Positions 1 through 64,000 of a DNA stretch of 64,000 nucleotides are shown one piece after another. The stretch is from an uncultured Planctomycetota bacterium. GTDB lineage: Bacteria; Planctomycetota; Planctomycetia; Gemmatales; Gemmataceae. Below the pieces are notes generated by a model. It ran no database searches. It had not been told where the DNA came from and was given only the letters and a program-made list of their open reading frames with translations. The translations under genes were made by a program, and so were the position numbers. The stretch's first letter is position 1; each line of letters starts with the position of its first letter. Location of the stretch: NCBI GenBank assembly GCA_963849325.1, contig CAWKHF010000014.1:15217-79216 (forward strand). Direction: 5' to 3'.

Positions 1-1099
1 GTTTCACGTGCAGTTGTTTGACCAGCAGACCGAACGGGTAAGCCGAATGCTCCAGGGTCTGGTGTACCTGGTCGCGCGTCTCTTCCAGCAGCCGGCGGAA
101 AGAGTGATCCGAAGCGAACGAGGTCCGCACGACTACCTGGTTGAGGAAGTAGCCGACCACCCGCTCCCATTCGGAGCGTTCGCGGCCGGCCACCGGAGTG
201 CCGACCAGGATGTCGTGCTGGCCGCCGAGCCGGTGCAGCAGAAGCTGGAAAACGGCCAGCAGGGCCATGAAGCGCGTGGCGCCGTGTTCGTCGGCCAGAG
301 AGCGCAGCTTGCGGACGACCTCGGCATTCAAGGTCCAGGAATGGGCGGTGCCGTTGTAGGTCTGGACGGGCGGACGGGGCCGATCCGTCGGTAGTTCCAG
401 CGCCGGCAGCTCGCCGGCAAGGAGGTTATGCCAGTATCGTTGCGCCTGCCGGCCACGCTCGCTGTACGCCTGCACGGTCTCCCAGCGGACGAAATCGGCG
501 AATCGCGCCGACGTTGGCGGCAGTCGTGCGGCTCGGCCGGCACGCAGGTCGAGGTAAAGCTGCCGCAGTTCCTGGATGAGCAGGTCGGCGGACCACAGGT
601 CGGCGATGATGTGATGGAACGTCATCAGGAGCACGAATTCCGCCGGCGCGCGGCGAAACAGCTCGATGCGCAGGCACGGCGCCCGGCCGAGGTCGAACGG
701 TACGTCCGCCTGCCGGCGGGCCGTTTCTATCAGGCGCTCCTCGCTCCACGACGAGGCATCGGTCACGGGGATGTCGAGGGGAACTTCCCTCTCCACCTGC
801 TGCATCGGTTTGTGATCGCGCGCGAGGAAGCGGGTCCGCAGGGCGGGATGGCGATCCACCAAAGCCCGGCAAGCGCGGCGGAGGACGGCCGCGTCAACCG
901 CGGCGGGGATGCGGGCGGCGTAGAGGAAGTTGTAGGCGGGACTGGCCGGCGCCAACTGGTGCAAAAACCACAACGAGGCCTGGCCATGCGAGAGCGGCAC
1001 CGGATCCTCGGAGCCGCCCGGCTGCAGGCCGAGCAGGTGTTTCACCAGTTCCTGCTTTTCCTCGACAGGCAAGGCGTGCAGTATCGATCGATCGATCAT
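1..1099 (-). CDS. NRPS protein, N-terminal condensation domain (runs off the window start; one indel near the 5' end)
   Basis: Manual minus-strand translation gives MIDRSILHALPVEEKQELV..., then PLSHGQASLWFLHQLAPASPAYN...RHPALRTRF...PFDL...LLMTFHHIIADLWS...LELPTDRPRP...VGYFLN. These are condensation-domain motifs including an HHxxxD core. RBS GGAGAGG lies upstream. Confidence 0.9.
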   Translation of the reverse strand, partial: MIDRSILHALPVEEKQELVKHLLGLQPGGSEDPVPLSHGQASLWFLHQLAPASPAYNFLYAARIPAAVDAAVLRRACRALVDRHPALRTRFLARDHKPMQQVEREVPLDIPVTDASSWSEERLIETARRQADVPFDLGRAPCLRIELFRRAPAEFVLLMTFHHIIADLWSADLLIQELRQLYLDLRAGRAARLPPTSARFADFVRWETVQAYSERGRQAQRYWHNLLAGELPALELPTDRPRPPVQTYNGTAHSWTLNAEVVRKLRSLADEHGATRFMALLAVFQLLLHRLGGQHDILVGTPVAGRERSEWERVVGYFLNQVVVRTSFASDHSFRRLLEETRDQVHQTLEHSAYPFGLLVKQLHVK

Positions 1100-1145
1100 C
1101 GCTTGTCCTCTCCGTTCCGTGCTGCTCCGCAAAGCCGCAAGCGGC

Positions 1146-4100
1146 TTACTCCAAAAGCGATTCCAGAAGTCCGTCGAGTTTTTCCTCGGGAAGCTGGTCT
1201 ACGTTCTCCGAGGTAAGGCCCGCCGGCGGTCGCGGTCCCGTCGGGCGCTCGTCGGGCTTTTCGCTCAGCGCCGCCGCCGCCCGGTCCCGAATCTGGCCCA
1301 GGCTCAGCCCACGGAGGAAATCGACCACGGACAGGGACAGCCCCAGGTGGTCCTCGATCCGGTTGCGCAGCTGAATGCCCGTCAGGGAATCGAGTCCGAA
1401 TGCCTGCAACGGTTTGTCCACGTCGGACGCGGAGACGTCCAGGCCGAGGACGTTGCGCAGCTGTCGCCGTAGGTACTCCTCAATCAGCCGGCGCCGCTCC
1501 GAGGGAGGGGCCGACAGGATCGCCTTGCGGTCGAGGTGCCTCGTCTTTTCCGTGCCGTTGACGCTGGCAAGCTCCGGCGCCGGTGTTCCCGGAACGTAGC
1601 GCTGGCCGCCCCGATAAGCCACCACCCGCTGCTCGTCGGAGTGGCGGAGGGTCTGATACAAGCATTCCACCTGTTCGGCGGCGGATTGATTCGGATCGAG
1701 GTCGATGAGACCCATCGATCCGTCGGCTCGCGGAGGGAAGAGCGATTGCCACTCCGCGGAAGACACCTCCGCTGTCTCCCTCCCCGGGAGGCAAGGAGCC
1801 GCGCCGCGCGTGACGACCCACGTCCCGGACAGTGAGTCGTTCGTGCAGACACGGGAAGGGTCATGCTGCCGGCAACTGCAAGGAGGTCTGGCGAGTGCGC
1901 CTGCCCCGTCCGTGAAGTCCACCAGGTAGATCGCCGCTCTCGGGTCGGAGGGCCGGATTGCCTCGGTGATGCAGGAATCGCCAGGGGCGAGACGAACAAC
2001 CGTGCCTCCATCCGCCTTCAACCTCGCGGCCAGGGCGTCCGCCAGGTTCAGCCGGTCCCCGGCCAGGATCCAGGTCGTCGAGGTCCGGGCCGGCCCCGTG
2101 GACCCGTTTCCGATGGGACTGATACCGTTCTTTCGGAACGTGGGCTTCGCTGCTGCTGACAGGCTGGTGTCATTGCGAGCCAGGATGACTACCTGGTCGG
2201 GGTCGGGCAATTGCGCATCGGCGGCGGGAAGGGCCGCGACGTTCCGCAAAACCTTCGTCGGCAAGCAGGCGTCCCCAGTCCGCGGGCGGCAGCAACGGGT
2301 ATTGGGGCCGCAGCTCCAGGTCGGCGAATTTCCACCATCCCTCGGTCAGGCCGAAGATAAGGTCCAGCAAGCGCCGCGGCCCCGTCCCTTCGAGCAGGAC
2401 CAGGACACCGCCGGGAGCCAGCAGACGACGCGCCGTGCGGACGCTGCTTCGCAGGTCCGGGGTGGCGTGCAGCACGTTGGCTGCCAGGACCACGTCGAAT
2501 TGGCCGTCCGCGAAGCCCTGCGGTCCCGGAGCTTTTTCCAGGTTGAACGTGCGGTACTGGACGAAGGGGAACGCCTCGAACTTGGCGGAGGCCTGGGCGA
2601 CGAACAGCCGCGATACGTCGGTGAAGACGTACTCGACCCGATCCGGCGGCAGGGCCGGCAGGACGTGCGCCGTGGTGCCGCCCGTGCCGCCGCCGACCTC
2701 CAGAATGTGGACGGGGCGATGGTCGGCGAGGCGCTCGATCAGGCGAGACAGCGAGCCGACCACCAGGTCGTTATAGAAGCGCGCCACCGGAGATTCCCGA
2801 TACAGCCGCTCCGTCCAGGAGGCGGCCTCGTCGCCGAACAGAACGTCGAGCGGATCGGCCTCGCCGCGCAGGACGCGGTGCATCCGCGTGGCGCAGCGAT
2901 GGGCCAACCGCAAGTCCGCCTCGAAAGTCGGATGACGGCCGAGCAGGTCGCGGTGCCAATCGCCAACGTCCCCCGCAGCGGGCATGCGGATCACGCGCCA
3001 GCCGGTCTCCGTGCGGGCGAGCCAGCCGTCCTCCGCCGCCATCTGCAACAGCCGGCCGAGAAGCCGGTGGTAAGAGGGAATCACTTTCAGCCGTCCGGCC
3101 AGTTCGTCGTCGCACACCTCGTCGCCGGGTCGCGGGGTCCAGCCGAGACGGCGCAGCGTGTCCACGACGTAGGCACCGGCCAAGCGATCAAATTCCTCTC
3201 TCAAGGGTATGAATTGTTCGATCCGATGCTTGGCTCGCAGCGGGGGAACGAGCGCAGCGGCGTCGGCGAGAGTCTCGAACCCCGTTGCTCCGCGGGGCAA
3301 GTGCTGGCGCCAGTTGGAACAGGGTCTCCAGTGGAGGCTTTCGCCAGTCCCACGGGAAGGTTTGGCCACGGCGGCAACAGGCGGCCGAGTGGGGGCGATG
3401 GCATCGACCCAGTAACGGAAGCGCTCGAAGGGGTAGGTCGGCAAATCGACGCGCGGGCGATGGGGCCGGCCATCCATCTGCTCCCAGCTCACGTTTGCTC
3501 CGTCCGCGTACAGACGGCCAAGGGCCGCGAGCATCTCTGCCTGATCGCTGCCTCCTCGCCGTAGCGACGACCGCCAGACTGTACCCTCCATCGCCTCCAG
3601 GCAGGCCGGGCCGAGCCGAGAGAGGACGGCGTCGGGTCCGACCTCGACGAAGTGCGTGATACCGGCCTTGTGGAGCGTGCGGATGCCGGCGGCGAACTGC
3701 ACCGGCCGGCGGGCGTGCTCCGCCCAGTATTCCGGCGCGGGGATGGCGTCGAAAAAGGCGCCGGTGACGTTGGAGACGAGGGGGATGGACGGCGGGCGGT
3801 GCGACATTCGCGCGGCCAACTCGCGCAGTCCCGGCAACGTCGGCTCGATCAGGGACGAATGGAAGGCGCGGCGGACGTGCAGCAGGCGGGTCTCGACTCC
3901 CTGGGCCGCTAATTCCTCGCGCAACGCCGTCGCCTCCGCGGCGTATCCGGCGACGACGATGCTGTCCGGGCCGTTGACCGCGGCGACGTCCGAGACGTCC
4001 GCCCCATCGCCCGACATGATTTCGTACCACATCCAGCGGCGCGAAGCACACCAGCATGGCGCCTTCGGGACAGTCCTGCATGAGCCGCCCGCGCCGGACG

Positions 4101-7100
4101 ATCAGCTCCAGGGCGCTCTCCAGCGGCAACACGCCGGCCACGCATGCCGCCACGTACTCTCCGACGCTGTGGCCCAGCAGCGCGGCCGGCTGGACGCCCC
4201 ATGCCCGCCACGTCTGCGCCAGGCGCGTATTCCACGGCGAAGAGGGCCGGCTGGGAGACATCGGTCTGCTCCAACCGTTCCACGTCGCGCAGAAGGTCCG
4301 GCAGGTTTTTCATGCCGAGGGCATCGAGGATGTCGGCGCAGCGATCCAGCGTGCGGCGATAGGTGAGGCACGATTCGTACAGCTCGCGCCCCATGCCGGC
4401 GTACTGCGCGCCCTGGCCCGTGAACAGGAACGCCACCCGGCCCGTCCAGCTCGCGCGCGGCCTGTCCTTCCTGGCAGGCGGGGTGATGGCCCGTCTCGGC
4501 CCAGGCGGCGAGGGCCGTGGACAAATCCTGAACCCGTGGCGCCGATCACGGCGAGCCGATACTCGAAGTGACATCGTTCTCGGCTGGCGGCGGCGCAAAC
4601 GTCCTCCACCGCGACGTCGGGGTGGTCGCGCAGCCATCCGGCGAAACGGCGCGCCAGCTCGCGCAGCGCCGTCTTACTTTTGGCCGACAGCGGCAGAAGA
4701 TGACAAGGTGACAAGGTGACAAGGTGACAAGGTGAACGGAGAACTGCCGCGGTTGCGGCCTCTCTGTTTCTCGTGTGTCCCTGGCTCTCTTGCGACAAGG
4801 TCACCTTGTCACCTTGTCTCCTTGTCACCTTGTCATCTTCGGGGGCTTGAGCGACGAGGACGTGAGCGTTGGTGCCGCCGAAGCCAAAGGAACTGACGGC
4901 GGCCAGCCGCGGACGTTGCTCGTTGGGCCAGGGGGTTAGCTCGCGGGGAATGTGGAAGCGCGTGCCCGCGAGTCCGATGCGCGGGTTGAGATTTTCCAGG
5001 TGCAGGTGCGGGGCGATCTGGCCGTGATGGACCTGCAAGACGGCCTTGATCAGACCGGCGATGCCCGCCGCCGCTTCCAGATGGCCGAGGTTCGTCTTGA
5101 CCGAAGACAGGGCGCAGGGCACGGTCGCGGAACCCAGGGCGGCTTGCAGAGCGTCGAACTCGATCGGGTCGCCCAGAGAGGTGCCGGTGCCGTGGGCCTC
5201 GATGCAAGACACGTCGTCGGGGGAACGGCCGGCGAGCCGGAGCACGCGACGGATTAGCTCGGTCTGCCGTGCGCCGTTGGGGGCGGTGATGCCGTTGCTC
5301 TTGCCGTCCTGATTGACGGCCGACGCCTCCACAACCGCGAGGATGCGATCGCCGTCGCGCACGGCCGCCGACAGCGGCTTGAGGACGACGACACCGCAGC
5401 CCTCGCCGCGGACGTAACCGTCGGCGGCGGCGTCGAACGTCTTGCACAGGCCGGCCGACGACAACATGCCGCCGTGCGACAGTACCTCGGTCAGATCCGG
5501 CGTGAGGATCAGATTGACGCCGCCCACCAGGGCCAACTCGCACTCGCCCAGCCGCAAGCTCTGACAGGCCAGGTGGATCGCCACCAGCGCCGAAGAGCAG
5601 GCCGTATCGACGGTCACGCTCGGGCCGTGCAGGTCGAGATGATAGGACAGGCGATGCGCGGCCATGCTGGCCGCATTGCCGACACCCGCGTAACCGTCGG
5701 AGGCGCAGCCGTGCGCCAGCAGCAGCCGACTGTAATCGTTTGTCGAGGCACCCACGAACACGCCCACGGGACGGCCGGCCAGGCCGTCCGCGGGCAAGCC
5801 GGCGTGCTCCAGCGCCTCCCAGGCCGTTTCCAGCAGCAAACGATGTTGCGGATCGATAAAGACGGCTTCTCGGGGAGCGATGCCGAAAAACGGAGCGTCG
5901 AAACAGGCGACGTCCGCCAGGTATCCGCCTCGCGTCGTGGCCGCGCCCTCGGCGGCGCGCTCCCAGCGACCTTCGGGCAACTCGTCAATCACACAGCGGC
6001 CATCTCGGAAGACCTGCCAGACCTCGTCCGGCCCGTGGGCCGTGGGGAAACGACAGCCGATGCCGACGACCGCGATCGACTGGCGCCTCGCCTCGCAGGC
6101 AGGAGCCTCCAGCTTCACGTCAGCCACGGAGTCGCGGGCCAGGACGCCGACGAGGGCGCCGACGGTCGGAGCGCTGTACAACAGAGTCGGCGATAGGGGA
6201 CGGCCCAGCCATTCTTGCAGGTCGGAAGCCAGGGCCGCCAGCGCCAGGGAACCCATGCCATAGGCGGACCAGGGCTTGTCCGCGTCGATCTGATCGGGCG
6301 GCAGTTTCAAGAGCCGGGCCATCCGAGCCACGAGCCAGTCGCGCAGCGCCTCGGAAGAAGTGGCGAGTGGCGAGTGGCGAGTGGCGAGGGAAGAAGAAGC
6401 CTCTTCACTAGCCACTGACCACTGGCCACTAGCCACTTCTTCCGAGGCACGTTCGATAGCGTTGAGTTCTCCGTCTCGGAAGCGACGGGCACATTCCTGG
6501 CGCTGCACTTTGCCGCTAGAAGCCCGCGGGATCGAGCCGACCTTGACCAGCAGCAAGTGGTGCAACTCCAACTCGAACAACTCGGCGAGGCGTTCGCGGA
6601 TGCGGGCGAATAACCCCTCGCCTCCGCCGGGCTTGTAATCGCGCGCCACCTCGAACACGAGCACCAGTTCGGTGCCGGACTCTCCCTCGACCGCGAAGGA
6701 GGCGCCGGTCTGTCCGCCCAGTTCGGGACAGGCGTCCGCGGCCGCCTCCTCCAGGTCGTGCGGGTAGAAGTTACGGCCCCGGCAGATGATCAGGTCCTTG
6801 CACCGGCCGCTGATGAAAAGCTCGCCTTCGTGGAAGAAGCCCATGTCGCCGGTGCGCAGGAAGGAGAGTTCCGGGTCTGAAGGACACCGAGCCTGAAACG
6901 TCTGCGCCGATTCTTCCGGCCGATCCCAGTAACCGCGGCGCGACGCTGGGACCGGACACCCAGATTTCTCCGATTCGCCCCTCGGAAAGCGGTTCGGCGC
7001 TGGCCGGATCGACGATGCGCACGGTCAGGTCCGGCAACGGCCGACCGCAGCCGACCATCGGCTGTCCGTCGCCTTCCAGCTCGACTCGTTTCTCGCCCAG

Positions 7101-8169
7101 GGCCGACCGCGAGAACGAGCGGACGATCGGAGGCGCGGTCCGGTCGCCGCCCGTCACCATGAGCGTCGCCTCGGCCAGACCGTAGCAGGGGAAGAAGGTC
7201 TCGCGGCGGAAGCCATACGGGGCGAAGACCTCGGCGAAGCGGTCCAGCGCTTCCGCGGCCACCGGCTCGGCGCCGACGTAGGCCACCTTCCAGCAGCTCA
7301 GGTCCAGACCCTGACATTTCTCCGGCGTCATGCGCTGGACGCAGTGGCGGAAGGCGAAGGTCGGCCCGCCGCTGACGTAGGCCCGCCGCGCGCTGATCGT
7401 CCGCAGCCAGAACATCGGCTCCTGAACGAAAGCGGCTGGCGGAAGGACCGTCATGGGCAGGCCGGTGAAGACTGTCTGCAACAGGTTGCCGATCAGCCCC
7501 ATGTCGTGAAAAGCCGGCAGCCAACACACGGTGTCCGTCTGGGGGGTCAACCCCAGGATTTCCCGCATACGGGTCAGGTTGTGGAGCAAGGCGGCGTGGG
7601 TCAGCATCACGCCCTTGGGCAGCCCGGTCGAACCGGAGGTGTACTGGAGGACGGCCAGGTCGTCGCGTCCGATGCTCGGCACGGGACACGTCCCGGCGTC
7701 GCTCTCCGCGATCGCGGAGGTGTCGAGCCAGTCGAGGGCTTGCAGCCGAGGCACTCGCGCCGTCAGCCGCCCCAGGTCGCGGAGGGTTTTCGTGTTCGTC
7801 AGGGCCAGGACGGACCCCGAATTCTCGGCCACGCTTTGCAGGCGCACGTCCGAGCGGTTGGCCCGCGGCGGGTAGAGGGGAACGGCGATCACGCCGGCAT
7901 ACAGACAGCCGAACAGGCCGACCAGGAAATCCAGACCCGGAGGGTAGCAGAGCAACGCCCTCTGCCCGGCCCGGCCTGCGGAGCACGGAGGCGACGGCAC
8001 GGGCTTGCCGGTCGAGCTGGCGGAAGGAGAGGCGGACCTCCTCGGCGCGGCCGTCCGCGAGGAAGGCATAGCCGTGGACGCTGCCTTCTTCGGCCCGAGC
8101 CTGGAGCGAATGAATCAGGCTTTCGTTGGTCGAGCCGTTTATGAGGGCGATGCGCGACATAGCAATCAT
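1146..8169 (-). CDS. FAAL-ACP-KS-AT-cMT-pseudoKR-ACP type I PKS megasynthase (split into several ORFs by indels)
   Basis: [49 protein letters not shown]1: [64 protein letters not shown] structural remnant: [27 protein letters not shown]2: [15 protein letters not shown]. Confidence 0.92.
4696..4840. repeat. Palindromic octamer-repeat (GACAAGGT) element inside the PKS KS-AT linker
   Basis: 21-bp terminal inverted repeat gaagatgacaaggtgacaagg/ccttgtcaccttgtcatcttc with tandem GACAAGGT units. Read in frame as [13 protein letters not shown]...[13 protein letters not shown]. Confidence 0.9.
6348..6448. repeat. Palindromic heptamer-repeat (GTGGCGA/CACTAGC) element inside the FAAL-ACP linker
   Basis: Terminal inverted repeat gcctcggaagaagtggc/gccacttcttccgaggc with tandem heptamers. 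Read in frame as [14 protein letters not shown]...[13 protein letters not shown]. Confidence 0.9.
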
Positions 8170-8484
8170 GGGGCAGAGGCCAATCCGAGGAAACCTCGGT
8201 GGTGATCATTCGGTGCGAGAGGATCTCTCCCCTCCACCTCGACTCTTTTCCTGTACGGCACCAACCGAGAACTGTGACACAATCTTGCCCGGAGACCGCG
8301 AGGGATTCAAGGATAAAGGCAATCTTCTCGCCAATATCCCAGGACGCCCCGTCGGAAGAAAATGCCCAATCCACGTCTTCGCCAAAGACCATCGGTTCGA
8401 GACGCTGATTGATTCTCCCTTCCTGGTTGAATCCGCACGGAAGGCGGGCCGAATCGACGATCGCGGCCCGTTTGTGGCTACCCT

Positions 8485-8596
8485 GGAAAAAGAAGCCGGC
8501 ATGGCCGAACACCCTGAGGTATTCGATCACGCCGGCTTACTCGTCAACGGACCCCCCGGCATGGCCGGGTTGTCCTTCATCTAGTCATCCGACGAT
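8485..8596 (-). promoter_or_regulatory. Candidate structured leader RNA (attenuator/riboswitch-like) with an intrinsic terminator upstream of the PKS
   Basis: Minus strand: helix UCGUCGG/UUGACGA encloses hairpin GGAC..CCCGG-CCAUG-CCGGG..GUCC. It is followed by hairpin AAGCCGGCGUGAUCGAAUACC-UCAG-GGUGUUCGGCCAUGCCGGCUU and CUUUUU. The 12-mer CGGCCAUGCCGG is present twice. Confidence 0.65.
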
Positions 8597-8790
8597 TACA
8601 ATCGAAATCTTTAGCGCAGTTGGTGAAAAGCTCACTGCGACTCCGCTACGTTTTGTCATTCTACGGCTCGGGACCGGGAAAGCAAGGGGATTGTCGTTCC
8701 GCGCCCGCTATCCCGCTATCCGAATCCCCAGCTCGACTGGGAATCGAGAGTTCGCATGGACTCGACCCCGATTGCCCGTTTCGCCGCAAG

Positions 8791-8819
8791 TTGACGGGTG
8801 CCAAAGGGCTGCCTACAAT
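8791..8819 (+). promoter_or_regulatory. Sigma70-like promoter
   Basis: TTGACG-17 bp-TACAAT about 90 bp upstream of the ATG at 8911. Confidence 0.65.
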
Positions 8820-8854
8820 TCGGGTGCGATGGCTGCCGCTTCGCCTCGGGAGAA

Positions 8855-8878
8855 CGCTAAGCCGCAAGCGGCTTGGCG
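8855..8878. repeat. Short palindromic repeat (AAGCCGCAAGCGGCTT family); other copies at 1132-1147 and 9858-9915
   Basis: Same hairpin core aagccgc-aa-gcggc found in three intergenic spots. Confidence 0.8.
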
Positions 8879-8910
8879 GAGGCGGCACGTCTCGAAGAAA
8901 GGGAGTTCCC

Positions 8911-9849
8911 ATGAAACGTTTGATCGCTTCCGTCGTCCTTCTCGGTCTGTTCGTCGTCGTCGGCACGTCCTGCTGCGCCGGCCGACAGGACCGCAGAGCG
9001 GAGCCGGTCGCCCCGGAGGTGACGCCGCGAGCCGCCGAACCGGACGAGAAAGTTGATCTGACACCCAAGGCGCTCGATCGCATCCCGGTCGGCACTGTCA
9101 TCGGCGCCGCGCGCCGAAGGGTTGGTCCAACCTGGTTCTGTTCGCCATCCCGACGTTGACGCGCGAGGACGAGCAGTCCGCGCCGCGCATGGCCGCCCAC
9201 TACGCACAAGCTGTTCAAGTTCACGGTGCTGGCCAACGTCGCGCGCGGCAAGGGCGGCGACAAGGCCCCATTCTATCTGCAAAAAGTCGCGCGTGGCTTC
9301 GCCACGACCATCGACGGCAAGAACACCATCGTCAGCGGCGCCAACACGATGGGCGCCGACCTGGGTCTGTTCGGTCGTCGCATCCTCGACGAGAACGAGA
9401 AGGTCCTCGACGAGGATGTTCGGCAAGTGGTCCGCAGCAACACCATGCTGATCTTCGACGCCCAAGCGGTCATGCTGCGGGGCGGCGATCACGTCAACAT
9501 GATCATGCGTCACGCCCTCCTGGTCGATCCGGCCAGCGGCCGCCTCTACACGCTGGTGTGGCTGCTGACACGAGATTATCAGCCGGCCGAGAAGGCCATC
9601 CAGCTGCTGCCCGAGGGGATGCGCGAGAAACGGCTGCTGAGCGTCAAGCGCGATAAGTTCTCGGCGCTGGGCATCCCCAACCGCGACGCCTTCGCCCTCC
9701 GACAGCTTCCCCAGGGCACGGCGATCCCTTACACGCCGGCGCTCAAGGAGGCGGCCAGCGTCAAGAAGTTCCAGGAGTTGCAGGTGCCCAAGATCGAGGA
9801 GACGCTGCGAACCGTGGCGGCGACAACGGCCGCCAAGACCGCCAAGTGA
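8911..9849 (+). CDS. Hypothetical exported protein/lipoprotein (two indels)
   Basis: RBS AAAGGGAG; signal peptide MKRLIASVVLLGLFVVVGTSCC. The frame continues through ORFs 9156+ and 9226..9849. Confidence 0.75.
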
Positions 9850-9935
9850 GCTTCGACCCCAAGCCGCTTGCGGCTTAGCGTTGGCCGCCCTACGCGAAGC
9901 CGCAAGCGGCTCGGATTCTCGGGGAGTGCCTCGCC

Positions 9936-10827
9936 ATGAAGCGCTTGTTGTCCGCCCTGGTCCTGACCTTTCTCTCCGCTGCGGCGGCGGTCGCGGAGGA
10001 GGTCAAAAATCCGCTCTTCGAGGAGCTGGTCTCTCGCGGCATCGTCCTCCCCGATGGGCCGACCGTCAAACTCCCCGACCCCTTGCTTCCACCCGGATCG
10101 CCGCCCCCCGCCGATACCGGCGCCTTGCTCGACAAGGCTGCCGGCCGCGTTCCGGTCGAACTCTTTAGGCGGCGGACGATCAACGCTCCCTTCTCGTTGA
10201 AAATCAGCTCCGTCGAGAAAGCGGACAACGAGCGCCGCGGCCAGATGATTGACCTCACCTTCCTGGCCTACGGCAAACTCGACGCCGTGCTCGACACGGA
10301 CTTCATGAAGCACTTTCTCAGCGGCAAGGAGAAGGCCGGCGCGGGCGGCAACAGCACCATCCTGAGCGCGAAGGAACTGAAGGAACGCGGCATCCGTCTG
10401 CTGGACGTGCCGGGCCTGAAGGACCAGTACGCCACGACGACACTCTCGCTGTTACAAAAAGTCCAGGTCGAGGGGATCATGCGCAGCGTCGCGCACGAAG
10501 TCGCCGCACGCGGTCCTGTCCGCGACTCGGCTCGACGATCGTTTTCGGAACGACAAGGAGCACCCGAATATCTGGCGGCACATCATACCGGCCGGCGACG
10601 ACGAAAAGCTCGGACCGCCCCATCCCTATACGGGTCTGGCAGGTTATGTCCTCGTCACCCAGTTGCCGGAGCCGAAAGACGCTCTGCTGGTCGAGATGCA
10701 CTTCCTTTTGCACGAACCGCACGACTGGTTCGGCGGACTCCCCCTCCTGCGCTCGAAAATGTCGATCCTGATCCCGGACAACGTCCGCTCCTTCCGACGC
10801 AAACTGGCCAAGAAAGAGACGGAATAA
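9936..10827 (+). CDS. Hypothetical secreted protein (indel near 10490)
   Basis: Signal peptide MKRLLSALVLTFLSAAAAVA. After the shift the frame reads ...ATRLDDRFRNDKEHPNIWRH...GYVLVTQLPEPKDALLVEMHFLLHEPHDWFGG...RSFRRKLAKKETE*. Confidence 0.75.
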
Positions 10828-10828
10828 A

Positions 10829-10927
10829 AAATGAACCGACAGATGAACACGGATAAGACAAAAACAGCCGCCCTTTATCATCTGTCTTTGTCTTATCCGT
10901 GTTCATCCGTGTACATCTGTGGTTCAT
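10829..10927. repeat. Long imperfect palindrome (AACACGGAT/ATCCGTGTT family), possible terminator
   Basis: atgaac...gatgaacacggataagacaaa...tttgtcttatccgtgttcatc...ggttcat inverted arms directly after the stop codon. Confidence 0.75.
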
Positions 10928-11122
10928 TGTTCTTCTCCACCTAAGTTCCTCCGCGGCGCGGCTAAACGGATTTGGAGAGTTGTAACGCCTGACTTGGATG
11001 GGCAAGGTGGAAAAACGCTCCGGCCTCTCTGGTAACGCGAACGGGGACAATTTTATGATGGATTGGACAGCCATTCGCGCTTCGGTCCCCCGACCCGTAA
11101 CCGAGAAGAGAGCCTTTCGCCA

Positions 11123-13266
11123 ATGTCCCAGCCCACGCGGAACAGCCTCGAACTCTGTTCGTCCGTCGAACCGCCTGACACCCTCTTCCGTCTGGCGCGT
11201 CATCGCGCCGGGGAGCACCCGGACGTTCGCGGTTACACCTTCCTCGCCGACGGCGAGACGGAAGAGCAGATCCTGACCTACGGCGACCTGGACGCGCGGG
11301 CGCGGGCGATCGCCGCCCGCATTCAGTCCGTCTGCCGTCCGGGCGAACACGTCCTGCTGCTGTACGGCCCGGGCCTGGATTACATCGTCGCCCTGTTCGC
11401 CTGCCAGTACGCCGGCGTCGTCCCTGTCCCCGCCTATCCGCCGGATCCCCTGCGAGCGGCGCGGACGCTGTCGCGGCTGCAGGCCATCGTGACCGACTGC
11501 GGAGCGAGCCTGGCGCTGGGCAGCGACGAACACCTCGGCTGGCTCGGCGGCGCCCTGGCCGGCGATTTGGGGCTACGGCTGGCGCTCTCGACGGAACGAT
11601 GGCCGGAGTGGACGGGATTGCCGTGGACCGCGCCGGAAACGCACCCCGACCAGGTCGCCCTGTTGCAGTACACGTCCGGCTCGACGGCCACGCCGCGCGG
11701 CGTCATGGTGACGCACCGCAACTTGTGGTTTCAATTTCAGGGGATGCAGGTCGCCGATAGCGACGACTCGGCCGGCGTGAGCTGGCTGCCGCTGTATCAC
11801 GACCTGGGCCTGATCGGCGGGGCCTTGACGCCGATCTACTTCCGTCGTCCAGTGACGCTGATGTCGCCGTTAGCCTTCGTCCAGCGACCTCTGCGCTGGC
11901 TGCATGCCATCTCGCGCTACCCGCGCTCCCATCACGGGCGCCCCCAACTTCGCCTTGGACCTGTGCGTGAGTAAGTTCTCTCCCACCGAGGCGGAAGGGC
12001 CTCGACCTGTCTTGCCTGCGCGTCCTCCTGACCGGGGCCGAGCCAGTGCGGTCCGATACGCTCGACCGCTTCACCGCAACCTTCGCTCCGTATGGCCTCT
12101 CCTCGAGGGTTTGGTGTCCCTGTTTTGGCCTGGCGGAAGCGACCCTCGGCGTGACGGCCGCCACCGACGCCGCGCAGGTGCGACGACTGGACTTCGCGCT
12201 CCGCGAACTGGAACGCAACCGAGCCGTGCCCGTAACGGGCACCGGCGAGCCATGTCGTCGCCTGGTTGGCTGCGGCCGGCCCCTGGAAGGCAGCGAGGTA
12301 CTCGTCGTCGATCCGCTCCGCCGCACGGCCCTGCCGGATGGACAGGTCGGCGAGATTTGGGTACACGGACCCAACGTGGCACGCGGCTACTGGAACAAGC
12401 CGGAGGAGACCGAAGCTCTCTTCCACGCCCGCCTGGCCGACGACGGCGAACGGGGGCCATACCTGCGAACCGGCGACCTGGGCTTTTTCCACGACGGGCA
12501 ACTGTACCTGACGGGACGGATGAAAGAGACGATGGTGTTCTGGGGCCGCAATGTCTACCCTCAGGACGTGGAGAGGACGGTCGGCTCCTGTCATCCGTCC
12601 TTGAAGCAAAACGGCGGCGCCGCCTTCGCCGTCGAGGTGGACGGCCGGGAGCAGTTGGCCGTGGTGCAGGAGGTCGTTCGCCCCGGCAAGGTCGATCTCA
12701 ACGCCGTTGCCGACGCCGTCCGCCAGGCGGTCCAGGCGGAGCACCTCGTTCCTCTGCATGTCCTCGTCCTCATCAAGCCGGGCACCCTGCCCAAGACCTC
12801 CAGCGGCAAGACGCAGCGCAACCTGGTGCGCGAGCGGTTCCTGGCCGGCGAACTGGCCGTGGTACGACGGTGGCACTCCGCGGTTGAGGGAGAGGCGGCG
12901 CCCGCCGCGATAGAAGGGCGAGCGTTCAGCCGCGAGGAGATTCGCTCCTGGCTGGTGGCTCGCGTCGCCCGGCACTGCCAGGTGGCCGAGAGCGAGATCG
13001 ATCCCGGCCTGGCCATCAACAGCTACGTCCTGGATTCGGTCAGCGCCGTTACGATCGCCACGGAGCTTCAGGACTGGCTGGGCCGAACCATCTCGCCGAC
13101 GGTACTCTACGATAGCCCTTCGCTCTCGGTCCTGGCCGGACGACTCGCCGACCCGCCCACGCAAGTCCCGGTGGTTGCGGTCGAGAAGCTGACACCCGGC
13201 GAGCTGGACGACGTCCTGATGCGGTTGCTCGGGGATTCGGGCGAGCCGCTATTTCCCAACCACTAG
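11123..13266 (+). CDS. Fatty acyl-AMP ligase with C-terminal ACP (FAAL-ACP; indels near 11920-12000)
   Basis: [54 protein letters not shown], then ACP ...NSYVLDSVSAVTIATELQDWLG. Confidence 0.9.
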
Positions 13267-13321
13267 CCCGGAGCGTCCGCGACGGGTGCCACGAACCCAT
13301 CGCGGACGCTCTGGGCTAGTA
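13262..13321. repeat. REP-like palindrome (ACTAGCCCG...CGGGCTAGT family; second copy at 49914-49975)
   Basis: Imperfect inverted repeat actagcccggagcgtccgcga...tcgcggacgctctgggctagt. Confidence 0.75.
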
Positions 13322-13467
13322 GTTGGAACCACGCTACCCGCCAGCCCCGGCCATCCTTACACTGAAGAGGAACGATTTCCTCACAAGCCCCCAGCGCAAG
13401 CGACGGACGGAAAAACCCATCACCTGGGCTGCGGGCTACTATAATTTCGCATCCACGGATTCACTCG

Positions 13468-14229
13468 ATGACCGGCGACAACGCCCCCTGGCTTTCCCCT
13501 TCCTGCCTGATCTACTGCGATCATCTGCAGCGCCGCTACCCCGATGGCGAGGTGATGGCCGTGCGCGACATCACGCTGCGCATCGATCGCGGCGAGTACG
13601 TCGCCATCATGGGGCCCAGCGGCAGCGGCAAATCGACGCTCTTGAACCTCATCGCCGGCCTGGATCGGCCCACGGCGGGGGAGGTCTACTTCGAGGGCGA
13701 AGCGCTCTCCCGCGCCGGCTCGCGCAGCCGACTGCGCATCGACAAGATCGGCTTCGTGTTTCAGTCGTTCAACCTGCTGGCGACGCTGACCGCCTGCGAG
13801 AACGTGCAGGTGCCGATGTTCGAGGGGCCGCTGCCGGGACGGGCACGCCGCCGCAAGGCCATCGAGTTGCTCGGCCTGGTCGGCCTGGGGCACCGGCAGA
13901 ATCATTTGCCGAGCCAGTTGTCCGGCGGCGAGAAGCAGCGCGTGGCCGTGGCGAGGGCGCTGGCCAACGATCCCCGCGCCCTTCTGGCCGACGAACCGAC
14001 CGGCAACCTCGACAGCGCCAGCGGCGAGGAAGTGCTGGCCCTGTTCGACCGGCTGCAAGCGGAGCGGAAGGTCACGCCGATCGTCGTCACGCACAGCGAC
14101 GAGGTAGCCCGACGGGCGCGGCGGCTGATCCGCCTCCGCGACGGACGGATCGTCGAGGATTGCCGAACCGGCGAAGCGGCGGACGAGCGCTCACCCGCGG
14201 CGCGGCCTCAGAGCCAGCCCCGATCATGA
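13468..14229 (+). CDS. ABC transporter ATP-binding protein (LolD/MacB type)
   Basis: Walker A GPSGSGKST, IGFVFQSFNL, LSGGEKQRVAVARAL, LADEPTGNLD, VTH. Confidence 0.93.
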   Translation: MTGDNAPWLSPSCLIYCDHLQRRYPDGEVMAVRDITLRIDRGEYVAIMGPSGSGKSTLLNLIAGLDRPTAGEVYFEGEALSRAGSRSRLRIDKIGFVFQSFNLLATLTACENVQVPMFEGPLPGRARRRKAIELLGLVGLGHRQNHLPSQLSGGEKQRVAVARALANDPRALLADEPTGNLDSASGEEVLALFDRLQAERKVTPIVVTHSDEVARRARRLIRLRDGRIVEDCRTGEAADERSPAARPQSQPRS

Positions 14230-15233
14230 TACCAGCGGGCGGTGGCGCGCAACCCGGTCGCCAAGTCGTTGCGGCAGACGAAGCCGAGTTCGTGTTTGGC
14301 CTTGCTCGGGTCGCAGATCCAGGAGCCGGCCAGGATCTCGCGGAGCTTGTCGGAGTTGAGCCAGTAGGCGCGGCCGACCGGCCGCGCCCGGTAATCGTTG
14401 ATGTAGGCGCCGAGCCAACACAGGGGAAGGGGGACGCGAATGCTCCAGGAGATTCGGCTGCCCACGGCCTCGGCCATGAGATTGGCCAACTCGGTCACGG
14501 TGGGCCGCTCGTCGAGGGCGACGAAGTAGACGCCGCTTTCGTCGCGGAGAGGGTCGGCATACGGAACCAGGCGCCGTCCCCGCTCGGCGGCCAGGACCAT
14601 CGCCTCCACGAGGTCTTCGACGTAGATCCAGGAGTGGCGCGATTTGTCGAGTCCCGGATGCAGGACGATGCCTCGCCGGGCCAGGCGGAGTAGCTTGAGC
14701 AGGTACGGCTCGCCGGGTCCGAACACGCACGGAGGACGCAAGACGGTGATAGGCAGTCGGCCCGCCAAGGAGCGCAGGCTCCGTTCGCCGTCCAACTTGC
14801 TCCGGCCATAGTCCGATACCGGGCGGGGAGGGTAATCCTCGCTCAGAGGTCGGTAGCGTGACGGGCCGGCGGCGGCCAGCGAGGAGATGTACACGAAGGT
14901 TGGCGGCACGGAGCGGCCGGCGCAGGCCTCGGCCAACCAGCGCGTTCCTCGGGCGTTGACCAGCCGGTAGGTACACGGATGGATCGCCAGCGTGGCCCCG
15001 GCCAGGTGATAGACCGTCTCGACCCCGGACACCGCCTCCTCGAGGGAATCCCGCACGGTGACGTCGCCGCGGACGTACTCAACGTCAGAGGGGAGGGGAC
15101 TGTCGATGGGCATCGCCCGCAGCCGATCCGGATTGCGGACCAAGCAGCGCACTTGGTCGCCGCGCTCCACGAGGCGCCGGACGAGGTGCCGCCCGATGAA
15201 GCCGGTTGCGCCGGTGACGAGCACTCGCGCCAT
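14208..15233 (-). CDS. NAD-dependent epimerase/dehydratase (extended SDR)
   Basis: VTGATGFIG, VYHLAG, YISSLAA, YGRSK (YxxxK), LRPPCVFGP. Confidence 0.9.
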   Translation of the reverse strand: MARVLVTGATGFIGRHLVRRLVERGDQVRCLVRNPDRLRAMPIDSPLPSDVEYVRGDVTVRDSLEEAVSGVETVYHLAGATLAIHPCTYRLVNARGTRWLAEACAGRSVPPTFVYISSLAAAGPSRYRPLSEDYPPRPVSDYGRSKLDGERSLRSLAGRLPITVLRPPCVFGPGEPYLLKLLRLARRGIVLHPGLDKSRHSWIYVEDLVEAMVLAAERGRRLVPYADPLRDESGVYFVALDERPTVTELANLMAEAVGSRISWSIRVPLPLCWLGAYINDYRARPVGRAYWLNSDKLREILAGSWICDPSKAKHELGFVCRNDLATGLRATARWYHDRGWL

Positions 15234-15268
15234 GATGAACTCCGCGTCCTGATAGGGAGTCTTGAGCC

Positions 15269-16400
15269 ATGTGGTTTACGACGTTTATCTTCCGCAACCT
15301 GACGCGGCGACCGCTGCGATCGCTGCTGACCGCCTTCGCCGTCGCCATCGCCATCGGCTCCGTCATCGCCCTGGTGGGCGTCGCCAGCGGCTTCGAGCAG
15401 ACGTTCCTGACGCTGTACGCCAACGCCGGCGTGGACCTGACCGTGATCCGCTCGGGCGCCCGGCAGCGCTTGAACAGCACCCTCGACGAGAGACTGGGCG
15501 ACAAGATCCAGCAAATCGACGGCGTCCGCGAGGTCCTGGCCGGCCTGGCCGACATGGTGTCGTTCCAGGAGGCCGGCCTGTACAGCGTCCTCGTGCAGGG
15601 TTGGGAGCCGCAGACCGCCATCTTCAACCACTTGAAGATGAAGGAGGGACGCAGCCTGGTCAAGGGCGACAAGCGGGCCGTGCTGCTGGGCGTCATCCTG
15701 GCCGGCAATCTCGGCAAGACCGTCGGCGACGAGGTCGAGGTCGTCGAGGGCGAGAAATACCGTGTTGTCGGAATTTATGAGAGCAATAATATCTTTGAAA
15801 ACGGCGCCCTGGTCATGCCCATCAAGGAACTGCAGCGCCTCATGGATCGGCAGGGCAAGGTAACGGGCTTCAGCCTGATCCTGGACAACCCGCACGACAC
15901 GGCCGCCGTACAGGAGATCCGCCGCCGGATTGAGGCGCTCGCCCCCGGCTTGTCGGCCCTGACGACGGAGGACCACGTCAAGAGCATCAGCGAAATCCGC
16001 CTGGCCAAGGGCATGGCCTGGCTGACGTCGTCCATCGCCCTGTTCATCGGCTTTTTCGGCATGTTGAACACCATGGTCATGTCGGTCCACGAGCGCATGC
16101 ACGAGATCGGCGTTCTGCGCGCGTTGGGCTGGCGGATGACTGCGCGTCATCCGCATGATCGTGCTGGAGTCGGTCTTCCTCAGCGCCGTGGGAGCGCTGG
16201 CGGGCATGACCGGCGCCTTGGCCCTTGTCCACCTGCTGACCCACTTTCCTGCCGTCAAGGGGCTGATCGACCCGAACATTCATCCGCGTTTCTTCGCCTA
16301 CGGCCTGGGCATCGCCGTGGTCCTGGGCCTGCTCGGCAGCATCCTGCCGGCCGTGCGCGCGGCCCGCATGTTACCGACCGAGGCGCTGCGCTACGAATGA
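15269..16400 (+). CDS. ABC transporter permease (MacB/FtsX family; indel near 16140)
   Basis: RNLTRRPLRSLLT, TM1, large periplasmic loop, NTMVMSVHERMHEIGVLRALGW, C-terminal PAVRAARMLPTEALRYE. Confidence 0.9.
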
Positions 16401-16403
16401 ACT

Positions 16404-16527
16404 CAAAAGAGCCTCACGCAAAGGCGCAAAGAACGCAAAGGTAAAGAAATAGAAGGACAAAAACGGACTTCCCTTTCGTATCTCATCTTTCTTTGCGTTC
16501 TTTGCGCCTTTGCGTGAGGCTCTTTTG
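16404..16527. repeat. Long palindrome (CGCAAAGGCGCAAAG family), likely bidirectional terminator/REP
   Basis: caaaagagcctcacgcaaaggcgcaaagaacgcaaag ... ctttgcgttctttgcgcctttgcgtgaggctcttttg, perfect inverted arms of about 37 bp. Confidence 0.85.
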
Positions 16528-16669
16528 GGTGGAACCACTTAACCATAGCCCCCACTTTGCCACGGGTAAACTGCCTTTCCGCAGCAGCCATCAAGAGCGC
16601 CGGTCCTATCGCCGATAACATCTTTGCAGTGTTTGCAGGCTTTCGGATTTTTCCCGGCCTTGCCGGAGG

Positions 16670-17749
16670 ATGGCCCCCGTGCGAAGCGCATTGCGGCTGT
16701 GCTGGTGTGTGCTCGGACTGCTGCCGGCCGGCTGCGGCTGTCTGCCGCCGATGAAAGTCAACACGCAGGGCGACGTCAACGTCTCGGTGCGCACGCCGGT
16801 GACGGCGAAGGTGGACGCCACGCTCAACACCATCTCGGACCCGGGACCGCTCCAGGAAATCTGCTTTGCCGCCCTCGTGTCCGCCGGGAAGCGAGAAGAT
16901 CGCGGTCCTGGACGTGGATGGTCTGCTGCTGAATCTCAATCGAGTCGGCGCGTACTCGCTGGGTGAGAACCCGGTGGCGGCATTCCAGGAGAAGTTGATG
17001 GCGGCGGCGGCGGACCCCGCCGTCAAGGCCGTCGTCGTCCGCATCAACAGTCCCGGCGGCAGCGTGGCGGCGGCCGAGCTGATGGGCCGCTCCCTGGCCG
17101 ATTTCCGCCAGCACTGCGGTAAGCCGGTCGTCGCCTGCCTGCTCGACATGGGCGCCGGCGGCGGCTACTACCTCGCCAGCGGTTGCGATCAAGTCTTTGC
17201 CATCCCTGCCGCGGTGGTCGGCGGTATTGGCGTCATGTTGAATCTCTATTATCTCGAAATTGCCATGGAGCAGTGGAATGTCTTCCCCGCCGCCATCAAA
17301 TCCGGCGAGCACACCGACATGGGCAACCCGGCACGCAAAATGACGGCCGAGGAGAAGGCCATGCTGACGGCGATGGCCCGAGAATATCACGAGAATTTCA
17401 AGCAAGTCGTCCTGCGCCACCGCCCGCGCCTGAAGGCGGAGGCGGGCGTTTTCGATGGCCGCGTCATGTCGGCGTCGAAGGCGGCCGAGGTCGGTCTGAT
17501 CGACGGTGTCGGCTTCTTACCGGAGGCCATCGAAAGGGCCCGGCAGCTGGCGAACGCCGGCCCCGTCACCGCGGTGATGTATTCGCGCGCAGCAGTCCCG
17601 CCCGGTCGCTGTACGAGGTCGCACCCAATCGGCCGGCCCAGGCCCTCAATATGCCCTGGAGCGTTCCCGGCATGGACCGCAGCCGAATGCCGCTGTTTCT
17701 GTACCTGTGGCAGGTCGAGCCGACGCTGCTGCGAGTCGCGCCCGATTGA
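16670..17749 (+). CDS. S49/SppA-family lipoprotein, catalytic residues substituted (two indels)
   Basis: Lipobox-like LLPAGC; KIAVLDVDG, VVVRINSPGGS, KPVVA, GAGGGYYLA, VGGIGV, IKSGEHTDMG, FDGRV, GLIDGVG. Confidence 0.85.
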
Positions 17750-17759
17750 GGCCGACGCT

Positions 17760-18937
17760 TCAAACGCGGACGACACGTCCTTTGTGGACCTGATAGCGGA
17801 CGCCGCGCCAACGAACCGTGCGCGCGAACAACGAGGTCCAGGCGATGACCGGGGCGAGCAGGTCCGCCAGCGGATTGGCCCAGTAATAGACCCAGCGCAG
17901 GCGACGCATTTTCTCGACGTGGGCCGGGAACAGAGAGCGCGACAACTGGTACGTCATCAGGCCGCGTCCCAGGTAGTACACGGCGGCGACGGCCAGGGCA
18001 CCGGCGGGCAGCGCCCAACCCAACCCCTGGTTCGGCACGAAGAAGAGCGCCCCACTCATCAGGAAGAAGGCGGCGTACACGTTCGCGGCCGCGAACCCCA
18101 TCAGCCACAGCCACGGCGTCACGATGCGGATGAGCTGGGACTGACGCACGGCCCAGCGGAAGAAATCGCCGAAGCGCTCGGCCGGCTCGCTGAGGACCAT
18201 GCCGCCGGGGCTAAAGCCGGTGCGCTCACCGGCGCGATGCGTGCAGACTTGCAGGGCCAGGTCGTCGGTGATGGCCCGGCGCAAATGATCCTCGAAGCGG
18301 AGTCGTTCGTAGGTGTCGCGCGTGAACGCCATCGAGCCGCCCCAGGTCGTCTTGCCCAGCGCGTGCAGCAGACACCATTCGGAATCCCACGCCGATTGCA
18401 GATAGCCGGTACACGAACGGTTCGCCGGGACGTACCAGCGGAACCCCGAGACGAGTGAGCAATGTTGCAAGCCCGCCACCAGGCGCGCAGCCAATCGCCG
18501 TCGCGCGGAAGGCCGTCCGAATCGCTGCACACGAAGACGTCCACGTCCGGAGCGGCGGATCGCAGCGCCGCTACCTGGTTGGAGATTTTCTCGACGCAGC
18601 CCGGCAGGCGCGGCGCGACGACCATCGAGGCGGGCCGGCATTTCTCGCTGGCGATAAGTTCCTGGATGATCGCGCAGGCCGGATCGTCGGCGTCCGCCAC
18701 GGTGAAGACGATGCGATAATCGGGATAATCGTGGTGAAAATGACGGCGCAGGTTTTCTTTCAGGTCCGGGTCCAGCCCCTTGCACGGAATAATCAGGGCG
18801 ACCCGAGGCCATTCCTTGCGGTCCTTCACCGCCGCATGACGCCGGCTGATCCAGAGAGCGTGGAACGAATAGCCGTACAGAAACAACATGACGACCAGCA
18901 TGGCCGCGCAAACGGTGCCGTAGACGATGTCGATCAT
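17760..18937 (-). CDS. GT2-fold glycosyltransferase, GT21 (ceramide glucosyltransferase/HpnI-like); indels near 18460-18490
   Basis: N-terminal TM; VALIIPCKGLDPDL, VEKISNQ, CSDSDG, WGGSMAF, ITDDLAL, FFRWAVRQ; C-terminal TMs and VRWRGVRY. Confidence 0.8.
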
Positions 18938-19084
18938 TCGACTTCCGCCTGGCGAGCGGGGTCGCATTAGCGCCCCGAGCGCACGCATTCGGGCGCTGAT
19001 GCGACCCCGCTCGCCACTGTTGAAAGCGCTTTGACGCTCCCGGCTCGCCAAAAAGTTACCGCCTCTTACAGTTGTTCCAGGAGT

Positions 19085-19348
19085 TTATCGTAAGCGTGAA
19101 GATAATGGGCGTGTGAACCGATCCAGAACCAAATGATCGTGCCGCCGTCCAATGCGCCGAACCGCGCGGTAGCCGATGCCGACACGGGCCGAGTAGATCG
19201 GTGGGTCCGCATTCACCTGTTTGAAGTGCCAGCCGGGGTGCGCGGGATTCTGCTGGAAGAGTCGGTACGCTTCTTGAGCCTGCCGCCGGACGTGTGCCGG
19301 CAGCGCCGCCAACAACTCGCGGAAGCGGCGAGTGGTCCGCGAGTTCAT
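19085..19348 (-). CDS. RelE/ParE-like toxin
   Basis: MNSRTTRRFRELLAALP...FQQNPAHP..HFKQV...YSARVGIGYRAV. The 3' end (..WFWIGSH) lies in a shifted frame. Overlaps the upstream small gene. Confidence 0.75.
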   Translation of the reverse strand: MNSRTTRRFRELLAALPAHVRRQAQEAYRLFQQNPAHPGWHFKQVNADPPIYSARVGIGYRAVRRIGRRHDHLVLDRFTRPLSSRLR

Positions 19349-19562
19349 AGCGCTCCGGGTCTAACTCCTCGGTCATCCCCGCACGGTGCTCGGCGAGAGC
19401 CTCAACCGCCAGATGGACGAGTTTGTCCGAAGAACGAGCGATAGCGCGGTCGAAGTCGTCCTCTGCTGCCAACTCCGCAAGCAACCGGGAAGCCAGCAAG
19501 TCTTGCTCGGCGGCAGATAACTTGGCTGCTTCGACGAATGCCTGTTGAAGCAATGTGGTCAT
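19345..19562 (-). CDS. Putative antitoxin
   Basis: RBS GGAGG; MTTLLQQAFVEAAKLSAAEQDLLASRLLAELAAEDDFDRAI...EALAEHRAG; coupled to the toxin start. Confidence 0.7.
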
Positions 19563-19626
19563 CGCGATACCTCCTTCCTCCCCATTATAGCTTCGACAAA
19601 ACACTGTGGAGAGGACAAGGTATCGA

Positions 19627-20753
19627 TCAATTCCAGGCGATCCGGTTGAGGACCTCGATACCGCGTTCCAGGGTACGTTCATCGGCGGCGTAGCTGAGAC
19701 GGAAATGCGTATCGCGGGAGCTGAACACGTTGCCGGGGATGAGCAGCAGATTATTGCGGATCGCCTCGGTGACGAAGGCGCTGCCGGTGCCGTGCGGCGC
19801 TTTCGGAAAGGCGTAGAACGCCCCTTCGGGCCGCACCAACTCATAGCGGTCTTTCAACCCCTCGTAGATGCGATCGCGCTTGCGGCGATAGTCGGCGACG
19901 ATAGCGGACACGTCGTAATCCCAGGCGGCGACGCCAGCGTGCTGTACGATGCTCGGGGCGCAGACGAAGCTGAACTGTTGCAGCGTGATCATCTCCTCGA
20001 TGAGCCGGCGCGGCCCATGAGCGAAACCCAGGCGCCAGCCGGTCATCCCATACGCCTTGCTGAAGCCGTCGAAGACCAGCACGTCCTCGTTGAACTCCGC
20101 CGGGCTGACGAACGGTTGATCGTAGCAGAAAATGCGATAAACCTCGTCGCTGAGCAAGAGTACGCCGCGTTCACGCGCAGGAGGGCGAGGTCGCGCAGCA
20201 GCTCGCGCGAATGGACGCGGCCGGTGGGGTTGGCCGGGCTGTTGACGAGGATGGCCTTGGTCCGTGGCGTCAGGGCGGCGCGGACGCGATCGGGATCGAT
20301 CGAGAAATCGGGGTAGGTATCGACGTAAACGGTCGTGCCGCCAGCGAGCGTGACGAGGTGCGGATACATGACGAAGTAGGGATCGAAGACGATCACCTCA
20401 TCGCCGGGGTTGACGGTGCAGCACAGGGCCAGAAGCAGGCCGCCGCTGGTGCCGCTGGTGACGAACACCTCGCGGTCGGCATGGCGATAACGAGTGCGTA
20501 GCTCGGCCTGGATCTTCGCGCGCAGCTCCGGGATGCCTTGCGTGACCGTGTAGGCATTGGCGCCGCGGTCGATGGCAGCGTGGGCGGCGGTCTTGATCGG
20601 CTCGGGTACGTCGAAGTCCGGCTGACCGATGCTGAGGTTGATCGGATCTTGGAGACTGCGCGCCAGCTCGAAGACCTTGCGGATGCCGGACGATTCGATG
20701 TGCCGCATGCGCTCGGCGATCCAGCGATCCGCCGGGTTGGAAGACTGCGCCAT
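19627..20753 (-). CDS. PLP-dependent class I/II aminotransferase (indel near 20170)
   Basis: INLSIGQPDF, NSPANPTG, LSDEVY, GFSKAYGMTGWRLG, PEGAFY, FRLSYA. Confidence 0.92.
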
Positions 20754-20782
20754 GTCCGCTATCTCCGATTGAGTCGCAGCCT

Positions 20783-20842
20783 ATCCGAGCCTGAAGCGTG
20801 AGCGAAGAAATTCCCTTCTTCGCTTACGCTTCAGGCTCGGAT
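20783..20842. repeat. REP-like palindrome (CCGAGCCTGAAGCG family; second copy at 21967-22017)
   Basis: atccgagcctgaagcgtgagcgaag...cttcgcttacgcttcaggctcggat; copies flank asd on both sides. Confidence 0.85.
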
Positions 20843-21867
20843 CGATCGTGGTAGCCAGCCGCGCTGCACGAGCACCTCGGCGATCTGCACCGCGTTGGTC
20901 GCCGCTCCCTTGCGGAGGTTGTCGGCGACCACCCACAGATTGAGTCCGTGCGGCACCGTCGGATCGCGGCGAATGCGGCCGACGAACACCTCGTCGCGGC
21001 CGGCGAGGTTCAGCGGCAGCGGCACCTCGCCCTTGCTGACATCGTCGAGCACCACGACGCCGGGAGCGCGGCGCAGCGCCTCGCGGGCCTGCTCCGCCGT
21101 GATCGGCTGGTGGAACTCCAGGTTGATCGCCTCGGAATGGCCGATGCGCACCGGCACGCGCACCGTCGTCGGCGACACCTGAATGCTGTCGTCGCCCATG
21201 ATCTTGCGCGTCTCGCGGACCATCTTCCATTCTTCTTCGGTGTAGCCCTCCTCGCCGGCCTTCCAGTCGTGCGGCAGGACGTTGCCGGCCAACTGGGCGG
21301 CATGGGCCTTGACCGGCGGGATCGGCTCGTTGCGGCCGACGGCAGCGAGCTGGGCGTCCAGCTCGAACATGCCGGTGGCGCCCTTGCCGGACGACGCCTG
21401 GTAGGTGGCGACCACCACGCGCTTGATCTGCGCCAGGTCGTGCAGCGGCTTCAGAGCGACGACCATCTGGATCGTCGAGCAATTGGGGTTGGCGACGATG
21501 CCCTTGGGGATGTGCCGCAGGGCGTCGGCGTTGACCTCCGGCACGACGAGCGGCACGTCCGGGTCCATGCGCCAGGCGCTGGAATTGTCGATGACGATGG
21601 CGCCGGCCCTGGCGGCCATCGGGCTGGATTCGCGGCTGACCGCCGGCCGGCGTACTCGACAGCACGATGTCCACGCCGGCGAACGCTTCGGGACGGATCG
21701 GCTCGACCGTGTACGTTTTGCCCTGGAAGGTCGAGGGTTTTACCCGCGCTGCGCTCGGAGGCGAGGAACTTGATGGCGCGGAAGGGGAACGCATGCTCGT
21801 CGAGCACCTGCCGCATGATTTCGCCGACCGCACCGGTCGCACCGACCACCGCAACGCTTGCTGACAT
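20831..21867 (-). CDS. asd: Aspartate-semialdehyde dehydrogenase (indels)
   Basis: VAVVGATGAVG, LASERSAGK, IDNSSAWRM, VVPEVN, ANPNCSTIQ, TYQASSG, RVPV..GHSE, VADNLRKGAATNAVQIAE. Confidence 0.95.
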
Positions 21868-22063
21868 AGTTCGTCGTCCGTAGTTCGCAACTCACCGTCC
21901 TAAACAACAAAATAAGCATACGCGATGATCCGTGAATTGACTACTCTGTTCTGTATGTGCTGACGATCCGAGCCTGAAGCGTAAGCGAAGAGCACTCTTC
22001 GCTTACGCTTCAGGCTCCGATAGGATCTCGCTTGCCTGGGCATTACAGACGACGGACGATCTT

Positions 22064-23042
22064 ATGCGTGTCCTTTTGACGGGTGGTTACGGTTGTATCG
22101 GCAGCTGGATCGTGCGCAACCTGCTGGAGCGCGGCGACGAAGCCTTCATCTACGATCTGAAGGAAGACCCGCGCCGGATGCGGCAAATCCTGAGCGACGA
22201 GCAGGTCCGCCACGTGACGTTCCTCCAGGGCGACGTGACCGACCTTGCCTGGCCTGAAGTCGGCCCTCCAACGACACGGCATCACGCACGTCGTCCACCT
22301 GGCCGGCCTGCAAGTGCCGGTGTGCCGGGCCAATCCGATCCTCGGCGCCAAGGTCAACGTCCTGGGCACGCTGGCCGTCTTCGAGGCGGTGCGCGAAGCA
22401 CAGGGCCGCGTGCAGCGTTTGGTCTACGCCAGCTCCGCCGCCGTGTTCGGCCCGCCGGAGAGCTATCCCGCCGGCCCGCTCGGCGATGACGTGCCGCTGA
22501 AACCGACGACGCACTACGGCTATTTCAAGTGCTGCAACGAAGGCAACGCCCGCATCTATTTCCAGGATCACGGCCTGTCGAGCATCGGCCTGCGGCCGTG
22601 GACGGTCTACGGCGTCGGCCGCGATTTCGGCATGACCAGCGAGCCGACCAAGGCCATCAAGTCGCTGGCGCTGGGCCGGCCGTACCACATCAGTTACGGC
22701 GGCTGGCAGGACTTGCAATTCGTCGAGGACGTCGCCGAGGTCTTCCTCCGCTGCCTGGAGGCGCCGTACACCGGGGCGAAGTCGTACAACCTGCGCGGCG
22801 ACGTGGTGGACCTGCCGGCGTTTCACCGGGCGCTGTGCGAGGTCGATCCGGCAGCGGCGCAGCTCATCACCTACGGCGAGCGGCAAATCGCCATCGCCTA
22901 CGACCTGGACGATTCGGCCCTGCAGCGCGACGTGGGACCGCTGCCGCACACGCCGCTGGTCGAGGGCATTCGGCAAACGCTGGCGCAGTTCAAGCAGTTG
23001 CAGGTCGGAGGACGACTGGATACCTCGGACCTGGAGGCTTAG
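22064..23042 (+). CDS. NAD-dependent epimerase/dehydratase (indel near 22245)
   Basis: LTGGYGCIG, VVHLAG, YASSAAVFG, HYGYFK, LRPWTVYG. Confidence 0.88.
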
Positions 23043-23163
23043 CCGATACTCCCGTCGGTGGAAAGGTTGGCACTTCGTTTGCTTCTCCCCTGTCTCCGTG
23101 TGCTCGTGGTCGGGCTTCGCAGCCTGCTCGGCGAGGTCTACTCCGGAACAGACAGGACTGCAA

Positions 23164-24309
23164 ATGAAGACCATTCGACGCGGCGGCTGCCCCGCTTGCA
23201 AACCCCGTCGCGGGAAACACCGCCTGGTAAGCGACCCCGTGGAGTCGGCCCAATCGGCGGGACTGCGCTATGTCCAGCGACGACCGTCCCGGCATCCGCC
23301 GCCTCCGCTCCGGCAAGGGCTTCCGCTACATCGGACCCGACGGACAGACCATCCGCGATCCCGACACGAGTGCGGCGCATCCGCTCGCTGGTCATCCCGC
23401 CGGCCTGGACCGACGTCTGGATTTGCCCGCTGGCCCAACGGCCACCTTCAGGCGACGGGCCATGATGCCAGGGGCCGCAAGCAGTATCGCTATCACCCGC
23501 GCTGGCGGAGCGTCCGCGATGAGACCAAATACGACCGCCTGATCGCCTTCGGCCAGGCGCTGCCGCACATCCGCGCCCGCGTTGAGCAGGACCTGGCGCA
23601 GCCGGGCCTGCCGCGCAACAAGGTGCTGGCCACCGTCGTTCGCCTGCTCGAAACTACCCTCATCCGCGTCGGCAACGAGGAGTATGCTCGCGCAGAACGG
23701 CTCCTTCGGACTGACCACGCTGCGCAACCGGCATGTCCACGTCGAGGGGCAGACGGTGTGCTTCACTTTCAAGGGCAAGAGCGGCGTCCGCCACAGCATC
23801 TCGCGTGGACGACCGCCGCCTGGCCCGCATCGTCCAGCACTGCCAGGATCTGCCGGGCCAGGAATTATTTCAGTACCTGGACGACGACAGCACGCCGCGC
23901 GACATCGACTCGGCGGACGTCGAATGCGTATCTGCAAGAGATCGCCGGGCAGGAGTTCACGGCCAAGGACTTTCGCACCTGGGCCGGCACCGTCCTGGCC
24001 GCCCGCGCCTTGCAGGAGTTCGAGGTCTTCGATTCGCAGACGCAGGCCAAGCGCAACGTCGTCGAGGCCATCGAGTCCGTCTCCCAGCGCCTGGGCAACA
24101 CCAAGGCCGTCTGCCGCAAGTGTTACGTCCATCCCGCCGTGATCAACGCCTACCTCGACGGTTCGCTGCTGGACACCCTGCGACAGCGTGTGGAGAAGGA
24201 GATCACCGGCGCGCTGGCGGACCTGCCTCCGGAGGAGGCCGCCGTCCTGGCCTTCCTCCAGGAACGACTCAAACGGGAGGCGCAAGAGCGGACGGCGCCT
24301 GGCCGGTGA
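23164..24309 (+). CDS. DNA topoisomerase IB (bacterial, poxvirus-like; several indels)
   Basis: IPPAWTDVWIC, GHLQATGHDARGRKQYRYHP, IRVGNEEY, FKGKSG, FTAKDFRTW, LGNTKAVCRKCYVHP. Confidence 0.92.
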   Translation: MKTIRRGGCPACKPRRGKHRLVSDPVESAQSAGLRYVQRRPSRHPPPPLRQGLPLHRTRRTDHPRSRHECGASARWSSRRPGPTSGFARWPNGHLQATGHDARGRKQYRYHPRWRSVRDETKYDRLIAFGQALPHIRARVEQDLAQPGLPRNKVLATVVRLLETTLIRVGNEEYARAERLLRTDHAAQPACPRRGADGVLHFQGQERRPPQHLAWTTAAWPASSSTARICRARNYFSTWTTTARRATSTRRTSNAYLQEIAGQEFTAKDFRTWAGTVLAARALQEFEVFDSQTQAKRNVVEAIESVSQRLGNTKAVCRKCYVHPAVINAYLDGSLLDTLRQRVEKEITGALADLPPEEAAVLAFLQERLKREAQERTAPGR

Positions 24310-24414
24310 AGGACGTGAGATCATCGATTGCCGATACGCCCACTTCCGAGAAGTTCCCCTCGCTCGTAAAATCGAGGAAACGTGCGATGAAGAACGGAGG
24401 AGCCATTCGGTCCC

Positions 24415-26962
24415 GTGGCGCGCCATCCTCTGCCGATTGATCCGGTCCTGCCCGACGTCCTCGACGCCTTGCGACGACAGCCCAACGTCGTTCTTCGCGC
24501 CGACCGGCGCCGGCAAGACGACGCGCGTACCGCCGGCCCTTCTCGACGCGGGATTGTCGAGAGATGGACGCATCCTCATGCTGGAGCCGCGCCGATTGGC
24601 CGCCCGCGCCGCCGCGCGGCGCATGGCAAGCGAACGCGGCGGCCAGGTCGGCGACGAGGTTGGCTATCAGGTGCGCTTCGATCGCCAGTGCGGTCCCGAC
24701 ACGCGCATCCTCGTCGTCACGCCGGGCATTCTCATTCGTCTCTTGCACGACGATCCGTTCCTGGAATCGACCGGCGCCGTCCTCTTCGACGAGTTCCACG
24801 AGCGCGGCCTGGAGAGCGACCTCGCCCTGGGCATGGTCCGTCTGGTGCAGCAAACGGTACGGCCGGAGCTGCGCCTCGTCGTCATGTCGGCGACGCTGGC
24901 CGTCGAGTCGGTGTCGGCGTACCTGGGCGGCTGTCCAATCGTCGCCAGTGAGGGCCGGTTGCATCCGGTGGAGACCGTTTACGAGCCGAGGCCGGATCAG
25001 CAGCCGTGGCCGCTGGCCGTCGCGCGGGCCGTGGAACGCACGCTCGACCGCACTCCCGGCGACTTGCTCGTCTTTCTGCCGGGACTGCACGAGATCCGGC
25101 AGACGGCGCGGCACCTTGAAGCCGTCGTCAAGGAGCGCGGCCTGGCCGTGCTGCCTCTGCATGGCGACCTGCCCGCCGAACAGCAGGACGCGGCCTTGCT
25201 GCCGCAGACACGCCGCAAGGTCGTCCTGGCGACGAACGTGGCGGAAACGTCGGTCACGGTCGAGGGCGTCACCGGCGTCGTCGATTCCGGCCTGGCCCGC
25301 ACGCTCGTCTTCGATCCGCGCGTCGGACTGGATCGCTTGCGGTTGATGCCGATTTCTCGCGCCTCCGCCGATCAGCGCGCCGGCCGGGCCGGACGGACGC
25401 AGCCCGGAGTGTGCGTGCGGCTGTGGAGCGCCGGCGCTCACCGCGCCCGCCCGGAGCAGACCGAGCCGGAGATCCGCCGCGTCGATCTCGCCGGCGCGGT
25501 TTTGCAGCTGTTGTGCCTGGGCGAGACGGACTTGCAGCACTTCCCCTGGCTGGAACCGCCCAGGGAAGCGACCGTGGCGCAAGCGCTGACTCTGCTGCGC
25601 CGTCTCGGCGCGGTCGAGGCAAGCGGCGTGACGGAATTGGGCCGCGCCATGGCCCGCCTGCCGGTGCATCCGCGCCTCGGCCGTTTGCTGATCGAGGGCC
25701 AGCACCGGGGTCGGCCGGAGCGCGTCGCCCTGGCCGCGGCCCTGTTGTCCGAGCGCGATCCCTTCGCCCGTTCTCTCGATCAACCGGCATCCCCCGCCGT
25801 CTCGCGGCACGACACGCTCTCCGACGTGCTCGATCGCATCGAGGCACTGGAAGAGTACGAACGCTCCGGCCGGACGGCGTCGGCGTTGGGAACGCTGCAT
25901 CGCGCCGCCGCCCGCTTTGTCCTGCGCGCCCGCGATCAATTGCTGCGCTCGGTGCGGCAGGTGCGAAGGGAGCGCGCGCACGATTCGACCTCGGAGGATG
26001 AGGTCGTGCTGCGTTCCCTGCTGGCGGCGTTTCCGGATCGCGTGGCCCGGCGACGCGGAGGGGGAGGCCGGCGCGGCGTCATGGTCGGCGGACGCGGTGT
26101 TTACCTGGCCCCATCCAGCGGCGTCCTCGAAGCGGAGTTCTTCCTCTGCATCGACGTGGACGCGGGACAGAAAGAGACGCTGGTGCGGCAGGCGTCCGCC
26201 ATCGAACGGGACTGGCTGCCCATTGAGCCGATGGGCACGACGGTGGAGGTCGAGTTCGACCCGGACACGGAGCGCGTGACGGCCAGGCGGCGCGTGCGTT
26301 TCGCGGATCTGCTGATCGAAGAGGCGGACGCCGCCCTGCCTGACAGTGAAGAGACGACCCACGTACTCGCCGCCGCCGCCGCCGAACGCCTGGAGCGTGT
26401 GTTGCCGCCGGACGATTCGCCCGCCGGGCTGTACCGCACGCGCGTCCGTTGTCTGCGTGCGTGGATGCCCGAGTTGCAACTGCCTCCCCTGGACGATGCC
26501 GAGTTGCGCGAGTTGTTGTCCGGGTTGTGTCCCGGTTGCCGCTCCTTCGCCGACCTGCGCAAGACCGACTGGCTGCGCGCCTTTCAGGGTCGCTTGACCT
26601 ACGCACAGCGGCAGGCGGTGGAGCGCGAAGCGCCGGAACGTTGGACGGTGCCCTCGGGCAGCCGCATCGCCTTACGCTATGAAGTGGGCCGGCCGCCGAT
26701 CCTGGCGGTGCGCATTCAGGAGGTGTTCGGGCTGGCGCAGACGCCGCGTCTCGCCGGAGGGCGTGTGCCGGTGCTGCTGCATCTGCTCGCCCCGAACTAT
26801 CGACCGCAGCAAGTCACCGACGATCTCGCCAGCTTCTGGGCCAACACCTATCCGCAAGTGCGCAAGGAACTCCGTGCCCGCTACCCCCGGCACTCCTGGC
26901 CGGAAGACCCGTGGACGGCGACACCCGAGAATCGCCCGCGCCGCAAACGTCCCTCGGGATGA
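24415..26962 (+). CDS. hrpB: ATP-dependent RNA helicase HrpB (indel near 24495)
   Basis: LPID..., PTGAGKTT, LEPRRLAAR, DEFHER, MSATL, ATNVAETS, QRAGRAGR, C-terminal LLAPNYRPQQVTDDLASFW...RYPRHSWPEDP. Confidence 0.95.
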
Positions 26963-26976
26963 GTTCTGTTCTTTCA

Positions 26977-27034
26977 ACGAGCCGCGAGCGCCAGCGAGCG
27001 ATGTTGCCTCCGCTCGCTGGCGCTCGCGGCTCGT
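26977..27034. repeat. REP-like palindrome family GAGCCGCGA...TCGCGGCTC (related copies at 28668-28724, 30967-31031, 33023-33096, 36530-36589)
   Basis: Stems of about 24-28 bp starting (g)agccgcga and ending tcgcggct(c), with variable loops, all located just after stop codons. Confidence 0.85.
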
Positions 27035-27241
27035 CTCGTTTCCCGTGCCCCAATCGATAAAGTCCTCCTCGTCCAGCGAACCGTTGCAAGCCCTACAGTC
27101 TCCGGCCTGCAATTCGAGAGGACGGTTCGTTTCGTTTGCTCTCCTCCCGCTCGGCGGCCGATGGGAGGAAAGCCAGCATCACCGCGATCCGCTCCCGGAG
27201 ACGGCCCAACTGCTTACCTCCCTCGCCACGAGAGACGGATC

Positions 27242-28654
27242 ATGGCCGCGCGCTATCTCGGGGTACTGGGTCTCGTCCTGCTCGCCGGCTGCCGCCCATT
27301 GCCGGCCCACGTGCAGCCGTGTGACGCCGATCCGAAAAGGGTGCCGGCCCGCAAAGGTCTGTTCGTACGTCAGGTGGTCGGGGATACCGTGGTTGAGACG
27401 GGACAGCATCCGCTCAAGGAAGTGCGGGCGCTTCTCTCCTTGCCCCTGGATTACGGCGTGGCCATCCAGCAATTGGCGATGCGCCGACGGCTGATGACGA
27501 TGGTGCGTCGAGAACCTCCGCCGATCCAACCCTGCCGGCCGACGCTGGACCCCGACGCCCTCGAAGAAGTCCTGAAAAAGAAGGCGGGCGGCGAACTGCA
27601 ACCGGGATGGGTCGATCTCTATCCCAACGGAGAAGAGGCCGCGGCCGCCCTGCACCAACTCATCGACCTGGCGGCGTGCCGCATCGACATTCTGATGTAC
27701 CTGTGGGACAACGATCCGCTCGGCTGGGAAGTGGCGCACCATCTCGCCGCGGTCGCCACCCCATTTCGGCCCGTACGCATCCTCATCGACGGCGGAGCCA
27801 ACCTCAGCCAGGGAGAACCCAAGGAGGCGAGTTCCACCGACGTCCAGCGCGTCGTGTGCTGGCTGGCTCAGCAGCCAAACGTCTTTCTCATCCGTCACCG
27901 CGACCCAAACTTTCACTTCGACCACCGCAAGATCGTGGTGGCCGACGGCCGGCTCGCCTGGAGCGGCGGCCGCAATTTCACCTTTTCGTCGTTCTTCAAG
28001 GACCGTGACGTGTCCTATATCGTGGCTGGGCCTTTGGCGTGCCAGATGGAGAAGGACTTCGAGTATTACTGGCGAGAGCAGGGCGGTTGTCCGGCCGAAC
28101 CTCTACCGCCGCCGCCACTGCCTCAGCAAAACGTGATGGCGCGGCTCGTGGAATCGTCATCGACCGACTTCGCCTTGGCCGAGGCGGTCTATCATGCCGT
28201 GGACAGCGCCCGCCATCACATCTACATGGAAAATCCCTACCTGACCGACAACCGCATGCATCTCAAGCTCGAACGCGCCCGTCAACGCGGGGTGGACGTT
28301 CGCCTGGTCATGACCATCTCCGACGAGAGCGAAACGATCGACAGCTCGAACAAGGTGACCATCAATCGAATGATCCAAGGCGGGATCCAGGTGTACCTCT
28401 ATCCCAGCATGACCCATGCCAAGATAACGGCCGTGGACGGTGTGTGGGCCTACGTCGGCACCGGGAATTTCGATCGGCTGAGCCTGCGCCACAACCACGA
28501 GGCCGGATTGGCCATCGGCTATGGGCCGATCATTCAGGAGTTGGAAGAACGGGTGTTCCAGGTGGACTTCAACCCGGAATGGCTCGTGAAGGAACCGCTG
28601 CCCACGACCATAAGAGACCATCTGCGGGGTCTGATCGGAAGCATGTTACTGTAA
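27242..28654 (+). CDS. Phospholipase D/cardiolipin synthase-family lipoprotein
   Basis: Lipobox LLAGC; two HKD motifs, DHRKIVVADG..GGRN and THAKITAVDG..GTGNFD. Confidence 0.88.
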   Translation: MAARYLGVLGLVLLAGCRPLPAHVQPCDADPKRVPARKGLFVRQVVGDTVVETGQHPLKEVRALLSLPLDYGVAIQQLAMRRRLMTMVRREPPPIQPCRPTLDPDALEEVLKKKAGGELQPGWVDLYPNGEEAAAALHQLIDLAACRIDILMYLWDNDPLGWEVAHHLAAVATPFRPVRILIDGGANLSQGEPKEASSTDVQRVVCWLAQQPNVFLIRHRDPNFHFDHRKIVVADGRLAWSGGRNFTFSSFFKDRDVSYIVAGPLACQMEKDFEYYWREQGGCPAEPLPPPPLPQQNVMARLVESSSTDFALAEAVYHAVDSARHHIYMENPYLTDNRMHLKLERARQRGVDVRLVMTISDESETIDSSNKVTINRMIQGGIQVYLYPSMTHAKITAVDGVWAYVGTGNFDRLSLRHNHEAGLAIGYGPIIQELEERVFQVDFNPEWLVKEPLPTTIRDHLRGLIGSMLL

Positions 28655-28747
28655 ACCGCCCGATCGTCCGAGCCGCGAGCGTCAGCAAGCGCGCCAACCA
28701 CGCTCGCGGACGCTCGCGGCTCGGGCCTTGACCGTGCGTCTGTCCCG

Positions 28748-29053
28748 TTACCAGTAGCGGTAGCGGTAACCGGAGCGTCCGGTCCAGGGGTTGTAAAAAC
28801 TGCGGCCGTAACCCCAGGTGCCTGTGTAAGGATTGGCGTAGATCCCGCCCTGGTAATAGCGACCGGACCAGGGGTTATACCCGGCACCCCCGCGATAGTA
28901 GCCACCTGTCCACGGGTTGTAGCCGGCTCCGCCATAACCGCGTCCCCCAGTCCAGGGGTTGTAGTAATAGCGGCCTCCCCACTGCGCGTTCGCACTGGAT
29001 GCCAGCGCCAGCGTCAGCACCACTCCGGCGACCCACGCAAAGATACGTTTCAT
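28748..29053 (-). CDS. Small secreted Gly/Tyr/Trp-rich protein with five YNPWTG-type repeats
   Basis: RBS GAGGAGG; signal peptide MKRIFAWVAGVVLTLALASSANA; repeats YNPWTG, YNPWTG, YNPWSG, ANPYTG, YNPWTG. Confidence 0.8.
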   Translation of the reverse strand: MKRIFAWVAGVVLTLALASSANAQWGGRYYYNPWTGGRGYGGAGYNPWTGGYYRGGAGYNPWSGRYYQGGIYANPYTGTWGYGRSFYNPWTGRSGYRYRYW

Positions 29054-29087
29054 GACTGCGACCTCCTCCGGGCGATCGTCCCGAATC

Positions 29088-29402
29088 TTACCTCGCATCC
29101 CTGGCGTGCTTCGGTTTAATCACCGGCTTGCCGACCTGCGTGAGATCGACCGTGCCGCGCAGGCGCAGCTCACTGCCTATCTCCTTGTCCTTGTCGATCG
29201 TGTAGAAGTACAAGGTGTTCGTCTGATTGTCGGTGACGATGAGGTTGTGTCCCTCGGTTTCCACCACGTTGAAATGAGGGGATCCTCCCATCCCCTTGTC
29301 GTCGGCGCGGCTGAACGCCGGCGGCGCGTAACTGCCTACCAGGAAGGCGCCAACGATCACGCCCAGAACCAACGCCACGACCAAACCTGTGCGCACTTTC
29401 AC
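29088..29402 (-). CDS. Hypothetical exported protein
   Basis: GTG start after AAAGGAG; hydrophobic N-terminus; beta-rich C-terminus (NLIVTDNQTNTLYFY). Confidence 0.7.
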   Translation of the reverse strand: MKVRTGLVVALVLGVIVGAFLVGSYAPPAFSRADDKGMGGSPHFNVVETEGHNLIVTDNQTNTLYFYTIDKDKEIGSELRLRGTVDLTQVGKPVIKPKHARDAR

Positions 29403-29744
29403 GACTCGCTCCTTTGTGCTGGACTGCCGGGTCGCACGACCCGAAGACAGTTACCGGAAGCCTCCAGGGTAATGGCTCTGTCTGCTAGGCAAGTTTGCAA
29501 AAAGTGCGCCAAAGTTCGTGGTCCTCTTGTGCTTATCAACGTGAAGGGATAGAAAGAACTCCCCCTCCTCTTTAATGGCGTCTACAACGTCCTTCCTGGC
29601 GACGACCACGTTACGGCCCAGGGTCCGTGACGTGGGTTCCGCCTTGGTGCGCGCCTTCTCGCTGGGCGTCGCCCCCTGCCTCCGTCGTGTACAATGTCCG
29701 CGGAGAAGGACGTACGCGATTCCGTGGGAGAGCAGGGAGCCGAT

Positions 29745-30939
29745 ATGCGTATCGCCTTGGATTGCGGCCTCGCTCGGATGGCGTTCGAGGTCGCGGACGC
29801 CAAGTTGGTCCCTGGTCCGCAGCCGCCAGTGGCACTGAGCGACCCGGCCGCCGCCGTCCGCGCCGCCCTGGATGAGCCTTTCGGCTTCCCCGCCCTGCGC
29901 CGTGCCCTGACGCCGGACGACCACGTCGCCATCGTCGTCGATGAGCAACTGCCGCACCTGACCGAGATGCTGGTGCCGCTGCTGGAGCACGTCCATCGCG
30001 CCGACGTGGCGCCGGAGTCCATGACGCTGCTGTGTCCGCCCTCGTCGTCACGGCAAACGTGGATCGACGAGTTGCCGGATGCGTTTCAGGACGTACACGT
30101 CGAGGTGTCCGACCCCGGCGAGCGACGGCGCATGGCATACCTGGCGACGAACCACAAGGGCAAGCGTCTGTATCTGAATCGCACGCTGGTGGAGGCCGAC
30201 CAAATCGTCGTCCTGTCCGGTCGGCGTTATGACCCTGTGCTGGGTTACGGTGGCGCGGAGGGTTCCCTGTATCCGGACCTCAGCGATGAGGAAACGCGCC
30301 GCGAGACGAGCCATCGCGTCAATCTCGGTCTGCCGGACGAGAACGCCTGGCCGGTGCGGCGCCAGGCGATCGAGACGGCCTGGCTGCTCGGCGCTCCGTT
30401 CTTCGTACAGGTGATCGAGGCAGCGGGGGACCAGGTGGCGCACATCGTCGCCGGCACGACGGACGCCAGCCGCGAGGGCCAGCGATTGCTGGATGTCTGT
30501 TGGCGGCATCGCGTGTCGCGCCCTGCCGACCTCGTCATCGCCGCCCTCAGCGGCGATCCGTCGCGCCACACCTTCGACGCCCTCGCCGCCGCCTTGGCCT
30601 GCGCCGCGCGCGTCGTGCAACCCGGCGGTCGCATTGTCCTGCTCAGCCAGGTGGAACCCGTCCTCGGTCCCGAGATCGACCTGCTCCGCAATGGAGGCGA
30701 TCCGCAGGCGATCCTCGACTCGCTGCGCGGCAAGCACACGGTTGAGTCGGTGCCCGTCCTCCGGTGGGGCGCGCGGCGGCCCATGCCAACATCAATCTGC
30801 TGAGTCGATTGCCGGAAGAGACGGTCGAGGAGTTGTTCGCCACGCCGCTGCAGGATGCCGGACAGGTCCAGCGCCTGCTCGATGCGAGCGGCTCTTGCCT
30901 GTTCTTGCCGGACGCACACAAGATGCTGGCTGTCCTCTG
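29745..30939 (+). CDS. LarA (lactate racemase)/DUF2088-like protein, divergent (indel near 30770)
   Basis: AVRAALDEPFGFPAL, VAIVVDE, YLATN..G.RLYLNRTLVEAD, GYGGA..SLYP, ADLVI, VQPGGRIVL, NLLSRL...FLPDAH. Confidence 0.75.
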
Positions 30940-31057
30940 AGGTCGCGTTCAAGAATAAGTTCCTTGGTTTAGCCGCGACGCGCAGCGGAGCGCGGGACAG
31001 ACCCGCGCTCCGCTGCGCGTCGCGGCTAAACGAGGAGCGATTGTTGGCCGCAAGCGG

Positions 31058-32165
31058 TCAAGCGCGCCATCCGTGGATGTACAGATCGCCCTCAATTCCT
31101 TCCTGCGTCCATTCGACCAGCCGCAGCGCTTCCATCATTCGCCCCACGCCGGTCCCACCGATGGCGCTGAACGCCGCCGAACCTCCGGCCAGGCGCGGAG
31201 CGATGTAAACGTGAAACTCGTCGATGGCCCCGGCGTCGAGGAAACTGCCGAACACGCCAGCGCCGCCCTCGACCAGTACATTCGTGAAGCGCCGCCGCCC
31301 CAGTTCCGCCAGCAGCGCCTCCACGCTGGACCGGCCATCGACGGCGGGCAGCATCAGCACTTCGCAGCCGTTCGCCTGGAGCGCGGCGCGCTTCGCGTCG
31401 GCGATGCGATCCGTGGCGGCCACAAGGGTCGGCGTCGCGCGCGGTCTGCACCAAAACGGTGCCGTCCGGGATGCGTCCCTGGCTGTCGAGGACGATGCGC
31501 ATCGGCGTGCGGGGACCGGGCGGCCGAGCCGTGAGCTGCGGGTTGTCGGCGAGAACGGTGCCGATGCCGGCGATAATGGCATCCATGCGGCCGCGCAGCT
31601 CGTGGACGCGGTGGCGCGACGCCTCATTGCTGATCCAGCGCGAATCGCCGCTGTGCGTGGCGATCTTGCCGTCGAGCGTCATGGCCCATTTGGCGTGGAC
31701 GTAGGGTCGGCCGGTCGTCAGCAGTTTCAGATACGGCGCGTTGAGTCGCCGGGCCTCCGCCTCGCCGACGCCGAATTCGACAGTGACACCCGCTTGTCGC
31801 AACTGCTCGGCGCCCTTGCCGGCGACGGCGGGGAAAGGGTCGGGCATGGCGGCAAGGACACGGCTGATGCCGGCGTGCAGTACGGCGTCGGTGCAGGGCG
31901 GCGTCTTGCCGTGATGGCAGCATGGTTCGAGCGTGACGTATAGCGTGGCGCCGCGGGCCGCCGCGCCGGCGACGGCCAGCGCGTGGACCTCGGCGTGCGC
32001 CTCGCCGTAGCGCTGGTGCCAGCCCTCGCCGACGAGCTGCCCATCGCGGACCACGACGGCGCCGACCAGCGGGTTCGGCTCGACGTATCCGCGTCCGCGC
32101 TCCGCCAACTCCAGGGCGCGGCGCATCCAACCCGCATCGTTCACGGCCGGAATCTCGGCAGACAC
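31058..32165 (-). CDS. ribD: Bifunctional riboflavin biosynthesis deaminase/reductase RibD (indel near 31430)
   Basis: [48 protein letters not shown]. Confidence 0.95.
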
Positions 32166-32266
32166 TCGACACCCTCCCCGAACGCAAAACAGTGTGAAAG
32201 CGCTTGCATTTTAGCGCACGAAGGAGGAGAAGGAAGCTATCTTCGGCATGAGGGGAGGGGAACGAA

Positions 32267-33018
32267 ATGACTACGGGAATCATGAACCACTCGACAGGAC
32301 AGCCGCCGTCCGGCAACCCGCTTGTCATCGAATACACTCTGACACTATCCGATTACCACGCCCTCGACATGTTTCTCTACGATAACGTCCTCCGCAAGCG
32401 CGCCCGATTCCGCTTCGAGTTTTATGGGACGTGGCTGCTGCAGGCTGCCGCGCTGGGGGCGGTCATGGGTTTGATGGTGTGGGGGATTTTGAAAGCGGAA
32501 GGGACGGTGCCCTCGGAGGTAGCCCCCTTTCTCCCCTCCGAGCCGGCTATGTCACGGCATCCCTTTTCTTCTTGCTTCTACTGGCCGGGATGGTCCCTGG
32601 CAGCTTTCTTCACCGTATGGTTCGCTCGGCGAACGAGAAGCGATTTCGGACGACTCGCCGTGCTCAGTTGCAGGCGAGCCTGATCCATCCCGCGCGGCGC
32701 TACCGCGTGGAACTGACGCCGCAAGGATTCACGGAAACTACCGACCATCGAGAGACCGGCATCGCTGTCGAGATCAATGAGCACAAGGAAACCCGCGTCT
32801 GGTGGGTGGCGGTGGGACGCATCGATGTCACGGACGAGCACGCCTTTTTCACCATAACCGACAAAGGGTATCTCCTACTTCCCCGGTCAGCCTTCGCCAC
32901 GGATGCGAGCTTCCGCGATTTTGTGGATGTGGCGCGGAACTACCGCGAGGCCGCTCGTCTGGCTCTCGCTCCCCCTGTGGAGTTGCCTCGCCCGCAAGAG
33001 ACGCGGATTACCTCGTAG
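32267..33018 (+). CDS. YcxB-like membrane protein (indel near 32540)
   Basis: IEYTLTLSDY, two TM segments, then VELTPQGF...W..V...LLLPRSAF...F pattern typical of YcxB C-termini. Confidence 0.6.
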
Positions 33019-33096
33019 ACGGAAGCGAACCGAGCCGCGAGCGTCAGCGAGCGGTGTTGCCCCCGCTCGCTGACGCTCGCGGCTCGGTTCGCTTCC

Positions 33097-35865
33097 TCAC
33101 TCCGTGGGTGGCGCTTCCTCCGGCGCGGGGGCGGGCTGGGCGCGTTCCTCCGGCTCCTCGCGGGCCACCTGGGCGATCGAGGCGATCTTGTCGCCCTCGT
33201 TGAGGTTCATGATGCGCACGCCCTGCGTGTTGCGGCCGACGACGCGGATTTCGCGGACGTGCGTGCGGTTGACCATGCCCCCGGTCGTGATGAGCATGAT
33301 GTCGTCGGCGTCGCGCACCGACGCCACGCCGACGACGGGGCCGTTGCGCTCGCTGGTGCGGATGTCGCGGACGCCCTTGCCGCCGCGGCGCTGCTTGCGA
33401 TAGTGCATGGCCGATCGTTCGCCGCCGCCCTCCTCCTCGGCGGCGCTCTCGACGGTGTGGTCCTCGGCCGCGTCTTCGGTCGTCTCTTCGGCCTCAGCGG
33501 TCTCGGCACCGGCGATGTTGGCGCCGAACGGCGTTCGCTTGCCGTAGCCGTTCTCGCACACCGTCAGCAGGTAGCCCTCCGGGTCGGCCACCACCATGCC
33601 GACCACCTCGTCGTCGCCCTGCAAGGTGATGCCCTTGACGCCGCGCGTGTTGCGGCCCATGGCGCGGGCGTCGGCCTCGTCGAAGCGGATGGCCATGCCG
33701 TTGCGCGTGCACAGCACCACCTCGTCGCCGGGCTGCGTCAGCACCACGTCGATGAGCGTGTCGCCTTCGTCGAGGCTGATGCCGATGATGCCGCCGCTCT
33801 TGGGCCGGCTGTACTCCTGCAGGGCCGTCTTCTTGACCAGGCCGCGGCGCGTGGCCATGATCAGATGGCCGCCGCGCGTCGAAGCGGCGCACCGGGATGA
33901 CGCTGGTGATCTTCTCCTCCGGCTTGAGCGACAGCACGTTGGCGATGGCCCGGCCGGTCGAGGTGCGGCTGCCTGCGGGAATGTCGTAGACCTTGAGCCA
34001 GTACAGCTGGCCGCGGTTGGTGAAGCACAGCAGGTAGGCGTGCGTGGAGGCGACGAAGAAGTGCTCGATGAAGTCGTCCTCGCGCGTCGCGCCGCCGATG
34101 ACGCCCTTGCCGCCGCGGTGCTGGGTGCGGTAGGTGTTCGAGCGGCAGGCGCTTGATGTAGCCGTTGTGGCTGATCGTGACGGCGTTGTCCTCCTCGGCG
34201 ATCAGGTCCTCCATGTTGAGCCGGCCCACCGCGCCGGTGATCTCGGTCCGCCGTTCGTCGCCGTACTTGTCGCGCAGCTCGCGCAGGTCGGTCTTGATGA
34301 CGTCGCGGATGTTCTGCTCGTTGCTCGAGCAGTTGCTCGTAAGCGAGGATCTTGCCGCGCAGGTCGTTGTACTCCTTGAGGATCTCGTCGCGCTCCAGGG
34401 CGGCGAGCTGGCCGAGCTGCATGCGCACCACGGCCTCGGCCTGGGCCTCGGTCATGTGGTAGCTGGCCGAGCACGCCGATCTCGCGCTGCAGCGCCGGCG
34501 AAGTGCGCCTCGCCCAGCGCCCGGCTCATGACGGCCGCCGCCACTTCCAGGCCCTGCAGGCGCACCTTCGCCTCGGCCCGGCTCGGCGAACGGCGGCAGA
34601 TGGGGATGACCTCGTCCAGCGACGAGATGGCGATGAGCTGGCCTTCGAGGACGTGCGCGCGGCGCTTGGCCTCGCGCAGCTGGATACTCGGTGCGGCGGC
34701 GGATCACCTAGACGCGGTGGCGGAGGAACTCCTCCAGCATCTGCTTGAGCGTCAGCACCTCGGGCCGGCCGTCCACCAGGGCCAGCAGGATGATGCTGAC
34801 CGTCTTCTCCAGCGGCGAGAACTGGTAGAGCTGGTTGAGGATCAGGTTCGGGTCGGCGTCGCGCTTGAGGTAGACGACCAGGCGCACCGGCTCGCCGTTG
34901 CGGGCGCTCGATTCGTCGCGGATGTCGCGGATGCCCTTGATGCGCTCGTCCTTGACCAGCTCGCCGATGGCCTCGGCCAGGCGGTTGCGCGTCTGCTGGT
35001 AGGGGACTTCGCGTGATGATGATCTGCGTGCCGTTGTTCTCCTCGCGGATGTCGGCGCGGGCGCGGAGGGTGACCTTGCCGCGGCCGGTGGCGTAGCCGT
35101 CGAGGATGCCCTGCCGGCCGCAGATGATGCCGCCGGTCGGGAAGTCCGGGCCGGGGATGATCTCCATCAGTTCCGGCAGCGATACGTCCGGCTCGTCGAT
35201 GAGCCGGATGAGCGGCGTCGCAGACTTCGCGCAGGTTGTGCGGCGGGATGTCGGTGGCCATGCCGACGGCGATGCCGTCGGAGCCGTTGACGAGCAGGTT
35301 GGGGAACTTGCTGGGCAGCACGAGCGGCTCGCGGTACTTGCCGTCGTAGTTGTCGATGAAATCGACGGTGTCGCGCGTCGAGGTCGGCGAGCATCTCGGC
35401 GCCGACGGCGGTGAGGCGGGCCTCGGTGTAGCGATGGGCGGCCGGCGGCAGGCCGGCGATGGAGCCGAAATTGCCCTGCGGATGGACCAGGCGGTGGCGC
35501 ATGTTCCAGTCCTGGGCCATGCGCACCAGCGTCGGATAGATGGACTGGTCGCCGTGCGGGTGGTAGCGCTTCATCGTCTCGCCGATGATGCCGGCGCACT
35601 TGCTGGTGGCGCTGGTCGGGCCGAGGCCGAGGTCGTTCATCGCCACCAGGATGCGCCGCTGCGACGGCTTGAGTCCGTCGCGCACGTCGGGCAAGGCCCG
35701 GCTGATGATGACGCTCATGGCGTAGGTGAGGTAGCTGTCCTTCAGCTCGTCGGCGATGTTGAGCGGATCGAAGCCGTTGCCGTTGCCGCCCGGCTGGGAT
35801 GGGCCATCACTCGGCGGTCCAACGGGGGGCGTCGTCGCGGGCGGAAAGTCGTCTGGCAAGGCCAA
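33097..35865 (-). CDS. gyrA: DNA gyrase subunit A (many indels)
   Basis: [62 protein letters not shown], GyrA-box QHRGGKG, C-terminal beta-pinwheel repeats ([20 protein letters not shown]). Confidence 0.96.
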
Positions 35866-36097
35866 TATCCTCCGGGGCGCCGTGTCGAAGCTCGGTAGGC
35901 GCCGGTGAACGTTTCTTGTGAATTTCTTCGGTTTATTCTAACAAAAACGGCCCCTCTCCACTACGCCGGTTGACCTCTTCTGGGGAACCATTTTGCTTTC
36001 GCGGTGGACCGGGGGGATGGTAAGATGTCGCTGGCAGCCGGGGGCGGTTCGAGGCCCCTGCAATACCGTGGCAACCCTTTGTTCGGGAGGATCGATC

Positions 36098-36517
36098 ATG
36101 CGCCGTCTTGTACTCGCCGCCAGCCTTTTCGCCGCCGGCCTCGCGGGCTTCGTCAACCTGTCCGCCGCCCAGCAGGAGAAGGACACACCCAAGGCCGCCG
36201 CCACGCGGAAACTGCTGCAAACCAAAGTGTCGGTGGACTACAAAGACACCACGCTGACGGATGTCATCGACGACATCAAGGAGCAAATCAAGGATAAGAC
36301 GAAGAAGACCTTGTTTGTACTCAAGGACAACAAGGGCGGCGTCTCCAACAACACCAAATTCACCTACAAGGCCGACAACAAGCCCCTGGAAGCCGTGCTC
36401 GACGAGATGTTCAAGAAGAACGATATGGGGTACGTCGTGGTCACCAAGGGCACCTACGATGGCGCACTGATGATCGTCAAGGGCAAGGCCCGCGGTTACC
36501 CGGAAAAGAAGGATTAG
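36098..36517 (+). CDS. Small secreted Lys-rich protein, STN/secretin-N-like domain
   Basis: RBS GGAGG; signal peptide; KVSVDYKDTTLTDVIDDI...FTYKADNKPLEAVLDEMF pattern. Confidence 0.65.
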   Translation: MRRLVLAASLFAAGLAGFVNLSAAQQEKDTPKAAATRKLLQTKVSVDYKDTTLTDVIDDIKEQIKDKTKKTLFVLKDNKGGVSNNTKFTYKADNKPLEAVLDEMFKKNDMGYVVVTKGTYDGALMIVKGKARGYPEKKD

Positions 36518-36608
36518 AAGCGATGGTTGTCCGAGCCGCGACCGTCAGGGAGCGGAGAAAGAACCGCTCCCTGACGGTCGCGGCTCGGATGGTCTCGGTT
36601 GACTCGTC

Positions 36609-37250
36609 ATGCCATCTCGTCTCTTTCTCGATCCCGAGCGAGCCGACGCCGAGGGTTTGGTAGGCGTCGGCGGCGACCTGCGGCCGGAGTTGTTGCTCGA
36701 AGCCTATCGGCGCGGCATCTTTCCGTGGTTCGACGAGCACAGCCCGATCCTGTGGTGGTCGCCGGACCCGCGCGCCCTCTTCGAGCTGGACGGCTTGCAC
36801 GTGTCTCGACGGTTGGCGCGGACGGTGCGCTCGGGCCGGTTCACCGTGACGTTCGATCGCGCCTTCGCCGAGGTCATCCGTGGCTGTGCCGACCGGCCGG
36901 AAGATGGGGTCTGGATCACCGCCGACATGATCGACGCCTACACGCGCTTGCACGAGTTGGGGCACGCCCACAGTATCGAGGTGTGGCACGATGACCAGCT
37001 GGCCGGCGGCGTGTACGGCGTGACGGTCGGCGGCCTGTTCGCTGGCGAATCGATGTTCCACCGCGTCCGCGATGCCTCCAAGGTTGCCCTCGTTCATCTC
37101 ATGGATCATCTGCGGCAGCGCGGCTTTGAGCTGTTCGATGTGCAGTTTCTCAACGATCACACGGCCAGCCTGGGCGCGATCGAGGTGCCGCGCCGCGACT
37201 ACCTGGCCCGGCTGCGCCAGGCCGTCGCCAGGGACGTGTGCTTTGCGTAG
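36609..37250 (+). CDS. aat: Leucyl/phenylalanyl-tRNA-protein transferase
   Basis: GGDLRPELLLEAYRRGIFPW, WWSPDPR, AHSIEVW, FAGESMFH, DASKVAL, DVQ. Confidence 0.95.
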   Translation: MPSRLFLDPERADAEGLVGVGGDLRPELLLEAYRRGIFPWFDEHSPILWWSPDPRALFELDGLHVSRRLARTVRSGRFTVTFDRAFAEVIRGCADRPEDGVWITADMIDAYTRLHELGHAHSIEVWHDDQLAGGVYGVTVGGLFAGESMFHRVRDASKVALVHLMDHLRQRGFELFDVQFLNDHTASLGAIEVPRRDYLARLRQAVARDVCFA

Positions 37251-37262
37251 CGTGCAGGACGA

Positions 37263-38513
37263 TTATTTCGCCGCCTTGTTCCAGTAAATCTTGGCATTGT
37301 GCGACTGCCGGCCGACGGCAACGATGTCGATACGGCCATCGCCGTCGAGGTCGGCCACGGCCAGATCCTCGACGCGCACGCCGCCCTCGTCGAGCAGATG
37401 ACGCTGCCACTTCGTGCCCTTGTCGTCCGTCGCTTTGAAGATACGCACACCGGATTTCTCACCGGACTTGTCGCTGAGAACGTCGCGCACGCCGATAATC
37501 AGCTCGTCGTCGCCATCGCCGTCGAGGTCGGCGCACCAGACGGCATGGCCCCATTTCAGCTTGTCGTCAAGGACGTGCCGATCCCACAGCTGAGCCGGAT
37601 CGGCGGGCGGCGTGTAGACGACGACCTTGTTGCCATGCCACGGCTCAATGGTGGCGATGAATTGGCGACCGTTCTTGAGCTTGCCGCGCTTGATCTCGCT
37701 GGCGCCGCGATTGCTGTTGGGGGTCGATTGATCGCCAACGCCGAGTTGACGCCGCGTCCATCGATCGCCGGCCCGGCGAAGCAGATGGACGCCCTCATAA
37801 CTGGCGGTCAGCACGTCCATGCCCTTGCCGCGCGCCGTCGGGACGGCTTGGAAATTGTGGATGACGTGCATACTCTCATCGAGCACTTCCATCGGCCAAC
37901 GGTCGCGCACCGGATCGTGGGGAATGCGATAGGCCAGCACGCGCACCGGCTGGCCGTCCATGTGGTTCTTCGCCGCGGTGCTGTCGCGTCCCATGAGCGG
38001 CACGGCGAGGAGGACCGGCTTGCCGTTGCCGTCGAGGTCGGCGAAGCGGATGCGATGCAGGGTCGGCTCGGCGCCGATGGGATGGACGGTCCACGGCTCA
38101 TCGAGCGTCGAGCCGCGCCGCAACCATTGCAGGGTGCCGCCCGATTTCGTGTTGCCGGGGTTCCACGCCGCCCCGAGGGCGAAGTCGAGCTTGCCGTCGC
38201 CGTCGATGTCCGCCGCCGAGAGGCACACGTTGTCCGGCTCGGTCTGGCCCTCGATGATGTTCCGTCGCTTCCAGGTGGGATTTTCGTACCACACCACGCG
38301 CCGCTGATCGACGACAACGATGTCCTTCTTACCGTCGCCGTTGACATCGACGAGCAGCACGGCATAGCCGACGCCGAGACCCTTTTCGATTTCTTGGACG
38401 CGGAAGTCCGGGATACCCGTGGACTCCGCGACGGCCCGCGATCGCGGCAGGCCGAGCAGGGACGAGGCGAAAAGGAGGACGATCACGAGGTGGCGAACAA
38501 AACGGCTGCACAT
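37263..38513 (-). CDS. Secreted FG-GAP/VCBS beta-propeller protein
   Basis: Signal peptide; repeated D(V/I/L)(N/D)GDG.xD motifs; EPWHGN and GHAVWCADLDGDG. Confidence 0.85.
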   Translation of the reverse strand: MCSRFVRHLVIVLLFASSLLGLPRSRAVAESTGIPDFRVQEIEKGLGVGYAVLLVDVNGDGKKDIVVVDQRRVVWYENPTWKRRNIIEGQTEPDNVCLSAADIDGDGKLDFALGAAWNPGNTKSGGTLQWLRRGSTLDEPWTVHPIGAEPTLHRIRFADLDGNGKPVLLAVPLMGRDSTAAKNHMDGQPVRVLAYRIPHDPVRDRWPMEVLDESMHVIHNFQAVPTARGKGMDVLTASYEGVHLLRRAGDRWTRRQLGVGDQSTPNSNRGASEIKRGKLKNGRQFIATIEPWHGNKVVVYTPPADPAQLWDRHVLDDKLKWGHAVWCADLDGDGDDELIIGVRDVLSDKSGEKSGVRIFKATDDKGTKWQRHLLDEGGVRVEDLAVADLDGDGRIDIVAVGRQSHNAKIYWNKAAK

Positions 38514-38708
38514 GACGGGACCTCCGCAGGGGAGAAACCAGGGATGTACCCTACGTCATACGAGTCGGCCGTCCCGGCCACAAGGGGCGCCGCTTCCATC
38601 GGGGACGAAAGACAAAGGAAAGACGACCTTGGGCGCTCGGCAGTCATCGCAGCGATGGTCGGACGGGGTCCATATTGACAAGTCTCTTCTCTGGAGGAAA
38701 ATGCGCTC

Positions 38709-38921
38709 ATGGAGACCAACCGCGACAACACCATCCCCGCCGATGTTATGGCCGACATGCAGGCCGTGGCCGACGCCCTCGCCGCCGGAAGGCCCGTGGA
38801 CCCCGAGGTTGCGCGGCGCGTCCGAGCGCGATCGGAGAAGGCCCAGGAGGAGTTGGTGCAACATTATGGCATTCGGGAAATCGCTGTTGAGCTTATCCGC
38901 GAGATCCGGGACGAAGAATGA
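38709..38921 (+). CDS. Putative antitoxin (VapB-like)
   Basis: 70 aa ending AVELIREIRDEE; ATGA overlap with the PIN gene; TTGACA promoter element at 38675. Confidence 0.7.
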   Translation: METNRDNTIPADVMADMQAVADALAAGRPVDPEVARRVRARSEKAQEELVQHYGIREIAVELIREIRDEE

Positions 38922-39343
38922 GATACGTCCTGGACAGTTCCGTCGCGCTCAAGTGGGTCCTCGCCGAACCCGACTCGCCGAAGGCCAGACAGCTGCGTGA
39001 CGACTTCCGCAACCAGATCCACGAACTGCTGGCCCCCGTCGTCTTCGAGGTGGAGATTGCCCACGCTCTGACCCGGGCGGAACGTCAGGGGAGAATCGCC
39101 GTCCCGCAGGCAGGCCTGTTCTGGGCGGACATCATGTCCACGCCGCCCCAACTCGAACCGTCAGGACCCTTGCTCCCCCGGGCAATTCAAATCTCCTCTT
39201 CCGCCCGCATCGGCGTCTACGATTGTCTCTACATCGCCCTGGCCGAGCGCGAAGGCTGCCCGTTCGTGACCGCAGACGCCCGCCTGGTGAGCAACTTGCA
39301 GAGACACTTCCCGTTCATTATTGCGCTGGCGGCAGTGCCATGA
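38918..39343 (+). CDS. vapC: VapC/PIN-domain toxin
   Basis: YVLDSSVALKW, EIAHAL, VYDCLYIALA, FVTADARL. Confidence 0.9.
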   Translation: MRYVLDSSVALKWVLAEPDSPKARQLRDDFRNQIHELLAPVVFEVEIAHALTRAERQGRIAVPQAGLFWADIMSTPPQLEPSGPLLPRAIQISSSARIGVYDCLYIALAEREGCPFVTADARLVSNLQRHFPFIIALAAVP

Positions 39344-39370
39344 TGGCCTGTGCTTGGGAGAAGAGGGATA

Positions 39371-39391
39371 GGGCACCCAACGAGGGTGCCC
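39371..39391. terminator. Hairpin between convergent genes
   Basis: gggcaccc-aacga-gggtgccc. Confidence 0.5.
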
Positions 39392-39415
39392 CGGTTGTCG
39401 GCGGCAAACGCAGTA

Positions 39416-39895
39416 CTACTCGGTTTGGCCGTTCAGCTTGGCCCGCTCGGCCAAGAGATCAGCGAGATTATCGGGTTGCCCCAAGGCATCCGCCAATTGT
39501 TTGATTGCGGTATCGACCTTGGGGATGAACTTCTCTGCGGACTCAACGATGGCCTTCTCCAGTCCGGGCAGATGCTTGGCTGCCTCGACCCGAACCTCCG
39601 CCGAGCATTCCGTGATGGGCTGCCAGTCGGCATCTGGCTGACTACAGGAGTAATATTCTCCGTAGCAGATCCGCCACTTGCCCTTGACCTTTTGCAGACC
39701 CAAGCAAGCGCATTCGGGATCGCCTGGGAGGAAATCAGGGTCGTGGTGGGAGCGGCTGGCGTAGATGAACTGAACCGGGCGGGGGATGTGAAGCCTGGTC
39801 AGGCGCTCCTCGGCTTTGAGCCAGAGGGCATTGAGTTGATCGTAGCGAGCGAACAGTTCCTTGCGCGCTTTCTCGGCGCGTTCATCGAGTGTCAT
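39416..39895 (-). CDS. Hypothetical protein
   Basis: RBS AAAGGGG; 159 aa, helix-strands-helix pattern (LGLQKVKGKWRICYG...WQPITECSAEVRVEAAKHLP). Confidence 0.65.
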   Translation of the reverse strand: MTLDERAEKARKELFARYDQLNALWLKAEERLTRLHIPRPVQFIYASRSHHDPDFLPGDPECACLGLQKVKGKWRICYGEYYSCSQPDADWQPITECSAEVRVEAAKHLPGLEKAIVESAEKFIPKVDTAIKQLADALGQPDNLADLLAERAKLNGQTE

Positions 39896-40200
39896 GGAGA
39901 CACCCCTTTCTAGCCCCAAGGGGGCCGTCTTGAAACTCATCCGCCAGGGGCGGACGTGGGATCGGCTTCCGCCGACAACAACACTAAACTACGCACTTCC
40001 CCATCTGTCGACAATGGTGCCGACTCTCTTCCGTCAACTCGTCGAGTGGGGTATTCACCTTGATGCCGCCCGCGTAGAGGAGAGGAGGCGTCAGGCGAAT
40101 GGAAGCGGCGATGAAATTGACCCTTGAGGCTTGTAAGCACGTATGCTATCATCCCCAGTGCGCTGACGGAAGGCATTGCCCGCCAGGAAGGCTTGAGGCG

Positions 40201-40532
40201 ATGAAGTTCACGACACTCATCCCCACGACGCGGAACGACGGTACGGAAGTCAAACCGGCTGTCTTGATTCGCCTCATCGACCGACTCTGGCAGCCATTCG
40301 GCGGCATGACGGAGGAGGGACGAGTAAGGGGGCATTGGATTGACGACGACGGCACGGAATTCACCAACGTCTGCATCAAGGTATCTATCGAATGCGACCG
40401 CGACCGGCTGCAAGAGGCCATTCAGGCTGTGCGGCGCGTGGGCCGCAAGCTGAACCAGAAGGCGATGTACTTCGAGGTTGCCGGTTACGACGGTGTGCAA
40501 ATCCTGCGCATCGAATCCCCGAGGGGCTCACT
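40201..40532 (+). CDS. Small alpha/beta protein (DUF3574/PII-like pattern); stop apparently lost by an indel
   Basis: MKFTTLIPTTRNDG...FGGMT..G...GHWIDDDG...LNQKAMYFEV; directly upstream of the HicB-like gene. Confidence 0.6.
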
Positions 40533-40549
40533 GACCACGGGAGGATGGC

Positions 40550-40957
40550 ATGACCGCGAAAACGAAATCCAAGGCGAGCAAACCGATCACCGACAAAGCC
40601 CGTCACCTCCTCCAGTTCGCGGAGTCCAGGGCCAAGGAGGTGGCGGACTGGCTGGAATTGCATTTCGCCTTGTTCGGAGTGGACGGCAAGGCGACGGAGT
40701 TGTTCGCCACGGAGTCGGAACGGTCGGCCTTCTTGCGGAGCGCCGAATACCAACGCATCCTCGCCTTGATGGACACCTTGCCTCGGCCCAAAAAGGACGA
40801 GATGCGTGAATTGATTTCCTCCGCCAATGGGGCCATCAGTGTGCGTTTGCCCCGCTCGGTGCATGCCGCGCTCCTGGCCGAGGCGAAGGCGGAAGGAGTG
40901 AGCTTGAACCAGCTATGCGTGGCGAAACTCATCGCCCAGCTGCGGGCGGTGGTTTAG
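40550..40957 (+). CDS. HicB-like antitoxin with C-terminal ribbon-helix-helix
   Basis: RBS GGAGG; C-terminal NGAISVRLPRSVHAALLAEAKAEGVSLNQLCVAKL. Confidence 0.8.
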   Translation: MTAKTKSKASKPITDKARHLLQFAESRAKEVADWLELHFALFGVDGKATELFATESERSAFLRSAEYQRILALMDTLPRPKKDEMRELISSANGAISVRLPRSVHAALLAEAKAEGVSLNQLCVAKLIAQLRAVV

Positions 40958-41011
40958 CCGACCAGCCGAGGAGAAAGAACGCTTCCGGACACCGCGAGGA
41001 TGAGGGCTTGC

Positions 41012-43227
41012 TCATCCTCCCGCCGGCAGCGGAAGGACGCGCCACGACAGCAGGTGCAGGGAATATTTGTCGATTACCTCCATGTCGAGACGGCTCCGGA
41101 CCTCGCCGCGGCAGTAGAGGGCTTGCTGAAAGAGTCGGCCGAGCGGAGAGTCGAAAGTCCGTCCCGACGCACCGCGCGCGGCGGCGTCGCGGGCCTGTTC
41201 CAGGGTCGGCTGTGCCAGGCAAGTGAAGTCCACCGGCTGCCCCTCGCCGCGGACGGCTATCGCTACCAGATGTTCTTGCGCTGGTGCATTCGCCGCCTTG
41301 AGCCGTCGTGCCGGTGTCCGCAGCTCCTGATTGGCCAGCAGGCGATTCTCCACGGACGTCCCCGGCCGCGGAAAGACGACCTCAATGCCGAAACCGCTGT
41401 TGACGAGCAGCAGCGTGACATCGACTGCCTCACGCCCCTGGTTGACGACACGCCAGGCGACCCAGTCGCCGTCGGACACCGTCGCCCCTGGTGTGCCGCC
41501 CTTCAAGGGAGTTCCCTCCTCGTCGTTCTCGTCCCGCAGCTTGAGCATCTCCACGTCCACGTTGATCGTGCCGACTGCCCCTCGCCGCGCCGCACGCACG
41601 GTCGGTTTGGTCAGGGCCAGCAAGTTCTCGGCGCGAGCGATGCGGCCGAGCGCTTCCTTCAGTGCCGCCGCCGGTTCGTCACCCAGGGGAAACCGAGGGC
41701 CAGACGATGCCGGCTGGCCGCGAACCGTCTGGGCGGCCTCGGCGGGCAGCAAGAAAAGGCGACCGTCGCGGACCTGCACGACCCAGCGAGCCTCGCCCAA
41801 CACGCCGACCATCCGAAAGACGGCACCGGGTTCCTTCTCCCACTCCCGCAGCTGCTTGTCGAGCACGTTGAGGGACGCCGCCTGGGCTTTCTCGCTCTTG
41901 TCCACCGCCACCGGCACGCGGGCAAGGTCGTAGGCCAGCTGCACCATCTCGCAGCGTCCACCCTCCGGCAGTTCCTTCGGCGCGGCCATGCCCGCATGGG
42001 CGTGAGGCTCGACCTCGGACTCCAGGGCGTCGCTGTGGAGGATGTGGACGTGGCCAATGAGCTTGTCCTTGTTGGGCGGATAGACGGCGAGGATGCTGCC
42101 TTCGCTCAGCCCGCGCAGCCGGCCGCCGTTCACCATCCAGTCCTTGACCGAATCGCGGCGCAGGACGAACTCGGATCGGCCCGGCCAGCTTTTCAGCCCG
42201 AGCACTTCGCGGTCCACGTCCGCCCCGTCGATCAGAGGAGTCGGAGAGGTACGACCCCAGCGCGTGTACTGCGCCCGGATGCGCTGGGCCAGCTCGCGGT
42301 AGGTCAAACGCGCCGCCGGTTCATGGAGGACTTGGCAGAGCGTATAAGTGAGCAGACCGTGCGATTGCCGGACCTCGCCGTCGGGAGGCAGGAGCATCTC
42401 GAAGGTCGGCTCGAAGGGCTGGGCGGCGTACAGCGCGACCAATCGCGGCGGCGCCGGCCGCGGCGCGGCGGCTCGTCCGATGGCTCGCCGTCGCGCCTTC
42501 TCCAGGGCGACGCGGGCGATCACCTCCTCGGCCGGGACCTCGCGCCTACTTCGCCGCCGCCGCGCAGCAGCGTCCCGGAATGACACGAATCCGCGATGAG
42601 CCAAACGTGTACTCCTCGATCGATCAACTGCTGCGTTCGCTCGCCCAGTTCATCGTCCGCCAGCACATTGCTCCAGACCTCTTCGCCGTCCCTGGGCGGC
42701 CGGGCGTCGGCGGGCAGAAAGAGTTCGTCCAGACCATCCGCCTCGTCCAGGGGCGGCTGGTCGGGCTGCTGGCTGCCGTGTCCCGATAGCAGGATGACCA
42801 CCTGATCGCCGGAGCGAATTCGGTGGAGCAAGCGGTCGAACTCGCGGCGGATGTGGGCCAGTGTCGGGCGGTTGTCATCTCCAGCCGACTCCGACAGGAC
42901 CGTGATATTCTCCTCGGGGAAGTGAAAGCGTTCTTGGAGGACTTTGCGCAAAAGGACAACGTCGTTGCCGGGGCCTTCCAGGTTCGATAGGGCCGGGGGA
43001 AGGCAGTCGTAACGAGTGCAGCCAACCAGTAAAGCATGACGGCGATTGCTGGACTTGTCCGTTGCGGGGAGGGGCAAGGGAGCGGCGCGCGGATTTTCCT
43101 CCCTCTCTCGGGTTGATTCCTCGGGCCGTGGCGCGTTCGGACGGCCCGTGTCCCGCGCCGCGCAGCCGACGAGTATTCCCAACAGCAGAACGGCGAGCAG
43201 TCCAGCACGGCGGAAAGGGAGCTTCAT
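41012..43227 (-). CDS. Caspase-family (C14) lipoprotein with C-terminal DUF4384-like domain (indel near 42560)
   Basis: Lipobox ILVGC; HALLVGCTRY, LEGPGNDV, LSGHGSQ (His), IADSCHSG (Cys), HGLLTYTL, TPLIDG; GDWVAWRVVN...VTLLLVNSGFGIEVVFP. Confidence 0.85.
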
Positions 43228-43345
43228 GGGCAGTGCTCTCCGAGAGGAAGGATGGTGAAAGTCCTTTCCACCCTTGACACGTCCTTTCCCATTTGATCGA
43301 TTTGAAGGATCGAGTCAAGCGAGGACGGGCGTCAGAGGGGCCGCC

Positions 43346-45702
43346 GTGTTACCGATCGTCTTTCGCAAGCGGTGGGGAGAAGCGCCGGCCGAGGGCGAGC
43401 TGTGGGTCCGGCCGCGACGGCCGGAGGACCGCTCGCGCCGGGCCGTGGCCCTGCTGGTGTGCGAGCAAGGACTGGAGGCGCTGGAGCGCGGCGACGGGCC
43501 AGTGCAACGCCTCGTCGTGGACGGCTCCGGGACGCAGCCGACGCTCGACGAAATGCTGGCGGCCTTCTTCGCCGACCGTCTGACCGCCGGCGATCAACTA
43601 TCGGCTGGCTTCCACGATTTCGCTCGTTACACGCATCTCGTTCGTCACGGGTTGTCGCCCACCGAGTTGCCGGTGACGGAGACGCTGGAGGCGATTTACC
43701 TGGCCATTCGTAACACGGCCGGGTCCGATCTGACCGAGGCCGACAACGCCGCTCGCTTCCTGGCCGGCTGGCAGCGCCTGGCCGACCGCATCCGCCGAGC
43801 GGTCGAGGCGGGGGAAGACGTCTTCCGAACCGCCCTGTTCCCGCCGAGCACGAGTTCGCGGCGGAGCGGGCTTATCTGCGGCGCGACGAGGACGTGTACC
43901 GTCAGGACGTGGCCCGAGGCGAACGCTGGCGCGTCCACCTGCCCGATGGTCCGCCGCTCAGCTCCGGGTTGCTGCTGCGCCAGCCGAAAAGTCTGCTTTT
44001 CGTGGCCCACAGCCGCCAGGATCGACAGACGCCGACCGGCGAACCGTACCTGTTTCTGGCCGTCGATTGGGGCGCGGAAGAAACGGGCAAGCGTTTCTGG
44101 GTATTCTCGACCGATCCGGTACAACGCCTGTCGCTGCGACCGCTGGCCGAGCGACTGAGCCAGGCGGAGTCCGCCCTCGATCTCGCGACGCCGCCGGGCA
44201 ACACCTCGTGGTACGATGGCCGGGACAGCGATTACACGATGGTGGCCCCTCCGCGCGGGGGCACCCGGCTGCCGGCCGATGAGGTGCTGCGCCTCGTCAA
44301 GGAGTGGGCCGGAGCGGCAGAATCTCCCGCAACCGCGATCGAGGCGGCCCTATCGAAGGACGGCAAGTCCGTTGTCTCGCCGAAGCGGGCACGGCCCCGG
44401 CGGCACCGCTGGTTCGTCGGCGCTGTCGCCTTGCTCGTGCTCCTCGGCGTCACCGGCGCCGTCGTGTGGCGGCATCGGGATCGCGGCACCGAGAGAGATC
44501 CCTGGCGTTCGGTGGCCCCTTTCTACAGCATCAAGCAGCGCATCACGGGCGCGGCCCCCGCGCGGTTCGCCCTGTGGAACCGCACCGGACACGAGCAGCG
44601 CGTCCGCTTGCAGGTTCGCCTCGAAGTGGACCGGGAGAAACCGCCGGCCAACGTCGGCCCCCTGGAAGTCCGCGTCGTCGTCAACCCGGACGGCACGAAG
44701 GAGAAGGCCCACAAGGTAACGGCGACGGCCAAGGGAGATGGCATCGAGGTGCCGCTTATCCACGCGGTCCTGGCCGAGGGAGCGAACACAGTCGAGGTTC
44801 GCGTCAGCGAGAAGGCCGGGATGCTGCGGGCCGTGCAGCTGTCGTGCTGGGAGAAGGAGGGTGCCATCGCCAACCTCTACGTCCTGGCCGTGGGCGTGTC
44901 CAAGTACGCCCATCCGCCCGAGGCGGCCGGACTCGACGCCGTGCGCGATCTGAAGTTTGCCGACAACGACGCCGAGGAGTTGGTCGCCGAACTCCAGGCC
45001 CAGGAGGGCAAGCTGTTCCACAAGGTCGCCTGCCGAAAACTGCTCAACGAAAAGGCCAGCCGCGACAACATCGTCAACGGCTTCGCGTGGCTGCACAGCT
45101 GCGTCCACGATGACGCCGGCGACGTGGACTACCGCCTGGCGATCGTGGCCCTGTCCGGCCACGGCGAGAGACATCCGCAGCTGTCCAGCAAACAATTCTT
45201 CTTCCTACCCTACGATTTCAACGAAAAACCGGATCGGCCTTTCGACAATCGCGGTGTCGCCTCCAACCAGATCCGCGATTACCTGTCGGACCTGGGCTGC
45301 CCGGTCATCCTGCTCCTGGATGCCTGCCACAGCGGAGGCTTCGCCTTCGGGCCGATGGACTCCGGCCAGCGCGGCGCCGCTGACCCCGAGGCGATCAAGG
45401 AAGCGATGCAAGGGCTGGGTCGAACCAAGAACGGCATCATCGTCATCGCCGCCTGCCTGGGCGAGGAAAAAGCCCGCGAATACCAGGACCTCAAGCACGG
45501 CCTGCTGAGTTACACGTTCCTGGAGTGCATTCGCGGACAGAAGCGCCCCAACGCCGAGCAAAAAATCATTTTCCTGTCGGAGCTGCACGAGCACATGAAT
45601 CGGATTCCGCGCTCGAAAACGCAAGGACAGGCGTTCGTCATTCAGCCGCTCAACGGGATCTCGCTCAACACCATCCCGCTTGCCGTCGCGCCGGGCGACT
45701 GA
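43346..45702 (+). CDS. Membrane-anchored caspase-family protein: unknown N-terminal domain-TM-Ig-like-C14 (indel near 43840)
   Basis: GTG start after AGAGGGG. N-terminal domain about 340 aa, basic stretch KRARPRRHR then TM WFVGAVALLVLLGVTGAVVW, LYVLAVGVSKY, LKFADNDA, LSGHGE, LLDACHSG, HGLLSY. Confidence 0.82.
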
Positions 45703-45710
45703 GCGTTCGC

Positions 45711-48700
45711 TCACCGCGCCGCACGGGGCGGCGCCGGCACGGGCGGTTTGCTGAAAGCGTTGAGGTCGCGCAAGATCCGCTCGCACGTCGCCTCGTCCAG
45801 AACGAACACGTCGCTGCGGTCGGGTTCGGGGATACGGGCGTAGCGGCGTTTCGAGGCGCCTTCCGTGTTGCCGATGTGCAGCACGCGCTTGCCGGAGCGC
45901 GTCGCCACCTCCAGCACCAACTCCGGCTTGTCCAGGCCGAACAAGGCCAGGTTGGCCCCCTTGTCCACGGCATAGCGGCTCAATTTCAGGCCGGCCAGGG
46001 CCGCCAGTGTGTCCTCGACCGTGGCCGTATTGATCTTTGCCTCCGACTTGCCGACCGCCTGCCAGCCTGACTCGATCTTCTCCAACAGGAATGGGTTGCG
46101 AGCGTAGCGGTAGTTGAGCGACTCAACCTGCACCGCATCGACTGGAGGCGTCCACACGGTGCGCGGCCGATATTCGTCGAGCACCTTCTGGCTCAGGCCG
46201 CGGTCCAGCAGGAAAACGAGATCGCCGTTGGCCAGCTTGGCGTAACGGCGCGGTCCCTTCTCCTCCGGGTTGCCGACGAGCAAGTTGAGCGCTTCCTTGT
46301 CGCCCGACTGCAAGCGCCAGTGCGCCTCGGGGTGGTCGAGTCCATATTTCTTGAGGTCGGCGGCGCCGGGCTTGTCGGCGACGAGGGCGTCGGCGCGGAG
46401 GCGGGCTAGGCTGCCCAGGAAATCGTCGAGTTGGTCCTGCTCGGCCTCGCCTTGCATCGGCTCGGTCAGTTTCCAGGTGCCGTCCACTTTGCGGAAGACG
46501 GCGCGGCGTGGGCCGCGCTCCAGCTGCAAGCGATCGGCGTCGCCGAAGCGGGCGATGCTGCGATCGCGGAAGGTCACGGGATCGCCGGCCAGACGCTCGG
46601 CCAACAGGCGCGGCAGCACGGCAACCGCCTTGCCGTCATCCACCAGGGCAAAGCGTTCGCCGCCGTCGCCGGTCGTCTTGCCCAGCTTGACGATGTGCTC
46701 GGCCGGCTTCTGGCCGGATTTCAGCTTGATCGTCAGCAGGGCCGACGGCGTATCCAGGCCGAACGGTTTCAGATCCTTGGCGGGATAGGCGGCGATGCGG
46801 CTGGCGCGCAGGTCGCCGAGTTGTCCAAGCAAGTCCTGCATGCCCTTGTCGTCGGCCTTCTCCGCGGCCGGTTTCGTCACGGCCCAGGCGTCGTCCTTCT
46901 TGACGATTTCCAGGATGTTTGGCCCCATGTGACGCTGGAGCGCGAGTACGGCATCGCGGTCGAACTTGAGGACGTTGCGGTTGACGTAATCGAGGTAGGT
47001 GCGGTCCAGCAGACGGGCCAATTCCGGCGGCAGCACGGCCACGCCCGCTCCTCCATCCACGCGCGCGTAACGGGCGCCCGGCTCGCCCTCGACGTCCTTG
47101 CCCAACTCGACGGCGTGCTTCGCCGGGGCAGGGGCACCATCCGGCTTGCGCGCGCTCACCGTGACGCGGACGGCGGGCTTGTCGAGACCGTACTTGCCCC
47201 ACTCGACGGCGCCACCGTAGTCGGCGAAGCGCTCCGCCCGCAAGTTCGACCACAAAAAGCCCAGCGATGCCGTTGCCTCGGCGTCGGCGGCGTAGGCGCC
47301 GGCCGGCGACTCGGTCACGCTCCAGGTATCGCCCTTCTTTTCCAGTGTCAACGAAATGTCACCTAGTTTCACCTGCATGCGCTCCAGCCGTGCCGGGTCG
47401 AGGTGCAGCAGCGTCGTGTCGAGCAGGTCGAGCGCCGCGTGATCGGCAGCGCCGGCGACGGCATCGCCGATCACGAAGACCGCCGGATCTTCGCCCACCT
47501 TCGCATAGCGCGAGGAGGCGCCCTCCGCCGTCGGTTTGCCGATGAGCAGGGTATGCTCCTTGTCGTCCTTCGCCTTCAGGCGAACCGTTACGGCCGGCTT
47601 GTCCAGGCCGTATTCGGACAGGTCCTTCGCTTCGTGGGCCTTGTAGCTCTCGACCTTCGGCGAACCGAGTTCCGCCGTCATCTTTTGCACCGTCTCGGCC
47701 AGGGCGTTGGCGTCGAACGGCCCGGCGATCTTCCAGGCATTGGCGGAGCGCGCCAGCGTGTACTCCTTCTGGCCCGCCTTGTGGATGCGCAGCGAGACGA
47801 TCTCTTCGGGCAGCACCTGCCACAAGGTCAGCGGCCGATAGCTCAGCGAATCGCGCGTCAACTCCTTGTGGATGTCCGCATTGACGGCGAAGATCGGCGA
47901 TGTTCCCTCGGGTGTATCCGCCAACTGGGCGAAGTATCCGCTCTTGCCGCCGCGCGCCTTGCCGATGCGCAGCAGTCGCGCCGCCTTCATCTTGTCCGCG
48001 AACTCGACGCGAACCGTCAACGCCGGCTTGCCGAGTCCGTACTGCTCTTCCAGTTCCTCCTTCTTCGGCGTCTGGTTGACGTATTCGACCGCCTCCAGCT
48101 TGCCCAGGTCGCCGGCCAGTTGGTCGGCCTTGAGGGCGTCGGCATCCGCCTTGACCGGATGGACCAACCGCCAGGCGTCCTTCTCGTGCTCCAGCGTGAA
48201 CTTGTCGCCCTTATTGTCGATATCGATCTTCGCCACCTCGGACGCGCTGAAGTCGAACAGCCGCTTGCCGCGATACGCCAGGGCCGGCCGACTGACCAGC
48301 GGCTCCAGGCTGTCGTCCACCATGTTGATGCGCGGCCAATCGCCGGCCATGACGTACAGTTTTTTCTTGTCCGTGTCGTGCTTGCCGATGCGCACCGTCA
48401 GCATCCGTGTCTTCTTCTCCTTCGTCTCGCTTCCCTTGATCTCCTCCTCGACGGTGACGGTCACGACCGCTTCTGGTTTGTCAAATCCGAACTTTTTCGG
48501 ATCTTCTTTGTCGAGTACGTCCTTGTCGCGGGCTTGCAGGTCGGACAGCTTGCCGAGCAGGTCCGTCACCTTGCCGTTGTCGGCCTCGGCGGCGATGGGC
48601 TTGGTCAACTTCCAGTTGTCCTTTTCCTTCTCCAGCACGATGTCCTCGCTGGCGTGCTTGATTTCGAGGCGGCGGGCGTCGGCGCTGTTGAAGCGGGCGA

Positions 48701-49886
48701 CGTGGGCATCGCGCAGAGTATCCAGGGCGACGAACACGTCCTTGAGCTTGTCGGCCTTGATCTCGAAGATCTGGTCGTTGTACTGGAGCTTGGCGTAGCG
48801 GTATTCGTCGGTGACGGGCATCAGGCGCTGCGGCATGCCGGGCGGCATGCCCGGTTGCGGCGGCGCCGGCATCATGCGCACACGTCGGCCGGACACGGCG
48901 CCGATCCGCAGCGTCACCGTGTCGCCGTTGGCATACTTCACGGTGAGGGTCCGCTCTGGGTCGGTCAGCCCGGAGCGCACCAGCAGGCCGCCCTGCGTGG
49001 CGAAGAAAAGGTCCGTGACGACCGAGGCCACGTTCCAGAACGCGTGGGCGTGCCACAGCGACGGCGAGACGCCGCCGCTGCCGGGCGGTACGAACTGCTC
49101 GGCCCAGAGGTCGGGGACGGCGGACAGCAGCGCGTCGCGGCTGCCGGCGTCGAGACGATCGCGCACCGGCTTGGCCAGCTCCCAGGCGTCGCCGCGCCGC
49201 GTCACGGTGAAGTGCGCGCCATCTTTCTTCTTGTCCTCAACGGTCACGCTCTGGGCCGCCAACTGCTCGACCTTTTCGCGGCTGCCTTCCTTCGCCACGC
49301 GCTCGGCCTGGAACAGACGGCGCTGCTGGTAGTAGTCGGTCGGCCGATCAAGCGCCGCGATCAGGCCGGGAGCGAGGCGCACGACTTCGGACTTTTTGTC
49401 CAGGCGCAGATAGGTGTCGCGCGAAAATCGGTTCTCGCCGGAGTCGGCGCGGTCCTCACCGAAGGCGAGAGTGTGCGATTCGCCATCCACCGTCAGCTGG
49501 ACGGTGACGGTTGGCCGGTCGAGTCCCTTCTTGGCCAGGTCCGCCTCGTCGGCGATCGCTTCTGGCTCGAAGCGCGAGCGCAGTCCGGCGAGCAGATCGA
49601 CCAGGGCGTGGACCTCGACATCGCGGATCGGCCAGTTGCCCGGCAGGGTCCAGGCACCATCGGGCTTGCGGTCCAGGATCGTGATGCCGCTGGGAGCGTT
49701 GACCTCGATGCGCGTGATCGTCTCGGGACGCAGCTCCTTGAGGAAGTCGCGCGTGCCCCTGTCCTGCACGGGCGGCGGCGGAGCGGCCGGGTCCAGCGCG
49801 GGCGGCAACTGCGGACCACCAAGCCACCACAGCCCAATACCGGCACCGACCAGCACCACCAGCGCGAGGGTCGTTTTGATGTTCAT
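45711..49886 (-). CDS. Multi-DUF4340 repeat protein (1391 aa)
   Basis: N-terminal TM; nine repeats each with W.L..P....D...V..L...L..L.A and a (Y/F)GL(D)KP-type motif. Confidence 0.85.
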   Translation of the reverse strand: MNIKTTLALVVLVGAGIGLWWLGGPQLPPALDPAAPPPPVQDRGTRDFLKELRPETITRIEVNAPSGITILDRKPDGAWTLPGNWPIRDVEVHALVDLLAGLRSRFEPEAIADEADLAKKGLDRPTVTVQLTVDGESHTLAFGEDRADSGENRFSRDTYLRLDKKSEVVRLAPGLIAALDRPTDYYQQRRLFQAERVAKEGSREKVEQLAAQSVTVEDKKKDGAHFTVTRRGDAWELAKPVRDRLDAGSRDALLSAVPDLWAEQFVPPGSGGVSPSLWHAHAFWNVASVVTDLFFATQGGLLVRSGLTDPERTLTVKYANGDTVTLRIGAVSGRRVRMMPAPPQPGMPPGMPQRLMPVTDEYRYAKLQYNDQIFEIKADKLKDVFVALDTLRDAHVARFNSADARRLEIKHASEDIVLEKEKDNWKLTKPIAAEADNGKVTDLLGKLSDLQARDKDVLDKEDPKKFGFDKPEAVVTVTVEEEIKGSETKEKKTRMLTVRIGKHDTDKKKLYVMAGDWPRINMVDDSLEPLVSRPALAYRGKRLFDFSASEVAKIDIDNKGDKFTLEHEKDAWRLVHPVKADADALKADQLAGDLGKLEAVEYVNQTPKKEELEEQYGLGKPALTVRVEFADKMKAARLLRIGKARGGKSGYFAQLADTPEGTSPIFAVNADIHKELTRDSLSYRPLTLWQVLPEEIVSLRIHKAGQKEYTLARSANAWKIAGPFDANALAETVQKMTAELGSPKVESYKAHEAKDLSEYGLDKPAVTVRLKAKDDKEHTLLIGKPTAEGASSRYAKVGEDPAVFVIGDAVAGAADHAALDLLDTTLLHLDPARLERMQVKLGDISLTLEKKGDTWSVTESPAGAYAADAEATASLGFLWSNLRAERFADYGGAVEWGKYGLDKPAVRVTVSARKPDGAPAPAKHAVELGKDVEGEPGARYARVDGGAGVAVLPPELARLLDRTYLDYVNRNVLKFDRDAVLALQRHMGPNILEIVKKDDAWAVTKPAAEKADDKGMQDLLGQLGDLRASRIAAYPAKDLKPFGLDTPSALLTIKLKSGQKPAEHIVKLGKTTGDGGERFALVDDGKAVAVLPRLLAERLAGDPVTFRDRSIARFGDADRLQLERGPRRAVFRKVDGTWKLTEPMQGEAEQDQLDDFLGSLARLRADALVADKPGAADLKKYGLDHPEAHWRLQSGDKEALNLLVGNPEEKGPRRYAKLANGDLVFLLDRGLSQKVLDEYRPRTVWTPPVDAVQVESLNYRYARNPFLLEKIESGWQAVGKSEAKINTATVEDTLAALAGLKLSRYAVDKGANLALFGLDKPELVLEVATRSGKRVLHIGNTEGASKRRYARIPEPDRSDVFVLDEATCERILRDLNAFSKPPVPAPPRAAR

Positions 49887-49995
49887 GGGGTCATTTCCCT
49901 CTACGGATTTCCACCCACTAGCCCGAAGCGCCAGCGACGGGTATTCATCCGTCGCTGGCGCTTCGGGCTAGTGGGGAAACCGCATCGAAACAGGG

Positions 49996-52571
49996 TTATC
50001 GCAAGCGCCGGAACAACAGTACCACCAGACCGAGGAAGGCGAACAGCACGGGCAAGCCCAGGCGGACGCCCCACAGCCATAGGTATTCCGTCTGCGAATC
50101 CGGCGGAATCGTGTCGTTGACGCGCGGATAGCTCCAGACGCGATCGTCGCGCGGCAGTTGATCGTCGCGGCCCAGCAACCAGTTGATAGTATCGACGAAC
50201 AGTTCCTCCTGGGCGGCCGGCAGCTTCTTGCCGGTGAAGAAGCCGCCCTGGCCAATGACCGCCAACCGCACCGTGGCCGGCTTGTCGGCGGCGCTGTCGT
50301 ACCATTTCGCCGGCAGCTGGGTCTCGACGGCCACGCCGATCGGGAACGGCCCGCGCCGGCGGGTGTCGAGCGGGTCCTTGTTCGTCTCGATCATCGTCGG
50401 ACCCTTGTCGCGCCCCTTGCTGGGCTTCTCGAACTGCGGGACCGAGTCGGCGGTCGGAAACGGCTGGTCCTCGTTCCAGCTGCGCGGACTAGTCATCAGG
50501 AAATCGGGGTCGAACGCGACCTTGGTCCCCCTGGGGGGTACGAAGTAGATGGGCCGGGGATGGCGGATGCGAATGTCGAGCGGCAGCGGCTTGCCCTCGG
50601 CGTCCTTGCCCAGGGCACGAGCGGTCAGACGCAGGCTCTCCCGAATGCGATTGGGCTTGTCGCTCCGCAGAGGCGAGCCGATCGGCCGACCGGCGCCCGG
50701 CGGCCAGTCGAACAACACCGACGGCACTCGAACTGCCCTCCGCCCAGCTCGGTCCCGGCCCGCGCGTCCGCCAGCGCCTCAATCTCGCTATCAAACAGCA
50801 CCGTCTCCTTGCCGAACTTGACGCCGAGCTGACCGAGCAACTCTTCCAGTCCGTCCGCCTCCTCGCCGGGGCGGGCCGACCCTTCGTCGGGTGTCGTGAC
50901 CGACGGCCCGAAGCAGGCCAGCACCGGCTTGCCCGCCTTGAGGAAGTCCTTGATCGCCTCCACCTGGGCCTCATCCACCTTGTACAACCGGGCCGGGATG
51001 TTCTCGAATTCGTCGGCCACGTTCCGCAGCGTCATGCGCGGCACGATCAGCAGGTCGCAGTCGGCCAGCAGGCGCACCATCTTGGCCTTCACGTCGGTCA
51101 TGCGCTGCTGCTCCTTCAGCGCCGGCACGTTGAGCTTGCTCTTTTCCTCCTTCACCTCGTCGAGGCGCTGGCGGTAGCTGGGCATGGCCTTGTCGAGATT
51201 GTCGAGATTATTCTGAAGGATCGCCGCCTGGATGCTGGCCAGCTCGACCGTCACCTTGTCGCCGTCGAGTTGGGAGGCGAGCTTGCGCGTCAGGTCGTCG
51301 CGCGTCTTGGGATCATCGACGGCCTTCTTCCAGACGGCGAGGGAGTTCTCGAACACCGGCCGCTGCCGTTCGAGGTTGCCGATGAGTCGTTCCAGTACCG
51401 CTTGCCGTTCTTCCAGACGTTCCAGAGCGCTTTCGTCCACGGTGGCGGCGGCGGCCGACGGCGGCGCAAAGCGCGACCACTTTTTCAGCACGATGTCCTC
51501 GACCTCGAAGCCGTGCTCCTCCAGCGCCCGCCGCAGTCCGCGCAACCCCCAGTCGTGATCGCTGTTGGTGCTCAGTACCTTGTGGATGACGGCGATGCCG
51601 ATGCGCGGCCTTTTTTCCTCCAGGTGCAGCAGCCGCCGGGCGAACGGCTCCATGCCCTGGTACAGGAGCACCAGGTTGCCGCGGCCGCCGTGGTCCTCCT
51701 GCGAGGCGGTCTTGTCCAGCAGATAAAAGTCGTTGAAGCTCAGCCGCTGGACGTAGGGCTTGCCGTTGGCTCCGCGCCGAGAAGAACAGGCTGTTTTCCG
51801 GCGCCGCCTCGATGGCCTTGCGCAACTCCGGAGCGCCTTCCGTCAGCTTCGCCAGCCGGTCCTTGTAGCCCTGCGACTGCACGTCAAGCACTTCCACGTT
51901 CAGCTGCGGGCCGACGGCGCGGAGTTGATCGGCCAGGTCCTTGACCTTCTCGATAACCTTGCGCTCGGCGGCGGAGTCGTAGTCGTCGGGCGGTTGCTCC
52001 GTCAGGGTGCCGAACGTCTTGTGCCGCTGGTAGACGATGACCGTCGTCTTGCTGTCGGGGTCGAGCTGGCCCAGATCCTGGCGAATCTCGGCCGGCAGCG
52101 TGAACTGCCGCTCGCGCGTCAGGTCCAGGCGGAGGTAATGCTGGAACGACCAGACGTTGACGCCGACGAGCAAGACGGCGGCGAGGGCGGCTTGCACCAG
52201 GGCGTTGAAGCCGAAGGCACTGCGCCGGCTGGCCGTGAAGGCCAGGACCACCACCAACTCGACGAGGAGGGCCAGCAGGGCAATCGCGGCGCCTGCCAGC
52301 AGCAGGGTCAGACCCCACTCGCCCGCCGGTCTGGCGAAGGCCGGCTGTACGAAGCGGCCATAGGCCGCCTGGAAAGCGTCGGTCCAGGAGGCGAGGGGAT
52401 CGAAGGCGGAGAGTCGGCCCTGGACGCCGAGGAGGACCAGGGCGACGCTGGCGGCCAGGGCGCCCGTCAGACCCAGCAGGCGGACGACGAAGTGTACCCG
52501 CGACCAGAAGAGACGCTGGCGATGGGACGACGCGCGGGAGTATTCACGGCGACATGCGGGTTCACTGCCAT
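49996..52571 (-). CDS. GldG-like ABC auxiliary component (several indels)
   Basis: N-terminal TMs, LRLDLTRERQFTL, DLLIVPR, IKDFLKAGKPVL, RLAVIG, LFVDTINWL, C-terminal TM ending FRRLR. Confidence 0.75.
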
Positions 52572-53620
52572 CGTCGAGCCTCCAGGCTACGAACCGTCAG
52601 AAACAGGCAGAACAGGGCCGTGCTGCCGTAGAGCACGAGCGGGCGCGTATCCAGCAGACCGCGCGTGAAAGCGCGGTCGAAGTGCAACGGCACGCTGAAA
52701 AAGTACATGGTGCGGTAGAGCAAGCTGCCGTCCTGCTCCGGCCGCCAGAAGCCGGCGCCGATGAAGACCAGGCCCAGCGCCAGGGCGATAATCGCCGCCA
52801 CCATCTGATCGCGCACCAGGCTGCTGATGAGCAGGCCCATCGCCAGGAACATCGCCCCGGCCAGGAACATGCCCATGTAGGTCCACAGCACCGGATACGG
52901 ATCGAGCAGGACGGGTATCTCCAGCAGGTGCGGGCCGTCGGCGTGGTAGTGGGACCAGCCGCCGACGCTCGCCGCCACGATGCCGGCGACAATCAGCGCC
53001 GTCGAAACCAGCCGCGCCGTCGTGCCCAGGCGCGGCAGCAGCATCACCAGGCCGACGAGTACGGCGCCCAGCCCGGCGACGAAAGTGAGGCTCGCCGGTG
53101 TCCACACGTTGTTCCAGATCGGCGGCCGCGCTCCGAGCAGGGCCGGCAGATAGATCAGGGTCGGCAGCCACAGGACGGCGTAGAACGCCAGGCAGGCGAG
53201 GTACTTGCTCAGCACCACTTGCCAGTCGCGCAGCGGCGCCGTCATGAGCATTTCCAGCGTGCCGCTGCTGCGCTCCTCGGCGAACAGCCGCATGGTCAAC
53301 AGCGGCGGGATGAACAGGAAAACGAGCCAGAAACGCTCGTCGGCGAACATGGTCTGCATCGGCGATTCGGTGCCGTTCGGCCCGCTCGTCGTCAACAGGC
53401 CGAGCGTGATGGCGAACAGATGGCCGGTGACGGCGAGGAAGACGACGAGCACTACGTAGGCGATCGGCGACAGGAAGTAGGCGCTGAACTCGCGGCGGAC
53501 CAGGCTGCGCGCCCGGAACAGGCCGACGGCCAGCCACACCAGGAGCACCGCCGCCAGCATGAGCACCACGGCCAGCAGGGTCAGGGTGATCCATTCGCGC
53601 ATGTTGAGATTGGCGAACAT
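52562..53620 (-). CDS. ABC-2 type permease (GldF-like)
   Basis: RREFSAYFLSPIAYVV, PLLTMRLFAEERSSGTLEMLMTAP, VVLSKYL, GLLISSL..DQMVA. Confidence 0.9.
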   Translation of the reverse strand: MFANLNMREWITLTLLAVVLMLAAVLLVWLAVGLFRARSLVRREFSAYFLSPIAYVVLVVFLAVTGHLFAITLGLLTTSGPNGTESPMQTMFADERFWLVFLFIPPLLTMRLFAEERSSGTLEMLMTAPLRDWQVVLSKYLACLAFYAVLWLPTLIYLPALLGARPPIWNNVWTPASLTFVAGLGAVLVGLVMLLPRLGTTARLVSTALIVAGIVAASVGGWSHYHADGPHLLEIPVLLDPYPVLWTYMGMFLAGAMFLAMGLLISSLVRDQMVAAIIALALGLVFIGAGFWRPEQDGSLLYRTMYFFSVPLHFDRAFTRGLLDTRPLVLYGSTALFCLFLTVRSLEARRWQ

Positions 53621-53629
53621 GCTGCCCCC

Positions 53630-54355
53630 CTAGGCGCTGACCATCGCGTCCTGTTCGACCAGACGGATGAACATTTCTTCGAGGCTCTGATTCTGCGGCC
53701 GCAGTTCTTCCAGCTGGCCGGCCGCGACGACCTGGCCGCGGTTGATGATGATGGCCTGATCGCAGGTCACTTCCACCTCGGACAGAATGTGCGTGGACAG
53801 CAAGATCGTGTGTTCGCGGCCCAGCTCGCGGATCAGCTTGCGCGTCTCGCGGATCTGCCCCGGATCGAGTCCGGCCGTCGGCTCGTCGAGGATCAGCACC
53901 GGCGGATTGTTGAGCAGCACGTCGGCCAGGCCGACACGCTGGCGATAGCCCTTCGACAGCGTACCGACGAGCTGTCGGCGCACGTCGCGCAGCCAGCAGC
54001 GGCCCAGGACGTACTCGACGCGCTGGCGAGCGGTCCCGCCGTGCAGTCCCTTGATGCCGGCGCGGAAGCGCAGGTATTCGACAACGCGCATCTCGGGATA
54101 GAGCGGGCAGTTCTCGGGCATGTAGCCGATGCGACGACGGACCTCGACCGGCTGCCAGAACACGTCCAGCCCGGCGATGGTCGCCTGGCCGGACGTGGCG
54201 GTCAGGTAGCCGGCGAGGATGCGCATGGTGGTGGACTTGCCGGCGCCGTTGGGACCGAGGAAGCCGACCACCTGGCCTTTGGGCACGTCGAAGGACACGT
54301 TGCGGACGGCGGCGTAGTCGCCGTAATACTTGGTCAGGTTGCTGACGTGGATCAC
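53630..54355 (-). CDS. ABC transporter ATP-binding protein (GldA-like)
   Basis: GPNGAGKSTT, LSKGYRQRVGLA, ILDEPTAGLDP, LSTH. Confidence 0.93.
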   Translation of the reverse strand: MIHVSNLTKYYGDYAAVRNVSFDVPKGQVVGFLGPNGAGKSTTMRILAGYLTATSGQATIAGLDVFWQPVEVRRRIGYMPENCPLYPEMRVVEYLRFRAGIKGLHGGTARQRVEYVLGRCWLRDVRRQLVGTLSKGYRQRVGLADVLLNNPPVLILDEPTAGLDPGQIRETRKLIRELGREHTILLSTHILSEVEVTCDQAIIINRGQVVAAGQLEELRPQNQSLEEMFIRLVEQDAMVSA

Positions 54356-54542
54356 GACCGCCTCCTCCTGCGGCTCCAGGGATGCTTCCGGCGGAATCCA
54401 GGCATGATGGAATGACAATAACGGAAGCGCGGCGGATCGGCAAGGGGCCGAGCGGTTGCGGCCCGCGGGTTGGCGATTTATCGTGCTTTTCTCGATAAGG
54501 CCCAGACAACGGCGGCTACAATGGAGGGGGAGGTAAACGCAC

Positions 54543-54896
54543 ATGAGCGAAGACGCGACCCTGCAAGTCCCGGTGTTCCTGGAACCACTCGGCAATCGCC
54601 CCGGCTACGCCGCCCATCTGGGGGCCCCGTTTCACCTGTCCGTCGAGGCAGGTACTCCCGAAGAAGCCGTGGAGGAATTGTCGCGCACCGTACGGAATCG
54701 CCTTCAGGCCGGCGGGCGCGTGGTGTCCTTTCCCTTACCGTTGACGCCGGCGGTCCCGGCCAGCGCCGGCTGGCTCCCCGAGGACGAACTGACAAAGGAA
54801 TGGCAGCGGGCCGTCGAAGAGTATCGCCGCGAATGCGATGAAGCCGACCGCCGGCGCATCCTGGGGGAGTCCGCGGAAGACAAGGCGGCCTCATGA
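54543..54896 (+). CDS. Putative antitoxin (HicB-N-like fold)
   Basis: RBS GGAGG; PVFLEP..GY.A....SVEAGTPEEAVEEL resembles the HicB RNase-H-like N-terminus; ATGA overlap with the PIN gene. Confidence 0.65.
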   Translation: MSEDATLQVPVFLEPLGNRPGYAAHLGAPFHLSVEAGTPEEAVEELSRTVRNRLQAGGRVVSFPLPLTPAVPASAGWLPEDELTKEWQRAVEEYRRECDEADRRRILGESAEDKAAS

Positions 54897-55312
54897 GTCT
54901 GTATCTGCTCGACACCGATCATGTCTCTCTTTATCAGATGGGACATCCGCGCGTCATCCAGCAGATCATGGGCCACATCCGCGACCCCTTGGCCGTCACT
55001 GTCATCACGGTCGAGGAGCAGCTCAGCGGTTGGCAGCGCGCTTTACGCCAGACCCGTGACGACAGCCGTCGGGCCGAGATTTATCGGCGTATGGCTCTGG
55101 CCATCGAGCACCTGTCCGGATGGCTTGTCCTTCCTTTTCCTTTGTCGGCCATGACACGTCACGCCGACTTGCTGCGGCAACGGTTGAACGTAAGCAGCAA
55201 CGATCTCAAGATCGCCGCCATCGCCCTGGAGATGGGTGCCAAGGTAGCGACCCGAAACGTTCGCGATTTCGGCCGCGTAGCCGGATTGATGTGCGAAGAT
55301 TGGTCCCTCTGA
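54893..55312 (+). CDS. vapC: VapC/PIN-domain toxin
   Basis: YLLDTDHVS, TVITVEEQ, NDLKIAAIAL, TRNVRDF, EDW. Confidence 0.9.
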   Translation: MSLYLLDTDHVSLYQMGHPRVIQQIMGHIRDPLAVTVITVEEQLSGWQRALRQTRDDSRRAEIYRRMALAIEHLSGWLVLPFPLSAMTRHADLLRQRLNVSSNDLKIAAIALEMGAKVATRNVRDFGRVAGLMCEDWSL

Positions 55313-55369
55313 GCAGTCGAGCCAGACCGCCGTACCCCTCCGTCACTCCGCGCGAGCACCGAATTCTTC

Positions 55370-55416
55370 TTGACGACAGAGCATTTCCGGCGATAATACA
55401 AAGGATTCCTATGTAT
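55370..55416 (+). promoter_or_regulatory. padR promoter with overlapping palindromic operator
   Basis: TTGACG-16 bp-GATAAT; 21-bp inverted repeat ATACA-A-AGGA-T-TCCT-A-TGTAT (55396-55416) overlapping the -10 element. Confidence 0.6.
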
Positions 55417-55441
55417 CGAATTTCTTTGCTTGCAGGCCGTC

Positions 55442-55777
55442 ATGGATACCGAACTCATCAAAGGCACGCTGTCGCTGCTGATCCTGTCGCTTTTGACCCG
55501 GACCTCGATGTACGGCTACGAGATTGCCGCGACCGTGCATCGAGACACGGATGGAGCGTTCACCTGGCGCGAGGGATCGCTGTATCCGAACCTTCACAAA
55601 CTGCAAGCGGATGGGCTGATCGTCGGCGCCTGGGAGGAGAAGGAGACGGGGCGCCGGCGTCGCTACTACCGCATCACGGCGAAGGGGCGGGCGGCGCTGC
55701 GGGAGAAGGTGCAAGCCTGGAAAGCGCTGAGCCAGGCGGTCAATCGCATCCTGGAGAAATCCGATGGACAAGCTTGA
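55442..55777 (+). CDS. PadR-family transcriptional regulator
   Basis: ELIKGTLSLLILSLL..MYGYEI..EGSLYPNLHKL..GRRRRYYRITAKG. Confidence 0.92.
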   Translation: MDTELIKGTLSLLILSLLTRTSMYGYEIAATVHRDTDGAFTWREGSLYPNLHKLQADGLIVGAWEEKETGRRRRYYRITAKGRAALREKVQAWKALSQAVNRILEKSDGQA

Positions 55778-56792
55778 GCATTACCTCGATCAGGTCTGTC
55801 GCAGCATCGGCGGACCGCGCGCCCTTCGCCAGCACGTTCGGCAGGAGCTGCGCGAGCATTTGCTCGATGCCGCGGCCCAACACAAGGCGGCCGGCGTGCC
55901 CGAGGAGGAAGCGCTCCACCGCGCCCTGGAGGATTTCGGTGGGCCGGAGGAAGTGAGATCGGAGCTGGAGGCGACACACGGGCACCGGCTGCTGCCGGTG
56001 GTGATCGACAAGGCCATGCAGTGGAAGGAACGGACCATGAGAGCGAAATGGCTGTGGACGACGTGGGCGACCCTGGCGGCGATTTTGCTGGTCGCGCTGG
56101 AGTTGTTTTTCATCACGTTCAACGGACTCTACATCGTGCCGAAGTATCAAAAGCTGACGCGCGATGGGATTCTCGATTTTGCGTTTCTTGAGGAACATGG
56201 GATAGGGTGGATGACGGGGTTCCTGAACGGTTTGCGTTCCGTGGGGCATTACACGACGGAGATGCTGCTTTTGGCGTTGGCGGCGTGGGGCCTCTTTGAA
56301 TGGCGCATAAAGAGCGAGAACAAGTCTTTCATCCGCCTGTCGATGCTGGGGACGGTATCGGTGGGGCTGATGGTGGTGATCATTCTCATGGCGGGGTCGT
56401 TGGCCGTGTCGTTCTGTCTGTTTGTGCCGGCGGTAGGGCAAATGTCTCGGCCTTGGGCCGTGGAGCAGATCTTCTCCATTGACACGTCGATCAGCGGACT
56501 GGAGCAGTCCCTGGCGAAAAAGGACTGGGCCGCGATGCAGGAGCAGGCGGACCAGGCGTCGATCGCCTTGAAGCGCCTGCTGGCTTGGCCGGCGCTCCAT
56601 TCCCTGACGAGATGGAACGAGCCGCCGACGGTGGAGGAATTGCGGGCGCAGGTGAAGGCGGCAAGCGAAGCTCTCCTGGAGGTACAGCAGGCCATTCGAG
56701 ACAAAGATGCGGAACGGCTCCCGGCGGCCCTGCGGCAGTTTCACGAAGCCTATGGGCCGGTGCGGGCGGTGACGAAGAGGCGTGTGAAGTGA
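55764..56792 (+). CDS. HAAS/permease-prefix domain membrane protein
   Basis: LEHYLDQV...ELREHLLD...EEALHRALEDFGGPEEV, three TMs, helical C-terminal domain; coupled to padR. Confidence 0.8.
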   Translation: MDKLEHYLDQVCRSIGGPRALRQHVRQELREHLLDAAAQHKAAGVPEEEALHRALEDFGGPEEVRSELEATHGHRLLPVVIDKAMQWKERTMRAKWLWTTWATLAAILLVALELFFITFNGLYIVPKYQKLTRDGILDFAFLEEHGIGWMTGFLNGLRSVGHYTTEMLLLALAAWGLFEWRIKSENKSFIRLSMLGTVSVGLMVVIILMAGSLAVSFCLFVPAVGQMSRPWAVEQIFSIDTSISGLEQSLAKKDWAAMQEQADQASIALKRLLAWPALHSLTRWNEPPTVEELRAQVKAASEALLEVQQAIRDKDAERLPAALRQFHEAYGPVRAVTKRRVK

Positions 56793-56867
56793 GGACCAGC
56801 AAGGTCTCCGAGATCGTTTCCTGTCCGAAATCTGTTTCTCCTACCCTGCTGCGCCTGGTGGTCCTTC

Positions 56868-57215
56868 TCAGGGTAATTCCAGCGCTGTCTTCAGGGCATC
56901 GTTCACTTTCCGCATGAAGAGGATCGGGAGGTTTCCTAGATGCCGCAGAACCTTGCTCTTCTCGAGATTGACGCCATTCACCACCGAATCGAAGCGTAGG
57001 CCCGATTGCTGGCCCTCGGGCGTGTTCAGGTCGATCCGTACTTGGGTCGCTTCCAAGGCCCGGTGCGTCGTACCCGTGATCTGGGCAACGATGGTATTCA
57101 CCAGTCGGCCATTATCGCGGTCGTTCTGGATCACCAAAGCCGGCCGAACCTTACTCCCCGCGCTCCCGGCATAAGGAAAGTCCACGAGCACCACGTCCCC
57201 GCGCTGGACGTTCAT
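56868..57215 (-). CDS. mazF: MazF/PemK-family toxin
   Basis: QRGDVVLVDFP..GSKVRPALVIQND, IVAQITG, SGLRFDS, MRKVNDALKTAL. Confidence 0.88.
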   Translation of the reverse strand: MNVQRGDVVLVDFPYAGSAGSKVRPALVIQNDRDNGRLVNTIVAQITGTTHRALEATQVRIDLNTPEGQQSGLRFDSVVNGVNLEKSKVLRHLGNLPILFMRKVNDALKTALELP

Positions 57216-57451
57216 GAGGGACGCCGGGGATCGAGTTCGTCGTATACGTCCATCCGCGGATCATCCCATCCGTCGCGCGCGAACACTTCCATCGCTGCCT
57301 GGTAAGCCTCTCCCGACCAGTCCTCCTCGCCCAGCAGACCCTTGATGCGCTCGTACACATCCTTGCGGACCAGGATGTACATCGTGTTGGTCTGGACGAC
57401 AGGTCCGGCCGTCTCCAGTCCCCGCCGCTGCTCGGAAGTTAGTTCGATCAT
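57212..57451 (-). CDS. Putative antitoxin for MazF
   Basis: MIELTSEQRRGL...YILVRKDVYERIK...GWDDPRMDVYDELD; ATGA overlap with the toxin. Confidence 0.75.
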   Translation of the reverse strand: MIELTSEQRRGLETAGPVVQTNTMYILVRKDVYERIKGLLGEEDWSGEAYQAAMEVFARDGWDDPRMDVYDELDPRRPS

Positions 57452-57554
57452 AAATGCCTCCTCGTTCGCATCCTACCAGGATTCGGAGAGGACCGGAAGG
57501 CAAGCACTCATTCGGAGCCAACCGTTTCTCCTTGCTTGGCTGGCGGGCGCGTGA

Positions 57555-57669
57555 TGTCCTTCCCCTTACCGTTGAGGCCGATGGTCTCGGTCAGTGCCAG
57601 GCCCGCGACGACAGCCACCGGGCCGAGATTTACCGGCGCATGGCGCTCGCCATGAAGCACTTGTCCGGC
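57555..57669 (+). pseudogene. Degenerate internal fragment of the vapC gene at 54893-55312
   Basis: Encodes QARDDSHRAEIYRRMALAMKHLSG versus QTRDDSRRAEIYRRMALAIEHLSG in vapC. Confidence 0.8.
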
Positions 57670-57708
57670 GTGGTACAATGGTGGTACGGCGTGGTACAAT
57701 GTGGTACT
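57667..57708 (+). repeat. Four GTGGTAC direct repeats (promoter/operator)
   Basis: GTGGTAC at 57670, 57681, 57691 and 57701; two copies contain TG-G-TACAAT (extended -10). Confidence 0.7.
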
Positions 57709-57768
57709 AATGAAGTGCCTACATGAAAAGAGGCGGAGGATCGCGGCACGGAAGAAGAGAGATGGAGC

Positions 57769-58282
57769 AATGATGGCTCTCTTGACGGAAACGGCCCACG
57801 ACTTGACAGCGCGGTTGGACGCGGAACTGAGCCGGCGCGAGGGCGAGAGGCTGAGAAGGCAGATGTTGCGCAACCTCGTCTGCAGCGCCGACGCTCTGGC
57901 GGGAATCACCCTGTCCGGCTGGATGTGGGTCCGTGAGACGTTGGAGCGAGAGGGTTTCGAGGGCCGCGAGCTGGCCCGCCACTGCCAGGTGTTACGGGAT
58001 GGGATCGATGGCGTTCTGGCAGGGTACGAGCGACTGCTGGCGCTGGCAGGAGCATCCGGCCTGACCGCCGAGGACGCCGGCCTGCATGACTTGGAAGGCA
58101 AGCTTCCCGCCCTGCGCGAGGCCCGCTCCAAGGTGGCGGAGGCGCTGGGTCTCGCCACTCGGCCGCCGCGACCTGTTGAGGAGGCCAAACTGGTCGAGTC
58201 CCGGGCTGCTCTCGAACGCGGCGAGTTCGTCACCATCAATGACGAATACCTTGCTCGGTTACGAGCCGGCGAGGATTTCTGA
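57769..58282 (+). CDS. Hypothetical helical protein, antitoxin-like C-terminus
   Basis: RBS GGAG; ends ESRAALERGEFVTINDEYLARLRAGEDF, as in RelE/ParE partner antitoxins. Confidence 0.6.
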
Positions 58283-58289
58283 GGGTGCC

Positions 58290-58589
58290 GTGGCCTACAC
58301 CGTGCGCTTGTCCGATCCCGTACGGACCTATCTGCGGACCCTGGACGGCCTGACGCGGGAGGGGCGTCTGAGGTTCCTGGCCGGTACCCTCGGTCTTCTG
58401 CGCGATCACGGCGACGTGCTTCGCTCCGACCCTTCGAGACGTTTGGCGAACGGCTCGCCCTACTTTCGTTTCGATTACATTTTTTCCGATGCAGATCGCT
58501 TCTGGCGGGCGGATGGTGTCGCCGATGATTCGGCCGCCGCCTATGGCCTGCTCGACTTGGTGTATCTGGATTGTCAACCCGGAACTTGA
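58290..58589 (+). CDS. Divergent RelE/ParE-like small protein
   Basis: GTG start 7 bp after the upstream stop; MAYTVRLSDPVRTYLRTL...YFRFDYIF...WRADG...LDLVYLD. Confidence 0.5.
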   Translation: MAYTVRLSDPVRTYLRTLDGLTREGRLRFLAGTLGLLRDHGDVLRSDPSRRLANGSPYFRFDYIFSDADRFWRADGVADDSAAAYGLLDLVYLDCQPGT

Positions 58590-58748
58590 CTCTTCGCCCG
58601 ACGGCAGCAACGACAGCAAAGAGTGCTGACGGTTTTCGGAGAGGTATTTCAAGCCACAAGTGGCTCGTCCAACGAGAACCCCCTTGCGCTTTGTCCACTT
58701 CCTTCCAGGAACACTCGCCGGCGGCGCCGACCGCGAGTTCTATCCGTA

Positions 58749-58778
58749 TTGACCTTGCGCAGTCCGCTTCTCTAGACT
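58749..58778 (+). promoter_or_regulatory. Possible secA promoter
   Basis: TTGACC-18 bp-TAGACT. Confidence 0.4.
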
Positions 58779-58852
58779 GATAACGTGACCAATTTTGTTC
58801 CTGGCCGGGGCGGTATGCGCGGCAGAGCCATGCGGAGGCGTGGATTGAAACG

Positions 58853-62496
<3,644 letters not shown>

Positions 62497-62536
62497 TTCG
62501 TGGTTTTTCTTCTTCTCTTCTGGGGAAAGGATTCCC

Positions 62537-63819
62537 ATGCCCTGGCTCGTCAATTGCGTCTATCTCGTCGTCCTCTTTGCGTTATCGCCCTGGCTCGTCT
62601 ATCGAGCGATCCGCACCGGCCGCTATCGGCGCGGCCTGCCCGCCAAGCTGTTTGGCCTGCGCTCGTCGCTAGAGTTCGGGGCCGTCTGGTTCCACGGCGT
62701 CAGCGTCGGCGAGATCCACCTGCTGCGTCAAGTCGTGGCCGTGTTTCGCCGCCGCTATCCCGAACTACCGTGCGTCGTCTCGACGACCACGGACACCGGA
62801 CTCGACGAGGCCCGCAAGTGCTTTCCCGACCTGCTTGTCTTCCCCTTTCCCTTTGACTTCTCCTGGGCGGTGCGGCGCACGCTCGCGCGCTCGATCCGCG
62901 GCTGATCGTGCTGGCCGAAGCAGAGATGTGGCCGAACTTCCTCCGGGCGGCGCGACGGCAAGACGTCCCCATCGCCGTCATCAACGGCCGCATGAGTCCG
63001 CGCAGCCTGAAGCGTTACCAACGGGTCAAACCGCTGTCGCGCTGGCTGTTCGGCCATCTCGATTGCCTGTTGATGCAGACGGAGCACTACGCCCGTGCCG
63101 TGCGCCTCCTCGGCGTACACCCTGATCGCGTCAGCGTGACCGGCAACGTCAAGTTCGACGGCGTGCTGCTCGATCGTCGCAATCCGCGCACGCACTTCCT
63201 GCGCGACATGCTGCAAGTCCAGGACGACGAACTGATCTGGATCGCCGGCAGCACGCAGGCGCCGGAGGAAGAAATCGTCTTGCGCATCTGGCAGGATCTG
63301 CGCGTCTCTCATCCGAAGCTGCGCCTGTTCCTGGTTCCGCGCCAAAAGGACCGTTTCGAGGAGGTGGCGCAACTGCTGGAGCGCCGCGGCGTGGACTTTG
63401 TTCGGCGTTCCAGTTGCGCCGATCTCGGCAAATCGGTGGTGCTGGTGGATACGATCGGCGAACTGGGTCCGCTGTGGGGCCTGGCCGATGTGGCGTTCGT
63501 CGGCGGCAGTCTCGATGGCCGTCGCGGCGGCCAGAACATGATCGAGCCGGCCGCCTTCGGCACCGCCGTGGTGTTCGGTCCGCACGTCTGGAACTTCGCC
63601 GACACGGCGGCGCGTCTGATCGAAGCGCAAGCGGCCTGCCAGATCGCCGACGCCGGGCAGCTGGAGACCGTGCTGCGCCTTCTCCTCGACGATGCCGCCG
63701 AGCGTCGTCGTATGGGAGAGGCCGCCCGAGATTTTGTGCTGCGCCAGCAGGGGGCGACCGAGCAGACGGTCGCGCGGTTGGGGCAACTGCTGGCCGTGCG
63801 CCGGTCGCTGGCGGCGTAG
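62537..63819 (+). CDS. waaA: 3-deoxy-D-manno-octulosonate (Kdo) transferase (indel near 62890)
   Basis: VWFHGVSVGE, STTTDTG, PFD, EAEMWPN, INGRMS, TGNVKFD, AGST, DTIGEL, FVGGSL..GGQNMIEPA. Confidence 0.93.
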
Positions 63820-63950
63820 TATCTATCCTCCCCTTCGACGTTCCTCAAAATCGGATCAAGTCGGTTTTCGGCCCTTCAGAATGAGGAGGCCGATTGACAG
63901 AAGTGCTTCAAAAATAAGATGCTTGCGGCGAAGCGTAAGCCTCGATAAAG

Positions 63951-64000
63951 CGGAGAGGGAGGGATTCGAACCCTCGGTGACGTTGCCGCCACACCGGTTT
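63951..64000 (-). tRNA. tRNA-Ser, 3' half (anticodon lies just beyond the window)
   Basis: Reverse complement aaaccgg-tgtggcggcaacgtcacc-gagggTTCGAATccctc-cctctcc-g shows a long variable arm, T-loop and G discriminator; no encoded CCA. Confidence 0.88.

Follow-up and report, generated by a model that had tools for sequence, protein, structure and literature searches.

The hairpins flagged upstream of a polyketide synthase locus in the window (the whole 64,000-nucleotide stretch of planctomycete DNA that was analyzed) form one member of an uncatalogued family of conserved RNAs, each about 115 nt long. The best reading of the element is that of a new RNA family that is not specific to polyketide genes. 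The family with its structure and promoter motif, together with its placement ahead of co-oriented genes, leads us to infer a cis-acting RNA of 5′ leaders that works as a conditional transcription terminator (attenuator), a function that we consider, with modest confidence, to be the probable one. The features of the window copy and its surroundings, in the 5′-to-3′ order of the minus strand, are the following.

8680..8685, minus strand: −35 hexamer TTGCTT of the predicted promoter (consensus CCaCTTGCtTTCCcCG), from a strict regular-expression match at 8658-8685
8658..8663, minus strand: −10 hexamer TAGAAT (consensus TAcAAT), from the promoter motif
8612..8648, minus strand: variable upstream hairpin P0 of the long-form leader, weakly supported by the leader fold
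8581..8596, minus strand: near-invariant 5′ tail, (A)UCGUCGGAUGACUAG, from alignments of 32 and 64 sequences in which its columns vary little or not at all
8594-8589, minus strand: CGUCGG within the 5′ tail
8539..8585, minus strand: covarying hairpin ACU/AGU, UGA/UUG, GGAC/GUCC, CCCGG/CCGGG with conserved internal loops, from the RNAalifold consensus
8487..8538, minus strand: predicted intrinsic terminator with a 21-bp stem (8538-8518 with 8513-8493) and the loop UCAG, from the fold and a terminator scan
8530..8535, minus strand: CCGGCG in the terminator 5′ arm, predicted partner of the tail CGUCGG, from nascent folds
8494-8487, minus strand: U-tract UUCUUUUU of the terminator
8170..8486, minus strand: unique, unconserved spacer of 317 nt between the terminator and the FAAL start
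6771..8169, minus strand: FAAL-type AMP-binding gene that opens the polyketide synthase genes, from ORF lists and Pfam

Fold and position of the element in the window

The minus strand at 8480-8600 folds with a minimum free energy (MFE) of −61.0 kcal/mol, against −41.3 ± 3.9 kcal/mol for 200 dinucleotide shuffles (z −5.12; none of the 200 as good), and the MFE of the plus strand of this region is only −46. The MFE fold contains the inner hairpin GGAC..CCCGG/CCGGG..GUCC at 8575-8549, and a 21-bp hairpin at 8538-8493 that is followed by the U-tract at 8494-8487 and that was also marked by the terminator scan. Both hairpins had been described in the original prediction, as had the minus-strand orientation. 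The latter is fixed by the covariance-model scores, which are 76-133 bits on the element strand versus at most 48.7 bits antisense.

The element sits in a divergent intergenic region of 741 nt (8170-8910), bordered on one side by a plus-strand gene with a signal-peptide-like start at 8911 and on the other by the minus-strand FAAL gene (8169). The GC content of this region is 55-59%, versus 65-72% in the flanking genes. A protein-coding reading was rejected on this difference and on the lack of a Pfam family in the ORFs at 7889-8530 (minus strand) and 8126-8584 (plus strand). A leader-peptide attenuator was rejected as well, given that neither the 17-codon ORF of the window (ATG at 8580) nor the AUG of GGAUGAC is conserved. 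The latter reads AAG or ACG in part of the alignment. In the 8580 AUG, A replaces the G in 18 of 64 rows, and any of A, C, G, or U may precede the U.

Distribution of the family

When 8170-8911 was searched as DNA against 41 related genomes, the stretch 8487-8595 proved to be repeated, with at least 13 copies in G002, at least 12 in G012, single matches in G007, G019, G018, G023, and G006, and a second copy in the genome from which the window comes. With a covariance model, this genome was found to hold three full copies (122.6, 113.4, and 90.5 bits). Covariance-model scans run with speed filters gave matches in 58 of the 151 genomes of the window's family (47 of 90 genera), with up to at least 24 scored matches per genome, and the copies are often grouped in islands. 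In the rest of the phylum, under stricter filters, 5 of 150 sampled genomes had a match, and the claim of a phylum-wide element was rejected on this count. Overall, it occurs commonly within a single family and in patches through the rest of the phylum.

An exact-pattern scan of a named genome collection returned at least 136 stretches, of which 80 were taken with their flanks, and the covariance model confirmed at least 88 copies in 74 of these 80 loci. Another 64 full-length copies from 57 sources stand besides those 88. The titles of the records that carry the element name Gemmataceae, Isosphaeraceae, Pirellulales, Thermoguttaceae, Planctomycetaceae, Tepidisphaeraceae, Phycisphaerales, and “Ca. 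Kuenenia”. One element-bearing contig bears the title delta proteobacterium. Three copies were seen inside 1 kb in locus L036.

Consensus structure and covariation

The consensus of 32 copies consists of GUCGUCGGAUGACUAG, a hairpin, GAGUA, the terminator stem, and 7-9 U, with the terminator reading AAGCCGRCGUGGUCGAAUACC / GGUGUUCGRCCACGYCGGCUU. RNAalifold predicted 36 pairs from this alignment, 20 of them with compensatory changes. When the pairs of this structure were counted on the 64-copy alignment, 96.5% of the cells were paired and 25 of the 36 pairs had changed on both sides. None of 500 shuffles scored as high on all five measures, and slid controls paired in 31-49% of the cells. The homologues thus show strong covariation, the property by which the original prediction proposed to check its structure.

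The separate helices contribute unequally to this result. In helix 2, 10 of 12 pairs changed on both sides (97.2% of cells paired), and in the terminator, which is present in all 64 aligned copies, 15 of 21 did so (95.7%). By these pair counts and the shuffle controls, both the hairpin and the terminator have good support. The three ACU/AGU pairs of helix 1 show no covariation and are uninformative, since two never vary and the third departs solely by unpaired cells.

Conservation in this family extends beyond pairing. Mean column identity is 76%, the stems and the terminator are conserved in sequence, and conserved unpaired purines flank the covarying helices. The conserved unpaired 5′ end of the element contains GGAUGA. 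Most riboswitch classes have variable expression platforms; the conservation of the terminator sequence from copy to copy is unlike them and fits an RNA whose function resides in the entire molecule.

Alternative pairings of the terminator

The original prediction had enclosed the inner hairpin in an outer helix, UCGUCGG/UUGACGA. This helix can be drawn in the window copy but is absent from its MFE fold. Across the 64 homologues, 84.8% of the cells are paired, no covariation is seen, and 22 of 64 copies are unpaired at one pair; it was consequently rejected as a conserved feature. It had also been proposed that a repeated 12-mer provides an antiterminator. The 12-mer, CGGCCATGCCGG, does occur exactly twice in the window, on the minus strand at 8496-8507 and 8556-8567, where 0.07 occurrences are expected. 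The antiterminator pairing that it implies, however, is found in 81.3% of the cells versus 80.7% in shuffles, 43 of 500 shuffles being as high, and 39 of 64 copies are unpaired at one pair. With pairing no better than in shuffles, this antiterminator was rejected, and the duplication is a peculiarity of the window copy.

The conserved competitor of the terminator would be the 5′ tail, in which CGUCGG is predicted to pair with CCGRCG of the terminator 5′ arm. In the alignment, 95.6% of the cells can form this helix, which with 41 of 500 shuffles as high does not clearly exceed the shuffles, and it shows no covariation because both of its sides are nearly invariant. Nascent RNA was folded in silico from the element start through the terminator loop. 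The tail-arm helix is present in the MFE fold of the nascent RNA of the window copy, and over the 64 copies its mean probability is 0.86, exceeding 0.5 in 57 of them. In a wider set of 140 of the 149 nonredundant copies (nine lacked the anchors and were skipped), it exceeded 0.5 in 133 of 140, with a mean of 0.94, versus 39 of 140 and a mean of 0.34 with a shuffled tail.

A further indication comes from position U9 of the tail, an invariant U whose partner is A in 42 rows and G in 21 rows. This partner covaries with the terminator 3′ arm (A-U in 42 rows, G-C in 21), which is the pattern expected of a base with two alternative partners. CCGRCG forms the base of the terminator 5′ arm, and when paired with the tail it extends the ACU/AGU helix over a purine-rich internal loop. 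In the full-length RNA, the terminator fold is favored by a median of 13.6 kcal/mol (range, 9.5 to 24.3), so that the 6-bp tail helix alone would not block termination.

Taken as a whole, the original prediction stands in its structure, terminator, and orientation, and its outer helix and 12-mer antiterminator are not conserved. Its view of the region as the architecture of a transcriptional switch is likewise supported as to a terminator with a predicted, mutually exclusive alternative pairing, but not for either of the two pairings that it proposed.

Promoter and leader forms

Most copies are predicted to have a conserved promoter of their own. The motif CCaCTTGCtTTCCcCG followed by TAcAAT lies upstream of 94 of the 145 copies that have enough upstream sequence, with a spacer of 16 nt in 72 of the 94, and the −10 box ends either 45-60 nt or 0-40 nt before the element core. 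The strict match G000:C14:23874-23901 corresponds to 8658-8685 of the window, and the usual spacing would place the transcript start near 8651. In the 8.16-Mb genome the strict motif has six sites, two of them at elements, which are too few to tell which sigma factor uses the promoter.

The upstream hairpin of the long-form leaders was evaluated in 62 leaders, giving a mean z of −1.6, with 23 of 62 below −2. GGAG and CUCC arms occur together in 14 of the 62. The idea that this hairpin provides CsrA with a two-site target was rejected, as GGAG is found in only 22 of the 62 long forms.

Genes downstream of the element

The 151 instances were reduced to 149 nonredundant copies, for which ORFs were called heuristically in the 1.5 kb downstream; an ORF with homologues at other loci was taken as supported. 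The nearest supported downstream ORF was co-oriented with the element in 97 copies, reversed in 5, and absent in 47 (97 of 102 where present). At least one of the five reversed ORFs is an artefact of the overlap filter, and six of the 47 copies without a supported ORF have less than 300 nt of sequence. Placement relative to genes is thus nonrandom, a point on which the original prediction had made function depend. Of the 97 co-oriented ORFs, 66 start within 100 nt, 13 at 101-300 nt, 11 at 301-600 nt, and 7 farther away. For the 66, this distance from the terminator leaves no room for a separate promoter. A cruder GC3 heuristic, applied to those 41 of the unsupported copies whose sequence was long enough, called a forward gene in 16, a reverse gene in 5, and none in 20. 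A convergent gene comes next in about 10 of the 123 copies with a callable neighbor.

Several gene families recur downstream of the element according to Pfam. MpsC/DUF2294 forms the largest cluster, and it is accompanied by CsrA, receiver-domain proteins, family-4 glycosyltransferase, Hsp20, ferritin/Dps, YflT, DUF1328, Band 7, fatty-acid desaturase, sigma-70 and ECF sigma factors, Transgly_assoc, KaiC, Hsp70, FKBP, and AMP-binding enzymes. Among the clustered ORFs are 27 of MpsC that lie no more than 100 nt from the element, and 14 entries of CsrA size, a pair of which represents a single ORF. The same families recur in differently labelled taxa; in the record titled “Ca. Kuenenia”, an MpsC-cluster ORF and then a CsrA-cluster ORF lie directly downstream of a copy.

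A recurrent core locus has a high-scoring mpsC divergent from the element and a lower-scoring second mpsC after it. At G054:C10, for example, mpsC occupies 142802-143137 on the minus strand, and the element (143365-143480) and the second mpsC (143517-143828) follow on the plus strand. The ORF clusters place csrA, often with a receiver protein, after the second mpsC. MpsC was found in 51 of 58 element-positive versus 31 of 93 element-negative genomes of the family, a co-occurrence that overstates the link because related genomes are not independent. CsrA was found in all 151 family genomes (1 to 15 matches each; 9 in the genome of the window) and therefore does not discriminate. A sequence search for solved relatives of MpsC (E up to 1) gave nothing beyond chance-level rows, and an AlphaFold model of MpsC (pLDDT 80.9) had no Foldseek match in the PDB at an E value of 0.001 or better.

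These data bear on whether the element switches anything at all. It could be a repeated module without a switch, serving as a constitutive promoter-proximal terminator or insulator or spreading inside genomes as a selfish repeat, with the window copy possibly an orphan that does not control the polyketide genes. The many copies per genome, their clustering in islands, and the high sequence identity among them would agree with such a module, as would the long unconserved spacer to the FAAL gene in the window. The closest relative of the window copy, L029, belongs to the same genus and is 82% identical including the upstream leader, and it precedes mpsC, not a FAAL gene. Against this, the alignment flanks showed neither terminal inverted repeats nor target duplications, and the orientation relative to genes is strongly nonrandom. 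Compensatory changes preserve the helices, the same gene families follow the element in records labelled as different classes, and in two further records a FAAL gene comes directly next. Given this covariation and these recurring gene families, a switchless repeat is very unlikely.

The FAAL-polyketide locus in the window

The start codon of the FAAL gene, ATG at 8169, lies 317 nt past the U-tract, in line with the distance of about 320 nt originally given for the start of the megasynthase. The FAAL product matches the Pfam AMP-binding profile (8.8e-58) from profile position 45, and its frame is broken in the assembly, with the N-terminus in the 8169 frame and the remainder in the 8069 frame. 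The ORFs that follow encode ACP and ketosynthase, acyltransferase and methyltransferase, and ACP domains. No NRPS domain was seen in the 8 kb examined inside the window; the original prediction had spoken of a PKS-NRPS operon.

The spacer at 8170-8486 is present as a single copy in the genome. A blastx search of 8170-8485 (E up to 10) found no remnant of mpsC or csrA, and the stretch has no Pfam family. As the 317 nt are unconserved, they could hold a separate promoter. The AMP-binding cluster nevertheless comprises three ORFs, namely, the FAAL of the window and the ORFs directly after the element in L136 and L148. The FAAL of the window shares 47% identity with the L136 ORF over 351 residues (E 3e-106), and in L136 an ATG lies about 50 nt past the U-tract. 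The cluster indicates that the link between the element and FAAL genes recurs, which makes this link plausible in the window. Control of the polyketide genes is retained from the original prediction to that extent; a specific association with such genes is not.

Relation to known RNAs

Rfam 15 offered no relevant match, in agreement with the original prediction that no known family was recognizable. For 7800-9300 of the window (E up to 10), only an unrelated miRNA model was returned, at 8044-8089, and for eight other copy-bearing loci (E up to 1) only miRNA and snoRNA models, elsewhere in L035. No sequence or structure match was found among 4227 Rfam families, and no Csr/Rsm family was matched. 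A description of the element was found neither in Rfam nor in the literature searched. Planctomycetes were not mentioned in the accessible portions of three papers on genome-by-genome RNA discovery (PMC11109978, PMC8632094, and PMC6429828), and the main text of a preprint (10.64898/2026.10.21.760802) contains no Planctomyc, CsrA, MpsC, or DUF2294.

The Rhodopirellula-1 motif is, from the available part of its description, a candidate cis-regulatory RNA from Planctomycetes without an Rfam accession (Weinberg et al. 2010, PMC2864571), and it resembles the element in these respects. The accessible alignment rows of its supplement, however, lack GUCGUCGGAUGACUAG, GAGUAAGCCG, and the terminator, and their architecture differs. 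Identity with this motif was rejected, these rows being unrelated sequence.

The dedicated conserved promoter and the strong, sequence-conserved terminator would also suit a small RNA acting in trans. Such an RNA would be about 115-165 nt long, with the 5′ tail as a seed or as a decoy for the CsrA family, and co-regulated islands or leaky read-through would account for its place ahead of stress genes. It would share with the CsrB/RsmZ decoys and with CsrA-bound leaders a GGA[U/A/C]GA in an unpaired conserved stretch, here the GGAUGA of the 5′ end. Like the CsrB/RsmZ RNAs, it would have its own promoter, a rho-independent terminator, multicopy families (with tandem and divergent pairs, as in L036 with its three copies in 1 kb), and adjoining csrA genes. 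The csrA genes are frequent neighbors, CsrA paralogues occur in 151 of 151 family genomes, and a convergent gene lies next to a few copies.

Csr/Rsm decoy RNAs carry many GGA motifs. Unlike them, the element has one conserved GGA in its core (two to three in the long form of the window), matches no Csr/Rsm family in Rfam, and is fixed before co-oriented genes. The 97 to 5 bias in orientation and the 66 of 97 genes that start within 100 nt argue against action in trans. Complementarity to the tail may point in the same direction, as 12- to 16-mers complementary to it are about as frequent in the genome of the window as in shuffles, in a weak test limited to perfect matches; those perfect 12-mer matches that take in the CTAG end fall on the element itself. 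The trans-acting reading keeps some weight because of the dedicated promoter and conserved terminator, and we regard it as quite unlikely.

Second-messenger riboswitch classes, such as cyclic-di-GMP-I, have many copies per genome. With multicopy terminator/antiterminator riboswitches of this kind the element appears to share a structured leader directly before co-oriented genes, an intrinsic terminator with a predicted competing upstream pairing, many copies per genome, and signaling and stress genes among those downstream. It differs from them in its sequence-conserved terminator and in the conserved promoter that travels along with it. As a riboswitch for a metabolite or alarmone, the element would have the closed rod as its aptamer, and the ligand would lock the tail-arm helix and allow read-through, giving an ON switch for a stress regulon. 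The cis-acting reading includes this as the special case of a small-molecule effector.

The conserved unpaired purines beside covarying helices, the position of copies in 5′ leaders near start codons, and the lack of an Rfam match are in keeping with a riboswitch. The up to at least 24 scored copies per genome would resemble second-messenger classes, and sigma factors, response regulators, KaiC-like proteins, chaperones, and Dps would be a regulon fit for a stress signal. The sequence conservation of stems and terminator, at a mean column identity of 76%, speaks against it. So does the single terminator platform in every copy examined, among which no translational variant was seen, and the downstream genes have no metabolic theme that would point to a ligand. 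We consider a riboswitch possible, although doubtful. Still a little more doubtful is the fuller proposal of an aptamer and expression platform of a new riboswitch class that senses a stress alarmone or second messenger and switches on the general-stress regulon of Planctomycetota. That regulon would comprise chaperones, Dps, sigma factors, CsrA paralogues, MpsC, and, in some lineages, FAAL-polyketide genes, and the class would be an RNA-based counterpart to the sigma factor-based general stress responses found elsewhere.

Proposed mechanism and candidate effectors

For the cis-acting attenuator, which is our preferred reading, we propose the following course of events. Transcription would start at the promoter of the element (−35 at 8685-8680, −10 at 8663-8658). 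In the emerging RNA, the tail CGUCGG (8594-8589) would pair with CCGGCG (8535-8530), coaxially with the ACU/AGU helix. The upstream part would thereby become one closed rod with conserved purine-rich internal loops, in which the base of the terminator 5′ arm is held. Once the 3′ arm has been made, the 21-bp terminator, as the more stable structure, could displace the 6-bp helix, and transcription would end at the U-tract near 8487. A factor would set the choice between stop and read-through, either by stabilizing the rod or by capturing the tail with its GGA. For the window copy, this control would fall on the FAAL-polyketide synthase gene, 317 nt downstream.

As the effector, we slightly prefer a protein of the core operon, either a CsrA paralogue or MpsC/DUF2294, over a small-molecule ligand, because the stems and terminator are conserved in sequence, the tail contains GGA, and csrA and mpsC lie in the core operon. 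A small ligand would be favored by the conserved internal loops, the many copies, and the signaling-type regulon. Binding of CsrA or MpsC to the element is a conjecture, and for CsrA one conserved GGA is a thin basis.

PyrR/pyr, TRAP/trp, and HutP/hut are protein-mediated attenuators in which the regulator gene lies inside the regulated operon. The element may be analogous to these, with a leader terminator whose outcome would be decided by a protein on a conserved single-stranded motif, with candidate regulator genes (mpsC and csrA) the commonest downstream of it, and with several loci per genome carrying the same leader. The likeness is one of arrangement, as the PyrR, TRAP, and HutP proteins and their RNA motifs are not involved here.

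Implications for planctomycete biology

To our knowledge, almost nothing is known about RNA-based regulation in Planctomycetota. The family described here numbers hundreds of copies, covaries clearly, has a defined promoter, and precedes stress genes that make a coherent set, and it suggests a concrete, testable switch between the 5′ tail and the terminator 5′ arm. A small-molecule effector would make this family a new class of riboswitch. Should the switch prove real, it would define a stress regulon in a poorly studied phylum. DUF2294/MpsC and the many CsrA paralogues could then be approached through a function-linked handle, and silent FAAL-polyketide gene clusters would have a lever with which they may be turned on.

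Gene pairs and paired copies of the element

The element is flanked by two MpsC/DUF2294 paralogues in a fixed arrangement, which was found in the window's own genome (G000:C6:174329-175335), in another genome (G054:C10:142802-143828) and in about 15 other places. The upstream paralogue is divergent from the element and is high-scoring (∼120 to 130 bits), and the paralogue directly downstream is lower-scoring (∼70 to 90 bits), with csrA and a gene for a receiver-domain protein often coming next. Paired copies of the element were also seen, some divergent and others in tandem; the members of a pair are separated by a few hundred bases, and each carries its own promoter motif. The copies at two such loci, L036 and L069, are as follows:

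L036, 4523-4639 (-): element copy
L036, 4889-5006 (+): element copy
L036, 5396-5511 (+): element copy
L069, 1501-1621 (-): element copy
L069, 2011-2125 (+): element copy

Two copies (loci L151 and L152) lie on one contig whose record is titled as a delta proteobacterium. All other titled records bearing the element are planctomycete, among the matches listed. Either the bin is mislabelled, or a transfer has taken place.

Surroundings of the window copy

Upstream of the divergent plus-strand gene, a sigma-70-like site is present at 8791-8819 (+) (TTGACG-17-TACAAT, 10/12 matches), the only such site found in 7900-9200, where 0.1 would be expected. After this promoter-like site and before the start codon (ATG at 8911), positions 8834-8876 carry, on both strands, a short hairpin repeat that is palindromic, with the core AAGCCGCTTGCGGCTT. 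In the window's genome, the 16-mer has 34 occurrences and its 12-nt core has 191, often arranged as inverted pairs, and related genomes contain many matching sites. The repeat resembles a REP-type element, or else a shared terminator.

Reading-frame splits are seen in several genes:

6771-8169: FAAL gene, in the 8169 and 8069 frames
1146-6844: polyketide synthase ORFs
8911-9849 (+): divergent gene, continuing in the 9226-9849 frame
L076, 15-1072: WD40 gene adjoining the third element copy

These splits reflect either an assembly rich in small indels or pseudogenes.

CsrA paralogues and a ribosomal protein S14 paralogue

Downstream of the element copy in locus L097, mpsC and csrA are followed by a paralogue of ribosomal protein S14 (1360-1629, +), and a similar ORF occupies a comparable place after the copy in L039. 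CsrA-family matches were obtained in 151/151 genomes of the Gemmataceae sample, with 1 to 15 in each and 9 in the window's genome. This paralogue set is unusually large for CsrA.
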